DNA from: Bacteroidetes bacterium RIFCSPLOWO2_12_FULL_37_12
GTDB lineage: Bacteria > Bacteroidota > Bacteroidia > 2-12-FULL-37-12
Assembly (NCBI GenBank): GCA_001769655.1
Contig: MEPC01000024.1
Coordinates: forward strand, 77,572-141,571
DNA: 64,000 nucleotides
Reading direction: 5' to 3'
Part shown: positions 1-64,000 of the stretch, one piece after another
Layout of the letters: every line of letters starts with the position of its first letter
How positions within the stretch are numbered: position 1 is the stretch's first letter
Position numbers and translations under genes: made by a program
The notes under the pieces: model-generated
The model's database searches: none
Seen by the model: only the letters and a program-made list of their open reading frames with translations
Told to the model about the DNA's origin: nothing

Positions 1-1
1 T

Positions 2-391
2 TATAAGTGGAGTGACACTATATCAGGAACCCAGATTGTTCAGCACAAGGATGTAATGGTTTCCATTCTCGATTATCTGGGTATTAATCCCTCCAACGAA
101 AAATATCCCTTAAATTCCTTTGGGGTTTCAGTATTTGATAATACGCAGGAGAAATTTGCCATAACTTACGGGGAGGGAATGTATCAATGGATTCAGGAGC
201 CATACTCTTTCCTCTTTACTCACGAAAGTCCTTCTGGATTATTTAATATAACAGCAGACCCGTTAATGAAAAATAATTTGCTGAAGAAAGAAAAAGTAAA
301 ATCAGAGGAGATGGCACGGAAAATTAAAGCGTATATTCAATATTATAATAATGGGTTAATCAGAAATTTATGGGATGTTGAGATGGAGTAA
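2..391 (+). CDS. C-terminal fragment of a sulfatase/LTA-synthase-like protein (gene starts upstream of the window)
   Basis: The frame is open from position 2 with no stop, so the ORF enters from upstream. The C-terminal sequence weakly resembles the sulfatase/phosphoglycerol-transferase family tail. Confidence 0.35.
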   Translation, partial: YKWSDTISGTQIVQHKDVMVSILDYLGINPSNEKYPLNSFGVSVFDNTQEKFAITYGEGMYQWIQEPYSFLFTHESPSGLFNITADPLMKNNLLKKEKVKSEEMARKIKAYIQYYNNGLIRNLWDVEME

Positions 392-397
392 ATTTTA

Positions 398-1765
398 TCA
401 TTCCACTTTCAAACTCTTCTTCACCACCAAAGACCCTCTTTGCGACTCAATTACCTCCACCGCATCGTTACGCATCAAATACTGACCCAGGGTTCTTGCA
501 TCGTAAACGTGTCCGTCAATTTCTACTTTCCCGCTGGGATGCAGGTCAGTGAATGCAGTGCCTTTTTTCCCTTTCAGTGCATACGGATTTTCAGCGGGGA
601 AATCAGCAGGTATGGTTTCCAGCGAATCATTTAAAACGAGTTTTCTAAACGCTCCTGTGTTAAAAATCCGTTGTCCTCCCCAGAAGACCAATCCCAAACT
701 TCCTATGATGGAAATTAAAACAGCTCCCAGTGCGCGGGTTAACGCTTTTCCGTCTATTCCCGAAAAATCAAAAACCACGTTGTCAATCATGGCAAGCAAC
801 AAGGAACCAAAAATGATGACTATACCTGCAATTCCAATAACCCCAAATCCTGGGAAAGCAAATAATTCAATAACGACTAAGATGATTCCTGCAATAAAAA
901 GAAGTATTTCCCAATTACGGGCAAGTCCTTCCATGTAATAAGGAATAAAATATAAAAGGGCGGCAATAACGGCGGCGGCAATAGGAAAACCAATCCCGGG
1001 GGTTTGTAATTCATAATAAATACCTCCCAGAATAATCATAATAAGAATGCCACTGATAACAGGATTTAAAAACCAGTTGCTTAATTGTTGCACAGGAGTT
1101 AGTTTATAATAAACGACTTCCGAATATTTCAGGTTATGATAATTGATAAATTCTTCCATAGAATTAATTTGTGCCTCACAGAAATGTTGTTTTAATGCCT
1201 CTTTGGTGGTAAGTGTAATTACTTTTCCTTTCGTGATGGTGGAATCTTTTGCACGATACGGGTCCACCATTGCCTCGGCAATTTCAGGATTTCTTCCGTT
1301 GGCTTCGGCGGTTGAACGCATCATGGAACGCATGTAGGATTGAAACTTATCGGGCGCTAATTCTCCTTGCTGGTTTACCACGGAAGCGGCGCCAATATTT
1401 GCGCCATCGGTCATGTATATGCTATCACAGGCAATGGAAATCAAGGCGCCGGCAGATGCGGCATTATTATTTATCCATACATAAACAGGTATTTCTGATT
1501 TAAGAATTTTCGTTCTGATTTTATCAGCATCTTCCACCATGCCCCCGAACGTGTTCATGTCAATAATGATAAGGTCGGCATTATCTTTTGTTGCCGCTTC
1601 AAAACCCAGATTGATGTAACGGGTCATGCGAGGGTCAATCTCTGCTTTTATTTCCAGCACGTATGCCTTCCAATACAGAATGCTTTTGGAGGCGTTGGCG
1701 GGTAAAAGAATAAAAAGCGAGATAAAAACAAAGAAAGGTTGCTGGAGTTTTTTTATGTAATTCAT
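398..1765 (-). CDS. NfeD-like membrane-bound ClpP-class serine protease
   Basis: N-terminal signal followed by a ClpP/SDH-like protease domain (NNAASAGALISIACD, IIDMNTFGG). Several TM helices precede a C-terminal NfeD OB-fold (EVIESQRGSLVVK). Confidence 0.7.
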   Translation of the reverse strand: MNYIKKLQQPFFVFISLFILLPANASKSILYWKAYVLEIKAEIDPRMTRYINLGFEAATKDNADLIIIDMNTFGGMVEDADKIRTKILKSEIPVYVWINNNAASAGALISIACDSIYMTDGANIGAASVVNQQGELAPDKFQSYMRSMMRSTAEANGRNPEIAEAMVDPYRAKDSTITKGKVITLTTKEALKQHFCEAQINSMEEFINYHNLKYSEVVYYKLTPVQQLSNWFLNPVISGILIMIILGGIYYELQTPGIGFPIAAAVIAALLYFIPYYMEGLARNWEILLFIAGIILVVIELFAFPGFGVIGIAGIVIIFGSLLLAMIDNVVFDFSGIDGKALTRALGAVLISIIGSLGLVFWGGQRIFNTGAFRKLVLNDSLETIPADFPAENPYALKGKKGTAFTDLHPSGKVEIDGHVYDARTLGQYLMRNDAVEVIESQRGSLVVKKSLKVE

Positions 1766-1848
1766 GAGCCAAATATAAGAATAATTCTGATATTTAGCTT
1801 ATTTTACACATACTGAATCTGTTTCGGAAATTAACAAATAAAGAGGTA

Positions 1849-1920
1849 TTGGGGTATAAAAGTATAGAAGAAATATAACGTTATTTGCTCCTTATACCCT
1901 ATACCATTATACCCTATTCC
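1849..1920. repeat. inverted GGGGTATAAAAGTATAG / CTATACCATTATACCC repeat pair
   Basis: Same GGTATAGG family. Potential hairpin in the divergent intergenic region between the NfeD gene and 1978..2784. Confidence 0.6.
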
Positions 1921-1977
1921 TAATTTCTTTTAGTATATTAATAAACATTTTTGTACTTTTGTTTTTCATAAATCCCC

Positions 1978-2784
1978 TTGAACTTCATCGAACTCCCCTT
2001 TGAATACCCTATCTGGCGAATTGTAGCCGATCCCAGTCATAATTTAATTGCCTTTGAAACACGAAATCATGAATTGCGTACTGTAAAATTTTCAGCGGCT
2101 GAATTAACATCCGGAAAAAAATTATGGGGAGAAGTGGAAATGGAGGAACCCTGGGATGCGGGGCTTGAAGATGTTTCTCACGGAATTGTCTTTATTCATG
2201 GATATCTGAAACAGGGAACTCCGGAGCATAAGGGAATCATAGCCCTTGATGGAAAAACAGGAAAGTTTTTATGGGAAAATAAGGAGTGGGTGTTGTACAA
2301 AAAAACGGATCAGAAAATAATATGTTATGATGCATTTCAGGAATCAAGAAATTATTTTGTAGCAGAACCCGGTAGCGGATTAAAAACTTCAGAAATAAGA
2401 GCATGGGAGACAGTTCAATCCGAGATTTCTGTTTACGAACAAAAAAAAAATGAACCTTTTCAATTTCCGGTTTTAATAAATGAAGATATAGAAAACGTGG
2501 ATTGGAACCGTTGGCAGAATTTTATAGTTGAAGTGACTAAGAGAAAAACGGTTGGAATTATTGAAGGAATGAAAACTTCAAAATTCCGCATATTTTCTTT
2601 TTATTCAACTAAAGAAGGAATATTGAATAATTATTTATTGATTTGTGATTTGAACGGCAAATTGTTATTACATGAATTAATGGCTGAAAAAGTACCTGGT
2701 TACGGAATGGATACTTTTTTCAGTATTTCCGGTAAAATTTGTTATGTGCGGGAAAAAAGGTTTTTTAAGGTAATTTCTGATTAA
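1978..2784 (+). CDS. hypothetical protein (Bacteroidetes-specific, possibly DUF4905-like)
   Basis: Clean 268-aa ORF co-directional with the downstream LysM genes. No motif recognised. Confidence 0.4.
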   Translation: MNFIELPFEYPIWRIVADPSHNLIAFETRNHELRTVKFSAAELTSGKKLWGEVEMEEPWDAGLEDVSHGIVFIHGYLKQGTPEHKGIIALDGKTGKFLWENKEWVLYKKTDQKIICYDAFQESRNYFVAEPGSGLKTSEIRAWETVQSEISVYEQKKNEPFQFPVLINEDIENVDWNRWQNFIVEVTKRKTVGIIEGMKTSKFRIFSFYSTKEGILNNYLLICDLNGKLLLHELMAEKVPGYGMDTFFSISGKICYVREKRFFKVISD

Positions 2785-2793
2785 ACAAAAAAA

Positions 2794-3729
2794 ATGTTTA
2801 TATTACTATTGTTCATTTCATTTCAATTAAATGCAACGCCGGTTGATTCCATAGGTCTGAAAAAAGTCAACGAACAGTGGTTCATCCTCCATAAAATGGA
2901 AATCAGTCAGACGTTTTTTGCTGTAAGCAGAAGGTACAAAATACCTGTTGCTGTATTAAAAGAGGCAAACCTGGGAATTGATTTTGACCATATAAAGGCG
3001 GGAGCTATTCTGCTTGTTCCGTACAATGGAGCAGTACCGGAAAAACAAGAAAAGGTAGCCGTTAAAAATTTATCACCCTCAGATGTAAATTCCACAACCA
3101 ATTATCATATCGTTCTACCCAGACAGAACTTATACAGAATTTCTTTGAAATACGGAGTAACCGTAAATCAACTCAAAGAATGGAATGGATTAGCATCCAA
3201 TGAAATAGAAATCGGTCAAAAATTATTTATAACATCGCCGGGAGAAAAGAAACCGGTTTCCTCAGCGCAGGTTCTGAAATCCAATACTCCTGAAATTGTA
3301 CCAAAAGGCATAGAGCCAGAAAAAACTACAGGAACAGAAAAAAAAGAACCGCTTTTTGTACCTGAAAAAAAGTATGTGCTAAAAGAAGAACCACCTGTCA
3401 ATCCAAAAGAAAATGCTGAGCCCGAATATAAACCGGTAGTTTCTGCAACATCATTCTCAAAAGCAATTACCGAGAATGGATTAGCAGTTTTCTATAACGA
3501 TAATTCACAGATTGACAAATACTATGCGTTACACAGAACCGCTCCCTTTGGCACTATAATTATGGTAAGGAATCCGAAAAATGACGCCCTGGTTTATGTG
3601 AAAATTACAGGAAAATTGTCAGCCACCGGTGAAAATGACAACCTTCTGATTAAAATATCACAAAAATCAGCGGAAAAACTTAAATTTGAGGGGGAAAACG
3701 GGGAGGTGGAATTGTCGTATATATTGTAG
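2794..3729 (+). CDS. secreted LysM-repeat protein with C-terminal RlpA-like double-psi beta-barrel domain
   Basis: Signal peptide and two LysM motifs (QTFFAVSRRYKIPVAVLKEAN; YRISLKYGVTVNQLKEWN). The C-terminus (AVFYNDNSQIDKYYALHRTAPFGTIIMVRNPKNDALVYVKI...KLKFEG) matches the RlpA DPBB pattern ASWY..AAHktLPfgs.v.V.N. Confidence 0.65.
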   Translation: MFILLLFISFQLNATPVDSIGLKKVNEQWFILHKMEISQTFFAVSRRYKIPVAVLKEANLGIDFDHIKAGAILLVPYNGAVPEKQEKVAVKNLSPSDVNSTTNYHIVLPRQNLYRISLKYGVTVNQLKEWNGLASNEIEIGQKLFITSPGEKKPVSSAQVLKSNTPEIVPKGIEPEKTTGTEKKEPLFVPEKKYVLKEEPPVNPKENAEPEYKPVVSATSFSKAITENGLAVFYNDNSQIDKYYALHRTAPFGTIIMVRNPKNDALVYVKITGKLSATGENDNLLIKISQKSAEKLKFEGENGEVELSYIL

Positions 3730-3731
3730 GA

Positions 3732-5768
3732 ATGAAAAAATCAAAATCATATTTGCTTTTAACTTTACTGTCGGTATCTCCGGTATTCGTTGGATTATAT
3801 AATCCTTGCTTCGCACTAGTTGCTGTAAATAACTTTAGGGCACTTCTAAAAATTCAACCAAATGTCTCCCTCTGGAGGGAGATAAAGAGGGAGGAAAATA
3901 AAAAGATTGAATTTTTAGAAGTGCCCGTAACCTCTTCAGATACCACTAAAAAAACCCCCAAATTCCACCTCATAAAAGGCAAGGAAACACTTGCCCAGAT
4001 TGCGGCGAAGTACAAAATCCCTCAAAGAGACCTGATGAAATGGAACAAGCTCACCACCGCAAAAGTTTCCCCCAACCAAAAAATTCTGTTATACAACCCC
4101 GATTCTACTGAGCAAACAGCGGATGAGCAGTTAGACAAAAATTTATCTGCACAATCTGCACAGTCAGACAAATCACCCCAAAAAACCGGTAACCCGAATG
4201 ACAGGTCCAATGTCTCATCAGAAGAATTACAGGCATTGCTGAATAAAATGAATTACCAGCCAACGGTAATAACCAAAAAGGGGACAGAAATAAAAGTAAT
4301 CCAGGAACAACCCATCCCCAGCCAGATAAAAGATAGCCGGCAAAGGGAAAAAGCAAAAGCCGATTCAGCTTTTAAGGCAAGAGAAATAGAAGAAAAAATT
4401 GAAAAATTAAAAGAAAGGGCAAGAACCGATTCCTTAGCAAGAATAAAAGCGGATCGTGATAAAAAGAAAAACGAAATGTTGCAACGAAAAAAAGAAAAAA
4501 TGAAAGCGGATTCATTGGCTAAAGCTGAAAAAGAAAAACAGAGAATTGCCATTTTGGAAAAAGCAAGAGCTGATTCGTTAGCCCGTGCCGAAGAGGAAAA
4601 AAGGATTAACGCGATAAAAGAAAAAGCCATTGCCGATTCTTTAGCACGCGTAAAAGCTGAAGAAGACAAGAAAAAAAGGATTCGTGAAAAAAGTAAAGCC
4701 GATTCGCTTGCAAAAGTCAATGCCATTCAGAAAAAGGATTCCCTTGAGCGGGTCAAAATGGAACAAGAAAAAATCCGGAAAGAAGCGGAAGCAAAATTAA
4801 CTGCTGGTAATCAGAATTCAAAGCCAAATAGTAAAACAACCTCTACCGGAAAGACAACAGAAAATCCAGTTTCTAAAGACGGACGTGGTAATATAAATGC
4901 GGAAGATGTTGCCGCATTGTTAAAAAAATTAAATGTAAATACTGCGCAAAAGGTTCAATATACACAACAAATCGGAATTCAAGTCAGCGGAGAGGATGAT
5001 TTGAACAACGACCAGATGGTGCGATTAGCATTTTTTTACGATAAGGATATGATACGCGCCGAAGAAAGGGAATTTCATTCGTATGTGGTGGGTACAAAAG
5101 AAACCCTGAAAATCGAAGAGAAAAAAGATACCGCAGTTTTTATTAAACGGGAAGAAAATCCTCAAGATGTTAAACCTGTACAAAATATGGAACCAAAACC
5201 TGTAGAAAGCAAAAAGCCAAATGATAACAATCCGGATGAAAAGAAAAAACCCGTTTCGGATAAATCTGAAGAAAAAAAACCCGATGAAAAGAAAAATCCT
5301 GTTTCCGATAAATCTGAAGAAAAAAAACCGGTTGTAAATCCTACACCTTCTTTAGAAAAACCAGCAGATACAAAAATTAAGGAAAATCCAAAATCCTCTC
5401 AGAAAGAATCATCAGAAACTGACACCACTTCAACAGAAAAACAAACGGATAAGAAATCCGGAATTGAAAAAACAGTTTATGGAGAAATTGAAGAAAAAGG
5501 AATCGCTTATGCATTACTTGGTAAAGAAATTGAGCAGGATGGATTAAAAATCATTCATGCCAGCGCACCCGTAGGCACTACCATTAAAATAACTAACCCG
5601 TTGGTTGATAAATCAGTTTTTGCAAAAGTTTGCAGTAATGAAATGGCAAAAATTCCTGAAAAAGATGTCATCGTTCAGCTCAATAAAAAAGTGTCTGAAA
5701 AACTGGGGTTAAAAAATAAGTTTGTTTTTGTTACATTAACCTATATGGGGAATAAACCTAAAGAATAG
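3732..5768 (+). CDS. LysM protein with long coiled-coil ADSLAR/K repeat region, K/E/P-rich repeats and C-terminal RlpA-like domain (paralogue of upstream gene)
   Basis: Signal peptide and one LysM motif (ETLAQIAAKYKIPQRDLMKWN). About 10 repeats of KADSLAR/AKxEEEKK occur with roughly 22-aa period. Repeats DEKKKPVSDKSEEKKP follow. The C-terminus (GIAYALLGKEIEQDGLKIIHASAPVGTTIKITNPLVDKSVFAKV) is similar to the C-terminus of 2794..3729. Confidence 0.65.
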   Translation: MKKSKSYLLLTLLSVSPVFVGLYNPCFALVAVNNFRALLKIQPNVSLWREIKREENKKIEFLEVPVTSSDTTKKTPKFHLIKGKETLAQIAAKYKIPQRDLMKWNKLTTAKVSPNQKILLYNPDSTEQTADEQLDKNLSAQSAQSDKSPQKTGNPNDRSNVSSEELQALLNKMNYQPTVITKKGTEIKVIQEQPIPSQIKDSRQREKAKADSAFKAREIEEKIEKLKERARTDSLARIKADRDKKKNEMLQRKKEKMKADSLAKAEKEKQRIAILEKARADSLARAEEEKRINAIKEKAIADSLARVKAEEDKKKRIREKSKADSLAKVNAIQKKDSLERVKMEQEKIRKEAEAKLTAGNQNSKPNSKTTSTGKTTENPVSKDGRGNINAEDVAALLKKLNVNTAQKVQYTQQIGIQVSGEDDLNNDQMVRLAFFYDKDMIRAEEREFHSYVVGTKETLKIEEKKDTAVFIKREENPQDVKPVQNMEPKPVESKKPNDNNPDEKKKPVSDKSEEKKPDEKKNPVSDKSEEKKPVVNPTPSLEKPADTKIKENPKSSQKESSETDTTSTEKQTDKKSGIEKTVYGEIEEKGIAYALLGKEIEQDGLKIIHASAPVGTTIKITNPLVDKSVFAKVCSNEMAKIPEKDVIVQLNKKVSEKLGLKNKFVFVTLTYMGNKPKE

Positions 5769-5780
5769 CAGGAAAAAAAG

Positions 5781-7169
5781 ATGCCAGACATTTTTGACCC
5801 GGTTCTGATTTTCGATAAATTTCTTTTTTCAAAGACGTTCTGGGTTAATGCAGTCCTAATTTTTTGCATCTCACTATGGATAAAAAAAAAATGGTTACGT
5901 TCCCATCCTCTTTCCTCCTATTTTTATCCTTTTCTTGCGCTTAAACTTATTTGTAGTTTGATAATTACCTACCTGCAATTCAAACCAGGAGTAGAAATTT
6001 TTAATATAGGTGACTCAGCGCCTTTTTTCAGCATTGGACAACTCTATTATTTTACATTTTTGGAGTCACCTATTAAATACTTTACACAATTATGGAACGC
6101 TTATCCTACTCACCCTTATATATTGAATTTTGGTGAAAATTTTTATGGTTGGATGCTTGTACAACCAAAAGTTTTATTTTTTACTAAAGTATTAAGTTTA
6201 TTCAGCATACTCACTTTTGGCAATGTAATGGCTACCGCATTATATTTTTCTTTTGTAAGCTTTTTAGGTATCTGGAAATTAGTCAGCGCACTAATCAGGA
6301 GTTTTCCCCGTTCTCAATATCTCTTAATCATCGCACTATTTTTATCACCCGGATTATTGATTTTTTCATCCATTATTTTAAAGGAGGCGTTGGTATGTGC
6401 CGGTTTTTTCTTTATAATAGGCATTGCTATTAATTTTGTATTTAATAACCGTAAACCAAAAAAGATCGAATGGTTTTTTCTGGTAATTGCTTTTTTTGTT
6501 GTTTTCAGATTAAAACCCCTTTACCTTCTTCTGCTGATTCCATCCGTCCAGGCATATATGATTTTTTCAAACGGATTATTTTATAGCACAGAAACTATTG
6601 GAAAGGAATGGCTCAGAAAATTATCTTTATTTTTTGGAATGACCATAGCCACCCTATTAGTTGCATTCCTTTTTATTCATCCCGGAAATTTTTCATTATT
6701 GGAATACATTTATTCAGAATATTCTGTTGGATTAAATGATTCAGTTGGTACCCTGCATGTAGAATATAAAAATCTACTGCCCACCCATTTCAGTTTTATC
6801 AAACACATACCATTCTCATTCGGTGCCGTCCTATTCAAACCATTTATCTGGGAGTGTCACAATGCTACTCACTTTGTGGCGGGCATAGAAAATTTTTTGG
6901 TACTTCTGCTGAGCTGTTTTGCTATGAGTGGAATAATTTTTTATTTCTTTTCTGCAAAAATAAATTTTATTTCCTTATTACATCAAAAAGAAATGCATAT
7001 TTGTGTTTTGTTATTATTATTTATCACCACCGGGGCTGTTTTATTGGGATTCACAACTCCAAATTTCGGTACGTTGTACAGATACCGAATAATTTTTTAT
7101 CCTTTTTTTGTTTTTATCCTATTGAGAATAATCCATAAATTTATTACTCATTTTCATGCAACCGATTGA
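5781..7169 (+). CDS. polytopic integral membrane protein, unknown function
   Basis: 462 aa, very hydrophobic with more than 10 predicted TM segments. Overlaps the next membrane gene by 14 nt, so the two are probably co-translated. Confidence 0.5.
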   Translation: MPDIFDPVLIFDKFLFSKTFWVNAVLIFCISLWIKKKWLRSHPLSSYFYPFLALKLICSLIITYLQFKPGVEIFNIGDSAPFFSIGQLYYFTFLESPIKYFTQLWNAYPTHPYILNFGENFYGWMLVQPKVLFFTKVLSLFSILTFGNVMATALYFSFVSFLGIWKLVSALIRSFPRSQYLLIIALFLSPGLLIFSSIILKEALVCAGFFFIIGIAINFVFNNRKPKKIEWFFLVIAFFVVFRLKPLYLLLLIPSVQAYMIFSNGLFYSTETIGKEWLRKLSLFFGMTIATLLVAFLFIHPGNFSLLEYIYSEYSVGLNDSVGTLHVEYKNLLPTHFSFIKHIPFSFGAVLFKPFIWECHNATHFVAGIENFLVLLLSCFAMSGIIFYFFSAKINFISLLHQKEMHICVLLLLFITTGAVLLGFTTPNFGTLYRYRIIFYPFFVFILLRIIHKFITHFHATD

Positions 7170-9786
7170 TTCAACCTTTAAAGAACATCTGAGAAAAGGG
7201 TTTTTCCTGTATCTGTTTTATGGACTGATGCTATGTTTGACTATAAATCTTCGGGTAGATTTTTCCCTTCACGATCTTAACTACGGAACAGGTGAACCAG
7301 CATTGAGAAATTTTGACCCTGCATTGCGAGCCAGAATGTTTTATATTTCAGCGTTACTGCTGATATCACTGATTTTATTTTTTGCCTGGATTCAACGTAA
7401 AATTTTCTTTTGGTTGACTGACCATTGGCTCTCTATACTGAATTATACTTCACTGGGAGCACTTTTTGTTTTATATAGTCATATTCAACAGCCATGCTTG
7501 TTTTCAGATCTAAAAAAAATCTATGACCTCCAAGGACTTTTTTCTAACTTTTCATCTATCACCTTTTTTTTTATCATTCACTTGTTGGTTTTTATTTACA
7601 TATTTTTTTCCAACTATTTAAGCCGTTTCTCTTTTTTTTCTAATATAAAGCCAACAATCACCTCCTTTCCCCCTTTCTCCCCTTCTCCCCTTCTCCCCTT
7701 CTCTTTTTCACGTATTTCTCATAGAATAATCCTATACGTGTTCGTTCCTGCTTTTTTTTGTATTCTGCTCTACCAACCCTTATGCCTCGACCTTAATAAT
7801 CTTTTTGAACTGGGAAATCCTGTCTTGTCCATACAGCAGTTTTTTGAATTTGAAAAAATCCCTTTACTTCAATCATTCAATTCTCATTTACTTTCTGAAA
7901 TTGTACCTGGGTTTATTTATTCTTGGTTTCATGGATATACAGGAGATTTATCTTTTCTGCACTATGATTATTTGATTATTGCTGTCAGCCAGATTCTTGG
8001 TTTTTATACAATTTATCTGATAACCGGAAATTTCTGGATTCCGGTATTAGTATTCATTTTTCTTCCGGTCGGTGGTTTTCTGTTTCCACCCATGTTTTCG
8101 CTGGCACCCTTGCCTATTCTTTTATTTGTATTGGCAATACGTAAAAATAATTCATTCACTTTCTTTTTATGGACCTTATCGGTCTTTTTCAATCTTATCT
8201 GGAGAATTGACATTGGAATTTCATCATTGCTTGCTTCCGCCGGAGTGACACTATTCTATTATCATAAAAATTATAAAAGTGTTTTCAGAAATATTTTAAT
8301 ATCGTTGGAAATAATTCTTGCATCTATTCTTCTGCTTTTAATAGGTATTTCAATTATAAAAGGCATAAATCTACTGGAACCACTTCAGTCCATCTATGAG
8401 CATTTTTCGGGTGCCACTATTTATGGAACCAAAGCGCTGAGTATCGAATACGATGCGTTGTTCTTCACACACTATATTATTTTTCCAATCTTGGTGCTTG
8501 TTATTTTGTGCTGGTTACTCCTTTATCGGAAAAATTTTCTTCATTCTGAGGATAATCAACGAACTTTAATTACCATTATATTATTTTATTTTTGTGTCTA
8601 TTATCTTACAAATTTTCACAGGGGACTTATCAGACATTCCTTTGCCGAGCAAGACGACCTGCATGTTTCTACTTTTATTTTCTTAATCCTACCCACTAGT
8701 ATTTATTTGTTTCTACCTCCTGTTATCAATAAAACAAAACTGAATTTGTTGTTTCTGTTGTCAGTCGTTTTATTGTGTTTTCAGTTTAAGCATCCTGTAG
8801 AAAAAAATAATAATATCCAAATACCTTTTGATACATTTATAAAAAGAATTACGGGACAAACATTCGCTTACAGTAGAATTATAAATAAAAATGGCAACTA
8901 TGTTATTCCTGCAAATTTTCTTGATAAAAAATTTAGTGACCTGAAATTATTTAGTGATAAATTTTTAAAAGAGAACGAAACCTTTCTGGATTTTTCAAAC
9001 TCTCCTATGCTTTATTTTTATTGTCATAAAAGAAATCCATCCTATTTTAATCAGGTACCCAATCAACTTTCGACAAAAAAATTGCAGAAGAAATTTTTAA
9101 ACTCAATTAAAAACGAAAACGTTCCCTATCTGATTTTTTCAAGGAATTTTGAGTCGGGATATGATGCACAGGATGAAGTGCCCAATACAGTCCGCGCAAA
9201 TCACATTGCCGCATACCTATTTCAAAATTATATTCCTTCGTTTATTATAAATGATTACAGGGTTTGGATTGGAAAAAATTATATCTCGCGTATAGATAGC
9301 ATATTCATTCCAACATCTTCTCTTATTCCCGACACTTTTTCCCTTAAGCCGGAATCATATAACCTCAGGTATATTCCTTACACACTTGGAAAACTCGACC
9401 TTGATTTTATTGATAAAAAGTTCAAACCGATTATCACCCTGAAGGTGACACTTCCAAATAATTTGAATGAGAATGAATATAGCTGGTCTGTTTCAAAGTA
9501 TGATTCATTAACCATGACTGAATTCCTGTGGTTAAGTTTACAGAACCAGGGTGAGGAAGACATTGAGGCAGTGCTTAGTTATGAAACTAACACTGATTCA
9601 TCGGGTCTTTTAAAATCCTTTGGGCAGTTCAGATTTATTGTTTCCAGCAATAATGATAATCATCACTATATCATTCCATTAAATTCTCAATACGCATGGA
9701 TAAAAAATAAAATAGATGTTCTTAGATTGAATACTACAAAGAGAAATGTCAAGGTGATGAGAGCTGTACTATGCAAATGGAAATAA
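7156..9786 (+). CDS. large polytopic membrane protein with about 370-aa C-terminal soluble domain (possible YfhO-like glycosyl-transfer membrane protein)
   Basis: 876 aa. The N-terminal roughly 500 aa are multi-TM and the C-terminal half is hydrophilic. The architecture resembles YfhO-family proteins, but no motif was verified. An octamer repeat lies inside at 7669-7705. Confidence 0.4.
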   Translation: MQPIDSTFKEHLRKGFFLYLFYGLMLCLTINLRVDFSLHDLNYGTGEPALRNFDPALRARMFYISALLLISLILFFAWIQRKIFFWLTDHWLSILNYTSLGALFVLYSHIQQPCLFSDLKKIYDLQGLFSNFSSITFFFIIHLLVFIYIFFSNYLSRFSFFSNIKPTITSFPPFSPSPLLPFSFSRISHRIILYVFVPAFFCILLYQPLCLDLNNLFELGNPVLSIQQFFEFEKIPLLQSFNSHLLSEIVPGFIYSWFHGYTGDLSFLHYDYLIIAVSQILGFYTIYLITGNFWIPVLVFIFLPVGGFLFPPMFSLAPLPILLFVLAIRKNNSFTFFLWTLSVFFNLIWRIDIGISSLLASAGVTLFYYHKNYKSVFRNILISLEIILASILLLLIGISIIKGINLLEPLQSIYEHFSGATIYGTKALSIEYDALFFTHYIIFPILVLVILCWLLLYRKNFLHSEDNQRTLITIILFYFCVYYLTNFHRGLIRHSFAEQDDLHVSTFIFLILPTSIYLFLPPVINKTKLNLLFLLSVVLLCFQFKHPVEKNNNIQIPFDTFIKRITGQTFAYSRIINKNGNYVIPANFLDKKFSDLKLFSDKFLKENETFLDFSNSPMLYFYCHKRNPSYFNQVPNQLSTKKLQKKFLNSIKNENVPYLIFSRNFESGYDAQDEVPNTVRANHIAAYLFQNYIPSFIINDYRVWIGKNYISRIDSIFIPTSSLIPDTFSLKPESYNLRYIPYTLGKLDLDFIDKKFKPIITLKVTLPNNLNENEYSWSVSKYDSLTMTEFLWLSLQNQGEEDIEAVLSYETNTDSSGLLKSFGQFRFIVSSNNDNHHYIIPLNSQYAWIKNKIDVLRLNTTKRNVKVMRAVLCKWK

Positions 9787-9787
9787 T

Positions 9788-10363
9788 TTATTTCTTCCAC
9801 ACAAAAGGCGACTCAAACTCTCTGAACAATGGTAATTTCAAATCCTTTTCTGAAACCACCGGTCCCTGCACTTTCCAGTCAATGTTAATATCCGGATCGT
9901 TGTAGATAATTCCCCCTTCTGATTCCTTATGGTAATAATTTGTGCATTTGTAATAGAAGACGGTATTGTCTTCAAGTACTGAAAACCCGTGAGCAAAACC
10001 ATTCGGAATAAAAAACATAAGCCGGTTCTTGTCGGATATCTCTATGGCAAATGATTTTCCAAAAGTGGGTGAACCTTTCCGGATGTCAACAGCCACGTCA
10101 ATTACTTTCCCGATAATTACGGTTACTAACTTACCTTGAGCATACGGATCATGTTGATAATGCAACCCTCTTACTGTATTCTTTGAGGAAACTGATTGAT
10201 TGTCTTGTACAAAGTCCTCTTTCAATCCCTGTTCATAAAGAAGGTCTTTACGATAGGATTCAAAAAATTCACCACGAGGGTCTTTGAAAACTTTCGGGTA
10301 AATGACAAGCAATCCGTCGAGAGGGGTTTTTTCGATTTTCATTTGCTTATTTTTTTGATACAA
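9788..10363 (-). CDS. rfbC: dTDP-4-dehydrorhamnose 3,5-epimerase
   Basis: RmlC cupin signature throughout (GLHYQHDPYAQGKLVTVIIGKVIDVAVDIRKGSPTFGK, FIPNGFAHGF). The likely true start is the internal MKIEK at 10342. Confidence 0.9.
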   Translation of the reverse strand: MYQKNKQMKIEKTPLDGLLVIYPKVFKDPRGEFFESYRKDLLYEQGLKEDFVQDNQSVSSKNTVRGLHYQHDPYAQGKLVTVIIGKVIDVAVDIRKGSPTFGKSFAIEISDKNRLMFFIPNGFAHGFSVLEDNTVFYYKCTNYYHKESEGGIIYNDPDINIDWKVQGPVVSEKDLKLPLFREFESPFVWKK

Positions 10364-10369
10364 ATTTCG

Positions 10370-10377
10370 TAATTTTG
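10370..10377 (+). promoter_or_regulatory. Bacteroidetes-type -7 box TAATTTTG upstream of gamma-CA gene
   Basis: TAnnTTTG motif lies 20 nt upstream of the ATG. The 14-nt block atttcgtaattttg is identical to the block upstream of the gene at 13972. Confidence 0.45.
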
Positions 10378-10397
10378 CACCAATTATTCAACCTTGC

Positions 10398-10913
10398 ATG
10401 TCTTCCATTAATTTTTCTACTCATAAAATTGATTTTCTGGGGAAAAATGTATTTATAGCCGCAACTGCCAGCGTTTTCGGCAAGGTCAGTATCGGTGACC
10501 GCTCTTCTGTATGGTTTGGAGCTGTAATCCGTGGTGACACCGATGCAATTTCAATCGGAGAAGAAACCAATATACAAGACCTTTGTATTCTGCATGTTGA
10601 TAAAGGGGTACCCTTAAAAGTTGGCAACCGTGTTACTGTGGGTCATGCCGCAATTTTACACGGCGCTACCATTGGAAACGATTGTCTGATAGGGATTAGA
10701 GCGACTGTACTAAACAGAGCGGTCATTGGAAATAATTGTTTGATAGGGGCACATTCGTTGGTAACGGAAGGCATGATTATACCGGATAATTCCCTCGTGC
10801 TGGGATCGCCCGCAAAAATTATAAAATCACTTACTACCGAACAACTGGAACGTATTAAAAAAAATGCACAGAATTATGTAGCTTTGTCGGCAGTTTATCT
10901 TTCTGCCCCTTAA
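10398..10913 (+). CDS. gamma-class carbonic anhydrase / hexapeptide-repeat (LbH) family protein
   Basis: Left-handed beta-helix hexapeptide repeats (VGHAAILHGATIGNDCLIG; AVIGNNCLIGAHSLV), typical of the YrdA/PaaY gamma-CA family. Confidence 0.85.
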   Translation: MSSINFSTHKIDFLGKNVFIAATASVFGKVSIGDRSSVWFGAVIRGDTDAISIGEETNIQDLCILHVDKGVPLKVGNRVTVGHAAILHGATIGNDCLIGIRATVLNRAVIGNNCLIGAHSLVTEGMIIPDNSLVLGSPAKIIKSLTTEQLERIKKNAQNYVALSAVYLSAP

Positions 10914-10953
10914 ATTTTTCTATTTTCTATTTTTTATCTTCTATCTTCTACCC

Positions 10954-13068
10954 ATGAATCTATCTCTCTTCCCGTTTTTCCGGTTTACGTTCTTATTAAT
11001 TACCGGTTTTCTATTAGCCCCTGTATTTGAACTAAAAATAAATTTTATTTTTTGGCTGTGGGGAATTCTATCAGCATCGTATTTATTTCTAAGTATTTTT
11101 TGGAAAAAAATAAAAATTCCCCGTCTCTTTACCATAAAAAAAATACTATTGGTTTTCATTATAATATCCGGAGGTATTATCCTGAAAATAGAAACAAACC
11201 CATTAAGAGATGAAAATCATATCAGTAAACAAATTCCAGAAAAAAAATGGAAAAAAGAGGATTTCAGGTACATAGCTGTGGTAAGCACGTTCCCCAATGA
11301 GAAAAATAAAAACTTTAAAACTGAACTTGAGGTGGAATTCATTTATAAAGAAAAAAAATGGAAGCCCGCTACCGGAAAAATTTTTACCACCTTTAAAAAG
11401 GACTCTCTGAATAAAATTATCCCGGAATACGGAGACCGTTTGGTCGTTGATGGATTTCCTGAAAAAATTATTTCAACAGGAAATCCAGGTCAATTTGATC
11501 CCTTTGCTTATTTCTCAACTCATGGAATTTTTCACAAACAAAAAATAAAAACATGGAAGGTCATTGAGCATAATTACAAAACAAACCCGCTTTATGCTCT
11601 TTCACAGAAATGCAGACTGTTATTGAGTAAGCAGTTGACACAATATATAGAGGATATTCGTTCCCGTTCGGTTGCCATTTCTGTTTTGCTCGGAGATAAA
11701 ACACAATTGGATAATGCGCTTATGCAAGCATATTCACATACCGGAGCCATGCATGTGCTCGCTGTTTCCGGATTGCATGTAGCCATTTTATTTATCATCC
11801 TTCAACATCTGACTTCATTTTTATTGCGATTAAAAAACGGAAATCATTTACAAACCGGTGTCATTTTTTTATTGCTGTTGTTTTATGCTTTTCTTACAGG
11901 TCTTTCTCCCTCCGTTTTGCGTTCTGTATTCATGTTTTCACTTATTCTGGTATCAAAAACATTTCAGCGGCAATCGAATATTCTGAATACCTTATTTTCT
12001 TCCGCATTTTTTCTTCTCTTGTATAATCCAATGTTTATGTATGACGTAGGATTTCAGCTTTCTTATACTGCTGTCATATCAATTGTCATTTTTCAAAAGC
12101 CCATTCACGGATTAGTTCATACTAAAAATAAAATAATTGAATTTGTATGGAATATCACCAGCGTGTCGCTTGCCGCACAGGTTTTTACTTTACCCATTAC
12201 GCTCGGTTGTTTCGGACAATATCCGGTGTATTCCCTGTTATCAAATCTGCTGGTAATTCCATTATCTACTTTTATACTTTATGGAGGAACCGCATTATTT
12301 ACTGTCTCCTTTATTCCATGGCTGGCTAAAACAGTTGGTTTTATTTTAAATATCCTGCTACTGATAATGAACAATGGCATTCTTTGGATAGAAAAATTAC
12401 CGTTTGCTTCGCTACAGGTTCCAATGTTTGACTATGTCAAAGTAGGATGTCTGTATGCCATTATATTTTCATTAATGTTGTTTGGAAGAACGAGAATTTT
12501 GATTTTCTTTGCCGTTTTTGTCTTTTTTTCGGGGTTTATCATTTTCAATGTTAAAAAAGAAGATGTGCATTTAAAAAATCGTAGGGAATTAATTGTATAT
12601 AACGTCAGGTCCAAATTTCTTATGGAAATCAACAAAGGGTATGGGAGTGAAATTTATGCTGATGCACCTGAAAGTGACAGTATTTTGCAGAATGTTTATC
12701 TAAAGCCATCATTTAATAACCGGGGAGTAAAAACACACCGTTGGCATAATTTAACCTACAGCGATACCTCAGCCATTCAATTTTTTGCCTTGGGTGGAAA
12801 AAAAATTGCCCTTGTAAAAAATGACACTTGCTTACCAAATCCAGATACGTTGCCTGTAAAAATTGATTTTTTGATAATTAAGAACAAGTTGATTTCTAAA
12901 CCAATTCTTAAAAAACTGTTACTTCTTTTCAAACCGGAATATTTAGTGACTGTAGGACTTAAAAATTCATACTTGACAAAATGGCTACAGATGCAATGTG
13001 ACAGACAAAAAACAAAGCGTTATGATTTAAACCAATCGGGAACTTTTCGTTTTGTGGTGGAAGAATGA
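10954..13068 (+). CDS. comEC: DNA internalization competence protein ComEC/Rec2
   Basis: N-terminal DUF4131-like TM region and ComEC competence domain (LLGDKTQLDNALMQAYSHTGAMHVLAVSGLHVAILF). No convincing C-terminal metallo-beta-lactamase domain. Confidence 0.85.
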   Translation: MNLSLFPFFRFTFLLITGFLLAPVFELKINFIFWLWGILSASYLFLSIFWKKIKIPRLFTIKKILLVFIIISGGIILKIETNPLRDENHISKQIPEKKWKKEDFRYIAVVSTFPNEKNKNFKTELEVEFIYKEKKWKPATGKIFTTFKKDSLNKIIPEYGDRLVVDGFPEKIISTGNPGQFDPFAYFSTHGIFHKQKIKTWKVIEHNYKTNPLYALSQKCRLLLSKQLTQYIEDIRSRSVAISVLLGDKTQLDNALMQAYSHTGAMHVLAVSGLHVAILFIILQHLTSFLLRLKNGNHLQTGVIFLLLLFYAFLTGLSPSVLRSVFMFSLILVSKTFQRQSNILNTLFSSAFFLLLYNPMFMYDVGFQLSYTAVISIVIFQKPIHGLVHTKNKIIEFVWNITSVSLAAQVFTLPITLGCFGQYPVYSLLSNLLVIPLSTFILYGGTALFTVSFIPWLAKTVGFILNILLLIMNNGILWIEKLPFASLQVPMFDYVKVGCLYAIIFSLMLFGRTRILIFFAVFVFFSGFIIFNVKKEDVHLKNRRELIVYNVRSKFLMEINKGYGSEIYADAPESDSILQNVYLKPSFNNRGVKTHRWHNLTYSDTSAIQFFALGGKKIALVKNDTCLPNPDTLPVKIDFLIIKNKLISKPILKKLLLLFKPEYLVTVGLKNSYLTKWLQMQCDRQKTKRYDLNQSGTFRFVVEE

Positions 13069-13855
13069 TTATTTTTATGTTCCTTTGTCGGTGACTCGAC
13101 TTATTATTTTATTTAAATCAATGCCACATTTCCGTTTTCCGTTTTTTTATAAAAAACTTTTCGGTTTAAAAATAATACGTTGGATTGTCCGGATTTTTGT
13201 CTGGTTTATTTGCCTATCCTTTTTCTGGGTTCTTCTCTATAAATGGATGAATCCTCCCTTTACATACCTGATGTTTGAACGGAAAATGTCAGCCATTTTT
13301 TCAGGCAAGAAAAGCAGTGAGATACATTACGAATGGGTGTCACTTAAAAATGTATCCAAAAATTTACCCCTTGCCGTAATTGCCTCTGAAGACCAGAATT
13401 TTTCATCCCATTGGGGCTTTGACATGGATGCCATTAAAAAAGCCGTTAAGCATAATAAAAGACATAAACGAAAAAGAGGCGCCAGCACCATTTCCCAGCA
13501 GGTAGCCAAAAATGCTTTTTTATGGAGTGGCAGAAGTTATTTACGTAAGGGCTTGGAAGTTTATTTTACTGTTCTGATAGAATTGCTATGGAGTAAAAAG
13601 AGAATTGTGGAAGTATACATCAATATTGCTGAGATGGGCGACAGAGTGTTTGGTGCAAAATGCACTGCCGAACATTATTTTAAGACCTCACCCGTGAAAC
13701 TGAATATGTATCAATGTGCCTTAATAGCATCCGTTTTACCAAATCCAAGAAAATACAAAATCAATAACCCGGGAAATTTTATATTGAAAAGACAACGATG
13801 GATTTTAAGGCAGATGCGGCAGATGGGAGGAGTGGGTTATTTAAAGGAATTGTAG
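13052..13855 (+). CDS. mtgA: monofunctional biosynthetic peptidoglycan transglycosylase (GT51)
   Basis: GT51 motifs IASEDQNFSSHWGFD and RGASTISQQVAKN, with N-terminal TM. The start is probably an internal M (e.g. 13121), because the ORF overlaps comEC by 17 nt. Confidence 0.85.
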   Translation: MWWKNDYFYVPLSVTRLIILFKSMPHFRFPFFYKKLFGLKIIRWIVRIFVWFICLSFFWVLLYKWMNPPFTYLMFERKMSAIFSGKKSSEIHYEWVSLKNVSKNLPLAVIASEDQNFSSHWGFDMDAIKKAVKHNKRHKRKRGASTISQQVAKNAFLWSGRSYLRKGLEVYFTVLIELLWSKKRIVEVYINIAEMGDRVFGAKCTAEHYFKTSPVKLNMYQCALIASVLPNPRKYKINNPGNFILKRQRWILRQMRQMGGVGYLKEL

Positions 13856-13878
13856 AGACACGGTGCACCGTGTCTCTG
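13855..13878. repeat. 24-bp perfect palindrome AGAGACACGGTGCACCGTGTCTCT immediately after mtgA stop (copy 1 of 2)
   Basis: The sequence is its own reverse complement. An identical element occurs at 56850-56873. The mtgA TAG stop is embedded in the extended palindrome. Confidence 0.8.
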
Positions 13879-13886
13879 CATAACGT

Positions 13887-13926
13887 TATACCTTTATACC
13901 CTATACCTTTATACCCTTATACCTTT
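13887..13926. repeat. CCTATACC/CCTTTATACC octamer-type tandem array
   Basis: Member of a dispersed GGTATAGG-family intergenic repeat, seen at 9 or more sites in the window. Confidence 0.7.
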
Positions 13927-13944
13927 TTAGTTGAAAATATTTCG

Positions 13945-13952
13945 TAATTTTG
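13945..13952 (+). promoter_or_regulatory. -7 box TAATTTTG upstream of bacilliredoxin gene
   Basis: TAnnTTTG lies 20 nt upstream of the ATG at 13972. The flanking block is identical to the one at 10364-10377. Confidence 0.45.
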
Positions 13953-13971
13953 TAGAAAAAATTGAAGCACT

Positions 13972-14394
13972 ATGGCAAATTATCCTGAATTTATGGTAGC
14001 ACCAATCCGGCAGGATTTGGTGAATGTTGGCTTTGAACAACTTCTCACGCCCGACGAGGTTGACAAAACCATTCGTAACACAAAAGGCACTGTATTAATG
14101 TGCGTTAATTCCGTTTGCGGTTGTGCCGCAGGCAAGGCAAGACCCGCATTAAAACTGGCAATACAACATGCAAAAAAACCAACTAAATTAGTAACGGTTT
14201 TTGCAGGTATGGAGCAAGATGCAACCGCCAAAGCCAGAGAATTTATGACGCCTTATCCTCCCTCCTCTCCCAGTATTGCATTATTCAAAGAAGGGAAATT
14301 AGTTCATTTAATTGAACGACATCAGATAGAATCAGCGGAAGTGCAGATGATTGTGGATAATCTGGTGGGAGCGTTTGACGAGCATTGTGGGTGA
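13972..14394 (+). CDS. bacilliredoxin (BrxA/BrxB/YphP, DUF1094) thiol-disulfide oxidoreductase
   Basis: Diagnostic CGC redox motif in MCVNSVCGCAAGKARPAL. Overall similarity to the YphP/YqiW family. 140 aa. Confidence 0.75.
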   Translation: MANYPEFMVAPIRQDLVNVGFEQLLTPDEVDKTIRNTKGTVLMCVNSVCGCAAGKARPALKLAIQHAKKPTKLVTVFAGMEQDATAKAREFMTPYPPSSPSIALFKEGKLVHLIERHQIESAEVQMIVDNLVGAFDEHCG

Positions 14395-14400
14395 GGAATC

Positions 14401-16254
14401 CTAATTCCCCCCTTTCTCCACCCACTCACCTACCCACTGCTCCGAAATAGTCAGTGGCACTGCGCCGGAAGACAAAAACCGATCGTGAAATTTGCGAATG
14501 TCAAATTTCGTCCCCAATTTATGCTTTGCATATTCGCGTAATTCCAGAATTTTTAACATCCCTATCATATACGCACATGCCTGTCCCGGATTCACAATAT
14601 AACGTTCTATGGCTTTAGTGCAGATCCCTTCGGTAGAGGGAGTATTCTCCAATAAATAATCAATGGCTTTTTTGCGGGTCCATTTTTTACGATGGATACC
14701 TGTATCAACCACTAACCGGCACGCCCTCCAGAGTTTCATGGATAACCTGCCAAAATCAGAATAAGGGTCTTTATAAAATCCGTATTCTTTCGGAAAATGT
14801 TCGCAATACAAACCCCATCCTTCAATGTATGCGGAGTAAGAGGAATGTTTGCGGAATTCGGGAAGACCTACCATCTCTTGTGCCAGCGACAGTTGCGTAT
14901 GATGACCCGGTATCCCCTCGTGATAGGAAAGCGCTTCATTTTCATAAGAAGGTAAATCATTCATCCGGTATGTGTTTATTCTGAAAATACCCGGACGGCT
15001 TCCGTTAGTGGCGCCTTCTTCGTAATATGCCTCAGATACCGATGCTTCTTTAAATGCTTCCACCGGTTTTACTTCCAGATCCGCTTTTGGTTTTAAAATA
15101 AAAAATTCATCCAAACGCATTTTCATATTATTAATTATAGATGTGAAATCGTTAATGATGGATTCTTTTCCCTGTTCATTCTGATCATAATAAAACTGTT
15201 TATCGGTTCGTAAAAAATTGAAAAAGGAGGTTAAATCACCTTCCCATCCTACCCGTTTCATGATTTCTTTCATCTCTGAATGAATTGTTGCAACTTCTTT
15301 TAATCCCAATTCGTGAATTTCATCGGCTGTCATTTTTACAGTTGTATGGTCCTCAAGAATCGCATTATAAAAATTATTTCCATCGGGAAATTTCCAAACG
15401 CCATCATCAGTAGTACTCTTTTTTTCCAATTCTTTAAGACAACCCAATAATTTACGATATGCCGGTTTTACTGAATGTTCAATGGCTCTGACAACCTCTT
15501 TTAACAAATTGGTTTTCATTTCCGGTGAAATTTTTATGGAATCAATTTTTGAAATGAAATCCTGATAGAAAATATGCTCGCCGGTTTTTCCAGTTAAAAG
15601 ATTTTCACAATCGGAATAAAGGTAAGAAAAAACAAATTTTGGTGGAATGATTCCCTCCTTTGCACGGACTTCAATATTTTCTATCAACCTATTGAATTTA
15701 TCAGTGGCACCTTTTAAACGCTGAATATAAGCCAGTGCATCAGTGACACTGTCAATAGCGTGAACTGATAACATCAATGTAGGAAAATTACTATGAAAAC
15801 CATCATACTGGCTTATCGGATAATTATAATGCCGGTATTTGTACATGTGTATAGAATGTTGCCTGCTTTCACGAAAAAGTTGGTAACTTAATAAATCAGT
15901 TGGGTTTAAAAGCGTAGTGTCAAACAGGGCAAGCGTATCCAGTTCTAATTTACTATTTTTCATTTCTTTTTCCAGAAAATCATCCGAAATATCATCCAAT
16001 TGATCGTTTTTCATTTTCAAACCAAGAAAGGAAGCAAACTCAGGATAACGCTCTACATAGTTATCCCAACAACGCTGAAAAAAGGAATTGAGTTTTTGTG
16101 ATTCGGCTTGTGCAGGATTTTCAGATTGCAGTCCTTCTTTCACAGATGATTTATTTTCCGGATTTTTATTTTCGCAGGAAATAAATAAACTGGAAAGGAT
16201 GAGGATAGTTATGAGATTTTTTATATACATAAAATAATATTGAATAATGAACAA
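14401..16254 (-). CDS. DUF885-family secreted putative metallopeptidase
   Basis: Signal peptide plus lipobox-like motif (LFISCEN). The DUF885 hallmark is YHEGIPGHHTQLSLAQE. 617 aa. Confidence 0.7.
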   Translation of the reverse strand: MFIIQYYFMYIKNLITILILSSLFISCENKNPENKSSVKEGLQSENPAQAESQKLNSFFQRCWDNYVERYPEFASFLGLKMKNDQLDDISDDFLEKEMKNSKLELDTLALFDTTLLNPTDLLSYQLFRESRQHSIHMYKYRHYNYPISQYDGFHSNFPTLMLSVHAIDSVTDALAYIQRLKGATDKFNRLIENIEVRAKEGIIPPKFVFSYLYSDCENLLTGKTGEHIFYQDFISKIDSIKISPEMKTNLLKEVVRAIEHSVKPAYRKLLGCLKELEKKSTTDDGVWKFPDGNNFYNAILEDHTTVKMTADEIHELGLKEVATIHSEMKEIMKRVGWEGDLTSFFNFLRTDKQFYYDQNEQGKESIINDFTSIINNMKMRLDEFFILKPKADLEVKPVEAFKEASVSEAYYEEGATNGSRPGIFRINTYRMNDLPSYENEALSYHEGIPGHHTQLSLAQEMVGLPEFRKHSSYSAYIEGWGLYCEHFPKEYGFYKDPYSDFGRLSMKLWRACRLVVDTGIHRKKWTRKKAIDYLLENTPSTEGICTKAIERYIVNPGQACAYMIGMLKILELREYAKHKLGTKFDIRKFHDRFLSSGAVPLTISEQWVGEWVEKGGN

Positions 16255-16346
16255 GGAATAATGAATTTCGAAGTAACCATAACTTCAACATTCATTATTC
16301 CTTGTTCGATATTCATTATTTCTTTTTGGTTCCGTCTTCCGGCTTT

Positions 16347-17393
16347 CTAAAACTTCAAGCAATTTCCATTTCTTGTTACCTCAAGCGAAACATTTCTGCC
16401 AAAAATTAACGGATGATTTACTTCTTCATGTCCGGCAGGAAATCCGAATGTCACCGGATAATTATATTCAGAGACGGTTTCTAAAATTATTTGATATGCA
16501 TTCTTTCCGAACGGAACAGGATTGTCGTGCATTTGTGACATGTAACCAACAATCAGCGCAGCTAAAGAATCTAATTTCCCGCTTCTTTTTAAATGAATCA
16601 TCATCCGGTCTATGTGGTAATAATATTCGTCAAGGTCTTCTATAAAAAGAATTTTGCCGGCTGTTTTAAAATCAGTAGAAGTACCCAGGAGATTATGTAA
16701 AATGCTCAGATTTCCACCAATCAATTCTCCCTTACATTCTCCTGTTTTATCTAAAGCGTGTGCGGGAAAATTATAGTGAATGTTTTCTCCCATCAAGACA
16801 TTCATTATATATTCAGTTGATTCTGATGATAATCCTTTATAAAAGTATATAGCCATGGGACCGTGAATACATTCTACCTGATGATTTAATGATTGAATTA
16901 AATGCACCGTTACATCGCTGAACCCCAACAACCATTTTGGTGATTTTTTATAACCGGAAAAATCTATTTTATCGGCAATTCTCAAACTGCCATATCCACC
17001 TCTTGCAAAAAGGATAGCCCTGCAATTTGTGTCATCAAGCGCTTCTTGAAAATCTGAAAGACGTTGTTCATCATTTCCTGCATATTGGTGACAGGTTTCA
17101 TAAAGAAATTTTCCGCAAACAACGTTGAAGCCCCATTGAGTCAGTTTTTCAATGGCTGGTTCCATTTCGTCGGGCGTAACTCTTCTTGCGGTGGAGATGA
17201 TTTTAACTAAATCACCTTTTTTTAAAAAGGGCGGTGTGAGCAAGGGTGTATTGATAAGCAAACTTACATGAATTTTTTTGATTCTATAACATACTGCCAC
17301 TTTTTTGTTTTTCCCAAACCTGTTTAAGACCGGTATAATAGTATTGGAATTGTTCAGGAAAATCTCTCCAACTATCAGCAGGCTTTGGCTCAT
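16347..17393 (-). CDS. ldcA: LD-carboxypeptidase (peptidase S66, muropeptide recycling)
   Basis: S66 motifs GDLVKIISTARRV and AILFARGGYGSLRI. The N-terminus from the ORF track is probably over-extended. Confidence 0.75.
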   Translation of the reverse strand: MSQSLLIVGEIFLNNSNTIIPVLNRFGKNKKVAVCYRIKKIHVSLLINTPLLTPPFLKKGDLVKIISTARRVTPDEMEPAIEKLTQWGFNVVCGKFLYETCHQYAGNDEQRLSDFQEALDDTNCRAILFARGGYGSLRIADKIDFSGYKKSPKWLLGFSDVTVHLIQSLNHQVECIHGPMAIYFYKGLSSESTEYIMNVLMGENIHYNFPAHALDKTGECKGELIGGNLSILHNLLGTSTDFKTAGKILFIEDLDEYYYHIDRMMIHLKRSGKLDSLAALIVGYMSQMHDNPVPFGKNAYQIILETVSEYNYPVTFGFPAGHEEVNHPLIFGRNVSLEVTRNGNCLKF

Positions 17394-17541
17394 TACCTTA
17401 AATCATTAAGAATAATGGAATCGGGATAAGAGGATGGAGGGGGGAAAGTAGTATATTTGCGGAGTGCTTCTCTGTAGAAAGATCATGGTTACGAACATCG
17501 CGTCTGAAATGGTGCTTTCAGAAACTTTTATTGATTGATTC

Positions 17542-18654
17542 ATGAGCAACCTAAAAAAGAACTATTCCGAATTTGCACAAATTGCTTCATTGATTGATGA
17601 AGGAAGAAACAGGGCATTTCATAAAGTGAATGAAGAGTTGGTGTTGCTTTATTTTAAAGTCGGAAATATTATTTCAACGAAAGTTTCGGAGGGAGCATGG
17701 GGTGAAGGAACGGTTGACGAATTGGCGGGATACATTGAAACTTCATATCCGGGGTTAACGGGTTTCAACCGCAGGGGCTTGTATCGCATGAAGCAATTTT
17801 ATGAAACCTATACGGTAAACGAATTTGTGTCACCGATGGCGACACATTTACAAACTTATTTGAAAACCACCCCTGATAACTCAAAAGTGTCAACACTGCC
17901 GACACAATTGACGGATAACAACTATTTACATCATGAATTTGTGACAACAGTGTTGACACAAATTAACTGGACAAACCACCGTTTAATTCTTTCAAAAACA
18001 AAATCACCTGAAGAAAAATTTTATTATCTGCTAACTTCCATAAAAGAAAAGTATAGCACTCGTGAATTAGAAAGGGCATTAAATACAGCTCAATTTGAGA
18101 GGGTAATGCTTTCAAACCCAATTGTGTCCGCAGTGCGGACACAATTACCTCAAAACCTTTTCAAAGATCCCTATATTTTTGAATTCCTTGATTTACCGGA
18201 AGGACATTCCGAAAAAGATTTGGAAAAAGCGCTAATCAAAAACCTGCAAAAATTTATTCTGGAAGTTGGCAAAGGATTTACATACATGGGCAATCAATAC
18301 CGCCTGCAGGTTGGTAACAAAGATTATTTCACTGATTTGCTTTTTTATCACAGGGATTTACAATGCCTTGTTTTATTTGATTTGAAGATTCAGGAGTTTG
18401 AACCTGAGTTTTTGGGTAAGTTGAATTTCTACATGGAAGCGCTTGACCGTGATGTAAAACGCAAACACGAAAACCCAAGTGTGGGTGTTCTGCTTTGCAA
18501 AGGAAAAGACACGGAAGTAGTGGAATATGCAATGGCAAGAAATACATCGCCTGCCTTGATTGCTGATTACGAAACCAAATTGATTCCTAAAAAGGTGTTG
18601 GCGGACAAACTTCACCAACTGGGGGAGGAATTATCAAAAGAAGATATTGATTGA
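17542..18654 (+). CDS. YhcG-like PDDEXK nuclease (DUF1016 family)
   Basis: N-terminal DUF1016 helical domain and C-terminal PD-(D/E)xK core (FTDLLFYHRDLQCLVLFDLKIQEF, VGVLLCKGKDTEVVEYAM). Confidence 0.7.
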   Translation: MSNLKKNYSEFAQIASLIDEGRNRAFHKVNEELVLLYFKVGNIISTKVSEGAWGEGTVDELAGYIETSYPGLTGFNRRGLYRMKQFYETYTVNEFVSPMATHLQTYLKTTPDNSKVSTLPTQLTDNNYLHHEFVTTVLTQINWTNHRLILSKTKSPEEKFYYLLTSIKEKYSTRELERALNTAQFERVMLSNPIVSAVRTQLPQNLFKDPYIFEFLDLPEGHSEKDLEKALIKNLQKFILEVGKGFTYMGNQYRLQVGNKDYFTDLLFYHRDLQCLVLFDLKIQEFEPEFLGKLNFYMEALDRDVKRKHENPSVGVLLCKGKDTEVVEYAMARNTSPALIADYETKLIPKKVLADKLHQLGEELSKEDID

Positions 18655-18684
18655 TGGACAAAAAACAATTACAACATACAATCC

Positions 18685-21678
18685 TTGAAAATACCTATCC
18701 TCATACTCTTTTTCTTTCTTTTCTTGTGTCTTGGAATTTGCCTGCCTGCAGAAGTTTCTGCGCAGACAGGCAATTTGAGACTTGGATCTTCTAAAATTGA
18801 TTCCCTCAAAACCCTCTTATCCAACACCAAAGAAGACACCTCCAAAATTAAATTATTAAGAGAAATAGGCATAGCGTTACACAACTCTAAAGAATCCCTC
18901 CCTTACTACCAACAAGCCCTTAAACTCAGCCAAAAAATAAAACATCCAAAATTAGAAACAGAGTGTAACATTGATATTGGAATAGTTCAGTATAATCTCT
19001 CCAACTACCCGCAGGCATTGGATAATTACCTTAAATCATTAAGAATATATGAATCCCTTGGAATGGAAAAAAGCAAAGAGTATGCAATCATCTTGAATAA
19101 TATCGGGATTGTTTATGAATTGATAAGCGAATATGACCGCGCATTGGAATTTTATCAGAGAAGTTTAAGAATAAAGGAATCCCTTGGAATGGGAAACAGT
19201 AAAGATTATGCAATGAGTTTGGGGAATATCGGGATTGTTTATATGAATCAAGGCGCATATGACCGGGCATTGGAATTTTATCAGAGAGGACTAAGAATAT
19301 TTGAATCCCTTGGAATGAAAAACAGCAAAGAGTATGCAGCCAGTTTGAATAATATCGGGATTGTCTATTATAATCAAAATAAAAAAGACAGTGTGCTTTA
19401 TTATTTTATCCGGTCAATGAAAATAGAAGAAAAAATTTGTGATAAAGCAGGGGTTGCAACAAGTATGAACAACATTGGTGGATTATTTAGTGAGTTAGGA
19501 AAATATGATAATGCTCTTGATTATTTATTAAAAGGATTGGACGTTTCAAAAGAGATAGACGATAAATATGGAGTAATGCTCACCACTGAAAACCTTGCCA
19601 AAACTTACGCTAAATTAGACAACCACAAAGCCGCCTACCAATACCATCAGAAATTTTCCACTTACAAGGATTCTATATTTAATGAAGAAAAAAGCAAGGA
19701 AATCGGGGCGCTGGAAACCCGCTACGAGTTAGATAAGCAAAAAGAAATCAGCGAGCGAGAAGCAAAACAAGCACGAGTGCTTGCAGAGGAGGAAGAATTC
19801 AGGAGCAGGATGATAACTTTTTCGTGGAGTTTTCTTGGCATCATTGCTTTTATTTTTATCGTTATATTTTTGGTAAGAAAGAAGTTTCCGGTACTATGGG
19901 CGGCACGGCTGTTGTTCTTTGCGTTCATGATGCTGTTAGAACTAACCCTGCTCATCCTTGAGCCGCAAATACTAAAATTAGCACAAGAGAAAATCCTTGC
20001 GCTATTTGCCCTCAACTGCGTTGTAGCAGGTGTTTTTTTTCCCGCACATAAGTGGCTTGAGAAGCGTGTGAGCAGATACCTCGCGAAGTTTGGGGGTAGT
20101 GGCAGTAGCAGTGGCAGTAGGCAGTCGCCAACGAGCAATGAGCAGTCGGCAACATCAAATTCCGAACATCCAACATCAAACATCCAACATCAAACATCAA
20201 ATAATTTGGGCATATTTATCATCTACTTCCTACTTTCTTGTACCGCATTACCCTTCTTATCCGCCTTCGTTAGTGTCACACAAACCAACACCGACACTCC
20301 GCAAGATTCCTCCAACAATGTAACAATTCAACAATTTAAAAATTCTAAAATTGACTCCCTCAAATCCCTCCTATCCAACACCAAAGATGACTCAATAAAA
20401 ATTGAATTATTAAGAACAATAGGACATATATTAAACCAATCTAAAGAATCCCTCCCTTACTTTCAACAAGCTCTTGAACTCAGCCAAAAGATAAAACATT
20501 CAAAATCAGAAGCAAATTGTTACAATGATATTGGGTATGTTCAGCAAAATCTCTCCAACTACCCGAAGGCACTGGATAATTTCCTTAAATCTTTAAGAAT
20601 AAGAGATTCCCTTGGAATGGAAAACACCAAAGGTTATGCAATCAATTTGAATAATATCGGGGTTGTTTATCAATATCTAAGCGAATATGACCGTGCTTTA
20701 GAATTTTATCAGAGAAGTTTATCAATATATTATTTCCTTGGAATGGAAAATAGTAAAGTGTATGCAAACAGTTTGAATAATATCGGGAATGTTTACGGTG
20801 AGAAAGGGGAATATGACCTCGCATTGGAATTTTATCAGAGAGGACTAAGAATATTAGAATCCCTTGGAATGAAAAACAGCAAAGATTATGCAAGCAGTTT
20901 GAGTAATATCGGGGCCGTGCATTATTATCAAAACAATAAAGATAGTGCACTTTATTATGGTATCCGGTCACTTAAAATTAAAGAAGTAATGGGTGATAAA
21001 GCAGGGGTTGCATCAAGTATGTTTAACATTGGTGAATTATTCAGTGTGTTGGGGAACTATGATAAAGCCCTTGAATATTTATTAAAAGGATTAGTTGTTT
21101 CAAAAGAGAGCGGATTTAAACACATGGTAATGCTCACCTCTGAAAATCTTGCCAAAACCTACGCTCAATTAGACAACCACAAAGCCGCCTACCAATACCA
21201 TCAGGAATTTTCTACTTACAAGGATTCCATATTCAATGAAGAAAAAAGCAAGGAAATAGGGGGTTTGGAAGAAAAGTACGAGTGGGAAAAGCAGGAACGG
21301 CAACGAAAATACCAGGAAGAGGACCTGGCAAAAATAGCAATAGAAGAAAAACAAAGAAACGATATGCTCACCGTGTCCGGGGCGTTTATTGTGCTTGTGA
21401 TTTTAATAGTTGGATTACTGCTCTATGCGGTTAAACTTCCCTTATCCATCCATTTTATAGAGGGCTTGGTATTCGTAGTGTTCATGATGTTTTTTGAACT
21501 CACATTGGTGTTTTTAAATCCATACATTGATATGTTGGCAGATGGCAATGCAATCATAAACCTTTTAGCCAACTCCGCCATAGCCGCGTGTCTTGCGCCT
21601 CTGCACGAAATATTGGAAGGGAGGATGAAGAGGAAGATTTTGAGGGATAAAAGGAGGAGGGGAATGGGGAGGGGATGA
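18685..21678 (+). CDS. TPR-repeat membrane protein consisting of two tandem paralogous modules (signal-TPRs-coiled coil-2 TM), possibly two genes read as one ORF
   Basis: Residues 1-490 and 510-997 are collinear paralogues (IDSLKTLLSNTKED versus IDSLKSLLSNTKDD). The repeated TPR unit is ALEFYQRSLRI.ESLGM.NSK.YA. A low-complexity S/G/T/N linker joins them (GGSGSSSGSRQSPTSNEQSATSN). The second module begins with a signal-like segment after a possible TTG start near 20206. Confidence 0.6.
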   Translation: MKIPILILFFFLFLCLGICLPAEVSAQTGNLRLGSSKIDSLKTLLSNTKEDTSKIKLLREIGIALHNSKESLPYYQQALKLSQKIKHPKLETECNIDIGIVQYNLSNYPQALDNYLKSLRIYESLGMEKSKEYAIILNNIGIVYELISEYDRALEFYQRSLRIKESLGMGNSKDYAMSLGNIGIVYMNQGAYDRALEFYQRGLRIFESLGMKNSKEYAASLNNIGIVYYNQNKKDSVLYYFIRSMKIEEKICDKAGVATSMNNIGGLFSELGKYDNALDYLLKGLDVSKEIDDKYGVMLTTENLAKTYAKLDNHKAAYQYHQKFSTYKDSIFNEEKSKEIGALETRYELDKQKEISEREAKQARVLAEEEEFRSRMITFSWSFLGIIAFIFIVIFLVRKKFPVLWAARLLFFAFMMLLELTLLILEPQILKLAQEKILALFALNCVVAGVFFPAHKWLEKRVSRYLAKFGGSGSSSGSRQSPTSNEQSATSNSEHPTSNIQHQTSNNLGIFIIYFLLSCTALPFLSAFVSVTQTNTDTPQDSSNNVTIQQFKNSKIDSLKSLLSNTKDDSIKIELLRTIGHILNQSKESLPYFQQALELSQKIKHSKSEANCYNDIGYVQQNLSNYPKALDNFLKSLRIRDSLGMENTKGYAINLNNIGVVYQYLSEYDRALEFYQRSLSIYYFLGMENSKVYANSLNNIGNVYGEKGEYDLALEFYQRGLRILESLGMKNSKDYASSLSNIGAVHYYQNNKDSALYYGIRSLKIKEVMGDKAGVASSMFNIGELFSVLGNYDKALEYLLKGLVVSKESGFKHMVMLTSENLAKTYAQLDNHKAAYQYHQEFSTYKDSIFNEEKSKEIGGLEEKYEWEKQERQRKYQEEDLAKIAIEEKQRNDMLTVSGAFIVLVILIVGLLLYAVKLPLSIHFIEGLVFVVFMMFFELTLVFLNPYIDMLADGNAIINLLANSAIAACLAPLHEILEGRMKRKILRDKRRRGMGRG

Positions 21679-21692
21679 ATGACAACGTCGCT

Positions 21693-21733
21693 CTCACCCC
21701 TCTCCATTTTTTTGGAGAGGGGCTGGGGTGAGG
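21693..21733. terminator. hairpin CCCCTCTCC-ATTTTTTT-GGAGAGGGG 15 nt after TPR gene stop
   Basis: 9-bp GC-rich stem with a T-rich loop and an extended outer stem (ctcacc/ggtgag). An inverted copy lies at 22463-22504 on the other side of sod. Confidence 0.5.
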
Positions 21734-21780
21734 TCTTTATGTTGACCCCTATACACCTATACCTATTTCATTAAATTTAT

Positions 21781-21788
21781 GTAAATTT
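21781..21788 (+). promoter_or_regulatory. -7 box TAAATTTG upstream of sod
   Basis: TAnnTTTG motif lies 48 nt upstream of the ATG at 21837. Confidence 0.35.
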
Positions 21789-21836
21789 GCGCTTCAAACT
21801 AACAATTAATTATTTAACACTTAACCAAACGACAAA

Positions 21837-22457
21837 ATGGCTTTTCAACTTCCTGCTTTAATGTATCCGCACAATGCATTGGAGCCACATATTGATGCTT
21901 TGACCATGGAGATTCATCATGGTAAGCATCATCAGGCGTATATAAATAACCTAAATACCGCAGTTGCCGGCACCTCCATGGATTCAATGTTTGTTGAAGA
22001 ATTGATTTCAAACATTGGATCTTTGCCAAAAGAAAAACAAATGGCGGTACGGAATAACGGAGGAGGACATTATAATCATTCCTTTTTCTGGAAAGTTCTA
22101 AGCCCAAAAGGTGGGGGACAACCGGCTGGTGAATTGTCAAATGCAATTAACTCAACGTATGGTTCCTTTGATGAATTTAAAAGTAAGTTCACCACGGCAG
22201 GAACCGGCAGATTTGGCTCCGGTTGGGTCTGGTTGGTTTCAAGTCAAGGAAAATTAACTATATGTTCCACTCCAAATCAGGATAATCCGCTCATGTATGG
22301 GCTGGTAGAGACCAATGGAATCCCTTTAATAGGATTAGATGTTTGGGAACATGCATATTATCTGAAGTATCAAAACCGTCGTCCGGATTATATCAATGCA
22401 TTCTGGAATTTAGTGGATTGGGGGATGGCTAATGACTATTTTAAAAAATCTAACTGA
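21837..22457 (+). CDS. sod: Fe/Mn-family superoxide dismutase
   Basis: N-terminus [40 protein letters not shown], and C-terminus [19 protein letters not shown]. These are classic Fe/Mn-SOD metal-ligand regions. Confidence 0.95.
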
Positions 22458-22462
22458 TTTTT

Positions 22463-22504
22463 CACCTCACCCCAGCCCCTCTCCAAAAAAGAGAGGGGTG
22501 AAAA
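22463..22504. terminator. inverted copy of the CCCCTCTCC/GGAGAGGGG hairpin 6 nt after sod stop
   Basis: caccccagcccctctccaaaaaagagaggggtg. Its reverse complement is about 90% identical to the element at 21693-21733. Confidence 0.5.
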
Positions 22505-22577
22505 TGTATCTGTCATTTTATCATGTATATATGGGAAATCAAACTTTTCATGTATTTTTGCGTTCCTTTTCCGACAG

Positions 22578-22648
22578 GCCCGTTCGTATAGTGGTTAGTA
22601 CATCACCCTTTCACGGTGTAAACACGGGTTCGACTCCCGTACGGGTCA
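22578..22648 (+). tRNA. tRNA-Glu(TTC): tRNA-Glu (anticodon UUC)
   Basis: Hand-folded structure. Acceptor GGCCCGT/ACGGGTC with one G-U pair. D-arm GTA-TAGTGGTTAG-TAC. Anticodon loop CUUUCAC, matching E. coli tRNA-Glu CCCUUUCACGG. T-arm ACGGG-TTCGACT-CCCGT. Discriminator A. CCA not encoded. Confidence 0.8.
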
Positions 22649-22660
22649 CTGGGGTACAGA

Positions 22661-22706
22661 GGTAAAGAGGTATAGGGGGTATAGGGGTATAGGGGTATAA
22701 GGAATA
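22661..22706. repeat. GGTATAGG octamer tandem array (about 5 units)
   Basis: aggtatagggggtataggggtataggggtataagg. Same family as the arrays at 27001, 41987, 63340 and elsewhere. Confidence 0.75.
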
Positions 22707-22708
22707 CC

Positions 22709-23953
22709 TTAACTTTTTTCTTCCCACACTTGGCATAAATTGATAATAACATCTACTGCTTTTTCCATATCCTGCACAGATACCCATTCCTGAAGTGAAT
22801 GAAAAGCATGTTCACCCGCAAATAAATTCGGGCAAGGCAGACCCATAAAAGATAAACGGCTACCATCGGTTCCTCCCCGTATGCTCCGGCACTTTGGCTT
22901 CATTCCTGCTCTCTTTATTGCCTCCAACGCATATAAAACCACTTTTTGGTTCTTCGCTAATATTTCTTTCATATTTCTGTACTGTTCGTTAATTTCCAAT
23001 GTGAATTTAGCGGTAGGATATTTTTTTAGAATTTTAGCCGAAAGTTCTTTCAAAAACTTTTCATGTTTTTTTAATCCGTTCACAGTAAAATCACGGATAA
23101 TAAATTTTGCAACAGCTTTTTCAATGTTACCGGTGATTTCCATAGGATGTATAAAACCTTCTCTATCTTCAGTGGTTTCCGGAGATAATTTATCTTTTGG
23201 CAATGCGGAAATAATTTGGGATAAAATTTTTATGGCGCTAACTAACTTGCCTTTTCCAAATCCCGGGTGAGTACTTACCCCGTGCACTGTTAAAACAGCC
23301 GCATCTGCCGAAAAGGTCTCGTCTTCGAGCGTGCCGCGGCTTTCACCATCAATGGTATATCCATAGACAGCTCCGAGTTTTTTCATATCCACTTTATCCA
23401 CTCCTCTGCCAATTTCTTCATCGGGAGTGAATAAGATTTTAATAGTTCCGTGCTTGATTTCAGGATGCTGAACTAGGATAAATACAGCATCCATGATTTC
23501 CGCCAATCCTGCTTTGTTGTCGGCTCCAAGCAAAGTAGTGCCATCAGAAGTTATAATATCATTTCCAAGCTGATTTTTCAAATCATCGTGCTCTTTTTTT
23601 CTGATAATCAGGGAAGTATTTCCGGGAAGCTTCAGGTTATTTCCTTTATACTTTTTATGAATAACCGGTTTCACATTCTTTCCTGAGCAATCGGGAGAAG
23701 TATCAATATGCGAGCAGAAACAGATAACGGGAACATTTTTTGGGGAATTGGATGGTAGTTCGGCATATACATAACCCCATTCATCGAGTTGTGCATTTTT
23801 TATTCCTATTTCATGGAGTTCCTTCACCAGCAATTCCCCGAGGTCCTTTTGTTTTAAGGTTGAAGGAATGGTTGTAGAATTAGGATCAGATTGAGTGTCA
23901 ATTTTGACATAGCGCAGAAAACGATCGGTTACAGTGTAATTTAGAGGATTCAT
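22709..23953 (-). CDS. pepT: peptidase T (tripeptide aminopeptidase, M20B)
   Basis: MNPLNYTVTDRFLRYVKIDTQSD, CFCSHIDTSPD and GADNKAGLAEI match PepT. The ORF-track start at 24013 is a TTG codon. The ATG at 23953 is preferred. Confidence 0.85.
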   Translation of the reverse strand: MNPLNYTVTDRFLRYVKIDTQSDPNSTTIPSTLKQKDLGELLVKELHEIGIKNAQLDEWGYVYAELPSNSPKNVPVICFCSHIDTSPDCSGKNVKPVIHKKYKGNNLKLPGNTSLIIRKKEHDDLKNQLGNDIITSDGTTLLGADNKAGLAEIMDAVFILVQHPEIKHGTIKILFTPDEEIGRGVDKVDMKKLGAVYGYTIDGESRGTLEDETFSADAAVLTVHGVSTHPGFGKGKLVSAIKILSQIISALPKDKLSPETTEDREGFIHPMEITGNIEKAVAKFIIRDFTVNGLKKHEKFLKELSAKILKKYPTAKFTLEINEQYRNMKEILAKNQKVVLYALEAIKRAGMKPKCRSIRGGTDGSRLSFMGLPCPNLFAGEHAFHSLQEWVSVQDMEKAVDVIINLCQVWEEKS

Positions 23954-24009
23954 GTATGTTAATGTTTTTGTAGGGACACGCCATGGCGTGTCCCCCTGGT
24001 ATAGCCCTC

Positions 24010-24876
24010 TCAAAACGTATCGCCATCAAACACCCCTTGCCGGAATCGTTGATAGGCGAAATTATAATTTACACCCAGTGTTACCCCCAATAAATAATGT
24101 TTGTAAGACATATCTGTAAATGTTTCGTTGTCCACAAGGCCTGCGGGTATGTTTTTATAAATTGAGTTTAAGCCGGCAGAGAAAGAGAGCATGAAAAAAT
24201 AGGAGAATTGCTTTTTATAGGCGAACTCAACACCGCCGCTCGTTACTAAAGCAAAATCATAGTCGTTGGTAAAGTCCCTCCAATTTATGGTAGAATCTTT
24301 TCCTTCTTCGGTATAATTCCTGTGTTCTGAACTTGATAAGATTTTTCCGGTGCTTATTCCTATAGATGCCATAAAACGAAAATCTTTGTAAGGATAATGC
24401 ATAAAAAGATAGGATGGAAATCCAAAATAATGAAAACTTCTTTTTGAATTGTAGTATCGGTAGTGAAAAGCTCCCAATGAATCCGGATTCGTTTGTATAA
24501 TCTCTGTAATATCCGAACCTTTTACCGAATACATTAACCCACCTGCAATGGAAAACATTTTTGAAAACTGAAAAACAACAAGCAAATCCGGATTAAAAAC
24601 AGGAGTCATGTTTTTATAATCCTCACTATACCGGTTTTCAGTTAGATAGGAAAGTCCGAATGGGTAATGGCTGAAAAAAGCCCCCTGAGTATTTAACCTC
24701 AAACTGGCTGACAACACAATCTGAGGACCGTATTGAGTAGTTGGAAACAAAGAAACTTCACGTAGCTTGTTTTTGGAAGGAGACAAAGGGTTTGTACCAG
24801 AAATTGATTTCTTAGGATTCAATAATCCAAAAATCAAAAATATAAAGGCGATTTTCTTAAAATACCTGTTAACCAT
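24010..24876 (-). CDS. outer-membrane beta-barrel protein (porin-like, OMP_b-brl family)
   Basis: Signal peptide, alternating hydrophobic beta-strand pattern rich in Y/F/G, and a C-terminal aromatic residue (..DGDTF). Confidence 0.5.
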   Translation of the reverse strand: MVNRYFKKIAFIFLIFGLLNPKKSISGTNPLSPSKNKLREVSLFPTTQYGPQIVLSASLRLNTQGAFFSHYPFGLSYLTENRYSEDYKNMTPVFNPDLLVVFQFSKMFSIAGGLMYSVKGSDITEIIQTNPDSLGAFHYRYYNSKRSFHYFGFPSYLFMHYPYKDFRFMASIGISTGKILSSSEHRNYTEEGKDSTINWRDFTNDYDFALVTSGGVEFAYKKQFSYFFMLSFSAGLNSIYKNIPAGLVDNETFTDMSYKHYLLGVTLGVNYNFAYQRFRQGVFDGDTF

Positions 24877-25005
24877 AGTATCTGATTATTTTTTTGTGGC
24901 AAATGTACATGATATTTTTAATATGTGCTCAGCATGTAAAATAAAAATAGTCAAAAAAAATGTTTAAATTTCACCGATTTATAGAAACGCCAACTTTTTT
25001 TAACC

Positions 25006-25911
25006 ATGATTGACATCACTCCCAAACGCGAAACGCTCCGCACGGCAAAAGCCCATGCGGTCATTCGTATGAAACAAGAAACCGTTTCCATGATTCTGAA
25101 TAATAAGATTCCGAAGGGAAACGTGCTGGAAACCGCCCGAACAGCCGGATACCTTGGTGTAAAACGTACCTCCGACATTTTACCTTTGTGCCACCCCATG
25201 CCGGTGGAATGGGTAAATTTCACCTTTTATCCAAAAGAAACGGATATAGAAATAACGGCTGAAGTTAAAACCATTTACAAGACCGGTTGCGAAATGGAAG
25301 CCCTCACGGGTGCCAGTGTCACCGCCCTTTGCATTTATGATATGGTGAAACCGGTTGATAAAAATGTTGAAATATTGTCCATCCGGTTAATGGAAAAAAA
25401 AGGTGGAAAATCCCAATATGGAAAAATTCCCGCGTTACAATTATCAGCCGCAGTGGTTGTCATTTCCGATTCTGTATCGGCAGGAAAATCAATGGACCAG
25501 TCCGGTGAAATCATCAGGTTAAATCTGTTTAAACATAAAATTGAAACGAAACTATTCAGTGTTGTTTCTGACGATAAACTTAAAATTCAGAGTGAAATAA
25601 AAAAACTTTGCAAATCAAAAATTAATCTGATTCTTACAACCGGTGGCACCGGTCTATCATTAAGGGATAATACAACGGATGTTATACGCCCCCTGCTCGA
25701 TAAAGAAATTTCAGGTATCATGGAATCAGCCAGAATTTATGGAGACAAACGCACACCCTATACTATGCTTTCACGAGGAGTTGCCGGCATGATTGGAGAA
25801 ACGTTGATTATCACCTTACCGGGTTCCCCCAGAGCTGTACAGGAATATTTAGATGCATTATTCCCGTATGTGTTGCATGTTTTTGATATTCACAAGGGGG
25901 GAAGACATTGA
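25006..25911 (+). CDS. moaC: bifunctional molybdenum cofactor biosynthesis protein MoaC (cPMP synthase accessory) fused to MogA/MoaB-like molybdopterin adenylyltransferase domain
   Basis: The N-terminal half matches MoaC (MEALTGASVTALCIYDMVK). The C-terminal half matches MogA/MoaB (VVVISDSVSAGK, ILTTGGTGLSLRDNTTD, ITLPGSPRAV). Confidence 0.8.
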   Translation: MIDITPKRETLRTAKAHAVIRMKQETVSMILNNKIPKGNVLETARTAGYLGVKRTSDILPLCHPMPVEWVNFTFYPKETDIEITAEVKTIYKTGCEMEALTGASVTALCIYDMVKPVDKNVEILSIRLMEKKGGKSQYGKIPALQLSAAVVVISDSVSAGKSMDQSGEIIRLNLFKHKIETKLFSVVSDDKLKIQSEIKKLCKSKINLILTTGGTGLSLRDNTTDVIRPLLDKEISGIMESARIYGDKRTPYTMLSRGVAGMIGETLIITLPGSPRAVQEYLDALFPYVLHVFDIHKGGRH

Positions 25912-25956
25912 TATACTGTAAACGGAACAAATTTCAGCAAATCTCTATATTGACAT

Positions 25957-26043
25957 ATTGTTCCATTGTTTCATTGTTTCATTGTTAATTGACTCCATAA
26001 TTTCAGCACAACAATGAAACAATGTAGCAATGGAACAATGAAC
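25957..26043. repeat. imperfect 29-bp inverted repeat built from caatg(a/g)aa units with 23-nt loop
   Basis: ttgttccattgtttcattgtttcattgtt ... aacaatgaaacaatgtagcaatggaacaa, with 26 of 29 complementary positions. Lies between moaC/mog and the usp gene. Confidence 0.7.
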
Positions 26044-26124
26044 AGAGTTACACGAAAATTTATACCGATTGCAGTATAGAATAAGACAGTCAGAATTTTC
26101 ACGTACCTTCGTAATTTAATTGTC

Positions 26125-26994
26125 ATGATAAAAAATAAACCTTCTTATCCGTTTGAAACCATCGGGGTAGCTATTGCTTTTTCACCGAGGTTGGAATCCA
26201 TTATTGTAGAAACACACCGGCTGGCTAAACTTTTTGGCGCTAAGGTGCTTTTCATACATATCGGGAAAAACACTAAAGAAAAAGAAAAAAGATTAGTCAC
26301 CCTTCTTACCAAACATAATTATTATGAATTGAATTATCAAACCATCTGGGCAGAAGGCGATACAGTGGATACGGTTCTTTCTACCTGTAAGCAGAATATA
26401 GTTGATCTGCTCATTTTTGGTGCTCTTGAAAAAGAAAACCTCATGCGTTATTATCTTGGCTCAATTTCCAGAGAGATTTGCCGTAAAGCAAAATGTTCAG
26501 TATTGGTTCTGGTTAAACCATCCATGACACCGAAACCTTTCCGTTCCTTATTAGTGAACGGGATTGAACATCCGAAAACTGTACATACTTTAAACACGGC
26601 GTTGTATTTTGCAAAGTATGAAAAATCAGAGAAAGTCGCCATCCTGAAAGAAATATATCTGCCGGCTCTTTCCATGGCTATAGCCGATGAAAATACAGAA
26701 CCGGAAGTGGAAAAAATAAAACAAGAGTTAGTGGAAGAAGAACTAAAAAAATTAAAAACTTTTGTGAGTGACACCGATCCGTCAAAATTAGTAACCGACA
26801 TTCATTGTCTTGTCGGAAAACCCGGTTATACGATAAGCCAATATTCCAAAGAACATAAAACCGATATGCTGATTATGAATTCGCCTGACAAAAACCTGAA
26901 TATCCTTGATAGAATTTTCACCCACGATATTGAATATGTTCTCGCAAAACTTCCCTGCAACCTGTTGATTGTACACTCAAGGGTAAATGGGTGA
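26125..26994 (+). CDS. tandem-domain universal stress protein (UspA family)
   Basis: Two USP-like alpha/beta domains (IGVAIAFSP..VLFIHIG; LLVNGIEHP..LLIVHS). Confidence 0.65.
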   Translation: MIKNKPSYPFETIGVAIAFSPRLESIIVETHRLAKLFGAKVLFIHIGKNTKEKEKRLVTLLTKHNYYELNYQTIWAEGDTVDTVLSTCKQNIVDLLIFGALEKENLMRYYLGSISREICRKAKCSVLVLVKPSMTPKPFRSLLVNGIEHPKTVHTLNTALYFAKYEKSEKVAILKEIYLPALSMAIADENTEPEVEKIKQELVEEELKKLKTFVSDTDPSKLVTDIHCLVGKPGYTISQYSKEHKTDMLIMNSPDKNLNILDRIFTHDIEYVLAKLPCNLLIVHSRVNG

Positions 26995-27000
26995 GGGCGG

Positions 27001-27098
27001 TAGAGATATAGGGGTATAGGGGTATAGAGGTATAGGGGTATAGAGGTATAGAGGTATAGGGGTATAGGGGTATAGGGGTATAGGGGTATAGGGGTATA
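27001..27098. repeat. largest GGTATAG(G/A)G octamer tandem array (about 12 units)
   Basis: ggggtataggggtatagaggtata... Perfect or near-perfect octamers. Spurious antisense ORFs translate it as PIPLYPYT repeats. Confidence 0.85.
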
Positions 27099-27127
27099 AG
27101 CTGAGAACTCAAACAGCATCATCATAC

Positions 27128-28354
27128 ATGTTACAAAAAAATGAAATCGTCCTGCTACTGTTTAGCATCAGCATCATGCTTACCTTATCAAGAATTGTTG
27201 CTGAAGTGGGGAAAAAATATCATTTACCGATTGTCATAGGAGAAATTCTGGTGGGTGTCATTCTCGGTCCCACGGTGTTGGGTATGATAAAACCCGATTG
27301 GTTTGAATTAATATTTCCACCTGCCGGTTCCGTAAGGATAGCGTTGGATGGCATTACTACCTTATCCGTCATCATGTTATTATTTGTGGCAGGACTTGAA
27401 GTTCAATTACCTGTTGTATTAGAACAGGGAAAATTAGCTTTTTATACCAGCGTCAGCAGTATGATAGTTCCTTTTGCAACTGGTTTTGGAGTGGCTTGGT
27501 ATTTCCCTGAAATCTTTAATCTTGAAGATAATTCTTATCATTTGTTGTTTTCTTTATTTCTGGGAACTGCGTTGGCTATTTCTGCTTTACCGGTTATTGC
27601 CAGAACGTTGATGGACCTGAATATTTATAAAACAAAAGTTGGAATGATAATCATGGCTTCCGCTATGTTTAACGACTTAGCCGGTTGGTTGATGTTTTCA
27701 ATTATACTTTCAAAAATCGAAAATCAGGATGGAAGAATAAAATTATGGATGAGTATTGTATTTACGCTACTCTTTGGGATTTTAATGTTGACCTTGATAA
27801 GGAAAGTGATTAATCGTGTCTTACCATGGATACAAACAAATTTTTCATGGCCAGGGGGAGTGTTGGCTATTTCTTTCGGGTTATGTTTTATGAGCGCCGC
27901 CTTTACGGAATATATCGGATTACATGCTATTCTTGGCGCTTTTTTATTTGGAATAGCGCTGGGAGATTCAGTTCACATGCACGAACGTACCCGGGAAATC
28001 ATTCATCAATTCGTTACCAATATTTTTGCGCCCCTGTTTTTTGTTTCCATAGGATTACGGGTTAATTTTATTTCTAATTTCGATTTGACGATTGTTTTGG
28101 TTATTCTCGTATTAGCTTATGCTGGTAAACTAATAGGAGCGAGCTTCGGTGCCTGGTTTGGAGGAATGAAAAGCAGGGAGGCATTCGCTGTCGGCGCGGG
28201 CTTGAATGCCAGAGGCGCCATGGAAATAATTCTTGGTACGCTTGCCTTAAGTGCCGGTGTCATTACCACTCCTATTTTTGTGGCATTAGTAGTGATGGCA
28301 CTCGTTACCAGTTTATCGAGCGGAATAATGATGAAAGCGTTTCTGCGACCTTGA
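27128..28354 (+). CDS. monovalent cation:proton antiporter (CPA1/CPA2, Kef/NapA-like)
   Basis: 12-13 TM protein with the N-terminal motif LPIVIGEILVGVILGP, typical of Na+/H+ and K+/H+ antiporters. Confidence 0.8.
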   Translation: MLQKNEIVLLLFSISIMLTLSRIVAEVGKKYHLPIVIGEILVGVILGPTVLGMIKPDWFELIFPPAGSVRIALDGITTLSVIMLLFVAGLEVQLPVVLEQGKLAFYTSVSSMIVPFATGFGVAWYFPEIFNLEDNSYHLLFSLFLGTALAISALPVIARTLMDLNIYKTKVGMIIMASAMFNDLAGWLMFSIILSKIENQDGRIKLWMSIVFTLLFGILMLTLIRKVINRVLPWIQTNFSWPGGVLAISFGLCFMSAAFTEYIGLHAILGAFLFGIALGDSVHMHERTREIIHQFVTNIFAPLFFVSIGLRVNFISNFDLTIVLVILVLAYAGKLIGASFGAWFGGMKSREAFAVGAGLNARGAMEIILGTLALSAGVITTPIFVALVVMALVTSLSSGIMMKAFLRP

Positions 28355-28363
28355 TTCTAACCC

Positions 28364-31300
28364 TCACCTCAACACCGTCACCGTTCCCGAAGAAAGCAAC
28401 TCTTTTTGTTGAATTGTTCTTCCACTAATTATCCATGTATAAACACCCAATGGCACTGGTGTTCCGTTGAAATTTCCATCCCATCCCAAATCAAAATGAT
28501 TGCTCTCAAACATCTCTTTTCCCCAACGGTCAAAAACCTTGAATGAATAATTAACTATTAATCCATTTCCTTCCGGTTTGAATACATCGTTTAATCCATC
28601 CTGATCAGGTGTGAACGCATTTGGTATGTATAGAGTGGAATAGGGTTTTACATGTACCCATTCCGAAACAGTATCCGAACATCCACCGGATCCAGTGACA
28701 CGAAGTGTAATTAAAAAATTTCCGGTATCTGCATATAAATGCAATGGGTTTGTCTCTTCCGAATAACTGCCGTCTCCTAAATCCCAGCCAGAGGTGGAGT
28801 AACTAAACCCTGTATTAATTAACTCCACCTGCGGATCACGGCTGGTTGGTTCACCCTGGAGAATAAAACTTGCTTCCGGCATGGGATTCACATTAAGTCC
28901 TTTTTCAACCACGAAAAGGTTTGTGCACCCGGAAGCATTTATAACGTTAAGTGTCACTGTATAATACCCTTGTTCTTTATAACTATGTACCGGTGATTTT
29001 TCCACACTGGTGTCACCATCTCCAAACGACCAGAAATATTTTGTATCGCTATCAACTAATTGGCTCATATTTTCAAAATTAATTTCTTCACTCCCGCAAA
29101 TTTCCTGTTTGATGGTTGAAAAATCAGCCACCGGAGTCGGATGAATCAGAATGGTTGTTTCCCTTTCTGCTACACATTTGTGCATGGTTTCTGTGTAAAG
29201 TTTTATTTTGTACTCTCCTGCATTTTCAAAAATCTGGGTAATACTTTGTCCTGATTTTGCGTTTCCCTGCTGGAAACTCCATAACCATTTAACAATCTCA
29301 TCATTATCTTTTCCTGCATCTCCCTTAATTTTCACTTCCACATCTTCACAAAAATTTTCAGTTAAAATGACAGGATCAGGGGTTGAATAAATCGTCACAT
29401 TTTTCAGCACCGTATCCACACATCCGTTTTCTGATTCAATGATCAATGAAACAGGATATATTCCATTACTCATGTAACTATGTTCCGGATTTATTATTTC
29501 CGATGAGCTACCATCCCCAAAATCCCAATATCTTTTTACTAACAGGTTTTTATAGTCGGGATTTACGTTCTCAAAAAATTGTAACTTCTTTCCTTCGCAA
29601 ACATTTTCAACGCTGATTTCAACCATCTTTACCGGTTCAATATGAATAGTGTTTGTTTTAGTGTCACTGCACCCATTCGGTGTTTCAACAGTTAACGAAA
29701 TAGTATAACTTCCATATTCCTGATAACGATGAAAAATGGAAATCTCCTCTGAAGTGGCACCATCTCCGAAATCCCAGTGATATTCCCACGCTGAGTCAGG
29801 ATTTGTAATATTGTATGAAAATTGCACTTCCTTTTTACAAACTTGCTGATTTGTAAAATCTGCGTTTGGGACTTCAAAAATTTTTAGGGTATCTGAATAA
29901 AAATCACTGCATCCTATGATTGTGTCATTTGCAATCAATGTCACGAGATAGTTTCCAATACCTGTATAATAGGAAGTTGGATTTAGTGTTTTTGCTGAGT
30001 TTCCATCCCCAAAACTCCAGAAATAACTGTTGGCATTGGTGGTCTGATTTACAAAATCAACACGGGCAGGTCCGCAAGATGTATGAAGGGATGACTCAAA
30101 CGCTACCACCGGTCCCTGAACATGAATGAATCCAGGTTTTGTCAACGTATCCGTACATCCGGAGCTATCGGAAATTAATAGCTGTATATCATAATATCCT
30201 GATTTGGTATAAATATGAGATGGATTTTTTACACCGGATAAACTGCCATCTCCGAAGTTCCATTCCCATTTTTCACTTCCGTTGCTATGGTCAGTAAAGT
30301 TAAACAGAGCCGGAGGACAATTATAATTTTCCTGAGAAGAAAAATTTGCCTCCGGTTGTGTAACAATTACAGGATTGTTTAAATAAAACGTGTCGGCGCA
30401 TCCATTGAAAGACCATGCAATTAAACTTACAAAAAAAGTATCTTTTGCTGAAAAAATATGTACGGGTGATTTTTCTTCAGAGAAAAAACCATCTCCGAAA
30501 TTCCACAGGTATTTTTCACAATTTGCGGAAGTGTTCTGAAAAGAAACCGGAAAAGGCAAACAACCTTTATCACCATCCGCCAGAAAAGAGGATACCGGTT
30601 TACCTATTTGCACTGCATCCACCAAGTGACTTGTGTCTGAACATCCTTGCCCATAAGCGATTAGTGTCACACTCATTTTCCCTTCTTTTACATATATATG
30701 CGAAGGTGAATTTTCTGAGGATTGAAACCCATCTCCAAAATTCCAAAGATAATTTTCTGCTCCGGTTGAATTATTCTGAAAAACTACGCGGAGAGAATCA
30801 CAACCGCTTGATTTGGTTTGTATGCTGAAAGCGGAAGTGGGTCCGAAAACATGAATAGTATCTTTAAAATATATTGTCCTTTTACAGTTATTGGAATCCG
30901 TTAATTCAACCGAAACAAAATTGTTTCCGGTATTTTCAAATAAATGGGATGGATTGGAAATAGTGTCACTCTTTCCATCACCGAAATTCCATTTATATTC
31001 TGAGAACACTCCATTAGGAATATTGAATGTAACCACCAACGGTTTACATCCTGATTTTTGAGTAGCTGAAATGTTGTAATTCTCGCCGGTGTGGATTACC
31101 TGCGTTTTATTGCTCAAACATCCATTCTGATCAGTGACAGTTAATTTAGTCTGATAATCAGCAGAAGAAGGGAAATTATGCACAGGATTTTCTTCGTTTG
31201 AATTTGTTCCATCCCCGAAATCCCAGAAATATTGCAGGGACCCGTTTGAAAGGGAAGTGTCTGCATGAATCATGAAAGCCACTTTGTTTATCTCACAGAG

Positions 31301-33670
31301 AGTTGGGTAAGAGAAATTATAATCTGCCACCGGTCCTGTGATTTTAACAAATTCAACGTAAACGATAGTGTCTGATGAACCCGATGGATTTTTAGCAATC
31401 AAGCTGACCGTATAATTACCGGGATACAAATAAGTATGTTGTGGATTTTTTTCTGAGGAAGATGCCCCATCTCCGAAATTCCAGTTCCAGGAAATAGCTC
31501 CCTCACTTTCATTTATAAAATGCACTTCCCTTGGGGCGCATCCCAATACTACACTGCCTTCATCGGTCGAAAATTCAGCAGTTAAATTTCCAAAAACACC
31601 TCCTAATCCCATCTCTGCTTCACCTAATTTTTTACTGATAACCATTTCACATCCTTTCGAGTTTGTAATTTTAAGAGTTACAATAAATACACCCGGTTGT
31701 GAATAATAGTGAACCGGATTTTTTTCGTTAGAAAAAGTACTATCCCCAAAGTTCCATTCGTAAAGCAAATTTTCTGAAGATGCTACTGTGAACATAACCC
31801 TTTTTGGGTAGGATCCTTCAGCGATCTCAACTTTAAAATCCCCATTAAAAGATTCAAAATACAGCGCATTCACTTTTTCTAATGAATGTTTACATCCGTC
31901 AGAAGATGTTACTTCCAATGAAATAGTATAATATCCGGATTTAGTGTAGGTATGAGAAGGGTTTTTTACATTGGAATACGTACTATCACCAAAATCCCAA
32001 AACCAGGAGACAACATTTTCACTGAGAGAAACAAATTCTGCCGAATAGGGAGGACATTCTGATTTGATATTTACAGTAAAATCAGATTTGATTCCGCTTA
32101 CAAGATACGTGCTGAATTCCGGAATTGTAATGGAACATCCTCCATTCAACGTCATAGTGAGTGACACTGTATAATTACCAGCTATAGGATAAGTGTGAGA
32201 TGGATTAGCGGACTGTGAGGTAGTGCCATCTCCAAAATTCCATAACCAACCGGATACATCCGCTTTAGTATATGATAAATTAATTTGCATGGGAACACAT
32301 CCAGAAGTGACAGGGGGAATCTGATAATCAACATTTCCCGATAACACAACTACCGGATTATTTTGTGTAAACACATCAGCACACCCATTTTCATTTTCTA
32401 CTAATAAGGAAACGGAATAACTTCCGGCATTTGGATAAGTATGTACAGGACTTGTTTCAGAAGAAAAAGATCCGTCACCAAAATCCCAATGATATTTTGT
32501 GCCACCCATACTGGTGTTTGTAAATTGAACTTGTACAGGAAGGCAGGTCTGTATCATGTTTGATTCAAATCCGGCGATGGGTGATGAAGTGACTTTGATA
32601 TAATCGTTTACTATTTCAGTAAACCGGCATCCGTTGCTGTCAGTGACAGTCAGTGACACAGTATAATCACCTGCATTATTGAATGTATGGTTAATTTTAT
32701 AACCCGATATAGTATCCGTGCCACCAAAACTCCAAACCTGATTATTTGTATTGTTGGTATTCGAGCTAAAATTAACACCCAAAGGTTCACAACCGGTTAT
32801 GACATCGGCATAAATTTCCAGTGATAGAGGAGTTGCAATCTCAATTGGTTTTGGAATTTGATTGATTGTACTGCAATTAAATGCATTTGTAACTGTGAGC
32901 GTAGTGAGATAAGTGCCTGATGCCGTAAAATATTTTTCTGGTTTTAGCTCCGTGGATGTAGTGCCGTCTCCAAAATTCCACAGGTAGCTGTTTTCATTTT
33001 CAACTAAAGGACTGAAATTGAATGGCTGTGAAATGTCACATGCACTTAACGGTGAAACTGAAAACCCCGCATCCGGTATAGGATGTATTTCCACTGCTGA
33101 GGATATTTTCTTAAATGAATTGCATCCAAGATTATCAAATACCACAAGGGTAATATCAAATATTCCTGATTTTGAATAGTTATATACCGGTTCTTTCGCA
33201 TTTAACGTATTTCCGTCTCCCATATCCCACAAATAATTTACAGCATTGAGAGAATGATTATGTAAAATGATCTGATTATCATTACTGCAATGCCCATTTA
33301 TTTCAAGAGTAAAATCAGCTATTGGTTTTTCATTTACAATTACCATAGCAAGTTTAATTACAGAATCCTTTATTCCATCCTGACCGATATAGGTAAGAGA
33401 TACACTATATATTCCCGGTTGAAAATAAATATGTACCGGAGAAGGTATATCAGAAGTGGCACCATCTCCGAAGTACCATTTTAATTGAGTAGCGTTGTTT
33501 AGGATATTTGAGAAAGTGACTTTTAGCGGAGCACATCCTTGTGTCACATCGGCTAAGATGAGTGTCTCTGTTTGTGGTTCCTGGCTTTTTGCGGAATTAC
33601 TGAAAACAGTGATTGTTGCAATTAAAACTATAATAGTTTTAAAACGGTTAATGTTAGTAATGGGTCTCAT
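28364..33670 (-). CDS. giant PKD-repeat surface protein with gliding-motility/T9SS type-B C-terminal domain
   Basis: About 19 PKD-type repeats (W.FGDG..S....P.H.Y...G.Y.V.L). The C-terminal about 90 aa (YIPNAFTPDQDGLNDVFKP...VFDRWGKEMFES...GWDGNFNG..VPLGVYTWII) match the T9SS type-B / CHU_C sorting domain. Confidence 0.85.
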   Translation of the reverse strand: MRPITNINRFKTIIVLIATITVFSNSAKSQEPQTETLILADVTQGCAPLKVTFSNILNNATQLKWYFGDGATSDIPSPVHIYFQPGIYSVSLTYIGQDGIKDSVIKLAMVIVNEKPIADFTLEINGHCSNDNQIILHNHSLNAVNYLWDMGDGNTLNAKEPVYNYSKSGIFDITLVVFDNLGCNSFKKISSAVEIHPIPDAGFSVSPLSACDISQPFNFSPLVENENSYLWNFGDGTTSTELKPEKYFTASGTYLTTLTVTNAFNCSTINQIPKPIEIATPLSLEIYADVITGCEPLGVNFSSNTNNTNNQVWSFGGTDTISGYKINHTFNNAGDYTVSLTVTDSNGCRFTEIVNDYIKVTSSPIAGFESNMIQTCLPVQVQFTNTSMGGTKYHWDFGDGSFSSETSPVHTYPNAGSYSVSLLVENENGCADVFTQNNPVVVLSGNVDYQIPPVTSGCVPMQINLSYTKADVSGWLWNFGDGTTSQSANPSHTYPIAGNYTVSLTMTLNGGCSITIPEFSTYLVSGIKSDFTVNIKSECPPYSAEFVSLSENVVSWFWDFGDSTYSNVKNPSHTYTKSGYYTISLEVTSSDGCKHSLEKVNALYFESFNGDFKVEIAEGSYPKRVMFTVASSENLLYEWNFGDSTFSNEKNPVHYYSQPGVFIVTLKITNSKGCEMVISKKLGEAEMGLGGVFGNLTAEFSTDEGSVVLGCAPREVHFINESEGAISWNWNFGDGASSSEKNPQHTYLYPGNYTVSLIAKNPSGSSDTIVYVEFVKITGPVADYNFSYPTLCEINKVAFMIHADTSLSNGSLQYFWDFGDGTNSNEENPVHNFPSSADYQTKLTVTDQNGCLSNKTQVIHTGENYNISATQKSGCKPLVVTFNIPNGVFSEYKWNFGDGKSDTISNPSHLFENTGNNFVSVELTDSNNCKRTIYFKDTIHVFGPTSAFSIQTKSSGCDSLRVVFQNNSTGAENYLWNFGDGFQSSENSPSHIYVKEGKMSVTLIAYGQGCSDTSHLVDAVQIGKPVSSFLADGDKGCLPFPVSFQNTSANCEKYLWNFGDGFFSEEKSPVHIFSAKDTFFVSLIAWSFNGCADTFYLNNPVIVTQPEANFSSQENYNCPPALFNFTDHSNGSEKWEWNFGDGSLSGVKNPSHIYTKSGYYDIQLLISDSSGCTDTLTKPGFIHVQGPVVAFESSLHTSCGPARVDFVNQTTNANSYFWSFGDGNSAKTLNPTSYYTGIGNYLVTLIANDTIIGCSDFYSDTLKIFEVPNADFTNQQVCKKEVQFSYNITNPDSAWEYHWDFGDGATSEEISIFHRYQEYGSYTISLTVETPNGCSDTKTNTIHIEPVKMVEISVENVCEGKKLQFFENVNPDYKNLLVKRYWDFGDGSSSEIINPEHSYMSNGIYPVSLIIESENGCVDTVLKNVTIYSTPDPVILTENFCEDVEVKIKGDAGKDNDEIVKWLWSFQQGNAKSGQSITQIFENAGEYKIKLYTETMHKCVAERETTILIHPTPVADFSTIKQEICGSEEINFENMSQLVDSDTKYFWSFGDGDTSVEKSPVHSYKEQGYYTVTLNVINASGCTNLFVVEKGLNVNPMPEASFILQGEPTSRDPQVELINTGFSYSTSGWDLGDGSYSEETNPLHLYADTGNFLITLRVTGSGGCSDTVSEWVHVKPYSTLYIPNAFTPDQDGLNDVFKPEGNGLIVNYSFKVFDRWGKEMFESNHFDLGWDGNFNGTPVPLGVYTWIISGRTIQQKELLSSGTVTVLR

Positions 33671-33924
33671 GGCAATAAGGGTTTAATGGTGAATCCGAGA
33701 CCCTTTAGTGAAAACACCTTGCCAATGAATCCGTTTTTACAAAAACGTTTTGTAAAATAATAAATCTAATAGTTTGAATTTCAGGTAGTTGTAAACGTTT
33801 TTTATCCGTCTTTGCGAAATAAAAAAATCAAAAGTAAATGTAAAAAATTTCAATAGTTGGGTAATTATTTACCCGGAATGGGTACAACTTTTATGGGTTA
33901 ATTTATTTTTATTAAAAAATTTCA

Positions 33925-33932
33925 TACCTTTG
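33925..33932 (+). promoter_or_regulatory. -7 box TACCTTTG upstream of repeat-containing PD-(D/E)xK gene
   Basis: TAnnTTTG lies 26 nt upstream of the ATG at 33958. Confidence 0.4.
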
Positions 33933-33957
33933 TAAAAATTTTTAATCACTACCTAAC

Positions 33958-34746
33958 ATGAACACAAGCACACATACATCAGAAAAACCAAACTTTGAAA
34001 AAGTTTGGCTAATGTTTCAGGAAACGGATAGAAAGTTTCAGGAAACCGAACGACTTTTAAAAGAAGGTTCTCAGGAAACCGAACGACTTTTAAAAGAAGG
34101 TTCTCGGGAAACCGAACGACTTTTAAAAGAAGGTTCTCGGGAAACCGAACGACTTTTAAAAGAAGGTTCTCAGGAAACCGAACGACTTTTAAAAGAAGGT
34201 TCTCAGGAAACCGAACGGCTTTTAAAAGAAAGTTCTCAGGAAACGGATAGAATTTTAACTGAAAAGTTTCAGGAAACGGATAAACAATTCAAAGCAACCG
34301 ACAAAAAGATAAGGGAGGTGGAAGGATTGTTCACCGGCAAATGGGGACGGCTGATGGAAGCGCTGGTAGAGGGTGATTTGCTGAAATTATTACAGCGAAA
34401 AAACATTAAGGTGGACAAGACATTTACCAGAATTAAATTTACTTACCAGAACAGAAATGGCGAAATTGACATCATTGCCATGAATGGGAACGAAATAGTG
34501 CTTGTAGAAGTGAAAACGACCTTAACTTCTGAAGATGTAAAAGATTTTATTGAAAAAACGTTGGCGATTTACAAAAAGGTTTTTCCAGAATACAAAAACC
34601 GTAAAGTGTATGGCGCTGTTGCCTACCTGAACGCCGAAAGTCATGCAGAATTAAATGCAGAAAGAATGGGATTGTATGTCATCAAAGCCGTAGGAAGTAG
34701 TTCATCCATCATAAATCAGAAACGATTTATACCTAAGGTGTTTTAA
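33958..34746 (+). CDS. protein with six perfect 12-aa (Q/R)ETERLLKEGS repeats followed by a PD-(D/E)xK-like (DUF3782-like) C-terminal domain
   Basis: A 36-bp unit is repeated 6 times at about 34036-34250, with degenerate QETDRKF / QETDKQF flanks. The C-terminus carries a restriction-endonuclease-like core (EIDIIAMNG...VLVEVK). Confidence 0.6.
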   Translation: MNTSTHTSEKPNFEKVWLMFQETDRKFQETERLLKEGSQETERLLKEGSRETERLLKEGSRETERLLKEGSQETERLLKEGSQETERLLKESSQETDRILTEKFQETDKQFKATDKKIREVEGLFTGKWGRLMEALVEGDLLKLLQRKNIKVDKTFTRIKFTYQNRNGEIDIIAMNGNEIVLVEVKTTLTSEDVKDFIEKTLAIYKKVFPEYKNRKVYGAVAYLNAESHAELNAERMGLYVIKAVGSSSSIINQKRFIPKVF

Positions 34747-34780
34747 AGCATCTTTAAAATCTACCATTTTGTTCCTCTAA

Positions 34781-37700
34781 TCATTTCCTCACTCTCACCA
34801 CACGCTTCCCATAATTCCCCGCATCACCTTTTACCAATAAATAGTAAATTCCACTACTACTAAGGTTTGTTAAGTCAATGTCAAAGGATTGTTTGTGTGC
34901 ATTTGAGTTTAATGGAATACGATGGACCTGCCTGCCTGTGTTATCAAACATCAATAACGTATGCGGTTTAATATTTTCAGTATTCAAAATCAAAACCTTT
35001 AATTCGTCACCATTAGCAGGATTCGGATACACCGTAATATTTTTTTCGTAATTATTCTCATTGATTCCAACCAGACACTGTAACCGCAATGAATCCGAAT
35101 AAACCGTCATTGCCCCGTTGGCATCGGTGACAGTAACGGAATATGCATAAACTCCGATGGTGTCAAACATATAAATCGGAGCAGGTGGAGATAATTGTAC
35201 TCCTTTATCAATTGCCCATTGATAGGTAAAAGGTTCAACACCTCCGGTGGCACTTGGATAAAATTGAATTCCTTCTCCGGCACAGGCAGTATCGGTAGTG
35301 ACACTTGCTGAAAAATAGGGCTGAACCTCTGAAACCTTGCCTAACGCATATTGTCCCTCTCGGGTGTCACCGTTTGGAATTTTTATACGCAAATATTCTT
35401 TCCCATCATTATTAACCCTTGTGGCAGGTAAATTCTCCCAGTCAACGGCTGAGTTCGGGCGGTAAAGAATACGCTGATTTCCATAATTCTCAAATCCATC
35501 TGCCGTTGAATCATCAAAATCAACAATCAAAGCATTCCGGTGCTCACCATAAAATTCCCAAAACACTTCCAGCAATTCAGTGACATCTTGTGGCACATCT
35601 CCTCCGGGATTCATATCATAACGGATGGAATGAAGCGTATCGGTCTTTCCAGGATCCAATAATGAATATACAATTACCCCACCTTCTTTATAGTCCTTGA
35701 AAAAAGTATCGGGACTTGCAGTTGAATTTACAAATACAGTGTCCAAAGAAACTTTGGCATCGGATTTTGACATTGCAAGCGACCAGTTACTGAAGTGGTC
35801 AGTAGTGAAGCATATCTGATTTCCGTTACGTGTTGGTTTCACTTTAATTAATTCCCATCCACCGCCGGCATTGCGTTGAAAAACCAAACTGAGATGTTCA
35901 AGCCGCCTTGTGTGAAGTTTGGTAGAATCAAAAGTAAAACACACTTCTGCATCCATGCTATCTAAGGTAGAGCCAATTTCCCAATACTCATTATTGAAAA
36001 CGGTGGCAATGCTGTCATCCCCGACAATGTCAGGTACATTTTCAAAATACTGAACTACCGTAGCGCTCGTGGAATCGGAAGAGGTTTGTGAAACAAACGA
36101 GTTAAAGTTTAGTGTCACTCCGGTACTATCAAAAGGAATGGGTACACGAAGACCGGAGATGAGTTTCCCTTGTGCTTTGAAAGGTCTTCGGATTGGAACA
36201 ATTTCTATATCGGTTGCATATTCATGAAATCCTCCTCTGCTCACCGTATCAAAGTTTGAAAATATTCCTACAAAGAAACTATTGCCGAGACCGGAAAATT
36301 CATCGGAGAGATCCCCCGGTTGTTTTACAAAACGGCCAATCATCCTACCCGCATGGGCTTCTCCGCAGGTAAAACTTCCCATGATGCTGATATCGTCCAT
36401 CACTAAAACAGGGACGAATGTGCCATCTAATTTTTTTCTTTCAATCACTCCTTTGCCGCCGGTATAAATTCTTCTATGACCCGGAGGATTTGAAAAATCA
36501 AGAAAACTCAACGTAACAGGACTTAATCTTAACCGGAATCTATTGGAGGGTATTGTATCAAATACTTTAGTATTCTGAGCCAAACAGGAACCGATTGCGT
36601 CTAAGGAATCGCTTGGACGTTTGAAAATGAGTCGTTTGAAAATGCTGTCGGTACAAAGTTGTTGATTAGGTCTTTGAAGAGGATTTACTCCATAAAAATT
36701 TTGCCTGAAGGTAAGGGAAGGAAGTTGGGCATTCAATACTTTTACGGTAACAAAAGCTAAATTTCCACAACCATTCTCAGCAACCAACACCGAATAAGAA
36801 GTTGAAATTTCAGGAGTTACTGTTATGCTTTTAGTTGAATCGCCGGTATTCCATAAAAATTTATTACCTCCGCTCGCGGTGAGTGTTATTGCAGTACCGG
36901 CAGAAATAGCGGTATCTTTTCCTGCGCTGGACACAGGTGCTTTACGTACATATAAATCCTTGACCAGCGAATCGGCGCAGACCTCATTCATTGCACGCAA
37001 TACTATTTGATATTTACCCGGTACAGTTATTTCTCTTCCTACAAAGTCAGCACTGTCTATAGGAACCCCATTTATTGCCCATTTAAAAGACGCCGCCAAA
37101 GGACTAATTCTCTGAAAGAAAACTTTTTTACCGGAACAAATGATGGAATCGCTGGTTTTAAATAAAGCTAAAGGACAGCGAGTTGGGAGAGTATACTTGG
37201 CTTCTTTAATTGAAGAGTCAGCTCTTAATGATATTTCCATAACAATAAAATTACCATACAAAGAATGTCTCTGAATCCACTGCAAACTATGTTCAACAAA
37301 AGTAGTATCCTGTAAGTACATGTAAGATTGAAGGGTATCATTCCACATAAACAATGAGTCCGTTTTTATTTTTTCTTCCCTCAGCCGGAGAACGTCCTTA
37401 AAAGTCGCAACCGGGGTGCGGATAGTGCCGAATCCATCCGCGGTTATTGTTTTTGAGGTGTATGATTTTTGTAAGAGGTTGCCCATAAACGTATGAAAAA
37501 CGCTATTACCGGATCTTGAAGAATTATGGGTGAAATTATTTAAAGGCATTAACACTTCGGATGGAATAACCCGTGCGGCTCTTGTAAATCCCGGTTTTTC
37601 AAAGATTGCGCCTACGAAATATATTCCGGTGCTATCCATTTTATAATATGCCCACATACTGTCTCTCATGAATTTTAAAGCAAAACCCGCGTTCGGAAAT

Positions 37701-37960
37701 GAATCGGAATAAGGGGAAAGTTTCGATGGGATAATTTTTAAATAAGCGGTATCTGCCGGAATAAATTTACCGGAATAATCCCAGAATTGGTTGGCGCCGG
37801 AACCAAACACATTGATGTTAGTAGCGGTAGTGTCTCTCACTTCATAAAAATCAGTTCCCCATTCTGGGATAATTTTAGAAGTTAAGGCAATCTGTGCTTC
37901 AGACAAACTATATGTGGTTGCGAGCAAAGAAATCAAGAGTAGTTTTTTCATGATTTTCAT
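34781..37960 (-). CDS. large secreted protein with T9SS type-A C-terminal sorting domain
   Basis: Signal peptide. The C-terminal about 80 aa (ITVYPNPANGDELKVLI...GIYYLLVKGD..KRVVRV) match the Por-secretion CTD. 1059 aa. No catalytic motif recognised. Confidence 0.75.
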   Translation of the reverse strand: MKIMKKLLLISLLATTYSLSEAQIALTSKIIPEWGTDFYEVRDTTATNINVFGSGANQFWDYSGKFIPADTAYLKIIPSKLSPYSDSFPNAGFALKFMRDSMWAYYKMDSTGIYFVGAIFEKPGFTRAARVIPSEVLMPLNNFTHNSSRSGNSVFHTFMGNLLQKSYTSKTITADGFGTIRTPVATFKDVLRLREEKIKTDSLFMWNDTLQSYMYLQDTTFVEHSLQWIQRHSLYGNFIVMEISLRADSSIKEAKYTLPTRCPLALFKTSDSIICSGKKVFFQRISPLAASFKWAINGVPIDSADFVGREITVPGKYQIVLRAMNEVCADSLVKDLYVRKAPVSSAGKDTAISAGTAITLTASGGNKFLWNTGDSTKSITVTPEISTSYSVLVAENGCGNLAFVTVKVLNAQLPSLTFRQNFYGVNPLQRPNQQLCTDSIFKRLIFKRPSDSLDAIGSCLAQNTKVFDTIPSNRFRLRLSPVTLSFLDFSNPPGHRRIYTGGKGVIERKKLDGTFVPVLVMDDISIMGSFTCGEAHAGRMIGRFVKQPGDLSDEFSGLGNSFFVGIFSNFDTVSRGGFHEYATDIEIVPIRRPFKAQGKLISGLRVPIPFDSTGVTLNFNSFVSQTSSDSTSATVVQYFENVPDIVGDDSIATVFNNEYWEIGSTLDSMDAEVCFTFDSTKLHTRRLEHLSLVFQRNAGGGWELIKVKPTRNGNQICFTTDHFSNWSLAMSKSDAKVSLDTVFVNSTASPDTFFKDYKEGGVIVYSLLDPGKTDTLHSIRYDMNPGGDVPQDVTELLEVFWEFYGEHRNALIVDFDDSTADGFENYGNQRILYRPNSAVDWENLPATRVNNDGKEYLRIKIPNGDTREGQYALGKVSEVQPYFSASVTTDTACAGEGIQFYPSATGGVEPFTYQWAIDKGVQLSPPAPIYMFDTIGVYAYSVTVTDANGAMTVYSDSLRLQCLVGINENNYEKNITVYPNPANGDELKVLILNTENIKPHTLLMFDNTGRQVHRIPLNSNAHKQSFDIDLTNLSSSGIYYLLVKGDAGNYGKRVVRVRK

Positions 37961-38245
37961 GGTTATAAAGGTTAATATTTAATAAAGAAAGGCAAAGCTA
38001 TGTAAAAAAAACGAGATTAAAAAATTATTAATGAAATAATTTGAACTTCGTTTTGTGCCGTAGGCACGATTTAATTTTGTAATGATTGACTTTAGTCCGT
38101 CATTCAAATCTGTTCGTTTTATAACCAGATGTGCCCCTTCCTTCGTCAGGGTAAACTCCGGCACGATTTAATTTAGATTCTCAAATAGGTATCGCTCGTT
38201 ATATGGCACTTCAAACTTCTTCAATAACTCCAGATGCTCTTCTCT

Positions 38246-38505
38246 GAGCGTTTGTTTTTTTTATGTTTCGTTCCTACGGAACTCAACGGTCTTAAGTCAG
38301 GCGTTTCAACAACGGACTGAAGTCCGTTGTTACAATATGAACCGTTCCTACGGAACTTATTTTATAAGGCGTTTTTTCCTGCACAGGCAACCCTTCAATG
38401 GCTTGGAAGAGTCACCGAGTATCGTGCTGGTCAAATAAAATACAGTAATTATTGTTGATTTTTTTTTAATATCCAGGTGGGTGAAAACTTACTGGGATTT
38501 TTTAT
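38246..38505 (+). repeat. about 260-bp highly structured element, copy A (ends in intrinsic terminator)
   Basis: About 90% identical to 38909-39169. Contains nested perfect hairpins (gttcctacggaac twice; caacggactgaagtccgttg) and a terminal hairpin plus T-run. Confidence 0.8.
38471..38503 (+). terminator. Rho-independent terminator (atccaggtgggtgaaaacttactgggat + T7)
   Basis: Stem-loop followed by a T-run. A variant of the motif at 39137 and 41249. Confidence 0.6.
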
Positions 38506-38798
38506 AAGGGCAAATGAAAGGGTTTGGTATTGCAACATTTTAAATCCATGGATTTCAATTTAAAAATATAATTTGCCATTTCCCTCCCAAAACCGTCTAA
38601 ATAGCGTGTATTGATTAAAACATTTTTAACATTTTTATCTCCGTAACAAACCAACAATTCTCCAATATCATCCAAAGTACCATAATCAAAAACTCTTGAA
38701 ATAATATACTCGGCGTTTTTTTCATAGTCCAAATCCCTGAAAGCAACATCCCAGAATGCTTTCTTTGATAACTCAGGTTTATATTTATATTTAAGCAT
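38502..38798 (-). CDS. hypothetical small protein (98 aa) located between the two copies of the structured element
   Basis: Only an ORF. No family recognised. Confidence 0.3.
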   Translation of the reverse strand: MLKYKYKPELSKKAFWDVAFRDLDYEKNAEYIISRVFDYGTLDDIGELLVCYGDKNVKNVLINTRYLDGFGREMANYIFKLKSMDLKCCNTKPFHLPL

Positions 38799-38908
38799 AA
38801 TGCATCAAAACTCTTATACAAATGTAGGAATAATTTTCTATTTCAGAGTATAATGAAAAAAATTTCACATATACTAAAGTTTTATCATAACTTTAAACTA
38901 TAGGTCCA

Positions 38909-39169
38909 TGAGCGTTAGTTTTTTTTATGTTTCGTTCCTACGGAACTCAAGGTTCTGAAGTCAGGCGTTTCAACAACGGACTTCAGTCCGTTGTTACAAA
39001 ATGAACCGTTCCTACGGAACTGATTTTATAAGGCGTTTTTTCCTGCACAGGCAAACCTTCAATGGCTTGGTAGAGTCACCGAGTACCATACTGGTCAAAT
39101 AAAATACAGTAATTATTGTTGGTTCTTTTTCTATATCCCGGTGGGTGAAAACTTACCGGGATGTTTTTT
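38909..39169 (+). repeat. about 260-bp highly structured element, copy B (ends in intrinsic terminator)
   Basis: Direct repeat of 38246-38505. The terminal hairpin atcccggtgggtgaaaacttaccgggat + T7 has a perfect 9-bp stem. Confidence 0.8.
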
Positions 39170-39170
39170 T
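39137..39170 (+). terminator. Rho-independent terminator (atcccggtgggtgaaaacttaccgggat + T7)
   Basis: GC-rich 9-bp stem, 9-nt loop and T7 run. Confidence 0.75.
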
Positions 39171-39176
39171 CCCTGT

Positions 39177-39404
39177 TTATGCTACTTTTAATCGGACCAC
39201 TTCCAACTCAGCCCCGTTATTAACCGCTGCGGTTCCTAGTTTAAAAACTTTTTCGGTAATGTTTTCATCCAGATAATATGCGCCGCAAACAGGACAAACC
39301 ATAGCAGGTACTCCCTTGATTACTACTGTACTGTCATTTCTATTAAAAGATACGGTTACCTTTCCTTTGGTTGGGACACCGTGTTTACAATCAATACATT
39401 TCAT
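39177..39404 (-). CDS. YgiT-type zinc-ribbon protein (MqsA-N-like), putative antitoxin partner
   Basis: CIDC...CPVC four-Cys zinc ribbon (MKCIDCKHG...VKGVPAMVCPVCGAYYLDENITEKV). Overlaps the upstream DUF4258 gene by 4 nt. Confidence 0.65.
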   Translation of the reverse strand: MKCIDCKHGVPTKGKVTVSFNRNDSTVVIKGVPAMVCPVCGAYYLDENITEKVFKLGTAAVNNGAELEVVRLKVA

Positions 39405-39697
39405 ATTAGTGTTTTTTTCCTTGTTTTAAAATCAGATTTAAAGGTTGTTTTATCCGGAATATAAACCGTAATTATTATTTTTTTCTTTTCACCGATATCA
39501 TTTGCAACTACAACATGAATGGGTCTATGATTTACCATTTTAAACATTAAACAACTTGGGTAAGGATAATCATCTTTATAATCCTCTATTATTTCTCCAT
39601 GCTCTATCGTTTCAATTATTTCGTTTCTGTTAATGTTTCGTTCCAACATTCTAATAATTGCGTGGTCCTTAAAAACAATAATGCATTTCTCCTTCAT
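39401..39697 (-). CDS. DUF4258-like small protein, putative toxin partner of YgiT zinc-ribbon protein
   Basis: 98 aa in the usual DUF4258 to zinc-ribbon two-gene arrangement with ATGA overlap. No direct functional evidence. Confidence 0.5.
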   Translation of the reverse strand: MKEKCIIVFKDHAIIRMLERNINRNEIIETIEHGEIIEDYKDDYPYPSCLMFKMVNHRPIHVVVANDIGEKKKIIITVYIPDKTTFKSDFKTRKKTLI

Positions 39698-39780
39698 TAG
39701 AGGTTGGCGTATCTTTTATTACAAAGGTACAAATAATTTTCCTGAATTCCGCTCAGATGGAATCTGCAAAGAAGAATACG

Positions 39781-39815
39781 GCTATACCTTTACACCCCTA
39801 TACCTCTTTACCTTT
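39781..39815. repeat. CCTATACC-type octamer repeat cluster
   Basis: gctatacctttacacccctatacctctttacc. Confidence 0.6.
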
Positions 39816-40012
39816 CATATTCCACAACATGATTCAACATGAGTTACAGTGACACAATAAATGCGGTTTGTAAGATTTAATTGTGACCAATATCATTTAC
39901 TAATGTTTTTCCTATCATAAACCACCACTCTTATGCCTTTTACCTTTGTAACATGATTTAGATTAGTTTCTAACATCTCAACAATAATTAGAACCAATTA
40001 ACCAAAAAGAAC

Positions 40013-41227
40013 ATGAAAACCAACAAACTATTCAGAAATCTACCTATGATTGTAATTCTTTTCTTTATTACCATGTCAATGATTATTTCCTACACCTTTA
40101 CCGGTTGCAACAAGGAAGTTGACACAGTAACTGTCACCAATGATGTGCACGACACTTTAAAAGGGAAGTCAATTTCGGGAGCTTGCACTTATCCCGATTA
40201 TGCAGGGGCTAAAGTAAAAGCCAAAGGTGCTGTTATCTCGCTTTATACAGGTACATTAAAAACCGGAAATCCCGTAGCAACCGCTATTGCCGATACCAAT
40301 GGGAATTACATACTCCCTTACTTGCTTCCAGGCAGTTATTATATATATGCTATATATAATACGGAAAATAAAAATGCAAAAGAGATAAATGGAATTGATT
40401 TTTCAACGAACCCTGGTTATGCAGTTACGTTGGCTTCAACCAATTTGGTTCAAGCTATTGACCTTGTAACTTATGGAACTACCGGCACAACCAAAATATC
40501 TCTGGATACATCGGTTAATAAATATCGTTTAGTCACATTAGATAAAGCGCATAGCAGAATTAGTTTTGAAACACCTTATGGTCCAGCAAGTCAAGGTGCA
40601 AATTTCCCAGGTATTTTTGGCGCACTTAAAGGGCAACCATCACAGACCGCATTTAATTTAACCAAATTTGCATTTGATGAAGCCACTCCTGCTAACACTA
40701 AAATAGAGGGCTATGTTTTATTGAGTGAACGCTCAACCGGAGAAGACGGAAGAGATGCATTGGGACAATGCGGTTCTAAAGCATTACTTATTGATACTAT
40801 TGGAATGAAGGATAGTTTGGGTGTATATCGCGCACGTCCTGAAACCGATACTTGCAAATTTATCAGCCAATCTGTAATAAAATACGGAAACGGTTATTTA
40901 TGCAAAGCCATTTTAAGAGGGTTTTTGATGCACAAAGGACCTGGTAACGGCGATCCCATTTGCCCAACCTGCCCGGCTGATACCGCATTAAAATTTACAG
41001 GTCCTTATGATGTTGTAAGAGATTTACCTGTTGAAATGTACTTTGAGTTTGCCGGTAAGCAGAAATATGATAATGTGGATCCCAAGAAAATATATTATGG
41101 TTTCCCATTTGAAGGCGTCTTCACTTTTGATAAAACAAAAATCAATATCAAACACGCATCCATTGGTAACATGGTTAAAGTAAATTGCCATGTAAATATC
41201 AAAGGAATAGTTGGTAAAGAATATTAA
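40013..41227 (+). CDS. lipoprotein with N-terminal carboxypeptidase-regulatory-like beta-sandwich and YceI-like domain
   Basis: Lipobox FTGC. GAVISLYTGTLKTGNPVATAIADTNGNYILPYLLPGSYYIY resembles CarboxypepD_reg. VTLDKAHSRISFETPYG...FGALKG fits the YceI-like pattern. Confidence 0.45.
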   Translation: MKTNKLFRNLPMIVILFFITMSMIISYTFTGCNKEVDTVTVTNDVHDTLKGKSISGACTYPDYAGAKVKAKGAVISLYTGTLKTGNPVATAIADTNGNYILPYLLPGSYYIYAIYNTENKNAKEINGIDFSTNPGYAVTLASTNLVQAIDLVTYGTTGTTKISLDTSVNKYRLVTLDKAHSRISFETPYGPASQGANFPGIFGALKGQPSQTAFNLTKFAFDEATPANTKIEGYVLLSERSTGEDGRDALGQCGSKALLIDTIGMKDSLGVYRARPETDTCKFISQSVIKYGNGYLCKAILRGFLMHKGPGNGDPICPTCPADTALKFTGPYDVVRDLPVEMYFEFAGKQKYDNVDPKKIYYGFPFEGVFTFDKTKINIKHASIGNMVKVNCHVNIKGIVGKEY

Positions 41228-41248
41228 GAAAAAATTGGTTTATTTTGG

Positions 41249-41288
41249 CATCCCGGTAGGTGAAAACTTGCCGGGATGTTTTTTTTGT
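41249..41288 (+). terminator. Rho-independent terminator (catcccggtaggtgaaaacttgccgggatg + T8), third copy of the same hairpin
   Basis: Same stem and GGTGAAAAC loop as the terminators at 38471 and 39137. Lies 22 nt after the stop of 40013..41227. Confidence 0.75.
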
Positions 41289-41300
41289 TATTCAATAAAT

Positions 41301-41978
41301 ATGCCCATACGATTGCTCATAACATTAATTTTACTAGCGGGTTGCAAAAATTTCAAAGAACAAAAAGCAGAAACCGGCGAAGGAATCATAACTTATAAAA
41401 TTTCATATTCCGAAGACAATCCATATAAAGATAAGCGCTTCCTACCAGGCGAAACAAATCTTGTTTTTAAAGAAACAATGGCAAGTTTCATTACCTCCGG
41501 AATGGGTATTATTCAACTAGTTAATTTGCTGGATAATGAGCATAAAAAATATACCTCTCTCTTAATAAACAGTTTTGGGGATAACTTTGCTTTTACCGAG
41601 ACCTCTGAAGATATTAATGAACAGGAAAACAATCCTAAATACAGTTTTGAATTGACGGATGATAAAAAAACAATCGCAGGACTTGAATGTAACAAAGCGA
41701 TAGTCAGTGATTTGACAAACATTAAAAGTTTTGACATATATTATTACAGTAAAATAAAAGTAGTTCTCGGAAACTGCCCATACAAAGATTTTAATTACTT
41801 ATTGATGGAATACAACGATACCCGGTATGGTTTACCCATGCACTTAATAGCGGTTAAAGCCGATTTAAGTCCGATAGACACAACCCTTTTTCAGGTAGAA
41901 GACCCGGGGGTGTATAATTGGGTTGACAAAAAAACATTTATTAACATCATAAAAAATTTAAAATCACCGATATACTAA
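41301..41978 (+). CDS. lipoprotein, possibly GLPGLI-family
   Basis: Start taken at MPIRLL because the upstream ORF extension lies over the terminator. Lipobox LLAGC. YGLPMHLI is near the GLPGLI motif. 225 aa. Confidence 0.4.
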   Translation: MPIRLLITLILLAGCKNFKEQKAETGEGIITYKISYSEDNPYKDKRFLPGETNLVFKETMASFITSGMGIIQLVNLLDNEHKKYTSLLINSFGDNFAFTETSEDINEQENNPKYSFELTDDKKTIAGLECNKAIVSDLTNIKSFDIYYYSKIKVVLGNCPYKDFNYLLMEYNDTRYGLPMHLIAVKADLSPIDTTLFQVEDPGVYNWVDKKTFINIIKNLKSPIY

Positions 41979-41986
41979 AAGAAAAT

Positions 41987-42069
41987 GGGTATAAGGTATA
42001 AGGGTATAGGGTATAAGGGCGTAATTATTGTATTTCCCTTATACCCTTATACCTTTATACCCCTATACC
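41987..42069. repeat. inverted pair of GGTATAAGG / CCTTATACC arrays forming a long hairpin
   Basis: gggtataaggtataagggtatagggtataaggg - 14-nt loop - cccttatacccttatacctttatacccctatacc. Confidence 0.8.
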
Positions 42070-42100
42070 ATTTTTACTAATTTCCATAAACTCATTCAGC

Positions 42101-42922
42101 ATGTGTATAATGTATAGAATCTGGTTCTTTCTCCTTGTCATTTTCCTACCAGGATGTTCTACTCCAAACAGTAGTGAAGAGGGCAAAGAGCGTGAAATGG
42201 CTTTTAAGAATCATATTAAAAAAATTACAGAATTCAAAACTATTTTGAATTTGGGAGGGATTTGGTTAAAAGAACAGGTACATCGTGAGAAGTTTTTTGA
42301 TAAGAATGGTTTTAAGTTCAAAGAAATAACCCATTACGATGATGGGAGCATTGAAAACATTATTTCATTACAGTATGATAAAAATGGGAATTTAATATTC
42401 CGGAAAGCGGTTAACCCTGACAGCAGTGTATCTTACAGTGATAAAAGGGTGTTTGACGAGCATAACAACAAGATAGAATATTATTTTTACAATCCGGATA
42501 GTACTCTCCTCTACAGGAAACCTGCTGTGTATGACAAGGAAGGGAAAATGATTGAAAGCAGAATGTACCACGATGGAGAATGGAAAGCAACCTACAAGTA
42601 TAAATATCAAGACGCCAGAATGACTGAGAATAATATATATGATTCAACAGGTAATTTCAAGCATAAATGGCTATATGTATATGACAATAGAAATAATCTT
42701 ATTGAAGAGGTACAGTATAATTCACAGAATTATATTTCTTATCAAAACAAGTATGAATATACTAAGGACAATTTTTTGATCAAAGAAACCAACTATGTCG
42801 GAGAGGAGGTTCAACGCTCGTTTTCATACAAATACAATGGTAAAAATCTTATGGAAATTAAAAACGAATATGTTTATGGGAGGTTAAATTCAAAATTCAG
42901 ATATGAATATGATTATTATTAA
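42101..42922 (+). CDS. lipoprotein with short Y/D/N-rich repeats
   Basis: Lipobox LPGC. Repeated ..YD..GN.I.. units. No catalytic motif. Confidence 0.4.
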   Translation: MCIMYRIWFFLLVIFLPGCSTPNSSEEGKEREMAFKNHIKKITEFKTILNLGGIWLKEQVHREKFFDKNGFKFKEITHYDDGSIENIISLQYDKNGNLIFRKAVNPDSSVSYSDKRVFDEHNNKIEYYFYNPDSTLLYRKPAVYDKEGKMIESRMYHDGEWKATYKYKYQDARMTENNIYDSTGNFKHKWLYVYDNRNNLIEEVQYNSQNYISYQNKYEYTKDNFLIKETNYVGEEVQRSFSYKYNGKNLMEIKNEYVYGRLNSKFRYEYDYY

Positions 42923-42923
42923 A

Positions 42924-42991
42924 GGCACCTCTAAAAACTGATATAATTCCTCTCCCTGCCCTCTCCAAGAGAGGGACAATAGGTAGTTTTT
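42924..42991. terminator. 17-bp perfect inverted repeat (gcacctctaaaaact / agtttttagaggtgc) enclosing a CCCTCTCC/GAGAGGG sub-hairpin, 2 nt after stop
   Basis: The inner motif belongs to the same CCCTCTCC/GGAGAGGG family as the sod-flanking hairpins. Confidence 0.5.
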
Positions 42992-43167
42992 AGAGGTGCC
43001 CTTAAAGTATTCAATGCGCTACCACAACATTGCCTTATGTGACGTGTATCATTTTGAAAAGTGATATAAATCGTTAATTTTAGTTACACTTTATTCTTTT
43101 TTTGTCTTTAGATTAACTTCTTTTAATGTAATTTTTATAAGAAGTCCATAATCTAAACAAAAAAAGT

Positions 43168-44007
43168 ATGAACAAAAAACTCCTTTTCACACTGTCTGCC
43201 TGTGTCATAATCATTATTTTTTCAACTGTCAGAGAAATTCATTCCAATGGTACCGGAGCGCCTGAGGGGTATTCGGGTGCGCCAGGTGGAAACGGCAACT
43301 GTACAGGATGCCATGAAGAAGGGTCGGGAAGCGATCAACCCGGATGGATTACGTCCAATATTCCGGTAACCGGTTATTTACCGGATAGTACTTATACTCT
43401 TACAGCTACGGCTACAAAAGTTGGCGAGCCAAAATTTGGTTTTGAAATAAGACCATATAGTACAGATGCCGCTAAAGAGGGGACATTAATCCTTACTGAT
43501 CCCAATGCAACTCAACTCATTGGCTCTGGAAAATACATAACTCATACGGCCACAGGAACTACAGGTAGTGGAAATAAATCATGGAATTTTAAATGGAAAG
43601 CCCCAGCCGCTGGTATCAATAAAGTAACTTTCTATGGAGCATTTGTATGCGCCAATAACAATGGAAGTCCAACCGAAGACGAGGTTTATGTTTCAACCTT
43701 AGCGGTGAAGGATACAACAAAAGTAGGCATAGAAGAATTTATAAGTAAAAACTCAAAAATCAACATATATCCAAACCCAGGCAATGGTAATTGCTTTATA
43801 GATATTGATGCACTTCATCACACTTCTTATAATGTCAGTATTGTGAATGGCACCGGGCAAATAATTCATAATGAAGTAGTGAATGTCACCCCAGGACAAA
43901 AAACTATAAAAAATATTCAGTTGGAGAATAACTCATACGGAACGTACATAATTAAATTTAGTTCAAACAAAGAAGAAATAAATAAACCACTGATAGTCAT
44001 TAAATAA
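43168..44007 (+). CDS. secreted CxxCH-motif (putative mono-heme) protein with T9SS type-A C-terminal sorting domain
   Basis: Signal peptide. A single CTGCH motif sits in a G/A/P-rich N-terminal segment (NGTGAPEGYSGAPGGNGNCTGCHEEG). The C-terminus KINIYPNPGNGNCFIDI...GTYIIKF matches the T9SS CTD. Confidence 0.6.
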   Translation: MNKKLLFTLSACVIIIIFSTVREIHSNGTGAPEGYSGAPGGNGNCTGCHEEGSGSDQPGWITSNIPVTGYLPDSTYTLTATATKVGEPKFGFEIRPYSTDAAKEGTLILTDPNATQLIGSGKYITHTATGTTGSGNKSWNFKWKAPAAGINKVTFYGAFVCANNNGSPTEDEVYVSTLAVKDTTKVGIEEFISKNSKINIYPNPGNGNCFIDIDALHHTSYNVSIVNGTGQIIHNEVVNVTPGQKTIKNIQLENNSYGTYIIKFSSNKEEINKPLIVIK

Positions 44008-44408
44008 TGAAACCACTTCATAATAAATTTTCAGTATTTCTTATTCTGTCACTGTTCTTCTTTTGGACGGGCTGTGAATACGAGTATGTAAAACCGGTAA
44101 AAGTTGTTACTACAACTCCAATAAGTTTTTCAAATGAAATCGTCCCTATTTTTACTGCAAACTGCATCGGTTGCCATAAAACGGGAGGTACGCCCCCCGA
44201 TTTTTCTGCAACAAATGCTTATCAAAGCATACAAACGAAAGCATTGACCGACACCCTTAATCCTGAATCAAGTTTACTATATCAAAGAATTACAAAGACA
44301 GGTACTATAGGTAGTGCGAAAGGGATTATGCCTCCCTCAGGAAAAATGCCGGATAGCAATATTTCGTTAATCCTTACTTGGATAAAACAAGGCGCTAAAA
44401 ATAATTAA
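44007..44408 (+). CDS. lipoprotein with PSCyt1-like (planctomycete-type cytochrome c) CxxCH domain
   Basis: Lipobox WTGC. IVPIFTANCIGCHKTGG...PESSLLYQRI...MPPSGKMP...LILTWIKQGA follows the PSCyt1 pattern. The start codon overlaps the stop of the upstream gene. Confidence 0.6.
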   Translation: MKPLHNKFSVFLILSLFFFWTGCEYEYVKPVKVVTTTPISFSNEIVPIFTANCIGCHKTGGTPPDFSATNAYQSIQTKALTDTLNPESSLLYQRITKTGTIGSAKGIMPPSGKMPDSNISLILTWIKQGAKNN

Positions 44409-44412
44409 CAAT

Positions 44413-45267
44413 ATGAAAATTTTCTTTTCCATTCTGACTTTCTTCCTTTTCACTGGAATTTTGATGGGGCAGGATGCACCCAAAAAAGATGAAGCGGTTG
44501 TCCCCGAAAAAAATACGTTTGAGGATTTGACTGTTATTAATAATGTGTCTATGGAAACCCTGAATAAAAAGGCACTTTCATTTTCCATACAGCATCGTTT
44601 TGGTAACGTAAATGAGGGGTTTAAAAAAGACCAGAATTTTGACTTGCTCGGTATTTTCGCCCCTGCGAATGTCCGGCTCGGTTTGGACTTTGGAATTACC
44701 GATCGTTTTATGCTTGGAATCGGTGGAACTAAAAATAATTACTTATATGACCTGGAATGGAAATACAGAATAATAAGGCAAGGCACAAAAGGAGGTTCTC
44801 CACTTTCAGTTACCTATTATGGTCTTGGTGCAAGAAATTCAAAATTGGACGATAAATTTAAAACATTTTCAAGCCGCTTATCCTTTTTTCATCAGTTGAT
44901 AATGGCACGGAAAATAACAAAAAAATTATCACTGCAAATTGCCGCATCCGTTTCACATTTTAATCTGGTGGATTCCTTAATGAATAATGATAATTACAGT
45001 TATCATTTTGCAGGCAGATATCAGTTCAGTCCGCAATCATCCATATTACTGGAATACAATGCCCCTATAACCAAAGCAAAATTATTTGAAACAAAACCTG
45101 ACTTGGCTTTTGGTTGGGAGATTGCCACACGCGGACATTCGTTTCAGATTTTTTTATGTACAGCTAACTCCATCGTTAAACAATACGATAATACATACAA
45201 CGTGAATGATTTTTCTAAAGGAGAAATGATGATTGGTTTCAATATTTCAAGAAGGTGGAAGTTTTAA
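44413..45267 (+). CDS. outer-membrane beta-barrel protein (possibly DUF5777-like, cytochrome-associated)
   Basis: Signal peptide, amphipathic beta-strand pattern and C-terminal RRWKF. Starts 5 nt after the upstream stop. Confidence 0.45.
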   Translation: MKIFFSILTFFLFTGILMGQDAPKKDEAVVPEKNTFEDLTVINNVSMETLNKKALSFSIQHRFGNVNEGFKKDQNFDLLGIFAPANVRLGLDFGITDRFMLGIGGTKNNYLYDLEWKYRIIRQGTKGGSPLSVTYYGLGARNSKLDDKFKTFSSRLSFFHQLIMARKITKKLSLQIAASVSHFNLVDSLMNNDNYSYHFAGRYQFSPQSSILLEYNAPITKAKLFETKPDLAFGWEIATRGHSFQIFLCTANSIVKQYDNTYNVNDFSKGEMMIGFNISRRWKF

Positions 45268-45383
45268 ACAGTTGACTTTAACGTGTAAGTCATTTTTAAA
45301 CACAAAGACACAAAGTTACACAAAGAGGTTGCTTTGTGCCTTCGTGATTAAATTTTTTATCACTTAACAAAAACAAAAAAACC

Positions 45384-45860
45384 ATGAACAACTTAAAATC
45401 CATCATTCCGCTATCGGTAATTATATTGGCTTGCACGGCAATGACCTACAATCCAACAGCGGTTACCGAATCAAAACTAAAAGGGACAAAAATCCAACCA
45501 AAACATGAAACTGTTTTGGCTCCTGTAGAAGATACTACAAAATGGGTAGCTCCTGAAACAGCGCAACAGTTAAAAAATCCCACGGAATCCAATGAGGCAA
45601 CAAAGGCAGAGGGTGCCATTGTATATAAGAAAAATTGCCGTTCGTGTCACGGAAAAGATGGGGATGGACAGGGCGCTGAAGCCGCAGATTTAAAAACAAA
45701 ACCCACTGATTTCAGAGATACGAATTTTTCGAAACAAAGCGATGGTTCTATGCTTTGGAAAATACAAAAAGGACGTGGTGACATGACGGCATTTGAAAAA
45801 GATCTTACGGAAGATGAAATATGGAAGACAATAAATTACATCCGTTCTTTCTCTAAATAA
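45384..45860 (+). CDS. class I mono-heme cytochrome c
   Basis: Signal and lipobox (ILACT). Single CRSCH heme motif. Distal Met region MLWKIQKGRGDMTAF. 158 aa. Confidence 0.8.
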   Translation: MNNLKSIIPLSVIILACTAMTYNPTAVTESKLKGTKIQPKHETVLAPVEDTTKWVAPETAQQLKNPTESNEATKAEGAIVYKKNCRSCHGKDGDGQGAEAADLKTKPTDFRDTNFSKQSDGSMLWKIQKGRGDMTAFEKDLTEDEIWKTINYIRSFSK

Positions 45861-45873
45861 ATAGAAATACAAA

Positions 45874-47484
45874 ATGCGGTTCATATACACCAGCCATTTT
45901 TTTTGGGTTGTCATTTTTTTCATACCTATAGAATTTTCTTTTGCCCAAAATAATCCCGCTGATTTATTTGATGAGAATTGCGCTGATTGTCATTCCATTG
46001 GTGAAGGAGATATGAAAGGACCGGATTTAATGGGAGTAGAACAAAGGCGCTCTGAGGAGTGGTTGATTAAATTCACTAAATTTTCAAAGGGCATGATTGA
46101 AGAAGGTGAAATAGAGGCGGTAAAAGTTTGGGAAAAATATAAGAAAGCAAAGATGCCTAAAATTGATCTTTCAGATGAAGAAATAAAATCAATTTTTGCT
46201 TATATTAAAAGTAAAAATAAAAATGTTGCTCCGGTAAAACAAACTTCCGCAACAACTCCCAAAAAGCAAGAGGGCATAGCCCCTAAAGAACCCGGCACTC
46301 TGAATAAAAAAGTTATGGAAGAAAAAGGAGTGGCAATGGAAACAACTACAGTCAGTAATGAAGTGGCAACGGAAAACACTGCCAGAATAGATGAATTAGA
46401 AAAAAAGATTGACCAATTGTTGCACGTTCAACGCCGTTCGGCATTGATGGAAATAACAGAAGAAGATATTGCAAAGGGCAGGGACCTCTTTACCGGAATC
46501 ATTCCGTTTGAAAACGGCGCTCCAAATTGCATTTCATGCCACAACGTTGATGTCATTGACACCTTAAACTGGAACCCATCGGCTTTAGATATTGCCAATC
46601 TTTATTTGGATGATAAAAATATTGACTTTGAAAATTTGCTTTTACATCCCAAAACAGAACGACTTAAAAAATTATTAAACGAACATCCGTTGACTGAGCG
46701 CGAAGCATTTACCATTAAGGCATATCTTCAAACTATTAAAAAAGACGGGCTACATAAATCAAAATCAGCATCTCCTAATTCAATGTCATTAGGGATTGTT
46801 GTGGGTGTGTTGTTGTTGTCACTCATTGATTTACTATTTACAAAATGGATTAAAATAAAATTTATTCCAATTGTAATTATAATTGGTTCTATAGGTTATA
46901 TCTCTATTACCCCCTTTACCTTAAGCAAGAACATTGGACTCTCTAAAAATTATGAGCCCGACCAACCTATAAAATTTTCGCATAAAATACATTCAGGCGA
47001 AAACGGCATTGCTTGCCTGTACTGTCATAGCACTGCGGAGTATAGCAAAATCTCAGGTATCCCTCCTACGGAGGTTTGTGTAAATTGTCATTATAAAATT
47101 AAGAGCGGCGCCAATTCATGGACGTTTGAAATCAATAAAATAAACAGAGCATTGGAAACCAAACAGCCCATTAAATGGGTCAAGATTCATAATTTACCTG
47201 ACCATGTTTTCTTTAGTCATGCCCAACATGTTGGAGCCGGAAAAATTCAATGCCAGCAATGTCATGGGAAAATTGAAGAGATGGATAGGGTGAAGCAAGT
47301 GTCACCGCTTACGATGGGATGGTGTCTTGACTGTCACAGAACCAAAAATGTTAATATAAATGACAATAAATTTTATGATAGTTATAAAGGAATTCACGAT
47401 GATATTAAATCGGGTAAAATTAGTTCAGATTCTATTACGGTTGATTATCTGAATAAAAGTGATTGTTATACGTGTCATTATTAA
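45874..47484 (+). CDS. actA: alternative complex III subunit ActA, multiheme cytochrome c with extended N-terminal di-heme domain
   Basis: Seven CxxCH motifs (CADCH, CISCH, CLYCH, CVNCH, CQQCH, CLDCH, CYTCH). Internal TM helix (LGIVVGVLLLSLIDLLF). The C-terminal region carries the five canonical ActA hemes. Confidence 0.8.
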   Translation: MRFIYTSHFFWVVIFFIPIEFSFAQNNPADLFDENCADCHSIGEGDMKGPDLMGVEQRRSEEWLIKFTKFSKGMIEEGEIEAVKVWEKYKKAKMPKIDLSDEEIKSIFAYIKSKNKNVAPVKQTSATTPKKQEGIAPKEPGTLNKKVMEEKGVAMETTTVSNEVATENTARIDELEKKIDQLLHVQRRSALMEITEEDIAKGRDLFTGIIPFENGAPNCISCHNVDVIDTLNWNPSALDIANLYLDDKNIDFENLLLHPKTERLKKLLNEHPLTEREAFTIKAYLQTIKKDGLHKSKSASPNSMSLGIVVGVLLLSLIDLLFTKWIKIKFIPIVIIIGSIGYISITPFTLSKNIGLSKNYEPDQPIKFSHKIHSGENGIACLYCHSTAEYSKISGIPPTEVCVNCHYKIKSGANSWTFEINKINRALETKQPIKWVKIHNLPDHVFFSHAQHVGAGKIQCQQCHGKIEEMDRVKQVSPLTMGWCLDCHRTKNVNINDNKFYDSYKGIHDDIKSGKISSDSITVDYLNKSDCYTCHY

Positions 47485-47533
47485 TAGTTATATGGTTATA
47501 TGGTTATATGGTTAAATGGTTAATTAATAATTA

Positions 47534-50530
47534 TTGGATATTAAAATAATGAAGAAGTATTGGCAAAGTTTAGAACAAATGCAACCAGATGTCAAAACAA
47601 ATGGTAGTGGAGAAGTTCCGGGATTTCCTGATCATCATGAGGAACTGCGTAGTGAAAATCTTCAAAATAGTGCACCTTCCAGAAGAGATTTTTTGAAGTG
47701 GTGTGGTTTTTCCATTACCTCATTTGCTGTGATTTCCGGTTGCGAAAAACCAATAAATGAGGCAATTCCTTTTTTAATCAAGCCGGTTGACATCACTCCC
47801 GGTTTAGCAAACCATTATGCCTCTTCTTATTTTGATGGTAGTGAATATTGCAGTGTATTAGTTAAAACGAGAGATGGAAGACCAATCAAAATTGAAGGGA
47901 ATGAACTTTCCGGACTGACAAAAGGTGGGACCAGTGCAAAAGTTCAGGCATCCGTTTTAAGTTTATATGATTCTGAACGATTAACTCATCCCATTAGCCA
48001 CAACCATACGGCAACCTGGGATGAAGTGGATAATGAAGTAAAAGCAAATCTTAGCGCCATTGCCAAACGTGGAGGAAAAATTGTTATACTTTCTTCAAGT
48101 ATTATAAGTCCTTCCACACAAAGTGTTATTAAAGATTTTATAGGGAAATACCCAACGGCAGAATTGATTAAGTATGATGCGATTTCTTTTTCGGCTACAT
48201 TGGATGCAAATAAAAAATCTTTCGGATTACAAGTGATCCCCGGTTATAGTTTTGATAAAGCGGAAATGATTGTAAGTTTTGGAGCAGATTTTCTGGGAAC
48301 ATGGCTTTCACCTGTTGAGTTCACAAAACAGTATGTCGTAAATAGAAAATTGGATAATGGCAGACAATCCATGTCAAAACACATTCAGTTTGAAACCGGT
48401 ATGTCGCTCACCGGAAGTAATGCTGACGAAAGAATTCCAATTAAACCATCCGAAGAAAAAATAATTCTTGGCAATTTGTATAATGAATTGGCAAAATTAG
48501 CCGGTGCAGATGCCATTAAAGTTCATACATCATCTCATAATGTCACAAAGTTGGCGGAAGAATTATGGTCTCATAGAAAAAAATCACTCGTTATTTCGGG
48601 AACCAATGATACGGTGACACAAACAATTATTAACGCAATCAATGTACTCCTTGAAAGTTATGGTAATACGATGGATTTGAATACTCCCATAAATCTCAGA
48701 CAAGCAATTGATCAGGAGATGATTTCATTAGTTGAGAATATGAATAATGGTAAAGTGGAAGCGCTACTTTTATACAACGTAAATCCGGTCTATGACTATC
48801 CGGATGCCACTAAATTTATAAACGGATTGTCAAAAGTTTTATTTACATTATCATTTTCAGATCGTTTGGATGAAAGTTCTTCGCTTGTAAAATATGTTTG
48901 CCCCGACAATCATTATTTGGAAAGTTGGAATGATGCTGAACCGAAAAATGGCTTTTTCAGTTTGACTCAACCCACCCTGCATACCTTATTTGCAACCCGT
49001 TCTGCTCAGGATAGTATTTTGAAATGGGCTGAAATTGATATAAGCCATTATAACTATATTAAAGAATACTGGAAAAAAAATATTTTTCCGTTGCAAACAT
49101 CAATCACTGACTTTGAACATTTCTGGGTAAAGAGTTTACAGGAAGGTGTTTTTGAATCTCATTCCGCACCGGTTTCACAACCTGCTTATATAAGTCAAGG
49201 GTTCAAAGATGCATCTTTAGAGTTGGAAAAACCGGTAGAGTCGGCTGAAGGAATTGAATTGGAGGTATATGAAAACATCGGTATAGGAAATGGAAAGCAT
49301 GCCAATAATCCATGGTTGCAGGAATTACCTGATCCAATTTCTAAGGTGAGTTGGGATAATTATGTAGCTGTGTCGCCAAAATTTGCAAGCGAACAGGGTT
49401 TGGAGAATGGCACAGTTGTAAAAATTGGGAATAAAAATAAACAATTGGAATTGCCGGTTTTTGTGCAACCCGGTCAGGCACAAGGAACCATATCCATTGC
49501 ATTGGGTTATGGAAGAACAGCCGGCGGAAAAGTGGCGGCAGGTCTTGGCGCTAACGCATATTCGTTGTTGGAAGTAAAGCAAGGGAATATTCAATACAAA
49601 ATAAAAGGAATAAAAATTGACAAAACAGATAAGCATCACTCATTAGCGCTAAGTCAAACTCATAACCTGATGGAAGGACGTGCTATTGTTAAAGAAACAA
49701 CATTAGCAAGCTATATTGAAAATCCTTCCTCTGGGAATGAAGATCGGAAAAAAATAATGGAGGAGTCAGTTACTTTATATGATAAATTGGAACACAAAGG
49801 ATTACGGTGGGGAATGTCTATTGATTTGAATGCATGTACGGGTTGTGGTAATTGTGTCATCGCTTGTCAGGCAGAGAATAATGTTCCTGTGGTTGGAAAA
49901 GAAGAAGTGGAACGCAGACGCATCATGCACTGGTTAAGTATTAACAGATATTTTTCCGATAGTCCGGATAATCCTCAAACAGTACATCAACCGATGTTAT
50001 GCCAACATTGCGAAAATGCTCCCTGTGAAAATGTTTGTCCTGTTTCAGCAACCATGCATAGTTCGGAAGGACTCAATCAAATGGCATATAACCGCTGTGT
50101 GGGTACACGCTATTGCATGAATAATTGTCCTTATAAAGTTCGCCGGTTTAATTGGTTTGAATATGTTGACAACGATAATTTTGATTATCATTTGAATAAT
50201 AAACTCGGAAAAATGGTGCTCAATCCTGATGTAACGGTACGCTCACGTGGGGTGGTTGAGAAATGTTCTTTTTGTATTCAACGGATTCAGGAAGGAAAAT
50301 TAAAAGCGAAGTTGGAAAACCGCGAATTAAAGGACTACGAAATACAAACGGCTTGCATGAGTTCTTGCCCGGCAAATGCCATTGTTTTTGGAAATTTAAA
50401 CGATAAAGATAGTGCTGTGTCACAGCTAATCAAAGATGATCGGAATTATAATGTGCTGGAAGAATTACACATATTGCCCTCTATTGGTTATCTAACGAAG
50501 GTCAGGAATACGGAGGGGAAGGAGGTATAA
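47534..50530 (+). CDS. actB: ACIII subunit ActB, Tat-exported molybdopterin-oxidoreductase-like / 4Fe-4S iron-sulfur protein
   Basis: Twin-arginine signal SRRDFLKW. Large MopB-like domain lacking obvious Mo-ligands. C-terminal ferredoxin-like Cys clusters (CTGCGNCVIACQ, CQHCENAPCENVCP, CVGTRYCMNNCPYKV). Confidence 0.9.
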   Translation: MDIKIMKKYWQSLEQMQPDVKTNGSGEVPGFPDHHEELRSENLQNSAPSRRDFLKWCGFSITSFAVISGCEKPINEAIPFLIKPVDITPGLANHYASSYFDGSEYCSVLVKTRDGRPIKIEGNELSGLTKGGTSAKVQASVLSLYDSERLTHPISHNHTATWDEVDNEVKANLSAIAKRGGKIVILSSSIISPSTQSVIKDFIGKYPTAELIKYDAISFSATLDANKKSFGLQVIPGYSFDKAEMIVSFGADFLGTWLSPVEFTKQYVVNRKLDNGRQSMSKHIQFETGMSLTGSNADERIPIKPSEEKIILGNLYNELAKLAGADAIKVHTSSHNVTKLAEELWSHRKKSLVISGTNDTVTQTIINAINVLLESYGNTMDLNTPINLRQAIDQEMISLVENMNNGKVEALLLYNVNPVYDYPDATKFINGLSKVLFTLSFSDRLDESSSLVKYVCPDNHYLESWNDAEPKNGFFSLTQPTLHTLFATRSAQDSILKWAEIDISHYNYIKEYWKKNIFPLQTSITDFEHFWVKSLQEGVFESHSAPVSQPAYISQGFKDASLELEKPVESAEGIELEVYENIGIGNGKHANNPWLQELPDPISKVSWDNYVAVSPKFASEQGLENGTVVKIGNKNKQLELPVFVQPGQAQGTISIALGYGRTAGGKVAAGLGANAYSLLEVKQGNIQYKIKGIKIDKTDKHHSLALSQTHNLMEGRAIVKETTLASYIENPSSGNEDRKKIMEESVTLYDKLEHKGLRWGMSIDLNACTGCGNCVIACQAENNVPVVGKEEVERRRIMHWLSINRYFSDSPDNPQTVHQPMLCQHCENAPCENVCPVSATMHSSEGLNQMAYNRCVGTRYCMNNCPYKVRRFNWFEYVDNDNFDYHLNNKLGKMVLNPDVTVRSRGVVEKCSFCIQRIQEGKLKAKLENRELKDYEIQTACMSSCPANAIVFGNLNDKDSAVSQLIKDDRNYNVLEELHILPSIGYLTKVRNTEGKEV

Positions 50531-50718
50531 AGAAAAAAACATAAAACACAAAACAAGAAATGAAAAATGTATAAGTATGAATGCATTTATGTAAACAGTC
50601 ACAAAAATATAGATAGGGAACCACTTAGTCATTTATTGTTATGTGTTTTATGTTATATGTTAATCATTTTTATTAAACCTGAGTACCGTTGTTGTGATAA
50701 AAATTAATAGATACAATT

Positions 50719-52086
50719 ATGTATGAGTCACCCATCAGAGACCCTTTAGTAACAGGAGGGAAGGACTATCACCAGATATCAGAAGATATATGTGCTCCAT
50801 TAGAGGCGCGTAAATTTTCCAAGATGTGGTATTTTATTTTATGGCTTAGCATTTCAGCCATGTGTTTTGGAGGTTGGGCGCTTTATATTACCATCACACA
50901 AGGTATTGGTGCATGGGGAGTAAACAATACAGTTTGCTGGGGCTGGGGAATTATCAATTTTGTTTGGTGGATAGGAATAGGACATGCGGGTACTGCCTTT
51001 TCAATTTTTCTACTCGTGCTACGGCAAAGATGGAGGACATCCATTAACCGTTCTGCAGAAGCAATGACTGTGTTTGCAATTCTGTGTGCATCATTGTATC
51101 CCATTGCGCACATGGGAAGAATTTGGGTGTGCTATTTTGTTTTCCCTTACCCGAATGCAAGAGGTCCCCTGTGGGTAAATTTTAATTCTCCGTTGTTATG
51201 GGATGTTTTTGCAATAGGAACGTATGTGCTTGCATCCTCTACATTCTGGTACTTGGGAATGCTTCCGGATTTTGCTACCATCCGGGATCGTGCCACTACA
51301 AAGATTCGGAAATCAATTTACGGATTTCTTAGTTTCGGTTGGGATGGTTCCGCAAGAACCTGGTTACGTTTTGAATCGCTTTCCTCAATTTTAGCCGGAC
51401 TTGCCGCCGCGTTGGTGGTTTCGGTGCATTCTATCATCTCAATGGATTTTGCTACTTCCGTAATCTACGGATGGCATACTACCATCTTTCCACCCTATTT
51501 TGTAGTAGGCGCTATTTTTTCAGGATTTGCAATGGTGCTAACGTTGATGATTATTGTACGAAGAGCGTTTAATTTTCAAGATTATGTGACTAATTCTCAT
51601 CTGAACGCAATCACAAAAATTTTGGTATTTATCAGTTTGATTATGGGTACAGGATATACCACGGAGATTTTTCTATCCTGGTATTCAGGGAATGAATATG
51701 AATTTTTCGTATTTTTTCATAACCGGATTTCAGGTGACTACGCACTCCCTTATTGGACAATGATCGTATGTAATGCCATCATTCCGCAATTATTCTGGTT
51801 TAAGAAAATCAGAAAGAATCTAACGATTGTATTTATTATTTCATTAATAATAAATATCGGGATGTGGTTCGAAAGATTTGTTATCGTAGTCACCTCACTT
51901 TCTAAAGATTATCTTCCCGCAAATTGGTGGGAATATAAACCCACCGTTGTGGAAATGGGTATTTTTATCGGAACACTTGGATTTTTTGTCTTTGGTCTCT
52001 TATTATTTTTGAGATACTTGCCGGTGATTGCCATCAGTGAAGTGAAGGGGGTTTTAAAACCTGGTAAAAAACCGGAGGGACATTAA
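50719..52086 (+). CDS. actC: ACIII subunit ActC, NrfD/PsrC-like quinol-binding membrane subunit
   Basis: About 10-TM NrfD-family protein (WGVNNTVCWGWGIINFVWWIGIGHAGTAFS). Confidence 0.85.
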   Translation: MYESPIRDPLVTGGKDYHQISEDICAPLEARKFSKMWYFILWLSISAMCFGGWALYITITQGIGAWGVNNTVCWGWGIINFVWWIGIGHAGTAFSIFLLVLRQRWRTSINRSAEAMTVFAILCASLYPIAHMGRIWVCYFVFPYPNARGPLWVNFNSPLLWDVFAIGTYVLASSTFWYLGMLPDFATIRDRATTKIRKSIYGFLSFGWDGSARTWLRFESLSSILAGLAAALVVSVHSIISMDFATSVIYGWHTTIFPPYFVVGAIFSGFAMVLTLMIIVRRAFNFQDYVTNSHLNAITKILVFISLIMGTGYTTEIFLSWYSGNEYEFFVFFHNRISGDYALPYWTMIVCNAIIPQLFWFKKIRKNLTIVFIISLIINIGMWFERFVIVVTSLSKDYLPANWWEYKPTVVEMGIFIGTLGFFVFGLLLFLRYLPVIAISEVKGVLKPGKKPEGH

Positions 52087-52090
52087 AAAA

Positions 52091-52118
52091 AGGTATGGGG
52101 GTATAGGGGTATAGATGT
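52091..52118. repeat. short GGTATGGGGGTATAGGGGTATAGATGTATA array between actC and actD
   Basis: Octamer family member lying inside the ACIII operon. Confidence 0.6.
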
Positions 52119-52136
52119 ATATAACTGGAAAAAAAC

Positions 52137-52661
52137 ATGAACAAAAAATATATCATAGGGATTTTTAAAGAAGAAGAAAATTTAATTTCTGCGCTAAAAA
52201 AGATCCGCGCCGGAAACATCACCATAAAGGATGTTTACATGCCCTATCCTGTACATGGTGTTTTTGAAGCGGCGGGTATTAAAAATACAAGATTACCGAT
52301 TGCGGCAATTTGTTTTGGTATTCTGGGTTTGACCCTTTCCTTTATTTTTGTTTACTGGAGTTCCGCGATTAGTTATCCTTTGATTTACGGAGGAAAACCG
52401 CATTTTTCAATTTTATCATTCGTCATCATTGGTTTTTTATTGACTATTAACATTGGTTCATTCCTAAGTGTCATCACATTTTTTTTGCGGGTTAAATTAT
52501 TCCCAGGTAAAAAAAACAAGGTGATTGATTACCGTGTCACCGACAATCGATTTGCAATTGTTACAGAAATAAAAGAGGATGTTTCTTCCGATGAAATTCG
52601 CATTACGAAGTTATTAATGGAAGAAAACGGAGCGGAAGAAATAAATGAACGTAGTATTTAA
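52137..52661 (+). CDS. actD: ACIII subunit ActD (DUF3341 membrane protein)
   Basis: 174 aa with N-terminal soluble part plus 2 TM. Position between the actC and actE genes. Confidence 0.75.
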   Translation: MNKKYIIGIFKEEENLISALKKIRAGNITIKDVYMPYPVHGVFEAAGIKNTRLPIAAICFGILGLTLSFIFVYWSSAISYPLIYGGKPHFSILSFVIIGFLLTINIGSFLSVITFFLRVKLFPGKKNKVIDYRVTDNRFAIVTEIKEDVSSDEIRITKLLMEENGAEEINERSI

Positions 52662-52762
52662 ATAGTTTTAAATGTAATCGTAGGGAAAGACCTATGTGTC
52701 TTTTCTAAACCACGTTTTAAGTTTTAACAACTCTGTACACCATATTTATAGTCATAGTAATT

Positions 52763-53380
52763 ATGAAAATCAATTTTCCCATAGTTTATTTTGCATTTTT
52801 TTTGCTGATTGGTTACTCCTTCACGGGTTGTGAACCTGACAGAAAAAAGCCCGGTTACGATTACTTTCCTGATATGGTTTATTCAAAAGCGTACGAAACG
52901 TATCAGGCGAATCCTAATTATTCCGATGGTAAAACAGTTCAAAATCCGGTAGAAGGAACTATATCCCGTGAAATGATCCCATATCAATATCCCAAAACAG
53001 AAGAGGGTATGAAAAAAGCGGGCATTGAACTTACTATTCCTAAAAATTTAGTAGAGGTTAATCCGGAACGAGGAAAAAGAGAATATGAAATTTTTTGTGG
53101 AATCTGTCATGGTAGTGATGGAAAGGGAGAGGGAATTTTATACAAAAGTGGAAAATACCCGACCGAACCGGCATCTCTTGTTTCCCAGGATATGATTGAA
53201 AAACCTGATGGAGAGGTCTTTCATGTAATCACTGTTGGTTCCGCTATCATGCAAGCACATGCCTCACAAATCAAAGAAGAAGATAGATGGAAAATTATTT
53301 TATATATCAAAAATGTGCTTCAAAAAGATAATAAAAAGCGGTTAGATAGTTTGGCGAGTGTCAAGAAAGTTACAAAATAA
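52763..53380 (+). CDS. actE: ACIII subunit ActE, mono-heme cytochrome c lipoprotein
   Basis: Lipobox FTGC. Single CGICH motif. Met-containing C-terminal region. Confidence 0.8.
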   Translation: MKINFPIVYFAFFLLIGYSFTGCEPDRKKPGYDYFPDMVYSKAYETYQANPNYSDGKTVQNPVEGTISREMIPYQYPKTEEGMKKAGIELTIPKNLVEVNPERGKREYEIFCGICHGSDGKGEGILYKSGKYPTEPASLVSQDMIEKPDGEVFHVITVGSAIMQAHASQIKEEDRWKIILYIKNVLQKDNKKRLDSLASVKKVTK

Positions 53381-53391
53381 AAAAGTCAGCA

Positions 53392-54552
53392 ATGGAAGAA
53401 CAATATACAATATCTGAGAAACTCAAGAAGATCACCTACGTTCTTATGGGCATTGGAGCGCTTACTTTTAGTGTGGGTCTCTTTTTAAATCCAGCGCAAT
53501 CATGGGCTAATTTTCTTCTGAACAATTACTATTTTTTGTCACTTTCAATAGGAGCTATATTTTTTATTGCCATTCAATACATTACACAATCCGGTTGGTC
53601 AGCTATGTTTAAAAGAATACCCGAGGCAATGGGTGGGTATTTTCCCGTAGCGGCGGTGGCTATGCTTATTTTAATGCTCGGCTCTCACTCTATTTATCAT
53701 TGGACTCATAGCGAACAACTCGCTGATGACACGGCAGTGGCACATAAATTAAATTACTTTACTATTCCTTTTTTTATTATCCGGATCATACTCTTTTTTG
53801 CCGCCTGGATTTATTTATTTTCATTACTCAGAAAAGAATCTATCAAAGAGGATTTAAACGGTGGTTTGGAGTCATTTCATAAAAGTGAATTTTATTCCAA
53901 AGTATTTATTTTTGTTCTTGCCCTCACTTTTTCATTAGGAACAATAGATTGGATTATGTCTATAGATATTCACTGGTATAGTACTATTTTTGCCGTTACT
54001 AATCTGGTGAGCGCTTTTTATCATGCATCCGCTTTCATTACGTTGGTTGTCATTTTACTAAACGAAAAAGGATTTTTTAAATTTCTTAATAAAGATCATT
54101 TACACGATTTTTCAAAATACATTTACATCCTAGGTATTATTTGGGTTTATTTCTGGTTTTCACAATATTTGCTGATGTGGTATGCAAATATTCCTGAGGA
54201 AACAATATATTATGTGAAGAGAGTGCAAGGTAATTGGAAAATTTTATTCTATTTGAATATACTATTAAATTGGGCAATTCCCTTTATTGTACTCCTTCCC
54301 AATAAAGCATGTAAAAACAAAACTGTACTGAAAACAATCTGCTTGATTCTGATTATAGGACAATGGGTTGACTTATATTTGCAAATTATGCCTGGATCTG
54401 TCGGGGAATTTCATTTGGGTATTATTGAATTAGGTATGTTCCTTGGTTTTCTTGGTTTATTCATTTTCATCTTTGCAAAAACCTTGCGTAAAGCATCTCT
54501 CATTCCTAAGAATCATCCCTACCTTGAGGAAAGTATGTATCATCATATCTAA
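53392..54552 (+). CDS. actF: ACIII subunit ActF, second NrfD-like membrane subunit
   Basis: About 10 TM, paralogous topology to ActC. Last gene of the co-directional cluster. Confidence 0.8.
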   Translation: MEEQYTISEKLKKITYVLMGIGALTFSVGLFLNPAQSWANFLLNNYYFLSLSIGAIFFIAIQYITQSGWSAMFKRIPEAMGGYFPVAAVAMLILMLGSHSIYHWTHSEQLADDTAVAHKLNYFTIPFFIIRIILFFAAWIYLFSLLRKESIKEDLNGGLESFHKSEFYSKVFIFVLALTFSLGTIDWIMSIDIHWYSTIFAVTNLVSAFYHASAFITLVVILLNEKGFFKFLNKDHLHDFSKYIYILGIIWVYFWFSQYLLMWYANIPEETIYYVKRVQGNWKILFYLNILLNWAIPFIVLLPNKACKNKTVLKTICLILIIGQWVDLYLQIMPGSVGEFHLGIIELGMFLGFLGLFIFIFAKTLRKASLIPKNHPYLEESMYHHI

Positions 54553-54598
54553 CGTTGATTTTGCTTCCGAATCTGCAATATCCACAAGGGTATTGCTC

Positions 54599-56857
54599 TT
54601 AAAACTTATACCTCAACTGCAAAATTATTTCCGAACGGTTATTACCCGCACTTAATTCATTCCCGCTTCCTACGATCTTTCTGTCACGATAGCTGAATAA
54701 TGCATATCGTCCCCAGAAATCAAGATTTTTTATTATCCGCGTCCGTAATAAAAAGTAGGTTCTCAACCCGGTGCCGGAAACGGTAGGCGTGCTGAATGCA
54801 TACAATACATTTTTTTCATACGAATAAATCCGGTTGTTGAAATCGGGAATGTCAAATAAGGCACAACGGGTCCCGAATGTAAACCGGTTTATTTCAAAAT
54901 TAAAATCCTGAACAAGCATGTAGCCATAAGTAGTGACACTAAACAAACGGGAGTAATCATTCAACTCGATACGTGATGCCATGGAAATCTGATTTTCGGG
55001 CGAACCCGGAAGTTTATAATTATAATGCAGACGGTAGCTGTTTTTAATAGCAGGCGAAAGATAATCTAAGTAAGCCAATTCATCGCTTGTGTTGTTGAGC
55101 TTGTTTTCATATTTAAATTGAAAATACACATTATTATGTTTACTGGGTGTGTAAGTAATCTTGGTAAGAAATTCCTTTCCTCCCGAAGGACCGTCTATCT
55201 GGTATTTCAACCATGGGAAATCGAAAATATCAAAGTAGCAACTCCAGACCCATCTTTTATTGGGAGTAATTTTTATACCCCAGTAGGTTCCTTTTTCATT
55301 GATAGGGCGGGAACTTTCAGCAAAAGGATTACCGAAGATTGAATGAAAATCTTTGGAATAGTTACGGTAAACATAAGCAAATTCAACTTGCTTTGACAAG
55401 CTGGCAATAAGACCATAAATCTGACCGGTGCCACCGCTGTCAGAGCGTGCCGCTTCACCGAAAAAATTAAAATTTCTCCAGATGATAGTAAAATCAGCGC
55501 CAAATACCTCATTGGTATTTCCGGTGAATTCGAAATAATTGTAAGGATAAGGTGACTTTTTGAAATTAACCGGTTTTAATGAATCAGAATCCATATAATT
55601 AGTACGTGTCCAAGTAGCACCCGCTTGCCACAATCCGGAGGGTGCATTGTAACTGGCATGCGAGCCCATGGTTTGTGTAATAACAGTGTTTCTGCTTAAT
55701 AGCTCATTTTTTGTTCGATGAAAACCTTGTTCTTCAAACCGGCTAATAAATGCTTCTTCCTGATTCAACGAATCTTTAACTGTTTTAATATCCGCATCAA
55801 CATTTAACCAGGAGTAATATGCAGATATATCAAAGAATTTTAATAAGGAATAAGTGACAGCGCCACCTCTCAGAAATCCCCCTTCGATGACAGAGGAATA
55901 GGGTCTGATACCTGAACCGGGCTTACGCGCAGTCGTAATGGTTTCGGCTCCTTTTCCCATGGTAAATCCGGTATTCATCACCAAACCCTGACCAAATTGA
56001 AGTTGATAGTCACCGAGAGCAATGGTTTTAAACTTTCCTTTATTATACAGTTGAAAATGCCCTGAATAATAATCCATGCCGTATCTGCTTGAATCGGGAT
56101 TCCATGCAAACGCTTCACCGGCATCTTTTTCGGCTACCAGTCCCAAACTAAAATCTTTCGTGTGAGAAATACTAACGCGACTGTATAATTTGAATTGATC
56201 TCCCTGATAAGGGTCTTTTGACACAAAAGTATCTTGACCGGAAATCACAGTTTCATAGCCAACTTGTGGCTCAATTAACTGTTGGTATCTAACCATCACC
56301 CAACTGTTATCTTCGTGTGCGATTCTCTGAAAAAGATTTTGGCCGCCTACATTTATTCCAACATCGGTGGCATTTACAAAAGGAAGTAACCGGTAAATAG
56401 TATTCAAATCAAATTCCGGAATGGACTGTAATTCATACACACTTAATAAGTTGCCGAATTTCCCACGGTATTGAAAAAAAGAATTTAATTGCGATTCATT
56501 GAGAATGAAAAGAGATGCTAATTCATCCCGGTCTGTTTTATTCAGGTCAATGGGATTCTGAAGAAAATCCTGAAGACGGTCAAAGAGTTGGCTGTAATCA
56601 ATGGTTTGGTCAGATTCCTGTGTGAGGTCTTCTATGAAGTCGTTCAGGTCAATTTCGGGACGGGGTGGGGTTTGGGCTTTGAGAGGGTGGGATATGATAA
56701 ACGATGAAATAAAAATTGCAAAATAAAAAAGTATGTAACGCTTATAAGAAACGTTATAGGATATTAAATTTGGAAGAATGAAAAAATTCATTTTTAAGTT
56801 GAAATTGAATTTGTTTATAGAATCAGAAGTGGGATATGTTGATTTGTGTAGAGACAC
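54599..56857 (-). CDS. large outer-membrane beta-barrel protein with N-terminal ComEA-like helix-hairpin-helix domain
   Basis: Tandem HhH motifs (IDLNKTDRDELASLFILNESQLNSF; ELQSIPEFDLNTIYRLLPFV), then about 600 aa of Y/G/F-rich beta-strand pattern ending ..LRYKF. The true start is probably MNFFILPN at 56791, because a palindrome occupies the ORF-track N-terminus. Confidence 0.6.
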   Translation of the reverse strand: MSLHKSTYPTSDSINKFNFNLKMNFFILPNLISYNVSYKRYILFYFAIFISSFIISHPLKAQTPPRPEIDLNDFIEDLTQESDQTIDYSQLFDRLQDFLQNPIDLNKTDRDELASLFILNESQLNSFFQYRGKFGNLLSVYELQSIPEFDLNTIYRLLPFVNATDVGINVGGQNLFQRIAHEDNSWVMVRYQQLIEPQVGYETVISGQDTFVSKDPYQGDQFKLYSRVSISHTKDFSLGLVAEKDAGEAFAWNPDSSRYGMDYYSGHFQLYNKGKFKTIALGDYQLQFGQGLVMNTGFTMGKGAETITTARKPGSGIRPYSSVIEGGFLRGGAVTYSLLKFFDISAYYSWLNVDADIKTVKDSLNQEEAFISRFEEQGFHRTKNELLSRNTVITQTMGSHASYNAPSGLWQAGATWTRTNYMDSDSLKPVNFKKSPYPYNYFEFTGNTNEVFGADFTIIWRNFNFFGEAARSDSGGTGQIYGLIASLSKQVEFAYVYRNYSKDFHSIFGNPFAESSRPINEKGTYWGIKITPNKRWVWSCYFDIFDFPWLKYQIDGPSGGKEFLTKITYTPSKHNNVYFQFKYENKLNNTSDELAYLDYLSPAIKNSYRLHYNYKLPGSPENQISMASRIELNDYSRLFSVTTYGYMLVQDFNFEINRFTFGTRCALFDIPDFNNRIYSYEKNVLYAFSTPTVSGTGLRTYFLLRTRIIKNLDFWGRYALFSYRDRKIVGSGNELSAGNNRSEIILQLRYKF

Positions 56858-56873
56858 GGTGCACCGTGTCTCT
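56850..56873. repeat. 24-bp perfect palindrome AGAGACACGGTGCACCGTGTCTCT (copy 2), extended here to a 28-bp perfect palindrome GTAGAGACACGGTGCACCGTGTCTCTAC
   Basis: Identical to 13855-13878. Overlaps the TAG stop of the gene at 56872..57759, on the minus strand. Confidence 0.8.
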
Positions 56874-57759
56874 ACTCGTGCTCTCCACCAGTTTTTTTAT
56901 CCTGAAACAATGTACCGAACCGTAAGCTTACAGAAGCATGGTGTGAAATACCCAGTTTGTCATGAACATTCAGGGCATAGTCCAACTGGAACATTTTCAA
57001 AATAATGCCGATACCGTAATATCCCATTTCTGGCTGTGTGGATATTCCTGTACGAAGTGCCAATGCTGAAATAATTTTGTATTCGATACCTGCTTTGTAA
57101 TTAGAGGGATGGTCTAAATCCTTTTCAGCTTCTACCGAAATAATTAATTTATCAATAGGGGTATAAGCCACACCGGAACGGATGATAGTGGGAATATATT
57201 CATTAAGATTTAAGGTTTCATAATAAGCGAGTTTAGTTTGTGAGAAATTATAAACCTGTGCACCCACGATAATTTTTTTGATAAACACGGTAGAAATTCC
57301 GAATTCAAATACAGTGGAATTTTTCGTTTGCATTCCTTCCCCTTGTTCTGAGAGATTAACGTTGGTTTGTAGAAAATCGGCAACAAATCCGAAACGGATA
57401 CCTGCAACATTTCTGGCATATCCTATTCCGATTTTCTGGTCGTTATATCTTTTATCGCCGAATCGTTGATAAGAAAGTGAAAAATTTCCAAGTAAAGGGT
57501 GCGGGAAAATAAAAGCGGATGCCTGGGTAGTAAGTTCAGGTAATCCAAAACGATTTTCATAAAAATAAGCGCCGCTGATTTGAGTTAAATCCGCCGTAGT
57601 TCCTATGTTATTGAATGCCGCCCACTCATCACTAAGTGTCACTGAGGTATTCCCCATACCCCAGGAACGTGCGCCGATGGGGAAATTTTCGTTTGCGGCA
57701 AAAAACTTTGTTGAAAAATAAAATAATAAAGCGAGGGTCAGAAAGGGTTTTTTAAACAT
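56872..57759 (-). CDS. outer-membrane beta-barrel protein, possibly T9SS PorQ/PorP-SprF-like
   Basis: Signal peptide. N-terminal ARSWGMGNTSVTLSDEWAAFNNIG resembles the PorQ/FadL-like N-terminal motif. About 295 aa, a size typical of the family. The assignment is tentative. Confidence 0.35.
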   Translation of the reverse strand: MFKKPFLTLALLFYFSTKFFAANENFPIGARSWGMGNTSVTLSDEWAAFNNIGTTADLTQISGAYFYENRFGLPELTTQASAFIFPHPLLGNFSLSYQRFGDKRYNDQKIGIGYARNVAGIRFGFVADFLQTNVNLSEQGEGMQTKNSTVFEFGISTVFIKKIIVGAQVYNFSQTKLAYYETLNLNEYIPTIIRSGVAYTPIDKLIISVEAEKDLDHPSNYKAGIEYKIISALALRTGISTQPEMGYYGIGIILKMFQLDYALNVHDKLGISHHASVSLRFGTLFQDKKTGGEHE

Positions 57760-57838
57760 GTTGAAAAGGGTAAGTAAGTATTTGAAACAGTATAAAATTT
57801 ACTGAATTGATGCCGGTATTTTTAAAATTTATTATCCT

Positions 57839-58123
57839 CTAATAATAATGTCCTTTCATTGAATGCACACGAATATTTCCATTATCTAAAGGTTCATACA
57901 CTAAGCGGTCAATGGCATTAATTCTACGGGACCAGCAACCTGAAAAATCGTACTTTAAACCTTCTGGTTTTCCAATACCGGTAAACGGAGTTTCTAAAAT
58001 ATTTTCCAATAATTTACGAATACGTTTCAGCACAGCTACATTGCCAGTTTTTTTCCAGTATATAAGGTCATCTTTTGCTTTATCAGAATATATTAATCTG
58101 TTTTCATTCAGCTTTTCTTCCAT
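57839..58123 (-). CDS. yoeB: type II toxin YoeB/Txe family mRNA interferase
   Basis: Collinear with YoeB along its length: LIYSDKAKDDLIYWKKTGNVAVLKRIRKLLENILETPFTGIGKPEGLKYDFSGCWSRRINAIDRLVYEP...HY. Confidence 0.85.
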   Translation of the reverse strand: MEEKLNENRLIYSDKAKDDLIYWKKTGNVAVLKRIRKLLENILETPFTGIGKPEGLKYDFSGCWSRRINAIDRLVYEPLDNGNIRVHSMKGHYY

Positions 58124-58320
58124 ATTTCATCAAGGGGTATAGTGGAAAATTTGCCGTCTTTAAATTGTTGCTGACTTTCTTTTAATTTCTTTACAAATTC
58201 AGATTTATATGGCTTTTCCGTAGAAATCGTGAATTTAATTTTAAAAGCTTTTATTACGGCTTTTATTGCTTCTATTTGCGAAATATCGCGTGGATAGGCA
58301 GTAAAATTAAATGCTTGCAT
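58108..58320 (-). CDS. putative antitoxin partner of YoeB (not YefM/Phd-like in sequence)
   Basis: 70-aa ORF overlapping the toxin start by 16 nt. Assignment is based on operon position only. Confidence 0.5.
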   Translation of the reverse strand: MQAFNFTAYPRDISQIEAIKAVIKAFKIKFTISTEKPYKSEFVKKLKESQQQFKDGKFSTIPLDEIWKKS

Positions 58321-58448
58321 GATTTTAAAATTATAAATTTACTGGTTGAGTTCTTTGAAGTGCCCTTAAAAAAGTGATATAAAGCAACACAAATTTACAT
58401 AAATTTTTCAATTACACATGTACATTATAAAAAATCACCACCAATACC

Positions 58449-58456
58449 GTACCTTT
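58449..58456 (+). promoter_or_regulatory. -7 box TACCTTTG only 6 nt upstream of hslV ATG (short-leader or leaderless transcript)
   Basis: TAnnTTTG motif at 58449-58456. Supports the ATG at 58463 as the real start rather than the ORF-track start. Confidence 0.4.
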
Positions 58457-58462
58457 GCAACA

Positions 58463-58999
58463 ATGCAAACACATTCCACTACTGTATTAGCTGTTATGCA
58501 CAACGGCGAAACTGCCATGGGAGCCGATGGTCAGGCAACCCTTGGAAATACCATAGTAAAAAGTACGGTGAATAAACTGCGGGTTTTGCACGATGGTAAA
58601 ATACTCGCTGGGTTTGCCGGGTCCACTGCAGACGCATTTACATTAATTGAACGTTTTGAGGAAAAATTAAAAGCATATTCAGGCAACATGAAGCGTTCAG
58701 CCATTGAACTTGCAAAAGATTGGAGGATGGACCGCTATCTGCGCCGGTTAGAGGCGATGCTTATTGTGGCGGATAAGGAGGAGATTCTGACTGTTTCCGG
58801 GAACGGGGATGTGTTGGCGCCTGATAATGGGATTACTTCCATTGGTTCCGGAAGCATGTATGCATTGTCTGCGGCAACAGCGCTAAAAAAACATGCTCCA
58901 CAACTTTCGGCTGAACAAATAGTTGAGGAGTCCATGCGCATCGCGGCAGATATTTGTATTTATACAAATCATAATCTTACTGTAAAATCGTTAAAATAA
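58463..58999 (+). CDS. hslV: ATP-dependent protease subunit HslV (ClpQ)
   Basis: TTVLAV..G...[47 protein letters not shown] and [11 protein letters not shown] are near-collinear with E. coli HslV. The start MQTHS-TT leaves 4 residues before the catalytic Thr. Confidence 0.85.
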
Positions 59000-59059
59000 T
59001 AATTACCACCTTTTCAATTATATCTTCGCGCTTTTAGCCAAAATATTATTTTCCATACC

Positions 59060-60154
59060 ATGCTTTCATGGAGAAACAAATTAATTTTATTCATTAATTA
59101 TTGTGTCAGTTTTTGCCTGATAGTTGGATTATCAGCGCCTTACATTCCTCCTTCTCAATTTGTTTATTTAAGCTACCTGGCTCTCGGGATTCATTTTTTT
59201 CTTTTTACTTCTATCGTGTTAATGATTTACTGGATTTTCAATTGGTTAAAAAAAGGAATATTGATAAATATCATAACCTTACTGATTTGTTTTTCTCCTT
59301 TTTCCAATACCTTTTCATTAAGAAAAAACCTTCCAAAGCATCCCCATACAGCCATCAAAGTGCTCACATATAATGTTATGAATCTTGATTTATACCGTTG
59401 GTCAAGGGGAGAGATTGTGCGTGAGAAAATAATAAAACTCATTGACAGTTTATCGGCGGATATTATTTGCCTTCAGGAATTTTATCAGGGAGAAGAATCG
59501 GCTAATGACAATATTAAAATTATTTCCTCGTCAACAGAAAATAAATTTCATTATTTTCATCCCTTTGTCAGCAGACCTAAACGAGGAGGTTTTTTCGGGA
59601 ATGTCATTTTTTCACGTTTTCCCATACTAAAAACCGGAGCAATCCCATTTCCTGGAAAAACTTCCAATGGAGGAATTTATGCCGACATTTTGTTACCGAA
59701 ACACGATACGGTGCGGGTTTATTGCTTGCATCTTGAATCGTTTCACATTCCCCAGCAGGATTTCACAAATTTAGAGCATCCTGGTAATAATGAAAAGGAA
59801 AGTGTGAAATCAGCTAAAAAAATACGCCGGAAATTATCAACTGCTTTTATAAAAAGAGAAGCACAGGCAAAGGTTGTCAAGCAATCATTAAATAAATGTC
59901 ACTATCCGGTGATTGTAGCCGGTGATTTTAATGACACTCCTTATTCTTATGCCTATCATAAAATTCGCGGAAACCTCGAAGATGCTTTCACCACTTCAGG
60001 TAAATGGTGGAGTACAACTGTCTATAAGCCCATGCCTTTATGGAGAATTGATTATCTGCTTTATTCAAAATCCATTCATGTTTTCGGATACGAAACCATT
60101 CAGAAAAAATTATCTGACCACAAGCCAGTTTTTGCGTGGTTTGAGATGCGGTAG
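59060..60154 (+). CDS. membrane-anchored endonuclease/exonuclease/phosphatase (EEP) family protein
   Basis: 2 N-terminal TM, then an EEP fold (KVLTYNVMNL, ADIICLQEF, GDFNDTPYS, SDHKPV). Confidence 0.7.
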   Translation: MLSWRNKLILFINYCVSFCLIVGLSAPYIPPSQFVYLSYLALGIHFFLFTSIVLMIYWIFNWLKKGILINIITLLICFSPFSNTFSLRKNLPKHPHTAIKVLTYNVMNLDLYRWSRGEIVREKIIKLIDSLSADIICLQEFYQGEESANDNIKIISSSTENKFHYFHPFVSRPKRGGFFGNVIFSRFPILKTGAIPFPGKTSNGGIYADILLPKHDTVRVYCLHLESFHIPQQDFTNLEHPGNNEKESVKSAKKIRRKLSTAFIKREAQAKVVKQSLNKCHYPVIVAGDFNDTPYSYAYHKIRGNLEDAFTTSGKWWSTTVYKPMPLWRIDYLLYSKSIHVFGYETIQKKLSDHKPVFAWFEMR

Positions 60155-60196
60155 AGGCTGACATTAAACTTTTACTTTTAACTTTTTACTTTTTAC

Positions 60197-60551
60197 ATAT
60201 ATATTATCACTGTTGTCCAACTAAAAAAAGCGATGAATTAGATTAGCCCTGAAAGGGCTTAACCTCATAACACAGGGCACCGCCCTGTGTAGATTAAACT
60301 CGCACTCAGACTAACCCTGAAAGGGTTACACTTCTAATCTCAAACTTAATAAAGTACTAATGATAAAAGTTACGCCCTTTCAGGGCTCAGGGAACATTAC
60401 ACAAGGCGTTGCCCTGTGTTAGTATGTTTTGCCCTTTCAGGGCTTAACGAAAGCACTCTGATTATCAGTGGGGGACTTTTGTAAAATCATTATCTATCAG
60501 AGTGAGAATAGTTGTTTTTATATGTTTAGTCGGACAATAGTGATATATTAT
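60197..60551. mobile_element. MITE-like element: about 27-bp terminal inverted repeats flanking a palindrome-dense about 300-bp core
   Basis: Left TIR atatattatcactgttgtccaactaaa (60197-60225). Right TIR tttagtcggacaatagtgatatattat (60525-60551). 24 of 27 positions are complementary. The core has 4 copies of GCCCTGAAAGGGC-type hairpins and 2 copies of ACACAGGGC(A/G)(C/T)(C/T)GCCCTGTGT. No ORF. Confidence 0.5.
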
Positions 60552-60626
60552 TAAAGAGAAAAATGATGAATGTAAAATGATAAATGTAAAAGGTAAAATT
60601 TAATCTGCAACATTCGAGAAGTTACG

Positions 60627-61922
60627 TTACAACACCCAATACCCCGCTTTGCGAAATTTTCCGGAAAAAATTCCTTTAATATCCATGACAAATCCTTTTT
60701 TCTTAAGGATAGACAGAAAGTAATTTTCGGTTAATGAACGGTATTCATTATGAGATACAGCCACAATTACGGCATCATACTTACCTGAGATACGCCGTGT
60801 TAATGAAATTCCGTATTCTTCTTTAAATTCAGATGCGTTTGCATGAGGGTCGGTGACACTAACGATTAGTTTGTAATCATTTAAGGTTTTAATGATATCA
60901 ACCACTTTGGAATTACGTATGTCTTCAACATTTTCCTTGAAGGTAGCGCCCATGACAAGCACGCGGGATTTTTTTAAGGGTTTATTGTTTTCGATTAATT
61001 TAAGCACCGTTTGTTTCGCAATATAAAATCCCATGGAATCGTTGACATATCTTCCTGCAAGAATTACTTTTGAATGATACCCAACTTCAGATGCCTTATG
61101 AGTAAGGTAATACGGGTCAACTCCAATGCAATGTCCACCCACCAGCCCTGGATAAAATTTTAAAAAATTCCATTTAGTACCTGCGGCTTGCAGGACATCG
61201 TTGGTATTAATATTCAGCCGCTTAAAAATAAGCGAGAGTTCATTCATAAGAGCAATGTTAAGGTCACGCTGAGTATTTTCAATTACTTTTGCGGCTTCGG
61301 CAACTTTTATGGAAGGCGCTCTATGAACTCCAGCTGTTACAATTAGTTCATAAACGGATGCCACTTCATTTAGTGTAGTAGCGTTATTCGCCGAAACTAT
61401 TTTAATAACTCGTGAAAGTGTATGCTCTTTATCACCTGGGTTAATTCTTTCTGGAGAATATCCCACCTTGAAATCTTTTGTAAATTTTAATCCGGATTCC
61501 CTTTCAAGAACAGGAATACATTCTTCTTCCGTACAACCCGGATAGACCGTTGATTCATAAACTACTATGTCTCCCTTTTTAAGATTTTTTCCTACTATTT
61601 CAGAAGCGCCTTTCAATGCCCTCAAATCAGGATAATTGTGTTCATCAACAGGGGTGGGGACGGCAATAATAAAAAAAGATGCTTTTTTTAAAACGAAAGG
61701 GTCAGAAGAAAAATAAATATCACAATCCTCAAATTCTTTTTTATCAAGTTCTCCACTCGGGTCAACACTTTTCTGTAAATGTTTTATGCGTTTTTCATTT
61801 ATATCGAAACCTATTACCTTGATTTTTTTTGCAAAGGCAAGCGCAACAGGTAATCCTACATAGCCCAATCCGATTACGGCAAGGGAAGTGTTTTTTGAGA
61901 GTAATTGCTGGTATGTGGACAT
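60627..61922 (-). CDS. nucleotide-sugar (UDP-glucose/UDP-N-acetyl-hexosamine) dehydrogenase
   Basis: Rossmann N-terminus LAVIGLGYVGLPVALAFA and catalytic Cys region GGHCIGVDPYYL. Start taken at MSTYQQ because the longer ORF would overlap the flippase gene. Confidence 0.85.
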   Translation of the reverse strand: MSTYQQLLSKNTSLAVIGLGYVGLPVALAFAKKIKVIGFDINEKRIKHLQKSVDPSGELDKKEFEDCDIYFSSDPFVLKKASFFIIAVPTPVDEHNYPDLRALKGASEIVGKNLKKGDIVVYESTVYPGCTEEECIPVLERESGLKFTKDFKVGYSPERINPGDKEHTLSRVIKIVSANNATTLNEVASVYELIVTAGVHRAPSIKVAEAAKVIENTQRDLNIALMNELSLIFKRLNINTNDVLQAAGTKWNFLKFYPGLVGGHCIGVDPYYLTHKASEVGYHSKVILAGRYVNDSMGFYIAKQTVLKLIENNKPLKKSRVLVMGATFKENVEDIRNSKVVDIIKTLNDYKLIVSVTDPHANASEFKEEYGISLTRRISGKYDAVIVAVSHNEYRSLTENYFLSILKKKGFVMDIKGIFSGKFRKAGYWVL

Positions 61923-61956
61923 ATTTTGAAAAGGGACTCCAAATATATAAAATTTT

Positions 61957-63276
61957 TCAACTATTACCAGAACCAAGGAAGATATAATATCCGAATTTTT
62001 TACGCACAACCCATGTAGAAAGAACATTGGCGACTATTACACTAATCATGGTAGAGACGGCAGAGCCATTTATTCCATAATGTGGTACCAATAAAAAACT
62101 CAACACTATATTCAACAAAGCAGATACGATGTGAATATTTCTTACCGCATTATGATGGGATGTCATCATCAGAAGATTACCTACAGAGCCGGAATAAGCA
62201 TTGATGAATTGCCCGGTAGCTACGCAAACAAGTGGAAAATAAGCAGGAACAAATTCTTCGCCGAATAAAGATAATACATTTTTACCCCAACTAAGAATAA
62301 TGATATAAACAGGAAGTGAAATCCAAGCGGTGAAACGGGCTGTTTTTTGAACGGTTGTCCTAAGTTCTTCCATCTTTCCTGCATGATATAATTCAGAAAA
62401 AACAGGCGCGGCGATGGTATTCATTGCCGCCAACATAAAACTGGTATATCCTGCCACACGAAAAGAAATATTAAACAATCCCACCTCCTTTTCATTTCTA
62501 AAAAAACCAAGTATCAGCGAGTCCGAATACAGTAGGATGATTTGAGCAAGCGCAATAATATAAAAAGGAAGAGCATTCTTAAAGAGCAATAAGGAACTCT
62601 GATGGAAAATTTTTTCATTGGAGTTGGATTTTTCAAAAAACTTTTTGAGGAAAAACAAGCCCGCAATTCCTGAAATAAACAATGCGATGATATAACTGTA
62701 TAAAGGATTATTTTTTTCAAAAAACCAATAGGTCAGAATTGCCAATGATATCCATTGAATAGAAACAGGCAATATATTTTCCAATAGTGATGATTGATTT
62801 ATTTTTTTAAGTCCTCGCAGGGAATCCTTAAAATAATCAGTGCACGCAGAAATTAAAATCAGTATGGCGGCTAACCGGATAAATCCTAAACGCGAAATGT
62901 CCCCTTTAAAGAACGTATTATTAATTATATCGGATGTAAAAAAAATTAAAATTCCAAGCGCTAAACCTACCCATAAAATAATAAGAAAGCACTTTCTGAA
63001 AATAGTGGCGGCAGAAGCAAAAGAATAGTTAGTCAGATGTTCCGGTATCCATTTGACTAATGAAATATTAAATCCACATTTAACTAGTAAAGCTCCGACT
63101 TCTACTAACGCTATTAATAAAACAAGGGAACCAATACCCCCAGCTCCATAGTACTGCGCCATATAAATATTCAAGCCAAAAGCCATCAATACTCCTATAA
63201 TCCGGATACCAAGATTAGAAAAGGCATTTTTAAGAATCAGTCGGAAAAAAGATACCGGCTCTGCAAACTCATTCAT
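61957..63276 (-). CDS. polysaccharide biosynthesis / oligosaccharide flippase (Wzx, MOP superfamily)
   Basis: 12-TM protein with a Wzx-like N-terminus (NAFSNLGIRIIGVLMAFGLNIYMAQYYGAGGIG). Confidence 0.7.
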   Translation of the reverse strand: MNEFAEPVSFFRLILKNAFSNLGIRIIGVLMAFGLNIYMAQYYGAGGIGSLVLLIALVEVGALLVKCGFNISLVKWIPEHLTNYSFASAATIFRKCFLIILWVGLALGILIFFTSDIINNTFFKGDISRLGFIRLAAILILISACTDYFKDSLRGLKKINQSSLLENILPVSIQWISLAILTYWFFEKNNPLYSYIIALFISGIAGLFFLKKFFEKSNSNEKIFHQSSLLLFKNALPFYIIALAQIILLYSDSLILGFFRNEKEVGLFNISFRVAGYTSFMLAAMNTIAAPVFSELYHAGKMEELRTTVQKTARFTAWISLPVYIIILSWGKNVLSLFGEEFVPAYFPLVCVATGQFINAYSGSVGNLLMMTSHHNAVRNIHIVSALLNIVLSFLLVPHYGINGSAVSTMISVIVANVLSTWVVRKKFGYYIFLGSGNS

Positions 63277-63339
63277 TATTTAACCATTTAACGTAGTAAC
63301 AAAGTATTCATATGCTGAATCCATTTGGAGTAGGAAACA

Positions 63340-63419
63340 GGTATAAAGGTATAGGGGGTATAAGGTATAGAGGTATAGAGGTTTAGCCCCTATACCATAT
63401 ACCTTTATACCCTATACCC
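63340..63419. repeat. inverted GGTATAGG / CCTATACC array pair (hairpin-forming)
   Basis: ggtataaaggtatagggggtataaggtatagaggtatagagg ... cccctataccatatacctttataccctataccc. Confidence 0.8.
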
Positions 63420-64000
63420 ATTTTCCTTAATGCCTAACTGCTTTTCATAACTTAATTTAAAGCCGGCAATTCCTCCCAGGTTTCTTTTAAAATGGATTAA
63501 ACCGTAATTAGGAACTCCTTTTTCGGTAGCAATTCCAAGATCCATTATCTCATACTTATTTTCCCGGCAAAAATTATAAATGCCTTCCATTAAAAGAACC
63601 ATGGGACTGAACGAAGAAAACTGAACTTCATATCCTAAATAAAATATATAAAAAATGGATGCGTTTATTCTTACACCAACGGATGCGCTGAGTAGTTTGT
63701 TTTCGTTGTTGAAAACGCCAAATAAAAAATAATTTTCCGGAAACTGTTTAAAAGAATCGGAGAGTTTGAAAAATGACATACTTAACTCATCCTTATGTTT
63801 CCTGACTGATACTGAAAGAAAATTATAAACTTCTTCTAGGTACTTTACAGGGTCTAAGACATCAAAATAAAATTTATTTTTTTTACATTTATTTAATATC
63901 CATTTCTCTGAAGAATCAATTTTATCAATGAAGGGTTTTTCGTTGATTTCCAGATGAAAATTCAAATCGGTGGTTTTAACAGTAAATCCGGATTGTAAAA
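63405..64000 (-). CDS. FemAB-like / GNAT-fold acyltransferase (5' end beyond window)
   Basis: The frame stays open past 64000. Weak resemblance to the Acetyltransf_6 / FemAB family. TTG is used as start by the ORF track. Confidence 0.35.
   Translation of the reverse strand, partial: LQSGFTVKTTDLNFHLEINEKPFIDKIDSSEKWILNKCKKNKFYFDVLDPVKYLEEVYNFLSVSVRKHKDELSMSFFKLSDSFKQFPENYFLFGVFNNENKLLSASVGVRINASIFYIFYLGYEVQFSSFSPMVLLMEGIYNFCRENKYEIMDLGIATEKGVPNYGLIHFKRNLGGIAGFKLSYEKQLGIKENGYRV

Follow-up and report, generated by a model that had tools for sequence, protein, structure and literature searches.

The feature that lies between two convergent genes at 60199-60551 of the window, by which we mean the whole 64-kb stretch of DNA analysed here, is in our assessment a nested composite of two mobile-element derivatives (probability roughly 0.8). 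Its outer layer is an IS4-derived, MITE-like shell (60199-60551), and enclosed within this shell is a Y1-type palindromic doublet (60244-60445); neither layer carries a gene. Two observations lead to this reading: copies of the IS4-family element are free of the hairpin arms that make up the doublet, and the arms normally occur without the IS4-type ends. The original prediction had treated the region as a single MITE-like element with a core of repeated GC-rich palindromes, and had left open whether it was a non-autonomous transposable element or a multi-hairpin ncRNA. The first of these options is upheld, and the predicted ends are those found on an IS4-family insertion sequence whose copies elsewhere encode a full DDE transposase, but the GC-rich core proved to be a separate element of unrelated type.

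The element occupies the entire ~470-bp gap between an EEP-family gene (endonuclease/exonuclease/phosphatase) and a UDP-glucose/GDP-mannose dehydrogenase gene, the latter being the final gene of a polysaccharide operon (Table 1). The two genes converge on the element, which therefore borders the 3' end of each, and 45 nt separate the stop codon of the EEP gene from the left inverted end. Gene calls and Pfam domain matches agree with the setting originally described, an EEP gene and a polysaccharide locus, and the reported lack of coding capacity was also borne out, as we found no ORF of at least 40 aa within 60197-60551. The closest homologue of the flanking EEP protein shares 37% identity with it, and three further assemblies of the locus are 100% identical to the window and have the same orientation. 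Nested inverted repeats, whose full extent had been missed, span the whole intergenic region from 60167 to 60601, and the RNA fold of this region has a z score of -11.4. The genome is AT-rich (36.7% GC), and the region holds six GC-rich hairpins. An outer AT-rich inverted repeat, located outside both mobile elements, pairs at 25 of 32 positions, a value reached by none of 2000 shuffles.

Table 1. Features of the intergenic region and its flanking genes (positions are those of the window).
Feature	Position	Strand	Remarks
EEP-family gene (endonuclease/exonuclease/phosphatase)	59060..60154	+	PF03372, E 2e-21
Outer AT-rich inverted repeat, left half (TTTTAC repeats)	60167..60198	.	32 nt, 78% complementary to partner
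Left terminal inverted repeat of IS4-type shell	60199..60225	+	core ATCACTGTTGTCCAACTAAA at 60206-60225
Subterminal remnant of IS left end, AAAAGCGATGAATTAGAT	60226..60243	+	resembles AAAAGAGTGATTTAGAT, same position in L364
Left arm, three hairpins	60244..60331	+	H1a 60246-60258 (+TTAAC), H2 60270-60290, H1b 60314-60326 (+TACAC)
Spacer between arms	60332..60368	-	37 nt; position of Y1 gene in autonomous relatives
Right arm, inverted	60369..60445	-	H1b' 60374-60386 (head GTTAC), H2' 60399-60419, H1a' 60431-60443
Right internal shell segment	60446..60524	.	GGGGGACTTTTGTAAAATC (60469-60487) resembles sequence just past IS transposase stop codon
Right terminal inverted repeat of IS4-type shell	60525..60551	-	core TTTAGTCGGACAATAGTGAT at 60525-60544
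Outer AT-rich inverted repeat, right half (GTAAAA repeats)	60570..60601	.	partner of 60167-60198
UDP-glucose/GDP-mannose dehydrogenase gene	60627..62027	-	PF03721/PF00984/PF03720; called as 431 aa

The evidence for the outer layer begins with its ends. The 21-nt core TATCACTGTTGTCCAACTAAA (60205-60225) is repeated in inverted form at 60525-60545 with two mismatches, against a shuffle expectation of 0.00, and the two ends share the core ATCACTnnTGTCCrACTAAA (60206-60225 and 60525-60544). The inverted ends are thus present as predicted, although the ungapped complementarity of the 27-mers originally named is 22 of 27 positions and not 24 of 27. A pattern scan of viral contigs identified a locus, L364, in which two inverted copies of ATCACTNNTGTCCRACTAAA lie 1.45 kb apart and flank a 435-aa ORF. 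The encoded protein scores 216 bits on NF033592 (IS4 family), well over the cutoff of 115, and also matches PF01609 and PF14294. Across 20 nt, the right-end core of the window and the right end of the L364 IS are identical. A related IS is inserted at five sites that differ in gene context (L368-L372); each of these copies carries the core at either end, with 2-4 substitutions and a distance of 1438 bp between the two. In other contigs the same inverted repeats bracket a DDE transposase of 416-435 aa. L364 and L368-L372 are full IS4-family copies whose terminal inverted repeats match those of the window. The IS4 transposase family to which these ends belong is very large, and its members are typically found on contigs of ~1.5 kb.

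Further likeness to the IS was detected inside the shell, which measures 347 bp end to end. A left subterminal stretch of ~17 nt is common to the window and L364 (alignment A5), and the right internal segment bears a weak likeness to L365 (z 3.0). The CACTCTGAT..ATCAGAGTG hairpin at 60454-60508, by comparison with shuffles, has no excess stability (z -0.84). The pentamer ATATT directly adjoins each core end in the window, as AATTT does in L368, and nothing comparable was seen at five other copies; the flanks are AT-rich, and no convincing target-site duplication was found around the shell. Neither a homologue of the IS4 transposase nor a further copy of the shell or of the element as a whole was detected in the 64-kb window, the latter by self-BLAST and by a search for the end core. 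The ends of the shell match those of an autonomous element, and the shell itself is small and has no transposase ORF, as is characteristic of MITEs. Since the matching ends elsewhere are IS4-family terminal inverted repeats that flank a DDE transposase, we interpret the shell as a MITE-like deletion derivative. On this reading it arose by internal deletion from a Bacteroidota IS4-family IS and keeps both inverted ends, ~20 nt of left subterminal sequence and probably ~55 nt on the right; it would be mobile only if a matching DDE transposase were supplied in trans.

The identity of these repeats also bears on a different way of reading them. A pair of inverted repeats with a spacing of 300 bp, next to a capsule-type operon of a Bacteroidota member, is what an inverton might look like, namely a ~300-bp segment near the polysaccharide locus that is flipped by a site-specific recombinase. 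We regard this as extremely improbable. The repeats are IS4-family ends, the segment sits at the 3' ends of both genes and not at a promoter, no outstanding promoter-like signal was found within it, and it has one and the same orientation in four assemblies (the window and the three others, all from the same population). A CRISPR-like array and an integron attC site were considered as well and dropped; nothing was found in their support, and both layers match mobile elements.

The inner core of the nested composite (60244-60445) spans ~200 bp and is a palindromic doublet, made up of two arms of three hairpins each that are inverted relative to one another. Exact copies of GCCCTGAAAGGGC occur three times (60246 on the plus strand, 60374 and 60431 on the minus strand; 0.02 expected), and the fourth hairpin of this type is a compensated variant, ACCCTGAAAGGGT, at 60314-60326. 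This agrees with the four GCCCTGAAAGGGC-type hairpins in both orientations noted earlier, and the two ACACAGGGC..GCCCTGTGT hairpins were also found, in the form ACACAGGGC-NNN-GCCCTGTGT, at 60270-60290 and 60399-60419. When folded as ssDNA, the left arm forms its three hairpins with -20.1 kcal/mol (z -5.6) and the right arm with -17 kcal/mol (z -4.5). The doublet as a whole (60241-60448) folds as one long hairpin of -49 kcal/mol (z -9.8). The hairpin heads in the window read GTTAC, GTTTT, GTTAA, and GTGTA, compared with a family consensus of GTTTC/GAAAC. No other copy of this arm subfamily and no intact Y1 gene were detected within the 64 kb. A C-terminal Y1 remnant is present in the window at 38171-38260.

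The spacer between the arms occupies the place of a transposase gene in the relatives and probably retains a trace of it. Beside H1b the spacer reads CTAATCTCAAACTTAAT, and at this point the relatives have CTAATCCCAAACATAAC, the reverse complement of the codons for ..RYVWD-stop. CTAATCTCAAACTTAAT is identical at 14 of 17 positions to the sequence next to H1b in two such loci, L258 and L335. No signal emerged at the protein level when the spacer was translated, and it is from the nucleotide alignment only that CTAATCTCAAACTTAAT is read as probably a short (17-nt) vestige of the 3' end of the Y1 gene.

Having described the two layers, we turn to the evidence that they are distinct. L270, a metagenome contig, aligns to 60241-60445 of the window, that is, to both arms and the spacer, with a mean column identity of 80% (alignment A3), and its spacer still codes for the last ~20 Y1 codons (..EYDERYMWD-stop). 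Homology between L270 and the window ends at the outer hairpins, and the genomic context differs, as the L270 doublet lies between divergent genes. Conversely, eight intact or near-intact IS4 copies contained no arms, even when matches with E values of up to 10 were admitted. Among the ~239 arm-bearing loci listed, ~238 lack the ends named in the original prediction, and only L258 has the end sequence. In L258, an IS4 left end and the first 49 transposase codons precede arms that enclose a Y1 gene with an internal deletion, and the locus reads as a second, independent nesting of arms in an IS4 end. The sequence GTCGGACA in L258 was considered as a matching inverted repeat in a small palindromic element and rejected; it actually belongs to the N-terminus of the IS4 transposase.

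The picture first proposed, in which the GC-rich hairpins are integral to one IS4-derived MITE, could appeal to the location of all hairpins inside the inverted ends and to L258, where Y1-type arms also lie within an IS4 left end. It is already largely refuted, and we consider it very unlikely. In addition to the IS4 copies without arms, the arms without these ends and the doublet of L270, where homology stops at the outer hairpins, the distance from the inverted end to the arm is not constant, being ~20 nt in the window and 244 nt in L258. IS4 copies that lack arms and arms that normally lack these ends together indicate that the feature is a nested composite.

To define the family to which the arms belong, we used sequence patterns and a covariance model. 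The AGCCCTGAAAGGGCNWAAC pattern matched more than 120 contigs with a common context (one genome per species), and the matches listed came mainly from Planctomycetota, Verrucomicrobiota, Bacteroidota, and Acidobacteriota; several genomes carried matches on 2-3 separate contigs among those listed. An arm consists of H1a followed by GAAAC or a GAAAC-like tail, ~6 nt, H2, ~22 nt, and H1b followed by a tail of the same kind, where the H2 consensus is CCCAGGGC-AAC-GCCCTGGG and H1b is AGCCCTGAAAGGGC. An H2 hairpin was located 17-26 nt upstream at 129 of the 140 listed sites. An inverted H1b partner was found at 64 of the 140, within 45 nt in 47 cases and 460-610 nt away in a minority. All of these family counts are lower bounds that come from pattern-selected samples. 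The 14-mer AGCCCTGAAAGGGC was uninformative in viral contigs, where it produced more than 120 single, apparently random matches.

The covariance model, R1, was built from 38 arms of other phyla with the window sequences excluded. It matched both window arms over its full length (1-88), with 60.9 bits for the left arm (E 1.2e-16) and 63.6 bits for the right arm (E 1.8e-17), and the window arm scores in the middle of the range among 198 arms in 100 loci. By this model both window arms are members of the three-hairpin arm family as defined here. The H2 stem covaries: double changes were present in all eight pairs and 98.3% of cells were paired, which none of 500 shuffles equalled, in an alignment that was fitted to the model. 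G:T wobbles exceeded A:C mismatches by 51 to 12 overall and by 26 to 11 when loop-closing pairs were left out (p = 0.02). This excess suggests that one strand, the one opposite to Rfam's orientation, acts in single-stranded form; the result is modest and may be biased by the way the model selects its hits.

The more widely separated H1b pairs led to the transposase of the inner layer. Inverted H1b pairs ~460-610 nt apart enclose an ORF of 148-150 aa that scores 77 bits on PF01797 (Y1_Tnp) and 56.6 bits on NF033573, whose cutoff is 55. A search with a protein HMM detected a Y1 homologue in 33 of the 239 arm-bearing loci listed, 20 of them full length. The gene usually lies between a plus-strand arm on its left and a minus-strand arm on its right, at 5-25 nt from H1b on either side, and in two loci, L352 and L305, Rfam-grade matches to Acido-Lenti-1 are found on both sides of the Y1 gene. 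Most family copies have no gene, and their arms abut. Because these loci had been picked by a DNA pattern, we ran the converse test with loci picked by protein similarity alone. All four Y1 loci chosen in this manner, from Arcicella rigui, a Chitinophagaceae MAG, Ferruginibacter, and one further lineage, had arms on both sides of the gene.

The consensus of the Y1 proteins contains DHVH, WQ, and YI.NQ.EHH, the signature of subclass 1.2 (PMC6006769), and as judged by these motifs the protein of the arm loci fits TnpA_Y1 subclass 1.2 (Quentin et al., 2018). The sources label these proteins either 'IS200/IS605 family transposase' or 'REP element-mobilizing transposase RayT'. Subclass 1.2 has been described as having neither REPs nor IS properties (PMC6006769). 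Set against that description, the present link is either new or reflects an association that is non-functional.

The arms also connect the locus to an Rfam entry. The unit formed by H2, a 12-nt linker, and H1 is what Rfam models as RF01687, Acido-Lenti-1, a motif reported from Acidobacteria and Lentisphaerae, sometimes near group II introns, and rated 'probably RNA' (Weinberg et al., 2010; PMC2864571); according to a 2026 preprint, little is known about its function. On RF01687, whose gathering score is 37, the relatives of the window arms reach 37.7-48.6 bits. The window units obtain 23.5 bits (60400-60444, plus strand) and 20.7 bits (60245-60289, minus strand); since these values are below 37, the units are not RF01687 members by Rfam's own criterion, and an Rfam search of the whole window at the gathering score returned only a tRNA. 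No paper tying Acido-Lenti-1 or these hairpins to Y1 transposases was found in the literature searched, and as far as that literature goes the connection of Acido-Lenti-1, at the level of the family, to Y1 transposases of subclass 1.2 appears to be unreported. We lean towards the view that Acido-Lenti-1 is not primarily an RNA but a DNA hairpin module recognised by TnpA_Y1 of subclass 1.2. As a pair, module and transposase would make up a very widespread REPtron/REPIN-like system, present in PVC bacteria, Bacteroidota, and Acidobacteriota, whose arms have three hairpins and whose guide is of the GAAAC type in place of GTAG, and the core in the window would be a gene-less doublet of this system.

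Rfam files Acido-Lenti-1 as an sRNA, and several of the findings above could be cited for the proposal that the hairpin units encode, or belong to, a structured ncRNA and that the region is a multi-hairpin ncRNA locus. These are the weak Rfam matches in the window and the scores of relatives above the gathering threshold, the rating by Weinberg et al., the strong covariation of the stem, and the excess of G:T over A:C (with or without loop-closing pairs), which points to single-stranded action. Hairpins in ssDNA, however, explain both the covariation and the wobble asymmetry equally well, and the strand favoured by the wobbles is opposite to the one that Rfam models. Moreover, no promoter or terminator frames any unit, and the units occur in unrelated contexts, between convergent genes in the window and between divergent genes in L270. 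This alternative, which the original prediction had raised, is disfavoured: the units form symmetric doublets, are found in either orientation and bracket a transposase gene on both sides. We hold the alternative to be quite improbable.

The location of the region was also considered as a clue to its role. It occupies all of the space between the 3' ends of two convergent genes and holds six GC-rich hairpins in an AT-rich genome; one of these hairpins (60386-60374, followed by a T-rich tail on the minus strand) scores as terminator-like, and REPs are known to stabilise mRNA and to terminate transcription (PMC6006769). These observations would suit a region whose main role is that of a bidirectional terminator or mRNA 3'-end stabiliser, its repeats being either exapted or plain terminator hairpins. 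By contrast, five of the six hairpins have no T tract, L270 has the same doublet between divergently transcribed genes, and termination leaves unexplained both the sequence identity across phyla and the association with a transposase. We therefore think it unlikely that this is the main role. Termination is compatible with a mobile origin as a secondary effect but is no replacement for it, and a secondary role of the nested composite in providing 3'-end hairpins for the two convergent transcripts is possible.

The data above establish which family each layer belongs to, how the layers are built, that each is associated with its transposase, and that the stems covary; the mechanism of mobilisation, the order of nesting, and any present-day role are inferred, the mechanism by analogy. 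Autonomous copies of the inner element comprise two inward-pointing arms around the gene for a HUH Y1 transposase (subclass 1.2, 148-150 aa). In analogy to IS608 TnpA and E. coli TnpA-REP, whose mechanism is summarised in PMC6006769, the Y1 enzyme would bind the hairpins once these are extruded in ssDNA and would cut next to their foot. The conserved GAAAC/GTTWC flank would then take the role of the GTAG head of REPs. Because the arms are inverted relative to each other, unlike the ends of IS200/IS605 elements, the IS608 mechanism is not directly transferable.

For this locus, our findings mainly provide a tidy annotation, in which the ~470-bp gap consists of debris of mobile DNA (a MITE that has a palindromic doublet nested in it) and not of a regulatory RNA or switch, although the hairpins may still affect the 3' ends of the two convergent transcripts. 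The object in the window is of an ordinary kind, nested non-autonomous mobile DNA. The family-level link has wider consequences. It offers a testable function for an orphan Rfam motif, provides cognate repeats for a Y1 subclass that was believed to lack them, and widens REP/RAYT-like biology, studied almost only in Proteobacteria so far, to several phyla. It also suggests that genome pipelines mis-annotate these hairpins as sRNA genes.

Among known systems, the shell most resembles IS4-family MITEs (NF033592 transposase, N-terminal DUF4372), with which it shares ends of 20-27 bp that match full-length copies, the lack of a transposase ORF, a size of ~350 bp, and an AT-rich intergenic site. It differs from them in the foreign element nested inside it, and no clear target-site duplication was found. 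The inner element shares with IS200/IS605 (IS608, ISDra2) a small HUH Y1 transposase (PF01797, with NF033573 barely over its cutoff), subterminal hairpins instead of protein-bound duplex ends, and a presumed single-strand mechanism. Yet the end hairpins of IS200/IS605 elements are on the same strand and not inverted, whereas the ends here are inverted copies of a three-hairpin arm, and the gene is usually single-copy here. The window element cannot be assigned to IS200/IS605, as it has no gene and the arms of its relatives are on the plus strand on the left and on the minus strand on the right. Compared with RF01687 as it stands in Rfam, a 46-nt sRNA of unknown function from two phyla, the unit described here is part of an 88-nt arm that forms inverted doublets, flanks a transposase, occurs in many phyla, and has a wobble bias for the opposite strand.

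The inner element is further compared with REP/BIME/REPIN-RAYT systems of E. coli and Pseudomonas (PMC3333891, PMC3116915, PMC6006769). The differences concern the parts. The arm here has three hairpins of two types and REP has one; the flank here is GAAAC/GTTWC, in place of the 5' GT[AG]G head of REP; and the enzyme is of class 1 (subclass 1.2, Y---Q--HH), whereas RAYT is of class 2 (Y---NP). The system described here, known from sequence alone, is found in PVC bacteria, Bacteroidota, and Acidobacteriota, whereas REP/RAYT is found in Proteobacteria. What the two have in common is the organisation. Both are built of short GC-rich extragenic palindromes whose inverted doublets fold into one long hairpin, as the doublet in the window does, and both comprise several repeat subfamilies per genome. 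In both, most copies have no gene, and a low-copy HUH Y1 gene lies between inverted repeats in a REPtron-like arrangement, which among the relatives of the window element was observed in the 33 of 239 listed loci with a Y1 homologue and in all four loci picked by protein.

A second subfamily of the three-hairpin arm (H1a with a GAAAC-like tail, H2, and H1b with a GAAAC-like tail) occurs elsewhere in the window, within a 259-nt direct repeat whose two copies (38245-38503 and 38909-39167) are 92% identical. Each copy contains one arm with the architecture found at 60244-60445 and with stems that are all different (GTTCCGTAGGAAC+GAAAC; AACAACGGAC..GTCCGTTGTT), and each has a small minus-strand accessory gene or operon directly upstream of it. 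We also found that window 38040-38360 is a decayed locus of the HUH Y1 transposase. Here, a C-terminal remnant of the transposase gene is flanked by a second-subfamily arm (38265-38357) and by a degenerate inverted arm at about 38040-38110, which reads GTTTTGTGCCGTAGGCAC.

Features at the second-subfamily loci and upstream of the element at 60197-60551
Feature	Window position	Strand	Remark
Y1 transposase C-terminal remnant, ..ELLKKFEVPYNERYLFENLN	38171-38260	-	HMM positions 122-147, E 5e-4
DUF6922 gene	38502-38798	-	directly upstream of repeat copy 38245-38503
MqsA/YokU-like antitoxin gene	39177-39404	-	directly upstream of repeat copy 38909-39167
DUF4258 gene	39401-39697	-	grouped with the MqsA/YokU-like antitoxin gene
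YoeB-like toxin gene	57839-58123	-	PF06769
DUF2683 protein gene	58108-58320	-	partner of the YoeB-like toxin

The neighbourhood of the element at 60197-60551 is accessory territory; a type II toxin-antitoxin pair lies approximately 2 kb upstream. The longest ORF of the dehydrogenase gene (60627-62027, 466 aa) shares 71 nt with the upstream ORF of the Wzx-like flippase (61957-63276). The overlap is probably spurious and due to the choice of start codon, since public gene calls place the dehydrogenase start later (431 aa). Beyond both the IS4-type MITE-like shell and the palindromic doublet that it encloses, we detected an AT-rich inverted repeat (60167-60198 and 60570-60601) composed of TTTTAC/GTAAAA repeats, its two halves pairing at 25 of 32 positions, a value equalled by none of 2000 shuffles. 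Candidate explanations for this repeat are a palindromic target site, longer IS ends that have degenerated, and an old terminator; weak inverted symmetry is likewise present in the flanks of the IS4-family copies L368-L372 on other contigs.

Other arrangements were found among arm-bearing loci on other contigs. In several metagenome copies (L259, L273 and L294), short tandem repeats, of the ACCAACGA type in L259, replace H1b directly after the H2 hairpin. The entire 1184-nt contig L258 is a nest of mobile elements, in which an IS4-type left end with transposase codons 1-49 is followed by arms and a Y1 gene that has lost an internal segment, and then by the start of what looks like an IS982-type transposase. 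Locus L235 (4759-6204) carries seven tandem units of the Rfam motif Acido-Lenti-1, which models the H2-linker-H1 part of the arm, all in a single orientation at a spacing of approximately 170-215 nt and each reaching or exceeding Rfam's gathering score. These units form an array-like arrangement, in contrast to the inverted doublets that are usual for the arm family.
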